Positions 1 to 39,016 are shown, counted from the first letter of the stretch. The stretch: DNA of 39,016 nt from Octopus bimaculoides (GCF_001194135.2 NC_069001.1:748607-787622); one strand, 5' to 3'. Numbers and translations are program-made. The notes: a model not told the origin generated them from the letters alone.

Positions 1-391
1 ACACACACACACACACACACACAAACGGAGGCATACACGCACACACAGACAAGACATACGCAGACTGTAAAAAGAAAAAAATAGACATAACCAAATTTAG
101 GTTGTCCCTAGAAAAATTGAGAAGCTTAAAATTCTTATGTTGAGAAGACAAGTCTTGATAGGGGCCCAGGCTGTGTGCAGGTGGGAGAGGGGACACAAAA
201 ACACTTGCTCACAGCCAGTTGCGTAACGGTCAGAGAATTCTTTCCTTTGTTTATGTTGGATTTGTATATTTTATTTTAATTCTTTTTTTTGGTAACAACT
301 GCTTTATCATTTTTTTCCCTTATTCTGGTTGTAATTAGTTTTATGTAGGGGAGAGTACATCTGAAGATGTTGGGGGTCGTGGTGGTCATCG
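1..391 (-). other. PKN 3' UTR (at least proximal part)
   Basis: Directly downstream of the TGA. A minus-strand AATAAA at about 270-275 is a possible but unproven poly(A) signal. Confidence 0.6.
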
Positions 392-535
<144 letters not shown>

Positions 536-1129
536 CTAGAATTAAGAACAAAAAAAAAAAAAGAAAATATACTTAAATAAATATAGAGGTAGGAAGACAA
601 AGAAACACAAGTTGTCTTCATACAAGTATTTACAGGGAATCCAAAAGACAAACTAAAGAAAACAAAATGAACAAAAGGAGTTGCTTTGGGCAAACCATGG
701 AATATGTCAATCAAGTCTTCATGCATAAGATACAAGATATCTTGGGTTGGACAGTTTAATAGGAACTGGAATGGCTTGGAGCTATACCAGGTTCCACAAT
801 CTGTTTTGTGGCTTGGTTTCTATGGCTGGAGGACCCCTTCCTAACACCAACCAGTTTACAGAGTGTACTGGGTGCTGCTTGTTCCTAGAGACCTGTAATG
901 CAAAGCCTGGTCAACTCTCATCGGAAGAATACAACAAAAGGCACTGGTTTTCAGGTCTTCCTTATGTCAGTGCTACTCCATGGACATCCAGGCTACACTT
1001 GCTCAGTATTCTTCAGCACACTACATCATCATCATACGTCCGCCTTCCATGCTAGCATGGGTTGGATATCTTTATTTCTTATGAATTACTTGTTTCAGTT
1101 TTTCGACTGTAGCCATGCTGGAGCACCAC

Positions 1130-1405
1130 TTTGAAGCAGCTTAATCAAATGAATCAAGCCCTGGTACTTATTTGATCAATTTCTTTAGGCCAAACTGCTA
1201 GGTTACAATGACATAAACAAGCCAGTACCAGTTGTCAAGTGGTAGTGGGGAACAAACAGAAACACAAAGAGGCATGCATAACAGGCTTCTTTCAGTTTCC
1301 ATCTACCAAATCCACTCAAAAGGCTTTGGTTGGCCCAAGGTTTTAGTAGAAGTCACTCGCACAAGGTGCAAGGCAGTGGGACTGAACCTAGAACCATAAA
1401 GTTGG
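1130..1405 (-). mobile_element. tRNA-derived SINE copy (abundant family)
   Basis: Shares gaaactgaaagaagcc and ggttcagtcccact blocks with copies at about 6978-7400(+), 8045-8310(+), 12690-12835(-), 27540-27625(-), 31170-31620(+) and 35415-35555(+). Boundaries approximate. Confidence 0.7.
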
Positions 1406-1436
1406 GAAGCAAAAAATGCACACATTATATGTATAA

Positions 1437-1575
1437 AAGAGAGAGGGAGAGAGGGGGAGAAAGAGGGAGAGTGGGGAGAGAGGTGGAGAGAGGGGGAGGG
1501 GGAGAGAGAGAGGGGGAGAGAGAGAGCAGGAGAGAGAGAGCAGGAGAGTAGGGAGAGAGAAGAGGAAAGAAAGAA
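1437..1575. repeat. Purine-rich (GA)n/(GGA) microsatellite, representative of dozens of (CA)n, (TA)n, (GA)n, (TAA)n and (TGA)n tracts
   Basis: Read directly. Others include 5884-5941, 10697-10790, 20443-20481, 22657-22730, 28861-28955, 32440-32525 and 37485-37590. Confidence 0.95.
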
Positions 1576-1678
1576 GGAATGAAAGTAAATTGTAAAATTT
1601 TCTTTAAACTTTCATCGTCATCACCATTATCATGTGAAAGAAAGAAAAACAGACAAAAGTATATAAATGCCAACTGAC

Positions 1679-1738
1679 CACTGTCGGTGTAAACGGAGGT
1701 CTTGTTCTCTTCATGAGTAATGCATCCCAATCAATATT
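1679..1738 (-). CDS. PKN: PKN exon (NIDWDALLMKRTRPPFTPTV)
   Basis: cttttcag / gtcagt, 60 nt, phase 0-0; IDW...PPF.P AGC motif. Not in the ORF track. Confidence 0.95.
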
Positions 1739-2166
1739 CTGAAAAGACATTTCATTAAATGATGTAATAACAAACAAGAAAGGGAATACATATTTAAAAG
1801 GGTTTTGTAGTTATCAAGTAATTAAAGACCCCTTAGTGGTTAGCCCCTACCCTAGATCAGTCTTGAAACAAAATCAGCAGATAGGCAATCAACAGTGTTC
1901 CACACATCTTTTTTGTTTTCAAAGGTGAGGAGGGATTTGAGGGAGATCTGGCTGCTGTTTCTAGCAAGTCAATATTTATGCATGCACACACACACAATGG
2001 GCTTCCTACAGTTTCCCAGAATCATATGCACTCACAAGGCATCGGTCAGCCTGGGGCTACTGTAGAAGACAACTGCCCATGAATTTAAACCTCTGGACAA
2101 AAAAAAAAAGTTCCAATCAAGCAAAATATGAAACAAGAAAATATTTTGCGCTAAAAGATGCCTCTA

Positions 2167-2436
<270 letters not shown>

Positions 2437-2590
2437 TTACGTCCTCAGCAAGATAACAGCCTTCCAAACCCTTTAGCCATTTTGTAATCATATCCCTCTT
2501 GAAATATGCTGCCTTTGTTGCAATCAATTTCATACATACTGAAGAATTTCGTAAAATAATATTGTCATTATTTAACTGATGTTTGGAACA

Positions 2591-2811
2591 TACAAGGGGG
2601 TGCTGTAAAGTTCCTGGCTTTGGATAAAAGAAAATACAGGAAGATCAGTTAGTTAAGAATTTATTCAACATATTCCCCTCTCAGATTCACACACTTATTG
2701 CAGAGGTCGTTCAGTTTTTTTGTGCTCTGTAAATGAACTCCGAAGGCTGGGCCTCCAACCAGGCCTTCCGCAATACCCTTAAAAGCCAGCAACTTTTCAG
2801 CACACCCCATA
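2591..2811. mobile_element. Mariner-type MITE with TA target duplication
   Basis: Imperfect TIRs of about 28 bp (ggggtgctgtaaagttcctggcttt / aaagccagcaacttttcagcacacccc), flanked by TA on both sides; interrupts another repeat. Confidence 0.75.
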
Positions 2812-2957
2812 ACTGACATGAAATTTTGATGGAAGGTTTTAATTTAGTTCACTTTAGAACAGAAAGTTGTTATCATATTGCCAGAGGTAGTAAAGTCCGT
2901 GACCCTCAAGAAATACTTGTCAAATTCTATCACATGTGAAGATGAAGCATTCAATTA

Positions 2958-3107
<150 letters not shown>

Positions 3108-5228
3108 TTAATGAGATGGTGACAGAAAAAAAAAAGAATATATATACACATATACACATACATGCAAACACACACATATACACACATAAAGCAAATCAAA
3201 TTTAGAAACATAACAGCAAGTTCAAAAAATGTTCACAGTTAATATTAAATTGACACTCAACGAAGGAAGAAAGTTATAGAATAAAAGTCATCAAGAATAC
3301 TATTCATATCATAATTATCAAATATAACTTTTCTCTCTAAAATTTTAGACTTTATTTCCCCAATAAAACACCAGCAGAAAATGTTACAAGCTTTTATGGT
3401 TTCTTTCATAAAAAAAAAATTTAGTAAAAATTTATATTTAAATATCACATCTGTTTACATAACAAGTAGAAGACACTAATTAATTGAAAGTAGTTGAAGA
3501 AATTAATTGGGCATTAATTGCCACTTGCTTTATTTTTAAAGTAGCAGCAAAAATCTTCAATCCAAAATGGAAAATGGTCATGTTTAAGGAACATAATAAT
3601 AACAATAATAATAATAATAATTTTTACTAATATAAAGCACAAGGCTAATAATTTTCATGTGAAAGGGTTAATCTGTACGAGCAACCCCAGCACTTGACTT
3701 GTACTTTATTTTGTCAATTGCAATAGGATGGAAGTGAAGATGCATAGCCTACTCATGATTGCAAGGTCACGGTCTCAATTCTTGGACCAGGTGGTGTGTT
3801 GAGATTTTGGGCAAAACACTTCATTTTACATTGGTCCACTTCACTCAGCTGTAAACAAGTGACCCTGTGATGGATCAGTGTCCCATTCTGGAGGGGGGGT
3901 GATCTCAGTCACTTATAGGCTATGGGAAAATGGGCAACTGCCCATATGAGTCTTAGGACACAAGACAGCAATGTCCAGGGTTTGACAACGATGACGAAAG
4001 GGTGAAAGGCAAAGTTGACTTCAGCAAGGTTTGATCTCAAAAACCTCACGAGCTTCAAGAAATATTCCAAAGCAACTTTTTTTTTTTTTTTTAGTATTTC
4101 TTGTAGCTCTTTACATTCTGAGTTCAAATCCCACTGAAGTCATCCTTTCAGGGCCGATAAAATAAAGTACCAGTCAAGTACTGCTGGCCTTGTGCCTAAA
4201 CTAGACTCTAAGAACATGACAGTAATAACGAGAAAGACAACTAATTCATCTCTAAAATTTCTCTTGGATAATTAAAATGACTTCATAATTCCTAAAATAA
4301 AAATAATAATAAATAAAAACAGAAAATAAAGGAACGGGTGAAAAAACAAAAATAAATTTTAGTTTTAGACATACACAAAATCAACAGCAATCCTGAGAAC
4401 ACACAGAAAGTGATTAATTCAACTGGAAAAAAAAAACTGACAAATAAAATAACTGAAAGTTATAAAGTCACAGATTAATTATGAAATTGAAATATTGAGT
4501 AGCAGTTGATTTGATCTGATGATGTATGTGAGTGATCATATTGATCTGATACAATAGTGTTTGTTATGCATCAAAACTATTGATCATCTTGGCTGTTGTT
4601 TTGAGAGAAGCCATCTTCTCAACCAAATCTTATTTCACAAAAACGAAAAACAAAAAAAAAAAAATGTCTTTTCTTACAACAAACTGTTGTGTCTTGTCAC
4701 AGGTTAATTAATGGTGTCTCATAACAGGTAGTCTGCCCCCTAATAAACAATATTGTTTCTTTGTGCTGGACAGGTTGACAAGTGAACTAATCATCATCCA
4801 AAGGACTTTGCTCAAAGGACTCTGGTTTTCCCATTTTCCAACAAATATAAAATAGTAGAAGCTACAATCACACACACACACACACACCAATGTATAAGAG
4901 GCACTCTTGGATAAGATGCATCCTATTTTCTAAATATATTTTGTGGAACAAAACTGGTTTTGTAAGAGGAAAATGTATGATTCTGTGCAACAGTTTACTG
5001 GAATAAAGAATGAAACCATAAATTTATCTAACAAAGAGCCTGCACTATGGCACCATCTATCCATCCATCCATTCTCACAGCTCGCTATTCCTGTAAGCCC
5101 CATCAGAAGCAACTGTCATAAGCTTTAGTTTTAGATTTTAATTAAAACACAAACACTTCAGCACATGCAATGTCAGGCAGGTTTGTCTCAAAATGGTTTT
5201 GAAGGGAGGATGAAATAAGAAGTTACAG

Positions 5229-5883
5229 NNNNNNNNNNNNNNNNNNNNNNNNNNNNNNNNNNNNNNNNNNNNNNNNNNNNNNNNNNNNNNNNNNNNNNNN
5301 NNNNNNNNNNNNNNNNNNNNNNNNNNNNNNNNNNNNNNNNNNNNNNNNNNNNNNNNNNNNNNNNNNNNNNNNNNNNNNNNNNNNNNNNNNNNNNNNNNNN
5401 NNNNNNNNNNNNNNNNNNNNNNNNNNNNNNNNNNNNNNNNNNNNNNNNNNNNNNNNNNNNNNNNNNNNNNNNNNNNNNNNNNNNNNNNNNNNNNNNNNNN
5501 NNNNNNNNNNNNNNNNNNNNNNNNNNNNNNNNNNNNNNNNNNNNNNNNNNNNNNNNNNNNNNNNNNNNNNNNNNNNNNNNNNNNNNNNNNNNNNNNNNNN
5601 NNNNNNNNNNNNNNNNNNNNNNNNNNNNNNNNNNNNNNNNNNNNNNNNNNNNNNNNNNNNNNNNNNNNNNNNNNNNNNNNNNNNNNNNNNNNNNNNNNNN
5701 NNNNNNNNNNNNNNNNNNNNNNNNNNNNNNNNNNNNNNNNNNNNNNNNNNNNNNNNNNNNNNNNNNNNNNNNNNNNNNNNNNNNNNNNNNNNNNNNNNNN
5801 NNNNNNNNNNNNNNNNNNNNNNNNNNNNNNNNNNNNNNNNNNNNNNNNNNNNNNNNNNNNNNNNNNNNNNNNNNNNNNNNNNN
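5229..5883. other. Assembly gap (N run)
   Basis: 655 N, flanked by (TG)n on the right. Confidence 1.
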
Positions 5884-5944
<61 letters not shown>

Positions 5945-6714
5945 CATTAGATGTATAACTGCTACAGATAAGTTTAGAGCTGAACAGATTATCCTAATCC
6001 AGCCTGCTTCCAGTACATTGATTAAGTAACCACTAAGCATTACTGGTTATGATATCCTGGGTAAATGTAGGAGGGAATGTGATAAACACAAGTTTGTTCC
6101 CCTACATATGTTTCACCATTGTGGTTGTTTGGAACCCTGCATTGGTAATTCAAAATGTATTTGGATGTTTAACCACGAGGGAACTTCAAGGGGAACACTT
6201 TATTGCATTGCATTACAGACAACTAATGTGCGCATGTTTCTGTCTCCTTATCTTAACATCATCTGATGGCTATAAACAAGCATTACAGCAGAGCAATGCT
6301 GTTTACTTCCAGTCTTCCATGAAAGACATGTCTGGTCAAGAGCATATATTTCCTTGTTTGGAAACAGTTGAGGGTCGGTGACAGGGAGTGCATCCAGCTG
6401 TAGAAAAATTACAACAAACTCCAGTCCAACCCACGCAAGCATGGGAAATTGGACATTATGATGATGATGATGTTTATAATAACGATATATATCAAATTCT
6501 CTAAAACTTCCAAAAAAACCAAAAAAACAACTGTTTATTTATCTAAGGAGAGGTCACCAATAAAACCTCATTTCAAGGCTATTTAATACTTTGTGACTAT
6601 TGCTTTGGCTCACTGGGCTGGCTGGCTGGTATCTGGTTACCCACATACACAAAGCAGTGAGGAAAGAAACAAATATAACAATACGTAAAATAGTTAAACG
6701 TGGAGATGCGTGGC

Positions 6715-6970
6715 TTAGGGGTGAGGGTGTTGCATTCATGATTGTAAGATTGTGATTTTAATTCCTGGACCAAGCAATGTGTTGTGTTTTTGAGCAAAAC
6801 ACATTGTTTCACATTACTCCAGTTCACTCAGCTGACAAAAAGGGAGTCATCCTGCAATGGGCTGGTGTCCCATCCAGGGGGACTATATTATATATGCCAC
6901 AGAATCTGGGAAACCAGCCGTGTAAGTGTACAGCTCATGAAGGACCTTGCAGCATCTTTTTTTAAAACAG
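6715..6970 (+). mobile_element. Second SINE family (ttcctggacc...gcaaaacac...cactcagctg core)
   Basis: Similar copies at about 3755-3960(+), 26740-26900(-) and 33830-34020(-). Boundaries approximate. Confidence 0.6.
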
Positions 6971-7136
6971 TTACACAGGTGTGGCTTTATGGCTTTATGG
7001 CTAGGTAGCTTGCTTTTCAACCACAAGCTTTTGGGTTCAGTCCCTCTGCACAGCTGAGCAAGGGTATTGGGATACAGTTCCAAGATGACAAATGACTGAG
7101 TCAATTTGGGAAGCAGAAACTGTGTAGAAGCTGTGT

Positions 7137-7167
<31 letters not shown>

Positions 7168-7550
7168 AAGTGGTTGGCATTAGGAAGGACATCAGGCCAC
7201 AGAAAGCAGACTCTGGAGCATGATGCAGTTCCTGGACCCAACGAACCATGCCAAACCATCCAACTCATATCAGTGTGGAACATGGACATGTGTGTCGTTG
7301 TGCTTGTTTTCACTTCACTGATGCTTAACAGATGGTGTTGGTTTCTTTACATCCCTGAAACACAACAGTTTGGCAAAGCGGGTGGGAGGCAGCAGAATAT
7401 GTATCAGGCTTAAAAGAATAAGAAGAAGAAAAAAAGAAAATATTGGCATCGATTTGTTCTACTAAAATCTTGAGGCAATGCTCCAGCATGGCCGTAAGTA
7501 AAATATAAAAGAACCATACACGTTAGCAGAAATATTTACTTTACACTGCA

Positions 7551-7581
<31 letters not shown>

Positions 7582-8309
7582 TATTATTATTATAATTATT
7601 ATCATTATTATTACTTGATATTAATGTTTAAACAGTTGTTAATATTATTAGGGAAGTATCAGACAATAAACTACATAGAAGTATTTTTAGTTAAGGGCTC
7701 TTCCCTTTCTGTTCAAATCCCACAAGGTCGAACCTGTCTTTCCTCCTTTAGGAGTTTGGTAAAATGAAGTTATGCGAATCAGAAGAAAAGATAGATTCCT
7801 TTGCTGACCAAATAAAGTAGCAATCAAATAGTATCTGTGATTGTACTGAAGCTGACCCCTGCCCTTTACCCTGCAAAATATGTAGGCCTTCTAAGACCAG
7901 TGTTAGGGGTGTATTTCAGGTATTCAAGTCAGTCATGTGAGAGTGTTAAATCAAGGATCAAAATGGGACAAAGGGAATATTTTGGGAACCTAAATTAATA
8001 TCTTCATGAAAAATATATAACACACAGAGCCCTATATATATAAGGTGCAGAGGTGGCCATGTGATAAGAAGCTTTCTTCCCAACCACATGGTTCCACTGG
8101 GTGGCACCTTAAGCAAGTATCTTCTACCATAAACTCTGGATCAACCAAGCCTTGGGAGAGGATTTGGGAGAGAAAAACTGAAAGAAGCTTGTCACATATT
8201 ATGCATGTGTGTGTCCTTGTGTTTCTCTCTCTACCCCACCCCCCTTGAGAACTGGTATTGGTTTGTTTACATCCCCATAACTTAATGATTCAACAAAAGA
8301 GACTGATAG

Positions 8310-8848
8310 ACTCGGAAAGTTTGTGAAGAACTGATTGACCCAATTTGCTGACTTTTCTGATGGCATGCAGGTGTCGATAAATGGTTGAATGACCAAATCC
8401 AAGCTTTTCTGGTAGTTCCTCAACAGTTATGATGGAATTTTGTACCACCAGAGGTTTGCAGGATGTCCTCGTTGAGCTCTACAGATCTTCCAAGACAAGG
8501 ATTGTCTTCTAGGCTGTAGTTTCTGGTTTGGAAATTCTGGAACCACCGTTGACACTGGCTTATGCGCATTGTCCGATTCCCATATACTGCATTCATACTT
8601 TCCGTCCCTTTGTTGCCTTTAACTCATAAAGCAAAATATGGCAAATATGTTCCTTTGTCACTTCCATTATAGCTTTGAAAAAGCAACTGTTACAATCGAA
8701 CTGCACTCTGCAAACTTGCACTTAGAATAAGGTAAAATTACTGCCTGCTTTTATAGCAAGTTGATGCAGGTGGTTTATCCTGTCCCGCTCCAACTTTTAG
8801 CTAATGCAATTGAAAAAAATCGCATTATGTATGGAATGACCTGATGTA
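8310..8848 (-). mobile_element. Degenerate mariner transposon, 5' part
   Basis: Frameshifted translation MEVTKEHICHILLYELK...NAVYGNRT...QCQRWFQNF...SLEDNPCLGRSVELNEDIL / VEELPEKLGFGHSTIYRHLHAIRKVSKLG matches a mariner HTH region. TIR-like end at about 8812-8848. Confidence 0.85.
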
Positions 8849-10229
8849 TGCATGTATGTTATATATATGTATGTATGTATGTATGCTATATATATATGTA
8901 TGTATATAGACATGCATACACACTGATATCGAAAAGTGTCTGAATGAAATGAATGAAAATTAAACTAATTCCTTAAAAACCAGACAAGGTAAATAACAAC
9001 TGATAAAAAAACTAAAAAATTTAATTAAAATCTTGCTTAATCAATTTTCTCAGTGTAAATCTACAGAACAAGAATTGTATTAACAGAATACAATTTTCCA
9101 TATTTATGGAAGCGAACTTGTATGGCCTTTTGATTTGACAATCTCTCTCTCTCTCTCCCTCCATCTTTCTCACTCACACCCACATCCACATGCAACCTTC
9201 TTTGTATTAAATCCATAATGAAACAAAAGTGTTAAATGAATGCAATTTATGAAAGGTGACTGCAAGACAACATTCAAGCCATGGTGCCAAATATTTGGTG
9301 ATTGGAGAGAATCATAAAATAATTCTTCAAGAGCCAGAGAACTTTAAACAGCAAAGATAAACCATTAGAACAGAAAAATAGTCCAACTAAATACAAAAAC
9401 AAGTTTTGAAATTTAATACAAAAAAGAAAGTAACAAAAATAATAATTAAAAAACAAAAAGGCAGCTGAAACTGACTCGTCACGCCAAAATGGATGCAAAT
9501 GTGTGAATTGTGTGTGAAAAACTCATTCTCCAAAAACCAAACAAACATGAAGCTCACAAGAGAAGTGACAAACTTGGATATTAGAAGACATTTATATAGA
9601 ACTCAAGACCAAAACTTATTCCATTGATATAAGAATACCTAATATTGAGAAGGTCGGTTACTTAGTATTAGACAAGATTCCACAACATTTCTGTTTCTAC
9701 TATATTGTCCGGCATTATAAGACAATTTTTAGAGAGCAAAATTTACAGCCAAAACAAGTAGGTCGACATAGACACCAAGACAACTTTGGAGGGCCAAAAT
9801 TTCTATGTGAAATGCAGCAGGATTTCGAAAGATAGAGATGATGTTCAAACATTTACACTTAAATACTATGTCAGCTTGCATGCCGGAAAATATGGTAAAT
9901 ATCTGAGGCAAGTTCTTTTTATTCTTTAATATTTTAGAATTTTGTTGGTAAGATTGCAAATTTCTTGGAAAACTTTATTTTCAGAGATGAAACATATTTT
10001 ACAAGCATCTCTCTCATGCTACGGAAGAGTTGCCTTCCCAAATAATCTTGCCATGTTATAAAATTCCATAAATCAAAATCTATTTTTCCATTGGATAAGA
10101 AAGTTAATGTTATGGAATTTGGTGTTACAGCAAGATTTTCCAGAACACAACACTTTTGAAACATGGGAGTTGTAAGTAAAATACATCTACACTATGTTTC
10201 AATCAGCTTCATCTATTATCATCATCACA

Positions 10230-10690
10230 AGTCTATTAACTCTGTCTAATCCTCTCCTCTCTCCATATTCTCTCTGAGAGTCAAATTCTTGCACCTTGAA
10301 GGTACACCCTTACACCCCATCTCTTTTCTCTCCACCCAGGTAGGGGTCACCATGTATTTCCCCTAAAATAAAACACTCGTTTCTCTCCTTCAGTCATACT
10401 TTAACCTCTGAACACCTGGCCCAAAGCCACCTCCCAGAATACAACAGTCCCACTCAGTCGAGGGGTTCCCTGTCTTGTGAGATACTTAGGGACTTCACTA
10501 GTGCCAATGCCACATAAAAAGTACCTAGCACAGTCTGTGCTTTGGCTGGTGTTAGGAAGAAGGGAATCCAGCTGTAGAAACCATGCCAAAGTAGACACAG
10601 GAGCTTGATGCAGTTCCCTGGCCCATCAAATCTTATCAAACAGTCCAACCCTGCCAGTATGGAAGATGGACATTAAATGATAATGGTGAT
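10230..10690 (+). mobile_element. Retroposon 3' end with (TGA)n tail (SINE/LINE-shared tail)
   Basis: The catccagctgtagaaa...ccatgccagcatgg...ttaaatgatgat tail recurs at about 6380-6475, 15180-15330, 19200-19450, 22260-22465 and 31090-31170, and inverted at about 760-1070, 14345-14480, 17795-17900 and 20145-20290. Confidence 0.65.
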
Positions 10691-10692
10691 AC

Positions 10693-10755
<63 letters not shown>

Positions 10756-11168
10756 AACACACACATAGATATATATATGTGTGTGTGTGTACGTATGGTG
10801 GTCCCATACTGAATTTAAATTATAAACCTTTATTTCTAAACCAAGAGAAAGGTTACTGATACACCACAATCCTTAGAAATAACAACTCCAGAGGCTGCAT
10901 TCAAACTTGGAGAATAAAACATTTGATGATGATTAGAGATGAAAACCAACTGAAACTTAGTGAAGTTATCAATATTGGGGACAAAAAAATATTTTGTCTT
11001 CTAAGATGAGAAGAAATTGAAAACTTTAGAATAATCTAATATCTGTCTCCATTATCCAAATTTATCAAACCTTCCATGGCTTGTTTGTTTTTTTTTGTTG
11101 TTGTCTGGTTTTGGTCGTTGTTGTTGTTGTTGTTATTATTATTATTATTATTATTTCTGCTTCGTTCT

Positions 11169-11681
11169 CTAACATTCATTACAGACCTTACTATGCGGAA
11201 GTTGCAACTTTAAGTTTTTAGCATTCTTTTTGTCTACGATAGACTGCTGTACTTTCTGCCCGTCAGTATTGCTGTCGGCGGGGCATGCTTGTGGACCGCT
11301 CTCGCTGCTTTCCGAGCTGTTACAAGGAACGGTGGTACACGTCTCCTTGGGAACGTTACACTGATTGTTTTGTAAGCCGACACGATGGTCGGCAGCGTTT
11401 TTGCACTGAGTGACGGGGACTGTCGGAGCTGACATTCTCGCCTGCCTTTTAGCACGTGCTTTTGTCATGGTCAGTGTTGTTGTTGTAGTTGTTGTTGTGT
11501 TGGTGTTGGTGTGGTTGAAATGCACGGGGTTCTTGTTGCTAGGTAAGGGAATGGCAGTCATTGGGCATTTAGTTTGGAATGGTGAGGGTGCGTTGAGACG
11601 AGTATTCCGAGATGGACTTAGATACCCCTTACGTCGGAGGATTGCTTTAAACAATTTCGCTTCGTTCCTGTGGATGGGTGG
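11169..11681 (-). CDS. Candidate alternative terminal exon of PKN (PPIHRNEAKLFKAILRRKGYLSP...KVCNEC*, 170 aa)
   Basis: Acceptor aatttccatttcag in phase 0, matching the donor of exon 14041-14260. 513 nt open to TAG; GC/CpG-rich relative to the intron; N-terminus resembles the [16 protein letters not shown] exon. Confidence 0.62.
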   Translation of the reverse strand, partial: PPIHRNEAKLFKAILRRKGYLSPSRNTRLNAPSPFQTKCPMTAIPLPSNKNPVHFNHTNTNTTTTTTTTLTMTKARAKRQARMSAPTVPVTQCKNAADHRVGLQNNQCNVPKETCTTVPCNSSESSESGPQACPADSNTDGQKVQQSIVDKKNAKNLKLQLPHSKVCNEC

Positions 11682-12439
11682 CTGAAATGGAAATTACTGG
11701 AAATGAAAAGAAAAAATAAACACTAATAACGCAACACAGTTATTAATTGGCAAATTAACTAATGAGATTTTTAATCTAATTTAGATCAGATATTATTTAA
11801 TTAGCACTAATTTGAGATGGAGAAGAGCAACAGGAATTACACCAACTAATTAGGTAACATAGTTGTCCATTAAGTTACACGTCTCCTCCTGAACATATGT
11901 GTATTGTTGGAAAGTCAGAAGCTGCAGCTTGTTTGTGATTGAGACCACAACACTTCCTCTGGAACAGAACACAAGTCCATTGCAGGGTTAACTTTCCAGC
12001 TATTGTTCCACCCCATTCACAGCTGAGTGGGGGTGGGGCCACACGAAATGAAGAGTTTTGCTCAAGAACACAACACACCACCCACTTCAGGAATTGAAAG
12101 CACAGTCTTACAATCATTAGCACAACACCTTCGCCACTGGGCCATACACTTTCACTGATTAATGAAAAGAAAGGAAAAAAAAACCTGCATGTGATGAATG
12201 ACCTCCTAAAGATAAACTGATTAGCAAATTAATTTCATTAAAAGTTCACATCTCTGTTTCACAATTTGCCCCTTCCATTACAATCAGTCGACCATGTGAC
12301 CCAGTTTCAAAAAACATTTTTTTAAAAATTTTCATTTGGTTTCATATAGAATGCTATGTGGCAGCCATTGGTGTGGTGCTTATAGAGTTAGACAGATGGT
12401 AACAGTGCCTTCATGTAGTTAGCATTTTACCATTTTTTA

Positions 12440-12620
12440 AAAAACATTTTTTTTTTTTCCAGTTACAAATCATGGTTCAACCTGGTGCATATTGTGTGTT
12501 TGCTGTGGAAGTGTTTGTCAATCTATAAAATGTGGGATCATTTTGGCCGCACCTTGAACTTTGAAACCGTGCTGATGACTAAGAGAATCTGAATGAAGAA
12601 GGAATCAAAAGGGTCCACAG
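12440..12620 (+). mobile_element. Possible Tc1/mariner-superfamily 5' remnant
   Basis: ttttccagttacaaatcATGGTTCAACC...GTGTTTGCTGTGGAAGTG resembles the start of Tc1-like transposases (MV...FAVE.F); short and broken. Confidence 0.3.
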
Positions 12621-13260
12621 ATAATAAAATAAAAAAAAGAGGGGGCTGGGAAACATTGGTTTAGATGAACAAATTAGTCCCAACATTTATTTTATTAAAG
12701 TCTAGTACTTATTCTATCAGCCTCTTTTGCTGAACAGCTAAGCTATAGGGATGTAAACAAGCTAACACCAGTTATCAAGTGGTGGATGGAACACACACAT
12801 GACAGGCTTTCACACAGTTTCCATCTACCAAATACTGAGAATTAAGATTTTGTTCGTTATTATTATTATTATCATTATTATTACTATTAGTGGTAAGTGA
12901 TGTAGGGGGTAAGATACATTCCAAATGGGGAAGGTCTAAGGTCAAGTATTTGGTCTGTCCTATTTAAACAACCTTGAGAAAAGCATGAACACCACACATA
13001 TTCGTTTATTTCTTTCATAAATTCAAGGCCTCCATCAGTCTAATATAAGAAATCAAATGTTCATTTGCCTGTCCTATAAATGTGATGCTGTTTCAAGCTT
13101 GTTTCATATCAATGTGGTTCTAACTGAAGCTAAACTGTTTTAGTAGTTTTACTACAGAAGGAAAGAAAAAAGAAAAAAAAAAGAACCAAACGATGTCTTT
13201 GTTACTTAGTGACTAAAACTACATTATGAAACTTCATGCAAGCCAAAAAAAAATAAATAA

Positions 13261-13296
<36 letters not shown>

Positions 13297-13971
13297 CATG
13301 ATAGTAATTAAATATAATAAAAATTTAACATGTTTTTCTTCTTCATTATATATATCTATATATAAATTATGACCAGCTTTCCATTTTGGATAAAAAAAAA
13401 AATACACATGAAATCCTGAAGTTTTGACAATGTGGAATATAAAAAAAAATCAAACCTGGAAAATAAAAGCTTAAAACAAATCTTTTTGTTTTCTTTAAAG
13501 ATTAAAAAAAAGACATTAATGATGACATTCAAGTTTGTAGTCCGCACACAAAAACACGTTTTGACGTTCTCAGCGAAGATTATAAAATTGATAATAGGCC
13601 AAGGGAGGTAACTTCTGCATAAACTCATTTCTACGTAAAATGGGTCTTCCATATGCTAATTTTGTCCGTGACATTCGCTATTATTGGCTAATTTTAATCC
13701 AGACGATCTCTTCTACCGAGCCTGACTCTGTAAAATGTCAGTAATACATGGTAACATTTTGTGCTCTTGCTAAGGTACTTTTACCAGATTTTCTAATGTA
13801 AAGCTACATTACTTTAAATATTATACAGCTTAATGTACTAAACACATTTTACTTGAATAATTGCTGCTGAAATCAGGGTACATCTCTAATATGCCTGTGT
13901 ATCTTTTATGCTACCAAATATGGTGCATAGTTTCATAACACAATATGTTGAAGTCATTTACTCAAAATTTA

Positions 13972-14325
<354 letters not shown>

Positions 14326-14579
14326 CTATTAAGGTAAGTTTATAATCATCATCATCATTTAATATCCACCTTGCCATACTTGCAGATGGATCAGATGGAT
14401 TTTCCTGACGCTTGTTTTCTACAGCCAGGAACCCTCACCTGTGTTCAAGCAAGGTAATATTTTCCCATGACCAGACAGGTTTTCTTTTTAATAACCAAAA
14501 ATAAAACAACCCCACTCATACAATAGTGATGCACATTAATAAACATCACATAGTGATGGTGCTTTGTAAAAAAACATTC

Positions 14580-15161
14580 GGATCTTTTTTAAAACGGGGG
14601 CCACATTTTTCATTAATGTTTTACGTAGTGTTTTTGGTACGGAAAGACTTTCAAACTTCGTATACTTATCTATTTTGTGTTATAGAACAGAAAAATATTT
14701 TTGTATTCGAATTTATTTCATGTAAAAAATTGTCTTATTTCGATAATTTCAACCAATCACTGACAAGTATTCAGTTGTTTACATTTACTCCTTTGGCTGA
14801 TTAAGTGATGTAAAGCGTATTTAATCTCCATACCTTCGTTTTATTTGCTTTTTTCATTTTAAATTTGCTTTAACCCTAACCCTACGGTTAGGGTTAGGGT
14901 TAGGGTTAGGGTTAGTGTTAATTGTTTCAGAATCGTTTGTTTATGTAGTCGGCACTTAATGTATATCGGCTGAATGGACGTCAGTGATTGGTTGAAATTA
15001 CAGAAATACGACAACTTTCACATGGAATAACTTATGGATTTCTTTTTTTTTTTAAGAAGACTTACAGAAAAAGATGTTTTATATGACACATTCTACCAGT
15101 GTTCCAAGTTTCAAAGTGTTTCGTTAATGAAAAATGTGGCCCCCCGTTTTAAAAAAGATCC
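14580..15161. mobile_element. Non-autonomous foldback DNA transposon (MITE), about 40-bp TIRs starting GG, 8-bp TSD aaacattc; Merlin- or hAT-like
   Basis: ggatcttttttaaaacgggggccacatttttcattaa is inverted at both ends; aaacattc at 14572-14579 and 15162-15169; internal inverted blocks such as tttcaaccaatcactgac. Confidence 0.88.
14871..14915. repeat. Interstitial telomere-type repeat: (TAACCC)2 followed by GG(TTAGGG)4TTAG
   Basis: Read directly; lies at the midpoint of the 14580-15161 element. Confidence 0.9.
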
Positions 15162-15532
15162 AAACATTCAATACACTCTGTAAAGTGGTTGGCATTAGAA
15201 AAGGGCATCCAACTGTGGAAACTGAGCCAAAACACTACAGAACCTGGCACAGTCCCTGGCCTTGCCAGTTCCTGTCAAGCTGTCCAACCCATGCCAGCAT
15301 GGGAAATAGATATTAAATGATGATGATGATGCCATGATATCAAGACAAGAGTGTCCACATGCACACACACACTCACACATAATCATCATCACATTTAACA
15401 TCCATGTAAGGTCGTGGAACAGTACTTATATTATACATGTGTCAAAGAAATAATATTTCCCATTCATTTTTAAAAAAAGAAGCAAAAAAAGAACAAGAAA
15501 ACAAGACAGGTAAAGTGAAGTTTCTGAATTTA

Positions 15533-15772
<240 letters not shown>

Positions 15773-16166
15773 TTATTGTGATGGCAATTAACAAAAACAA
15801 AAACCAAAAGACAACACAGGAGGGGCAGGGTTTAATAAATATTGGAGTAGTTTAATGCTTAGAAAGAAAAGGAAGAGTTTATACACACACATTAATCTAA
15901 GTATATTGTATTATAAATCCATTACTGTCAATCTTATGGACTGGTTTTGCAACAGATATCAGGTAACTATGCATATGCTCTTCAGAGATGGCAGGTGTGG
16001 AAAAAATATAGCAACTCTTTCGCTACTTTTTCTTTTTCCTTCCACACCTGCTGTAAATCCTGTGGAAAACCAACTTGGTAAGATCAGCTGAAGTGAGTCT
16101 ACAGAATTGTATACTTTGATTAATATACCCATTCTATAGGAGTGCCTGTTATTCTTGAGATTCTTA

Positions 16167-16412
<246 letters not shown>

Positions 16413-16704
16413 TTACTGAATTCTCTCTGAGTGGATGAACCTTGCATGGAAGAATAAAAGGAAGAATGACAGAAACTAAAGGAAGAACACAACAAAGACA
16501 CTGTGTCAAGAAGGAAACTTCTATGGGAGATGGTTTAATACCCATCCAATTCATGCTCCCTAATGTCTACGAAAAAGAAATTTAGTTTCCCTTTGTGTTT
16601 CTCCAATCTTATTCCAACCCATTAAAAGAAAAACTATATTCAAAACCCCAAATACAAAGAGTTACTACAATCAATCTAAATTTACAGCAAAAACCTATAC
16701 TCAC

Positions 16705-16777
16705 TTTACCAAAGTGGCCTCGTCCAAGCACACTTATCGGCCTAAACTGTGACATTTTAACTTCTTGATGGTTGTAA
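16705..16777 (-). CDS. PKN: PKN exon, start of kinase domain (YNHQEVKMSQFRPISVLGRGHFGK)
   Basis: ttctctccttcag / gtgagt, 73 nt, phase 2-0; Gly-rich loop GRGHFG. A possible longer form from an acceptor at 16975 is listed in findings. Confidence 0.93.
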
Positions 16778-17338
16778 CTGAAGGAGAGAAAAACAGAAAT
16801 AAAAGAAACAAGGAAATCTTTTATGAAATCAATAAAGGAAATGAAAATACTGTTGTAAGAAGAGATATTCATTTCAATAGGGTCCTCGTTTGACATGCTG
16901 GGAGACAAGGTGTTAGAATATGAGAGAAGGGAACCAGAGCAGAGCGAGTTTCTTCTTTGCAAGGGAGCTGCATAACTATTCACGTGTATAATAAAAAAAA
17001 TTTTCTAAGTTCTTTTATTTTTTTTAATGGTAAAATAGTTACCTTTTATCTTTTACTTGTACACACAAGATAAGACCCCACAACTGAGCTGGGGTATAGA
17101 ACGGAAGGATAAGAAACTACGCTGGGGAGACAAGGAACAGGTGTGTGTTACTGAAGAGGTGAATACATGACAGAGAGAGAGAGAGAGAGAGAGATGAGGT
17201 CCAGATACAATATGAACATGAAAGAGAAGAGGATAGAAGAGCAGAAAGAGTGGATGTGTAGGTAAATGCTATGAGTGAAAATCGTGTGAGAGACGATTCG
17301 AGACAGGAAATGAGTTGGATGAAGAGAAAAATACATAC

Positions 17339-17502
17339 TCTGGTGATGTCGGTGAAGAAACTGGTGTTTTTTCTTTTACTGGGCTATCTAAGAAGGGTGG
17401 AGTTTTTCTGTTAAGGGTCGAGGTTTCTGTGTCTTCCAAATCAATGACTGAGTTGTCAGAGATTAAATCATCAGGAAGGAAGTTAAATGAAGATAACACA
17501 GC
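17339..17502 (-). CDS. PKN: PKN linker exon (AVLSSFNFLPDD...SPTSP)
   Basis: ttcttacag / gtatgt, 164 nt, phase 0-2; phases fit both neighbours. Confidence 0.88.
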
Positions 17503-17994
17503 CTGTAAGAAAGAAAAACAAAACAATTAGTACATTTCCTTAATCGATGCAATGCACAGTTAATACAATTTAATATGCACACACATGTATTAAACTGAAG
17601 AATAACTCAGTACATTTTATTTCTAGAGTACACATTTATCATACTTTTACAAGAAGATGGGTGATAATAACTTTGAAGTTTTGGCTGCTAAACAGCCTGG
17701 CAAAGGTCAACCTTCAAAGTCATTGTGACTTGCATTCTTGTAAAACTAAATTAATATAAGATACACATATAATACATACATGTACACACACACATCAATC
17801 GTTATCACTTAACATCTGTTTGCTATGCCGACATGGATTGGACAGTTTGACAAGATCCGGCAGACTGTGTCTGCTCTGGTTTCTATGGCTGGATTCCCTT
17901 TCTATTGCCAACCATTTCAGTGTATGCAGAGTGCTTTATCATGGAGCCAGGACTAGTGGGGTTGACACGTATGCATGTGTGTGGAACAGAGAAT

Positions 17995-18280
17995 GCACCT
18001 CAAAGACACACCCAGAGCCTCACTGAAGTGCTTTGAGATCAATCTTGACACCTGAGAAACACAAAACTGCCCTGTCTGGCGAAACTGCACCAACAGAACA
18101 GAATTGCAGAGGCACAAGTCCCGAGCCAACTCCTTGCCTTCACTCCCAACAGACCACCAATGCCTGACCGGCAGCAAAGCCCTTTTGAGCACACATCAGA
18201 CTGACTGGCCACAGCTGGACACACTGTGACCTGTTCTTCCATAGGATGTCCTTGGTGAGAGACAAACTGCTAATAAGAAC
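17995..18280 (+). mobile_element. RTE-clade LINE 3' fragment (degenerate)
   Basis: Broken translation KDTPRASLKCFEINLDT*ET..WRN...HQCLTGSKA..AHIRLTGHSWTH matches the KDTLKASLK...C2H2-finger C-terminus of RTE ORF2. Confidence 0.7.
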
Positions 18281-18448
18281 CTTTTGGCTACAATCCAAAC
18301 GTAGTGTGTGCACGTGTGAGTATGCTCACACACGCATTAGAGATTATGAATGCAGACTGTTTCTCCAAGACAAAAACGTGTAAAAGAGATTTGGACAGAC
18401 TGGATTTTCATTTCTTCAAATTATAAAATAAAACCCAAAAATCCTTAC

Positions 18449-18606
18449 CTCAATCTCTTTTATTGGTGAAACTGGTGGTTTCTGTGGGGTGGTGACGACT
18501 TCCGTGGAAGCAGCTGTTGTCTCTGGTTCTTTTTCTTGTGATGATGGCAATGGTGAAAACTCCAACTGATGGATTGGAGGACCACGATCTTGAGCAAGAA
18601 TGCCGC
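18449..18606 (-). CDS. PKN: PKN Pro/Ser/Thr-rich linker exon (GILAQDRGPP...SPIKEIE)
   Basis: ttttgcag / gtaagg, 158 nt, phase 1-0. Confidence 0.88.
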
Positions 18607-18766
18607 CTGCAAAACGAATACCATTTTGGAATTTTGACAATGTTGTTTTAAAATAAATCTTTGTTTTTTATAAGAGGCTTCAACACAAATGAAGCTATAA
18701 ATATTTATCTATAGCTACAAGAGTTTTTAAGGCACCAAAATTTGCTAAGGTTATGAAAGGACTTAC

Positions 18767-18901
18767 CTGGTTTAGCAGTAGGTGGGCTGTACACACCACC
18801 TTCACCACAGTTTGGAGGTAAAGATGGGAAAGCACGTTTCATAAGTCGACCCCAAGTTGCAACATTGATGTTCATCTGACCAGGTCGTAAGAAAGTTTTT
18901 C
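18767..18901 (-). CDS. PKN: PKN exon (KTFLRPGQMNINVATWGRLMKRAFP...)
   Basis: aattgtag / gtaagt, 135 nt, phase 1-1; PKN-diagnostic MNIN.ATWGRL. Not in the ORF track. Confidence 0.95.
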
Positions 18902-19576
18902 CTACAATTCAAGAAAGAAAGCATGACACAAGTGAAAAAAAACCATGTAATATACAAAGATCGTTATAATTTAACCTACCACCTCCCTCACCCACCTCTA
19001 TTTCCTTCCCATGCCTCCATCCATAGCTTTCACTCTCATCCTCATCTCCGGCTGTCTGTCGTTCTTTCACATGCTCATGAATCTACCCCACCTTTGGAAT
19101 CAGTTTACTGTCCCAATTTACTCTTCAACCATATTCTTGTAACTCAAGGGTTTATGCCATACTTCATCTCCACCATCATTTCTCCCACTCCTGCTGGGGT
19201 AGTCATGTATCTCCTCTACAGTAAGACACCTGTTCCTGTCCTTCTTTCACATTTTAGCCTCTCTACATCAAACCCAATACCACCCCCATCACCACCACCG
19301 TCAAAGGGACTTGTTGTGTGAGTTACATGGTGACCACACTAGTGCTGGTGCCACAAAAAAAGCACCCAATACACTGTATGAACTGGTAAGCCTTAGAACG
19401 GTCATCCAGTCATAGAAACCCTGCCAAAGCAGGCACAAGAGACCAATGCACCCTTCAGGCTAGCTGGACCCTGTTGAACAGCCCACTTCGTGTGAACACA
19501 GGAAACTGCTACTTAGCTTCCTGAGATCAACAAGGTTTTACTTTATTAAATACAGCAATATTTCAAAAATCGTTAC

Positions 19577-19652
19577 CTTTATGTTTAGGGAAAATACGAC
19601 GCTGTCTTTGCAACTTTGGCCTTCTGGGAATAGTTGGATTCAAAAATGTTAT
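19577..19652 (-). CDS. PKN: PKN exon (ITFLNPTIPRRPKLQRQRRIFPKHK)
   Basis: atttccag / gtaacg, 76 nt, phase 0-1; the PKLQRQ..IF segment is characteristic of PKN. Confidence 0.96.
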
Positions 19653-20438
19653 CTGGAAATATAAATAAGCATATTTAAAAGTTCTAAATATATACACAAA
19701 TACATACATTTGAGGTATTACATACATACATATATACAATATATATACATGTATACATATGTACATGTATTAGCTTGTTCATTCACCTATCATCCATTTA
19801 TCCAAACTAGCATGAGTTATGTGCAGGGAGGAAATCCAACAACTATATTTGCTCCCTATACTCAACACACAATAATATGAAAATGTAAGGGTGTATCTTT
19901 TCCCACCTCCGATGAGATTCAACTTTAAAATGTTTTTAATTATATTAATTAGTTTCTAGAGTCAAAAATGATGTCCAATTTTGTAATTAACAAATAATTA
20001 TTAATTTAATCATCTCTATTTTCTTAAATAAATATATATATATATCCATCTACTTATACACACATAGAAGGATATCATCATCAAACTTCTTAAACAAATG
20101 GTGATTGATGTCTGGGCCATACACACACACACACGTGTATGTATCACCGTCATCATATTGATGCTCACTTTTCCAGGCTTGCCGGGGTCAGAATTTTACT
20201 GACATAGATTTCCCAGAAACAGATGCCTTTCCTTTCACTAGTCCTTCCCTATTTCTAAGCAAGGTAATATCTCCCCCATGGACAGGCATATTCTTGGAGA
20301 TTATTAGAGTTATCAGTAGAATATTGAGTTATTTCCCTTCGCTCATTTTTGGCTGCTACTGCTAATGATGGTGAGCTAATTATCACAAAGTTTCACTTAA
20401 TTAACACCGACATAATATACATCAATATATTTATATAC

Positions 20439-20485
<47 letters not shown>

Positions 20486-20532
20486 ATAAGTTAACATGAA
20501 ATTTTGATGGAAGGTTTTAAATTCAGATCACT

Positions 20533-20740
20533 TTAACCCTTTTGTTACCATATTTCTGACAAAATACGTTGCCTTAGTTTCAATGAATTTTGAAAATAAT
20601 GAAGAATTTGGCAAAATAACTTTGTCATTTCTTAAGCTGGTGTGTGAAAATCAAATTTCACAGAATTTTGATGGAAAATTTTAAATGAAATCATTTTAAA
20701 ACAGGGGTAGTTTCAGGCAGATTGGTATCAAAAAGGTTAA
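20533..20740. mobile_element. piggyBac-type MITE (TTAA ends)
   Basis: ttaacccttttgttacc ... ggtatcaaaaaggttaa. Related interrupted copies at about 2470-2880 and 22146-22640. Confidence 0.78.
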
Positions 20741-20821
20741 TATGACTTAATAAAATCAAATAAATTATATTTTAGTTGGTAAGGAAGAAATAGAAAAACA
20801 AAAACAAAAAATTGTTTTTAC

Positions 20822-20965
20822 TTCAGCAAATAAAATTCCTTGCGGTTCTAAATGTATTGCCATGCCGTGTCTTTGATTATCAATGAAATCTTCAAGTCTT
20901 AAAAATTTTATAGCACACATTTGACGCCAGTCTCGCCAGTGAATAGCAATTTCCAGTTCTCGAGA
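20822..20965 (-). CDS. PKN: PKN C2-like exon ([27 protein letters not shown]...EPQGILFAE)
   Basis: tttattatag / gtaaaa, 144 nt, phase 0-0. Confidence 0.96.
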
Positions 20966-21561
20966 CTATAATAAATATATAAATAAGCATAAGATAAAAA
21001 TTAAAAAATAATTAAATTACAATGATTTCAAAATTTGGAACAATTAGGGAAAGAGATAAGTCATTCACACCAACTCTAGAACTTGACTGGTACTTGATTT
21101 TTCTTTTTTATCTCGAAAAGATGAAAGACAAAGTTGATCTCAGCAGAATTTAAATTCACAACATAAAAAGCCAGAAGGAATGCTGCTAACAATTTTGTCC
21201 AACACACCAGACACTCAGCCAGCTCACTGCATTCCTAATAATAATAGCAATGGTTTTAAATATTGGTACAAGGCCAATAGTTTTAGGGCTGGGGAATAAG
21301 TCAATTACACAAGAGGTAGTGCTGAAAAGATGTAAAGGGCTGGAAGAAATTCTGCAAAGTGTTTTGTCCAACGTGTCCTGGACTCAATGTAATTAACCCA
21401 ACCCTGCACCTCCAAATTGCTGGCCTGATGCTTTGATACGAAGAAAATTATTTTCTTTTGCTTTCAGCCACTTTCACAATGGGCATCTTGTATTAAAATG
21501 TTGACTGAAATAAGCCCCAAAATATTGCCCTGGACCCTATCTGCAAAGCTGAGCCTCCCAC

Positions 21562-21648
21562 NNNNNNNNNNNNNNNNNNNNNNNNNNNNNNNNNNNNNNN
21601 NNNNNNNNNNNNNNNNNNNNNNNNNNNNNNNNNNNNNNNNNNNNNNNN
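21562..21648. other. Assembly gap (N run)
   Basis: 87 N. A further 9-N gap lies at 27972-27980. Confidence 1.
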
Positions 21649-21870
21649 CATCAAATATGGTAAATCAGTGCAATAGTTTTTACTGATAATAGTTTCAAAT
21701 TTTGGCACAAGGCCAGCAGTTTTAGGGGGTGAGTAACATTTGAACTCGGAATGTAAAGTCAGACAAAGTACCGCTAAGCATTTCGTCTGGCAATGCTAAC
21801 CATTCTGCCATTCTAACCACCTTAATAGTTTTTACTAATAATGAAGACAAGCTTTAGAGTTGAACATTAC

Positions 21871-21980
21871 CCTATCTAAGTTGATACTTGTTCTATAGTC
21901 CCAACACTGTTGGCTACAGGGTTTCCAAGGGGTCTGTCCAACATGCTGGTTATCTAGTTTCATCACAGCCATAACATCAT
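21871..21980 (-). CDS. PKN: PKN C2-like exon (DVMAVMKLDNQHVGQTPWKPCSQQCWDYRTSINLDR)
   Basis: atatttcag / gtaatg, 110 nt, phase 1-0. Confidence 0.95.
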
Positions 21981-22654
21981 CTGAAATATCAAAAGAGAGA
22001 AAAAGAAAGAAAAATCACCATAAGTTATAAGTTTAAAAACTCAATGTTGAAATGTTCCAGGGAAAATATTTCATAATTTAAAAACAAAAAAGATTCAGGG
22101 AGAAAAAAAAAAGCATAAATTTGGTTCAGGTTTTCATTATCATTTTTAACCGTTTTGTTACCATTAACCTTTCATTACCTGACACAAAGCCCATTCCTCC
22201 TCAATGCTACACCCACCAACTCAGTTGAAGGGCCTTGCCTTGCAAGTTACCCACTGACCTTACTGGTGCTGGTACCACACAAAAAGCATCCAGTACACTT
22301 TGTACAGGGATTTATGTCAATTAGGGCATCTAGCTGTAGAAAATACCAAAGCAGAAACATAGGAGCTTGGTCGAGTCTCTTGGCTCACCAGCCCTTGTTG
22401 AACCATTCAGCCCATGCCAGTATGGGGAACAGATGTTAAATGGTGATAGTGATGATGATGTTGATGATTTCTTCTCAAAATACACTGCCTTTGTTGCAAT
22501 TAATTTTGAAAATAATGAAGAATTCATTAAGGTAACTTTGGCAATATTAAGCTGGGTTTCTAAAACCAATTAACACTGAGTTTTGATGGAAGGTTTTAAC
22601 TTAGATTGCTTTGAAGAAGGGAATTTGTATCATGGATATATAACAAAATAGACA

Positions 22655-22721
<67 letters not shown>

Positions 22722-25676
22722 CATACACACATAATGAATATATGAAGATATTGGTATCATGTTTATTATAATTGTTTCAATAACATGGATTAGATTGATC
22801 ACTTAACATACCAGAATCAACATAAACAATAATTACGTAATTTCATGCAATATCCACATGAGTGTCGACTGAGGTAATTACCTGGATTTTCCCCGCTTCA
22901 CATATACTATATGCACACACACACATAAATACACAAATGCATGCACACACATACACATATATATACACACACACACATTTCATTAAATACATGGCTAGGC
23001 TTATTTTATCCTTTTTTATTTTCAATTTTTTAATATATTCTTTTTCTTTATTTTTTACAATTAGTTTCAAAAAATACTATATAAAAAAAACTAAGAAAAT
23101 ATGTAAAATCTAAAATAAAAAGGATAAAACTTGAATGCAGTCATGTATGTAATGCCTTAGGCACAATGTTCTACCTGTTTTATGTTCAAACTAACCAGAT
23201 CTGGCCTCTCAAAGCTAGGAGATAATGTAGGATTAATTCAAAACAATGTGAAGAAATAAACATTATATCTGACAGAACAATCTGAATATGAAAGGGTTAA
23301 ATGAAACATCTATACAAGAAAAGCTGGTCCCTAACACATCATATTTCTGTCACAGGGTCAAAAGACATTGAAGGTAATACAAATATCTTTCTGTGTCATT
23401 ATTTTTCCTGTTGTCAATTTGTTTCTTTCATTATATACATTTTTTTTTTTACTCGTTCTTCTCTAACTTGTCTTTACCATTCATTTAACAGACCTCATCT
23501 TGTCACTGCACTTGTCTCGTTTTTGGTTCCTACCCGTGTTTATCTATCCTGTCTGCTCATTTCTACCCTAGCAGCTTATGTCACTCACACCACCCAACTG
23601 CCCAATCTTGTCAGAAGGTGTCAAAATTGTAATGATATTTGGTTGATAACTAATTGAAGGGTGCTGAGCTTGTCTGCATTTGTTGTGCATGCATTTCTTT
23701 CTTCCTGTTTTACAATATTCTTTTAATGATGTCAGTTGTAAGATCATGCCCATGCTGGAGCAGTCTTACATTTTTATTTTATGTGCACACACACATATAT
23801 ACAGACATACACTAATAACAATATAGTCAACATATATATATATATAAAAAAACTTGATAAATGTTTGCCACTTAAAATACAACAGCCTTAATTAATGATA
23901 CAACAACAATAGCAACAACAACAAGAAATGAGCTTACATAAATTAAAAGATAAGTTCTTCAAAAGAAGAGAAAAATATATTACAACAATTAGTAAGTTAA
24001 TAATTAGTAAAAAAACAAAATGAATAAAGTATAGAAATAGAATAGACAAAAGATATATGGAGAAAAGAAACATCGGACTTTTAGATTTCAGAATTTAATG
24101 TCTAAAATCACCATCAAAAATAAAGGAGAACAAAAGAAAAACAAAAGCTGACATGGAAAACACTGTATCCTAAGGATTCCTGCCAAGTATCAAAATGCTG
24201 TCATCATGACTGCTGCTCAACAATGCTGTGTGAACAGTGGAAAGGTTCTAAGACATGTCCCACATACCATGCAAACCAAATTACCCCAAACTGTTAGAAC
24301 TCATTATATATATATATAGATATATATGCTTCAGAATAAATAGTTGGTCAAGTATAGAGCATAATATGAAATTAAATAAATGACAAGGGAACGGTAAATT
24401 ATGCAGTGATTATCATTTGCTTACAGACGTTTCTGCTGTACGATGTAATACACATCGAGCTGAGTGCAAGTGCATCACCTTATAGCTTCCTCAGAGCTTC
24501 AAAACTATATCTATGCATTTCACACAATGAACTTAGAAAAAAATCCTCACAGAACAAATGATGATTTTCTGCACTGAGATATTTGAAAGATTTATGTGTA
24601 AGTTTGCTTGTGCATCTAATTTCCTGTTTCATCAATGTAACTAAAGACATGCAGATGGGATTAATGTGTTTTCTTTTTTCTTTTACACAAACTGTCAAAT
24701 TTAATACAAACTCCACATAACTCTAAAGTTTTAAATTCTATTGGACAATGAGGAGAAAATATTAATAAAATACACTATATGATACTATTTCAATGCTATT
24801 TCACTGAAATTTTGTGCAATTTAACGAGAAACAAGAATTTTTACAGACACCTATATTTCTTCTTAGACATGCTTGCTCACATACACACACATATATATAC
24901 ATCCACCAGTCATTCCCATAGATTTTAATGGCTGTCACATGATTTGTTTTGCTGAGAAATAACTAAATATACATGGACATGTTACACATAAAACATTATA
25001 TTATAATTGAATGAGAATTTTTCAGATTTAATTATTTATTTCTTATCTATTTTGCTTTTTGTTTTCATAGCCAAGTTACAACACTGCCATCTGATATCAA
25101 CACAAGGTGACACACTTTTTACATGAAGGTACAGACGATTGTCATACTGACACCCAGTACTAGACTGGCATTGCTTCAGCTTCCTTGCAAACACGATGAA
25201 GTTTGATAAGATCAACAGATCGATAGAGACAAAAATATATCTTAAATACCTGATCAAACCTTTATTTACAGGTTAACAAAGAAGTTCAATAAGAAGAGAG
25301 GGGGGTCAATTTTTACCTCATTAAATTAAGACAGATAGATAGACAGAGAGAGACAGCTTGAATGAATTGCTCCCATCTATCACGTTATTCTTTCATCACC
25401 ATCTGAAGATAAATTCTGTAGAAAACTGATGATGACAATCATACACACAACAAAGCTTTCACGAAACATCACAAAAATGAAACAACATTTAGCTCAACGG
25501 AAGAAACGAACTGAAGAACAGCTGTTAAAGAAGCATTCACAACTTTTTCACGAAGGATATATTATATATGAATATATAAGTGTTTACTTTTAAAAATCCA
25601 TTAATATATCAGCAACAAATGAGAAGAAGAAAAAAAATAAATATATACAATACACGGTAAGGAAGAATGATCATAC

Positions 25677-25721
25677 CTTCATGGTGTTGATTTTGACATC
25701 CCTGATAAGCTAACTTAAAAG
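25677..25721 (-). CDS. Candidate 45-nt cassette exon (xFKLAYQGCQNQHHE)
   Basis: ctgttttcag / AAG|gtatga; phase 1-1 and stop-free in the PKN frame. No homology support. Confidence 0.38.
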
Positions 25722-26975
25722 CTGAAAACAGTGATACAGATAAGAATCTATTTAAGTATTTTATGTATATATTTGTGCGTGTATATAAATATATACATCA
25801 ACTCCAGTAACAAAACACGAAGATATATATATCATATATTACTGGCGGAGGGGGGCTTCAAACTGTAAAATTGTTTGTTTGTTTGTTTGGTGTCTGTATT
25901 GAAAAGATACAAATGAGTATCCCTCAATACATTCAAACAGCGCCAACAAGAAGAAAAAGAAAAGAAAATAACAAAGAAACGAAAAGAACCAAAATAACGA
26001 CATTATTCTCTCCTCAATATGCTGTTATTTTATCAGAAGGCTATATTTTTTATTTATATATATATATATATATATATAAATATATGAATGTTACATATAT
26101 ACATGCACACAATAACAACATTTAATAAAGGATTTATAGGTGAGCTACTACAAGCTTCATGTTCAGCAGTACGGTAATTGGACAGGTTTGAAATATTTTG
26201 AGCCTAAACGATTGCAGGGTAGCATACAGCAAGTTATACAAGCCCATCCAATATCTGTACCATCCAAACATGAAACTTACAGTAGATCATAGTTAAATCC
26301 CATGTTTATTAAATGAAACTTATCTCTCGCTGGATGAGGTACTTCCTTTGTTGAACCGACCAACAATGGAACAGTCTGCTATATATTTTGGGAAAAGCTG
26401 ATGATTCACTCTGCTGCTACTCAAGAGTTTCCTTCTATATGCGATCGTCCAAGATTATTCAAAATCCATCACCTGACTGAAAGATCACACATAGTAATGG
26501 AGTAAATCATCAGTTTTTGTTTTTCTTCTTTTGTACTCTTACATGGATTGAGTACTCTTTCTTTCGTACCTCCAGACGTGTGTGTGTATATATATATCAA
26601 CCACCATTCACGAGTATAATAACTTAGTAGCATATACCATGCTTTCTTTAATTGCTTTAGGTGCCTGTGAAGTCACAAGCAGACACAGACTACCTCCCGG
26701 CCCCCTCATCCTTGATCCAGGATGAAACAGCTGGAGGAAAAGAGAGCTGCACCAGTATATGACTGGTACTCATTTACAGCTAAGTAGACTGGAGTAATGT
26801 GAAATGAAGTACTTTGCTCAAGGGCACAATATGCTTCCCAGTCAAGGAATTGAACTCATGGCCTTATGATCATGAGGTCAACACCTTAACCACTGGATCA
26901 TGTACCTTTACATATACACACACACACACATATATATATGCATGTATGTATATTGCTAAGGTACAAACAAGTGTA

Positions 26976-27017
<42 letters not shown>

Positions 27018-27980
27018 TACACACACACACACACACAGGTATAGAGTGTTTCTTCCCTCTGATTCATCATTATCAACTTGAATCTCATCAACATCAGCCT
27101 CAAAGTTATCATCATTGCCTACAATTTCTTTATGTTCAGACTCTGCATTACATTGTGCTGTTCATCTCAATTTTACTCATTTTCAACTTACAATGTCATC
27201 ACTGTATGATGGAACTTTTTTAATGAATAAACAAAATGACACTTCATTGATTAATTGTCACAGAATAGTAAAACAATGTAAACATGAAAAAAAGGAGGAG
27301 GCAGTTCCCTGCTATCCTTTCATTTGTTATTATAAGTCTCAGAGCCAATCATTGACATGGTTGCGGTTTACCTACAAAAGCCAGTGTTTAGTCAAGGCCA
27401 ATCCTATGTAGAACAACAAACAGGAGAAGCTGCAGTGAATCATACCTGTATTTTGAGAGTGATAGATATAATTTTCTCTGCTGCAGAGTGTGTAAATTAT
27501 ATACAGACCATAAGTTTCTTACAGTTTCTGTTTACCAAATCCATTCACAAGGACACTTGCCCTAGATGCCACACAGTGGAACTGAAACTGGAACCATGTG
27601 GTTAGAAAGCTAACTTCTTACCACACCTGCACACATATATAGTATAGGATGTAGTTTTACATCTGAACTACCAAATGTATGAAGCTTTATTGTAATTTAG
27701 GATACAAGTTTTACTCTATAAAATTGTAATGCCTTACAAAACTATATAATGTTTACATTCTTTTACAATTCTGCAAGGACTAAGCACTGATGTCATTGGC
27801 TGTTAATTAATAAAAACAGAAAAATCTGCTCCATTCTACAGTGACAACATTCAAATTAGTTAACAATGCCAGAATTGAGACAGACAACAGTGGAATCGAA
27901 ACTGAAGAGAATTAAACTAAACTGAGAGTTAAAATGACAAGTTTGAAGGAGAAACCCCTGTCTACAGGTATNNNNNNNNN

Positions 27981-28470
27981 NAGTGTCAGATATATTCGTA
28001 GGTTTCTTTCCAATGTTATTTAAATTAACACAAAAGATACTTTAATTGCAATATTTTTTTTTGTTTTTTATAGTTTGTTTTTGTAGCTCTATTCTTTCTC
28101 TACAACTTTAGGTTTTGAAATTTGAATAAATTTTACCTCTTTTTCAGTCATATGATGACAGAATGCCAAATGGAGGTGGGGGGGAGACAGAAAGGAAACA
28201 AGCATTTTGATCCCAAAGCTGTCAAAGACACTCAAGACATTTGTGTTGTGTGTGGAGAAGCAATGACTGAAAGAACTACACAAAAATGGTTTCCAAGTTT
28301 CAAAACAGGAAAATTCGACTTCACAGATTTGGCATCTTGCCAGCTCATTCAGTTCAACGCAGATCGATTGAATAAGTTCATCTGCAGGGATCTATGTCAG
28401 TTCACTAGGGACTTGGTCCAGCAGATGGGATCCTCTCACAAGACCACTGCCTGTGCACAGTCAATGCACC
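27981..28470 (+). mobile_element. Degenerate mariner transposon, 5' part
   Basis: ORF 28122-28613 contains DICVVCGEAMTERTTQKWFPSFKTGKFDFTDL...FNADRLNKFI...TRDLVQQMGSSHKT, a mariner DNA-binding domain; no DD34D region seen. Confidence 0.85.
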
Positions 28471-28857
28471 AGCTTAACAAGGCCATCCAGCTGAAACAAG
28501 CCAAAATGGCAACATTGCATATTTCTCTCCAATGCAACAAGGCTGCCTCCCACCACCACCACCGCCCACTCTACCCGAACCACATCACTAATTTGACCAA
28601 AAATACTATTTGAGAAATTGCCTTCAGATTATTAACTTTCTGATCACTTTCTGGTGATTTGTTGAACAACAATGAAAACTGAGAATGTGGCTCAGTGAAT
28701 CTGAGTCAAAGCAGTAATAAGTTAGTAGAATGTTGACAAGAAGGTCTTGAACAATGAAGGAGAATATGTCATTGGATTGATTTGTTAAAATCATTAATGA
28801 AAAATAAGGATTAAAATGAATTAGGTGGGTGGACTCTGAATTTATCTGACAACTCAA

Positions 28858-28930
<73 letters not shown>

Positions 28931-29490
28931 ATATATGTATATATATATATGTGTATAAGCACTGAAGTTAAATCTTCATATTGACAGTAACACTTAGCAG
29001 CAGAAGATACCAAAGACTGAAAGAAAGAAAGAATGAATGAAAGAAAGAAAAGATAATAAGGGCTTCTTTTTTTGTTCCACTGAAAACACCATGACCATAC
29101 AAAAATGAAAATCAATGAATCAAGGATTTTTCAAATAAACAGAAGAACGACACCAAAACAAAACAAAAAAAAAACTTAACAGAAGACGATTTACTTACAA
29201 AGCTATCAGAGGTGGGAAGAAAGACAAAAGAAAAATAACCAAAAAAAAAAAAGACATACCAATAATGGATATTAATAAATATGATATGCAGAGAGGTAGG
29301 GGAGAGGAAAAAACAGAAATCAAACAAATTGAGATTTGAAAAATTGAAACAAACAGTCAAGAACACATGTAAGATGGTTTTTTTTTAAATCGTTAATTTT
29401 TAAATATTTTTTTTTGGCTCTCGGGGTGTGTAGAAACAGCAACAGTTTGGTCGCTGACGCAACCAGTTAAAAAGTTGCTTTTTCACATAC

Positions 29491-29523
29491 CATTGTCAAC
29501 ACAACATTCTGTGGGTGCACCAC
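29491..29523 (-). CDS. Candidate 33-nt cassette microexon (xGAPTECCVDN)
   Basis: ctgctttcaatttcag / ATG|gtatgt, with a branch-like taactcac upstream; phase 1-1 and stop-free. No homology support. Confidence 0.42.
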
Positions 29524-30144
29524 CTGAAATTGAAAGCAGGGTGCAGTGAGTTATCAAGAGGAGAAGATCAAACTTGTTTTTTTTTTGGTATTTTTTTGGT
29601 ATTTTGCGAATAAATATCCCGACCGCGACAGTCAGTCAGTCAAAGAGAGACAAACAGACAGACAAACACTATTTCAAACACATTTAACAGCGTGTGAAAC
29701 AACATCAATAAGAAGAAAAAGAAAAAAAAACTTTAAAAATGGCAAGAAGACAATTAGCTCTGTTAAACAATTTGTCAAGTTTATTTTCATTATTTTTTTC
29801 ATTCACACTAGAGACACTATTACTTGAGAATAATAATAATAATGATAATATTAAAAATTAGAATAATAATAACTTTTAATCATAATGGTAATAATAATGA
29901 TGATGATGAGGATGATGATAGTAATAAACAATAATGATCTTATCTAATATATGCACAAAAACCACTAATTTTTAGAGACAAGGGGGTATTAATTAGTAAA
30001 ATAAATCAACCCCAGTAATTAACTAATAATTTCATTTTTAATGAGACAGACAACTGAAAATCAAACGAAATATGTCAAGGCCCTTTTGTCCATCACTTGA
30101 CCAATTCTGACCTAAATAACAACAACACTACCAGTAATAGTAAC

Positions 30145-30580
30145 AAACATAGGCACAAGGCCCGAAATGTGTGGGGAGGGAGAGAGTCCAATATTCAATG
30201 CCCCAGTGCATAACTGGTACTTTCTGCACTGAGCCCAAAAGGATGGACCTTGGCATGATTTCAATTCAGAACATAAAGAGGCATGAAATACTGCTAAGCA
30301 TTTTGCCCAGCATGCAAACAATTCTAATAATAATAATAATAATAATAATAATCCTTTCTTTTAGAGGCACAAGGCTTGGGAGAGTGGGGTCAAGTGAAGA
30401 CATCAACCCCAGTGCACAACTGGGATTTATTTCACTGACCCCAAAAGGATGAAAGGCAAAGTCGACTCCAATGGAATTTGAACTCAGAATGTAAAGACAA
30501 GAAATATCACATAGAATTATGTCTAGCTGAGTAATGGTTCTGCCAGCTCACTACAGTTATAATAATAATAATAATAATAA
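30145..30580. repeat. Tandem pair of an interspersed repeat bounded by (TAA)n (ggcacaagg...accccag...aaaggatg...gtaaag)
   Basis: Two adjacent copies; further copies or fragments at about 3620-3745, 21260-21310, 21700-21830 and 36810-36900. Confidence 0.7.
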
Positions 30581-32447
30581 TGTGTCAGGAAGACACTCAG
30601 TAAGAAATGGAAACAAAATTGAAAGAAGATGATGATAATAATAATAATAATAATAATGACAATGATGATGTTGATGATAATTTTACTGACATAATTATTA
30701 TCTAATTAAAAATTTTGAAAACAATCATTTATTTTTCTCATAGACTTTCACCTCCCAAATAAACAATATTGAATTCACTCAGACAATCCAGATGGATTTA
30801 TGGAAATATATACCAGGCATAGGACAGGCTGCAAAGGGGAGAAGTTTGCTTTGTGAGAATTTGGTTTCAGGTTCCAAATCCTTGTGATTCGGTAGATGGA
30901 AAAGCTTGTCATGTGTGCGTGTGTGTGTGCGCGCATGCGCATGCGTTGTGTCTCCTTGTCTTCACATAGTGTAGTAGCTGTAAATGAGTGTTACTGTTTT
31001 ACAAGCAGTGCAATTCATTTTGAGTATTCTACGAGAACATGTCCAGTCATGGGGAAATATTACCTCACTCGGGAAACAGATGAGGTTTAGTGACAGGAAG
31101 GGCATCCAGCTGTAGAAAATCTGCCTCGAAAACCCCCCTCAAACATGGACGTTAAGCTAATGATGATGACAGTGGGTAATGTGGCAGTGTGATTAAGAAG
31201 TTTGCTTTGGAGCTATGAGGTTCAGAGTTCATTTCCACTGTATGGACACCACCAATTGGTGCCTTCTACCATAGTTGGAGGTTGATGTTTGTTAGTGAAA
31301 TTTAGCACAGAGAAACTGGAAGAAGCCTATTGTGCATGTGTATAGCCATTTCTTGCAAAACATGTACACTGCTTGTAAACAAAGTCACCATCATACAAGT
31401 TTTGTCTGTTGTTTGTTTGCAAATCCTCCAGAGAAGCATGTCTGGCCATTTGAGCTTTACGCTGTTTGACGGTCAAGCAGGAAAGATGACTTCACTTGAA
31501 AACAGGTGAAGAGAGGGCAACAGGAAGAGCGGCTAACTGCAGAATATTCTGCCTCAACAAGTCTTGTCTGAGCCATGCAAGCATGGGAGAATAGACATTA
31601 GAACAACAATGATGAGGATGAAGATGACAAGGATGATGAAGATGATATATATTATTATAAATACATAAACTTGTAGCTTCATGCATAATTATGGGAACAA
31701 TTAATTGCTCGTTATTACATTTCTAATGGTATAACCATCACTTTAACTTTCAGTTGAGTTTGAAAACAATAATCAAGTTATTACCAAATTTAGTAAAATA
31801 ACTTTTTAATCATTTATTTTTTTCCATTATTAAACTCATGTCTGGAATATAACTTAACAGTTCTCAAATGGAATTAAAAATGGATGGTTTTTTTTAATAA
31901 ATAAATAAATAAATGAATAAATAAATAAATATGAACATTTCAAAACAGGCAGTCATGTACGTTAGAATCAAGGGTGGCTTTAGGCATGAGGCTGGTTTTG
32001 TCAAAAGGAGTTTAAAAGACATGATTATACAGGGATGCTTGCCTCTGTGTGTGCGTGTGTGCACCTTCTCCTTCCACCTACCCCTTTTACAGCAGTGCAC
32101 AATTTTGCTATTCCTATTCTTACACAGGGCTGCTGGGTAGGGTAGTTGGGTACATGCTGAATTTACCTTTTATATCCTCTCCTAACAACTGTTTAAACAA
32201 TAGGCTGATCTGTTCGGCTCCATCAATTTCAATCGATGCAGTGGAACCTAAAATTTTATTGACAATATAGAGAGCAATAACAACAGCAACAACAAAATCA
32301 GGCTCTTTATATGTTTTTTCCATTCTTTTTTTTTTTTATCGTGTAAGGGAATGTAAGAGAAACACATATTTATACACATACACACAAATACATACATACT
32401 TATATATATACCCACACAAATATACACACGTGTGTATGTGTATGTGC

Positions 32448-32508
<61 letters not shown>

Positions 32509-33081
32509 TACATATATATTTGTGTACATGTATATACTAACACATATATGTACTGGAATAATAGGTTATCTTTCAGTTATATTTAGGAAGTAAATCAGTG
32601 TAGATGTGTGTGTGTGTGGACAGTAGTGTAGTGCAAATAATGGTAGATGCATCAAGAGTAGGAGAGAGAGGGAGAGAGACAGAAAGACAAGAGACATACA
32701 GACAGAGATAGAGAAAACTGAAGAAGCGAAAGTCACAAAAAGAGAGAGAGAGAGAGAGTGAGAGAGAGTAGAGGACATGTACACAAAAGAGACAAACACA
32801 CAGAGAAAGAGAGAAAGACAGATTTTTATTTATTTCTCTTAGGTTACAGAAAAGTTAGCTGCATCTCTGCTCCAAGACAATTAACAAGAACAGAGAGAGA
32901 GAGAGAGAGAGAGAGAGGAGGCAGAGGGTGGTCTACAAGGAAAATAAGTAAACGAAGACAAAATAGAAGACCCCCACCCCCACCCCTACACAGGTACAAT
33001 AAATAGAATTAATAGTGGTATCTCTCATTTGACAGTGATAAAAGTGTGCAGGGTACAACTGTACTGACTGCATAAAAGTGT

Positions 33082-33114
<33 letters not shown>

Positions 33115-33435
33115 GGAGAATGCGCAAGATTGTGGGTGTGTGTGTGTGTAGGAGATGCAGTGAAGCATGAAACACCTGGTGTAGGATAGAGAGAGATAAC
33201 TGCAGGAAAGAGAGGAAAAAAGTCAGCAATGAAGAAGCAGTAAATGTTGTTGGTGGTGTGTTTATATTAAAGCTTACTTCATGGTGTTTGTGTTATGTTA
33301 TTTAGTATCCGACATTAAGAGAGGAGAACATTTCACACAGATTCACTCACTGACAACAATGATCCACACAAGAGTCTCTCAGTACAAGTTCACACCACAA
33401 CCTCCTAGCAACAGAATATATCTAAATACATAGAC

Positions 33436-33472
<37 letters not shown>

Positions 33473-33680
33473 TACATACACCCATGCACACACACACACA
33501 GTACTCTTGTTTAAAGAAGGCCTTGAGACTTATACCACAAACACACACAAAATTGTGACAGTAACGACAGGAGGTGGAGTTCCAGGAGGGAGAAGGGGGT
33601 AAACAGTAATAAACCTAAACCATTGCTGGCAAACAAGACTTTGGATGTACATGGGGGGGATGTATATGGGTGGATGTGCA

Positions 33681-33719
<39 letters not shown>

Positions 33720-33803
33720 ACAGAAAGCTAAGATTAAAAGAATAAAGGACAAAGCCCCTTCCCGAGTCATGTAGATGCCTCAGGCTGGTTTCCTGGATTT
33801 TCT

Positions 33804-33838
<35 letters not shown>

Positions 33839-36800
33839 TCCCCACTGGATGGGACACTGGTCCGTCACAGGTACCATTCATTTTTGCCAGCTGAGTGAAC
33901 TAAAGCAACATGAAGTGAAGAGATTTGATCAAAAACAAGTGTCACCCGGTTCAGGAATTGAAATCACAATCTTACGATCACAAGTCCAGCACCCTAACCA
34001 CTGAGCCACGTACCTCCATGGAAAGCAAAAAATTGAAACTGAAGGAAATAAGAAAACGTAGGAAGATCGATAAAGACATAAAGAAGGGAGTGAAGGAAGC
34101 TAAGAACAAAAGACAGGAGCAGCCATTGAAGCCAGCCTTGACAACAACAACAACAACAAACAGAAGACTTTACTGAAGAATATAAACTTAGAGTAAACAT
34201 CATCAAAGACAAAAGACAAAAAAAATGGGGAATAATAATAATAATTGTGGATGTTAAAGGATGATGAAGAATGCCAGAATACCTTTACAAGAAGAGACAT
34301 TACAGATAAGACCTGTTTGTGTTTATATGAGATATAAAATAACATTTGGAAGGGGAGCAAGAAGCTGTCTATTGGAGCAGAGCCACCCGTTTCTACTTCT
34401 CCACCCCTGTTTTGTCTCACATCACTCTCACATCATGTATGCGATGGGAGGGTGGAAGGGAAGGAGGGGGCCTCTGTGTGGACAGAAACTTTGTTAAAAA
34501 TAGAAGTCAAAGAAATTTCTTGCAAATCGACCCCTCTTTACACCATCTTGAAAATAAAAGGAACAACAACATTGGTTGGACATCGTAGTAGTCTGTGGCA
34601 CATTGTCAGGCAAGATGGGAGAGTCATGGTTGGATTAGGAAGCCAGTGATCATAACAGGTTTCTTTTCAGCCAGAACTGACCCAGGTCTAAACAACAACA
34701 AGATTGTGTATGAGGAAAACCCGAGCCAGGAAGGGAAACTCTAGGTAGTCATTCAAGCAAGCAGCTAGAAACAACAACCAATATCACTCCTCAAATTACA
34801 TCTTGCTATCATTAAGACAAAATAAGGAAAAGAAAAAGGAGAGAGAGAGAGAGAGAGAGAGATTGGTTGATGTCTCAATATATAAACAGACCCAAAGGTT
34901 CACTCTGGAACATTTTTAACCATAAGTTGGTTCAACCAAGATTCGATTCCTCATCTTCATCAAATGATCTCAAGAAGGCAATCAAGCCAAAACTTCAAAG
35001 TCAGTCAACTTTTCTCCTGTATGTTTGAAATATGCATGAAATACACACACACACACACACATACTTATACATACACACCACACACACACATGCATATACT
35101 CCCCTACTTATCTCCTTTGGATAATTGAGGTCTAGTTCTGTATGCATATACACATACATACAGTCACACACACACACTCAGTCACATACAATTGTCTCTG
35201 CTCTCCAGAACCCACCAGCTTACAACCCACCTTTCTTTCTTTCTTTCTCTTATACAAATATTTTCCACTCTGATTCATGCTAACTCTCACCGTCATTAAC
35301 CTCCTAATTATAGCCGTTATTTTTGTCACTCCATATCAGAAAGAGAAAAGCCTGGAAGGCACACCACAGCAGACAGCCTTGAACAATATAGTAATCCGTA
35401 CGACCTTATATCAAAAGAGCTGCTTTTGCAGCCACATGGTTTTGGATTCAGTCCCACTCTGCAGAACCTTGGGGAAGGGTCTGCTTATATAGAACCAGGC
35501 TGACCAATGCTTTGTGAGTGAATTTCATAGGTGGAAACTGAAAGAAGCCTATTGTGTATATATACATATGACAGAACTTATGGAAAATGCTTTGGTCAGT
35601 CAGAAAGTTAAGCAAAACAAAGCAAAACGAAAGTGGAATTTTAAATTTCTCTTCACATCTTCTCTACATCCACCTGGTTACCATATTTAAAGGCATCTGA
35701 GATATAATTTTCCCTCAAAAGAATGTCTCAAAAACATCCCCTTTGGGTTCAATATACAAACATGCTTTAAGGCACTAAAGACGTTTTTTTCCCTGAGTAA
35801 GTGTTCCTGAAATTGGGGCACATCAAATATGCCCATGTGTCCTTTGTGCCATCAAATATGATATACACCATTCCCCCAGCAGCAGCAGAAGCAGCAGCAG
35901 CAGAAGCAGCAGCAGTGGTGGTGGTGGTAGAAGTGGGTGGTTTTGTGCTTACTCTATGCACGTGTGGTCTCGTCCACCAACAGACATTCAAACACATGCA
36001 TCATCTGGTACAGTTTATCTTTACTATTAAAGCAACACTCTTTTTTAGCTGTTGTTATTTTTTGTTGCCATATTAACACTTCTCTAACATCCTGCCACTC
36101 ATCCCGAACCATGACTTTGGAGGTTTTTTTTTTTTTTTTACTTGTTTTGGGATGGGGAGGGATGCTTCTTCCAGAGCAAACACAGCCTATAATTAAAGTT
36201 AATTATACCAAGCTAGCTAGCTAGCACAAGCAGCATTAATTAAATCTAATTACAGACAGATAACTATTCTTACATATATATATATTTATAACCCCTAAAA
36301 TTAGCCTCCTTCACCCGTCTCGTTAGGCACTGAATATTTTACTGACATCATCTATCTATTTATCTGTCATATCAGATGTAGCACGACCCCTATGAAAGTG
36401 CCCGAACAGACTCCGATGAACTTGTGGAACAGCGAGAGCTTCATTGCCTTCATAAAGTCATGCAATGCAGATCACATTCAGTTATCGAATGCTCAGAATG
36501 TATCACGGTTGGTTTGTTGGGGATTGAAGACCACAGAACAAGCAGAAACCTCATCCCTGTGTTGCCAGTGTCAAGCAAAAGTTTGGCAGTTCTAGGCAGC
36601 TTATCATTTAAGTTGATTAAGATATGACTTTAGAATGTGATGTCCACATGTCTTGATTTTCCAAGACCATTTACAAACAATAGGCCCCATGCCCCAACAG
36701 AATGCTTCAGGACGGTTAATTTGCCCTGTTACTTTTTAATCTTATTTTAATTTTCCAGTTTGTTTTTATGTAAATTTCATACCTATAATGAATATCCACA

Positions 36801-37113
36801 CAATAACGGTTTCGAATTTGGCAGAGCCAGCAGTTTTGGAGGAGGAGGAGGATTACATCAACCTCAGTATTTGACTGGTACTTATTTCAGTGACCCCCCC
36901 CCCCAAAGAAACGCGTGCACACACACACAATAACAAACAAACACACAATCTGTATGTGTGTTTATTATTGGCACAATGACTCCCCACACCCAGCTACAAC
37001 AAAATCGGTTCCAACACACAAGTTCACATCAAGAATCTTGCAAACTAAATATAAAAACGAAATATTTTATGTAAATGTCTTTTTTTATACAAGTTCTCCA
37101 GTACATCTTTCAT

Positions 37114-37322
37114 TTAACCCTTCAGCATTTGAACTGGCCTTCTCTAGCTCAAACATTCTTCTTTCAGTCAGATCCAGCCCCTCACACCTACTCTTCAATG
37201 TCATTCTAAAAATAAACAACTCAAAATCTTGAAATTACAAGATAATGCATGATTAATTCAAAACAAAGTGAATAAATAAGCATTACATTTGACTGAGGAA
37301 TATCTGAATGCTAAACGGTTAA
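37114..37322. mobile_element. piggyBac-type MITE, second family (TTAA ends)
   Basis: ttaacccttcagcatt ... aatgctaaacggttaa. Partial copy at about 23180-23320. Confidence 0.75.
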
Positions 37323-37507
37323 AATTTGCTTATTGAAATTTTTCATCATGCCATTTGCAAATTTTTCAGACACCAGTTTCACGCTTATAGAGGTTGTGAT
37401 TATAGCCATCTTGTGTTAATTTTTTTCCAGTACATGATCAATAATTCATATTGCCATACATAAAAGAACATACAATATACACATATATATATATGTATGT
37501 GTATGTA

Positions 37508-37574
<67 letters not shown>

Positions 37575-37833
37575 ATATTTGTGTGTGTATGTATCTGTGT
37601 TAACCAAGATCTTTTCCTGCCCTAGTTGCATATTGCAAAAAAAAAAACAAAAAAAAAAGAGAGAAAAAGAGATCATTCCTAACTGAAGTTTAAGGTCATA
37701 CTGAGACGAGACATTGGCTGTAATGTGTGGAAAGTTGGTTGAATGGTCAAGGTGATGGGTTTAAGGACCAAGTGCAGACTGGGGTTGTGCTGATGCATGG
37801 CTGAAGTGCTGGGTTACAAGATGAGGTCATCGG

Positions 37834-38155
37834 CTAAGATCGTTAAGGTCAGGTCTTCAAGGTGCTGTGTTTATGGACTGTAGACCATCACAGATTTAAA
37901 ACTGTTTCGCTAAATAAATATATGACCTAATAATAATAATAATAATAATATTAATAACAATAATAATTATTATTGCAAAATTGAAGAGACATACAAAACA
38001 CGAAGAGACTAAGATCATTATGGTCAGATCAACAAGATATGTTTATGAACTGTACATCACAGATTTAAAACTGTTTTGCTAAATAAATATATAACCCAAT
38101 AATAATAATAATAATAATATATTATTAAAGAGGTGAATAGACATTCAAAACATTA
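37834..38155. repeat. Diverged tandem duplication, period about 175 bp
   Basis: ctaagatc..tggtcag...catcacagatttaaaactgttt.gctaaataaatatat..(taa)n occurs at 37834 and again at 38009. Confidence 0.8.
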
Positions 38156-38576
38156 CGGGACTGAGACTTAGGAAATGTCAGAGCAGTGGGAAGGAAAGCT
38201 CAGAGGAGGAAGAAGAGACAAAAAAAAAAGAGAAGGTAAAAAAAAAATGTCAGTAAAAGTTAGTTATCAATGTGCAAACACTTAATTATAATTACTTGCT
38301 AAAATGCAAAGTCTTAATTAGTTATTAAAATGCAAATAGATTCTCTCACGCTCTCTCACTCTCTTACATAATCAATGACTTGGTCCACGATTTTATTAGT
38401 TTGTTAAAAAACATCATTGTTAGAAGCACGATAGGGTTTAGTGGTAATTTCCTGTTGTTAATTAAATCTATGGCTTTTATAGTACAGTGTTATTATGTTA
38501 TATAATATGTGTATATATAATAGGCTAAAGGATCTCATGCTAAGTGAAGGACATCTCCCAGGACGTGAATACTCAC

Positions 38577-38743
38577 TTGACAAATTTTCATCTTTTATAC
38601 TATACGTTTTACTATTGCTTTTGCCTGTCTTGCCACCACGTAAGAGACTACGACTCTCACCTGGGCTGGAAAACATAAGCTGCAAAGAATCTCTTCTCGT
38701 GCGTCCAGGAATATCTTCCAGAAGGTCTTGACATCCAACCAGT
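38577..38743 (-). CDS. PKN: PKN exon, start of C2-like region (LVGCQDLLEDIPGRTRRD...KTYSIKDENLS)
   Basis: tgttcctctgcag / gtgagt, 167 nt, phase 2-1; L.GCQDLLE..PGR is typical of PKN. Confidence 0.94.
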
Positions 38744-39016
38744 CTGCAGAGGAACAAAAAAAAAATCCACCTTACAACCAGTGTTGGTTTGTTTACATCC
38801 TAATAACTTAGCATTTTCGCAAAAAGCAACCATAGAATAACAAATATCAGACTTTGGGGAAAAAAAAGAAAAAATTATTGGGGTTAGTTTGTTCAACTAA
38901 AAAAAAAAAAATAAAAATAAAAAACTAAGGCGATGCCCCAGCATGACCACAGTGCAATGACTGAAACAAGTAAAAAACAAAGGACAATAATCAAATAAAA
39001 GACTGACCTGACTTCC

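Follow-up and report, generated by a model that had tools for sequence, protein, structure and literature searches.

What does a long open frame buried in the intron of a kinase gene do to the protein: does it end the chain early, or does it add to it? The question is raised by the window analysed here, a stretch of 39,016 nucleotides from Octopus bimaculoides (GCF_001194135.2 NC_069001.1:748607-787622), on whose minus strand lies the 3' half of a gene for a PKN-type AGC kinase. In an intron that splits the catalytic domain, the initial annotation had picked out a frame closed by a TAG and had read it as a hidden alternative last exon, born of a duplication of the alphaG exon, which would deprive the kinase of subdomain XI and of its C-terminal tail. 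RNA contigs give another answer. The feature is very probably a real, alternatively spliced and lineage-restricted cassette exon of PKN, in frame with its neighbours; its inclusion keeps subdomain XI and the C-tail and adds 165 residues between helices alphaF and alphaG.

The exons of the gene were found by tblastn with a PKN2 kinase-domain sequence (serving as a probe only) combined with inspection of the splice sites:

16391-16212, minus strand: PKN exon b
15685-15534, minus strand: PKN exon c
14260-14041, minus strand: PKN exon d, the upstream constitutive exon (RDLKLDN...), from the catalytic loop to helix alphaF, ending ...MLVGE
3080-2973, minus strand: PKN exon e, the downstream constitutive exon, which starts with SPFPGDD and carries the canonical alphaG
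2358-2278, minus strand: PKN exon f
1738-1679, minus strand: PKN exon g
535-392, minus strand: PKN exon h, ending ...FVANWC, then stop

Exon d closes at 14041 with GGAGAG/gtatgg, and the intron that separates it from exon e extends over 14040..3081 (10,960 nt). The canonical assembled product counts 337 residues and scores 220 bits against Pkinase and 57 bits against Pkinase_C; its best PDB matches are human PKN2 (4CRS, E = 9e-171) and PKN1 (4OTD, E = 7e-165). Its kinase domain and AGC C-terminal tail, as predicted from the DNA, place the host gene in the PKN (PRK) subfamily of AGC kinases.

On the minus strand, the frame in the d-e intron runs from 11681 to 11169 as 170 open codons followed by TAG, behind an acceptor that reads ...taatttccatttcag/CCACCC and ends in tttcag. 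All that had been stated of the sequence at this point, a hidden ORF preceded by an acceptor in phase 0, checks out. The frame comprises the following elements:

11681..11187, minus strand: in-frame cassette exon of 495 nt and 165 codons, phase 0 at both ends, 0 stops, encoding PPIHRNEAKLFKAILRRKGYLSPS...NLKLQLPHSK
11631..11681, minus strand: alphaG-like basic segment, the first 17 codons, PPIHRNEAKLFKAILRR
within the cassette: QACPADSNTDGQK region
11181..11186, minus strand: cassette 5' splice site, AAG/gtctgt at 11187/11186, with a non-consensus C at +3; the X3 and X12 contigs leave the genome at 11187
11169..11186, minus strand: VCNEC and TAG, codons of the read-through ORF that belong to the intron once the cassette is spliced, with a raw depth of 0 at 11160-11181

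The sequence is present in many RNA-type runs of lineage A, the species of the window, and in some runs of two related lineages labelled organism B (X12) and organism C (X13). In X3 (lineage A), a contig of 553 nt joins 28 nt of exon d (...GTATTGATATACGAAATGCTGGTCGGAG) to 11683..11187 and then to 28 nt, TCTCCATTCCCTGGGGATGATGAAGAAG, which in the X3 and X12 contigs is the start of exon e; with an AG of 2 bases shared at the acceptor, the junctions are 14041->11681 and 11187->3080. Aligned to exon d, this contig also overlaps 14041-14070. The same succession of exon d, cassette and exon e recurs in X12, where the cassette measures 498 nt, while a contig of X13 stops at the same acceptor position (11683) with an 11-nt overhang unread. 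In X7, which belongs to lineage A but comes from another study, a 330-nt alternative branch departs at 14041, and its merged loose ends give the same consensus as those of X3. Exon e is thus found joined to exon d in some RNA contigs and to the cassette in others. The acceptor at 11681 and its phase 0, both foreseen by the initial annotation, are used in RNA: the 14041->11681 junction is present in the assembled contigs X3, X7 and X12, and no raw read spanning it occurred in the ~6% sampled. At the other end, the donor lies 18 nt before the TAG that had been taken for the end of the protein.

The cassette form recurs as a minor isoform, at about 2.5-17%. Judged by contig depth, inclusion is ~7% in X3 (8.07 for the cassette versus 110.2 for the canonical d-e junction) and ~17% in X7 (5.66 versus 27.9 for the canonical branch), the skipped form being present alongside the cassette form in both samples. 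Measured against the exon d contig, it is ~6-7% in X12 (10.5 versus 155.5) and ~2.5% in X13 (3.9 versus 153.5). Raw depth in three deep runs, ~6% of which was sampled, was ~1-5 over the cassette outside its low-complexity core versus ~30-50 over exon d; from these reads only depths were used, as the joints over 11160-14300 were swamped by microsatellite cross-mapping (12857-12889 and 13260-13324). Inclusion was low in every run examined.

Could a frame of this kind stay open by accident? When the 495 exon bases were shuffled, frame 0 stayed open in 0.07% of cases (p = 7e-4), and a length divisible by 3, for which the chance is 1/3, comes on top of this; the other two sense frames of the cassette contain 6 and 11 stops. 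The length of the ORF alone is not unique, two other ORFs of 163 aa occurring in the window. What lies beyond chance is an exon, defined by RNA, that is a multiple of 3 and is open in the phase imposed by the flanking exons. Its composition also stands out: the spliced part has a GC content of 0.489 and a CpG observed/expected ratio of 0.97, versus 0.349 and 0.25 in the d-e intron, which bears out the GC and CpG richness noted at the outset, and the canonical PKN exons have values of 0.431 and 0.67. The encoded peptide is rich in Thr, Pro, Asn and Ser (T 21, P 16, N 16, S 13, C 6) and basic, with 24 K+R versus 8 D+E, a net charge of +16.

Conservation and selection had been proposed as checks by the initial annotation. 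The X12 exon, rebuilt from the listed differences, carries 21 substitutions and 3 inserted bases near 11591-11594; its frame is open, and its protein differs at ~14 positions and by an indel (NA -> DTT). The X19 contig is collinear over 11160-11800, with 8 resolved exon substitutions and a net +3 nt of unplaced position, and the frame is open across the resolved part. The ORF is therefore intact in two related lineages, a weak test, these being close relatives only (<= about 4.5% divergence). In organism D (run X41), only short patches of exon d align, the run being too diverged for deeper conservation. By the Nei-Gojobori method, A versus X12 gives an omega of 0.67 (dN 0.038, dS 0.057, 14 nonsynonymous and 6 synonymous changes, p = 0.29), a dN/dS not significantly below 1; A versus X19 gives 0.29, from few sites (4 synonymous and 4 nonsynonymous changes). 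Exon d has a dS of 0.043, close to the 0.057 of the cassette. Since dN/dS is not significantly below 1 and the two dS values are close, survival of the ORF over ~4% divergence is weak evidence for selection, and most of the cassette appears to evolve near the neutral rate. Its two ends are quieter: the first 90 nt show 0 substitutions in X12 and X19, with ~3.8 expected in X12, and the last 68 nt show one synonymous change. A conserved 5' end could be due to signals for splicing, to a function of the protein, or to the two together.

Protein searches were made with the 170-aa ORF and with the cassette. Neither had a match in 5.8 billion proteins by a word-index search, which apparently lists only proteins below ~1.75x the query length (no match exceeded 195 aa when the query had 111 aa, or 589 aa when it had 337 aa), nor in 1.84 billion representatives by a full HMMER scan of a library collapsed at 50% identity; given the length limit and the collapse, an annotated full-length isoform could have been missed. 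The cassette matched no Pfam family. A word-index search with the exon d+e peptide returned single-exon ORF fragments only, without any cephalopod isoform; P0117 comes from a relative and is an ORF that reads through an intron. In all 120 closest PKN homologues returned, there are zero residues between ...GE and SPFPG, and the 4CRS and 4OTD alignments split exactly at the GE/SPFPGDD junction. The literature searched held no report of an insert in a PKN kinase domain or of cephalopod PKN splicing. As to the origin of the sequence, a dispersed repeat or transposon was rejected: depth in X19, a DNA-like run, is flat at 23.8 over the cassette, as in the flanks, except for an (ACA/ACC)n stretch at 11468-11517, which corresponds to a single copy, and neither a Pfam family nor a protein match was found.

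The beginning of the cassette had been aligned with the canonical alphaG and described as basic rather than acidic. Its basic character holds, and so does a likeness at the profile level; the pairwise alignment does not. When truncated at MLVGE, the kinase scores 194.8 bits against Pkinase (PF00069) and its match stops at profile position 194, the helix alphaG segment of the profile occupying positions of about 195-212; adding the cassette brings the score to 203.3 bits (+8.5) and carries the match through PPIHRNEAKLFKAILRR to position 212. Composition-matched shuffles of the first 25 cassette residues yielded 195.5-198.1 bits and position 200 at most, which puts the cassette segment 5-8 bits above them (only 10 were run). 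Furthermore, phmmer alignments to the SGK1, S6K1 and Akt1 structures continue 15-24 residues into the cassette. Compared directly with exon e, the cassette start reaches a best local BLOSUM62 score of 19 (shuffle p = 0.15), and 17/130 other windows of the cassette do just as well. With a likeness to the alphaG exon no better than chance, the exon duplication is not demonstrated, and descent of the cassette from a tandem duplicate of exon e was set aside as unproven (p = 0.15).

It is possible that this exon is a product of non-functional exonisation or splicing noise, in which fortuitous sites in a large intron came to be used, the open frame arose recently and by accident, and the isoform has no selected role. 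Inclusion of only 2.5-17% would be expected of such an exon, as would a middle part evolving at about the synonymous rate, the lack of a homologue in the protein searches, the weak donor gtctgt and a competing acceptor that gives an immediate stop. Noise accounts poorly, however, for 165 codons open in the right phase (p ~7e-4, x 1/3 for the length), for a GC and CpG content that is exon-like and unlike that of the intron, or for splicing in at least two lineages in which both indels are net +3 nt. It also leaves aside the first 90 nt, free of substitutions in two diverged lineages versus ~3.8 expected in X12, and a start that matches the kinase alphaG profile. The weak constraint that the comparisons suggest would be compatible with a disordered module that is young and changes fast, or with an isoform that is close to neutral.

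The competing acceptor lies just upstream of the first:

11682..11696, minus strand: 15-nt extension that follows the upstream 3' splice site ttccag/TAATTTCC, its first codon being an in-frame TAA
11697..11720, minus strand: polypyrimidine tract and AG of the upstream acceptor, tttattttttcttttcatttccag

Five raw reads of X22 match up to 11698 and then pass into the reverse complement of ...GTATTGATATACGAAATGCTGGTCGGAG, which, after a 2-nt ambiguity, corresponds to a 14041->11696 junction; in phase 0 this form translates as ...MLVGE followed at once by the stop. None of the assembled contigs carries the 11696 junction, for which raw support comes from X22 only. Its polypyrimidine tract is longer and stronger than that of 11681, and no substitutions are seen over 11682-11729 in the X19 contig. 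The rules of nonsense-mediated decay (NMD) differ in invertebrates. If the cassette donor is used after the TAA, the stop stands upstream of further exon junctions, so the escape from NMD that had been argued for a last exon would fail; a transcript combining 11696 with the cassette donor would be a candidate for NMD, and the product ending at MLVGE is probably degraded or non-functional. One might go further and take the 11696 form as the relevant outcome, the cassette then acting as a poison exon whose TAA lowers PKN output via NMD or truncates the kinase at MLVGE. The only raw-read junctions, the five of X22, are indeed all at 11696, where the tract is the stronger one and the TAA is in frame. 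We nevertheless consider this unlikely: the assembled contigs X3, X7 and X12 use 11681 and meet no stop, and a poison exon offers no reason for 165 downstream codons to be kept open with in-frame indels.

The reading as a last exon rested in addition on one element beyond the TAG:

10834..10829, minus strand: AATAAA hexamer, proposed poly(A) signal; the sequence is present, with no sign of use

This reading breaks down at the donor 11187/11186, which is spliced to the SPFPGDD exon in X3 and X12; since this donor is used, the intron takes in the AATAAA, the TAG and the 5 codons before it. The supposed loss of the subdomain XI Arg and of the C-tail falls as well: both persist in the main product, the tail in full, together with alphaG-alphaI. 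The hexamer does occur at 10829-10834 as reported, and an X2 contig that runs collinearly through it speaks against its use as a poly(A) signal. Nor did 3' ends appear near 10800, where they had been anticipated: depth is zero over 10795-10990 in X21 and X22 (~6% sampled), and loose ends with poly(A) were absent from the output. Collinear contigs beyond the cassette donor occur only in runs X1 and X2 of study P1. Because X2, from the same study as X1, holds unspliced contigs, the read-through in both runs looks like pre-mRNA background, which is no proof of absence of a terminal form. That a tail-less PKN is made by 14041->11681 splicing with the donor ignored, the TAG at 11171-11169 read and poly(A) added after AATAAA is most improbable: one X1 contig (11127..11680) reads through the donor, another covers 10840-11010 and the AATAAA is there, but the spliced X3 and X12 contigs use the donor, raw reads of X21 and X22 cover the cassette but leave both 11160-11181 and 10795-10990 at zero depth, the X2 contig (10795..11150) passes the AATAAA without ending, and X2 holds unspliced intron contigs at 13668-14042 and 11478-11717.

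What would an optional in-frame cassette do to the kinase? Inclusion through the 11681 acceptor and the 11187 donor would place 165 residues in frame between the end of alphaF and the SPFPGDD loop that precedes alphaG, with the catalytic motifs, alphaG-alphaI, the turn motif and the hydrophobic-motif tail all kept; use of the acceptor 15 nt upstream would instead bring the TAA first and cause a premature stop after MLVGE. The insert would open with the basic amphipathic, alphaG-like PPIHRNEAKLFKAILRR, followed by a basic Thr/Pro/Asn/Ser-rich stretch of ~140 residues predicted to be disordered. We take the insertion point to be the alphaF-alphaG loop, equivalent to Tyr235-Pro-Pro-Phe238 in PKA. 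In PKA, the surface formed by this loop together with alphaG is a docking site for regulators and substrates. As the ends of the loop are adjacent, a long basic disordered loop would be sterically tolerable. We infer that, on the C-lobe, the inserted residues loop out at the surface next to the docking face of alphaG. Their most likely effect would be on the docking of partners or substrates, on localisation or on regulation, rather than a loss of the fold.

A structure of the 502-residue insert isoform was predicted by AlphaFold2 from the 120-homologue alignment, no row of which covers the insert. The model has a pTM of 0.70 and a pLDDT >90 over the kinase core and C-tail. It sets the canonical alphaG (residues 380-389) in place, a placement that is biased by the alignment and is no test, since a preference for the canonical alphaG is expected when no rows cover the insert. 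Within the insert, a helix is predicted at 212-224 with low confidence (pLDDT 54-61), and residues 231-370 (pLDDT ~27) are predicted to be disordered. A bolder proposal would make PPIHRNEAKLFKAILRR a second alphaG of opposite charge (basic versus acidic), attached to alphaF by a native short PP(I/F) loop, that may compete with the canonical one or displace it; the disordered linker of ~140 residues would then let the chain return to alphaH. We hold such a swap to be very unlikely, and to our knowledge an intramolecular alphaG swap has no precedent in AGC kinases. If it were true, splicing would toggle the electrostatics of PKN's main docking surface on the C-lobe.

Other kinases offer partial parallels. 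In JNK, the region encoded by the alternative exons 6a and 6b lies between subdomains IX and X. The closest likeness in outcome may be seen in ERK1b, a form making up 1-10% of ERK, in which 26 residues retained in frame from intron 7 interrupt the common docking motif (PMC8699841). Both are spliced in-frame insertions in a docking region of the C-lobe, minor and lineage-restricted, with catalytic residues kept; but ERK1b retains an intron and gains 26 residues, whereas the PKN cassette is a discrete exon of 165 residues deep in an 11-kb intron of an AGC kinase, inserted at the alphaF-alphaG junction and known from sequence and RNA. The JNK exons 6a/6b change substrate binding (PMC8699841), and here too splicing alters a C-lobe docking region, the PKN cassette starting with a differently charged alphaG-like segment; the JNK exons, however, are mutually exclusive and differ over 5-7 residues, whereas the PKN segment stands in tandem with a canonical alphaG that is kept. 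Among AGC kinases, MASTL/Greatwall has a T-loop insertion of >500 residues and MAST1-4 have inserts of 15 residues (PMC12732324). As in PKN, where the segment is predicted to be disordered, a long non-conserved segment sits within an otherwise intact AGC catalytic domain; those insertions differ in being constitutive and in lying in the DFG-APE activation segment, whereas the PKN insert is optional, at alphaF-alphaG, and found in a few close species as far as could be tested. Within the family itself, the flanking exons align end to end with PKN2 (4CRS) and PKN1 (4OTD), but neither these nor the 120 closest PKN homologues have any residue inserted at GE/SPFPGDD. Human PKN1 has a cryptic exon, PKN1-5a1, repressed by TDP-43 (PMC13035944); it resembles the octopus case as a hidden exon of a PKN-family gene that gives a novel peptide, and differs from it in belonging to another intron and another region of the gene and in arising by disease-activated cryptic splicing. 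The PKN cassette is thus distinct from the known cases by its size, its alphaF-alphaG position, its PKN host, its optional nature and its narrow phylogenetic range.

The locus, then, encodes a PKN whose catalytic core and C-tail are intact and to which a large loop is optionally added, and not the tail-less, kinase-dead form of the earlier reading. If functional, the cassette would represent an unusually large spliced insertion at a point where 0/120 of the closest PKN homologues have residues, and a lineage-specific exon by which a deeply conserved kinase gains a disordered module. The two acceptors 15 nt apart, one productive and one leading to a stop, would provide a simple switch between insert and unproductive isoforms. 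If nearly neutral, it would offer a clean example of a young exon between noise and function.

Entry into the cassette, a 495-nt in-frame alternatively spliced exon of the PKN-type kinase gene (11681-11187, minus strand), is governed by a pair of closely spaced acceptors, and its interior contains a simple repeat that affects how read data can be used.

11682-11700, minus strand: paired acceptors, ttccag/TAA... and tttcag/CCA..., separated by 15 nt
11468-11517: (ACA/ACC)n stretch coding for the poly-Thr run of the cassette

Splicing to the upstream acceptor (ttccag/TAA...) makes the first codon TAA, in frame. Which of the two sites is used therefore determines whether translation stops at once or yields the insert isoform, in which 165 cassette residues are added between exons d and e.

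The (ACA/ACC)n stretch cross-maps heavily, with depth reaching thousands in the DNA-like run X19 and hundreds in the RNA runs, so that depth and variant calls at 11468-11517 are unreliable. The same stretch may be the site of the net 3 nt gained by the X19 contig, which is otherwise collinear with the window over 11160-11800. Both X19 and the RNA run X12 are labelled organism B; when mapped to this interval, X12 showed 21 substitutions relative to the window in the cassette exon and X19 showed 8, only 4 of them common to both. Because the two sets differ, a single organism label seems to span two distinct lineages.

Three intronic patches (12000-12104, 12630-12944 and 13260-13364) have very deep RNA coverage, from hundreds to thousands of reads, together with numerous variants and loose ends in the reads. 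These patches are (TTA)n and (AAT)n microsatellites and probably also belong to a repeat family expressed elsewhere; their depth is therefore attributed to cross-mapping and not to local expression.

In the intron between PKN exons c and d, telomere-type repeats are arranged head to head at 14873-14920, with (CCCTAA)2 preceding five GGTTAG/TTAGGG units. In an intron further upstream in the PKN gene, a 163-aa ORF (28122-28613, plus strand) weakly matches HTH_48, the HTH domain of the Mos1/mariner transposase, just under the cut-off (22.5 against 24.1 bits), and is probably a decayed mariner-like element.

The d-e intron that hosts the cassette is itself interrupted in the assembly.

About 5300-5880: assembly gap, filled with N and with (TG)n on either side, inside the d-e intron

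In many other animals, ORF fragments run unbroken from MGFGDRT... via MLVGESPFPGDD to ...IMRR across the boundary matching 14041/3080, and the genomes of these animals thus seem to lack an intron at this position. The 11-kb intron of the octopus, whose length is an assembly estimate because of the gap, may be lineage-specific.
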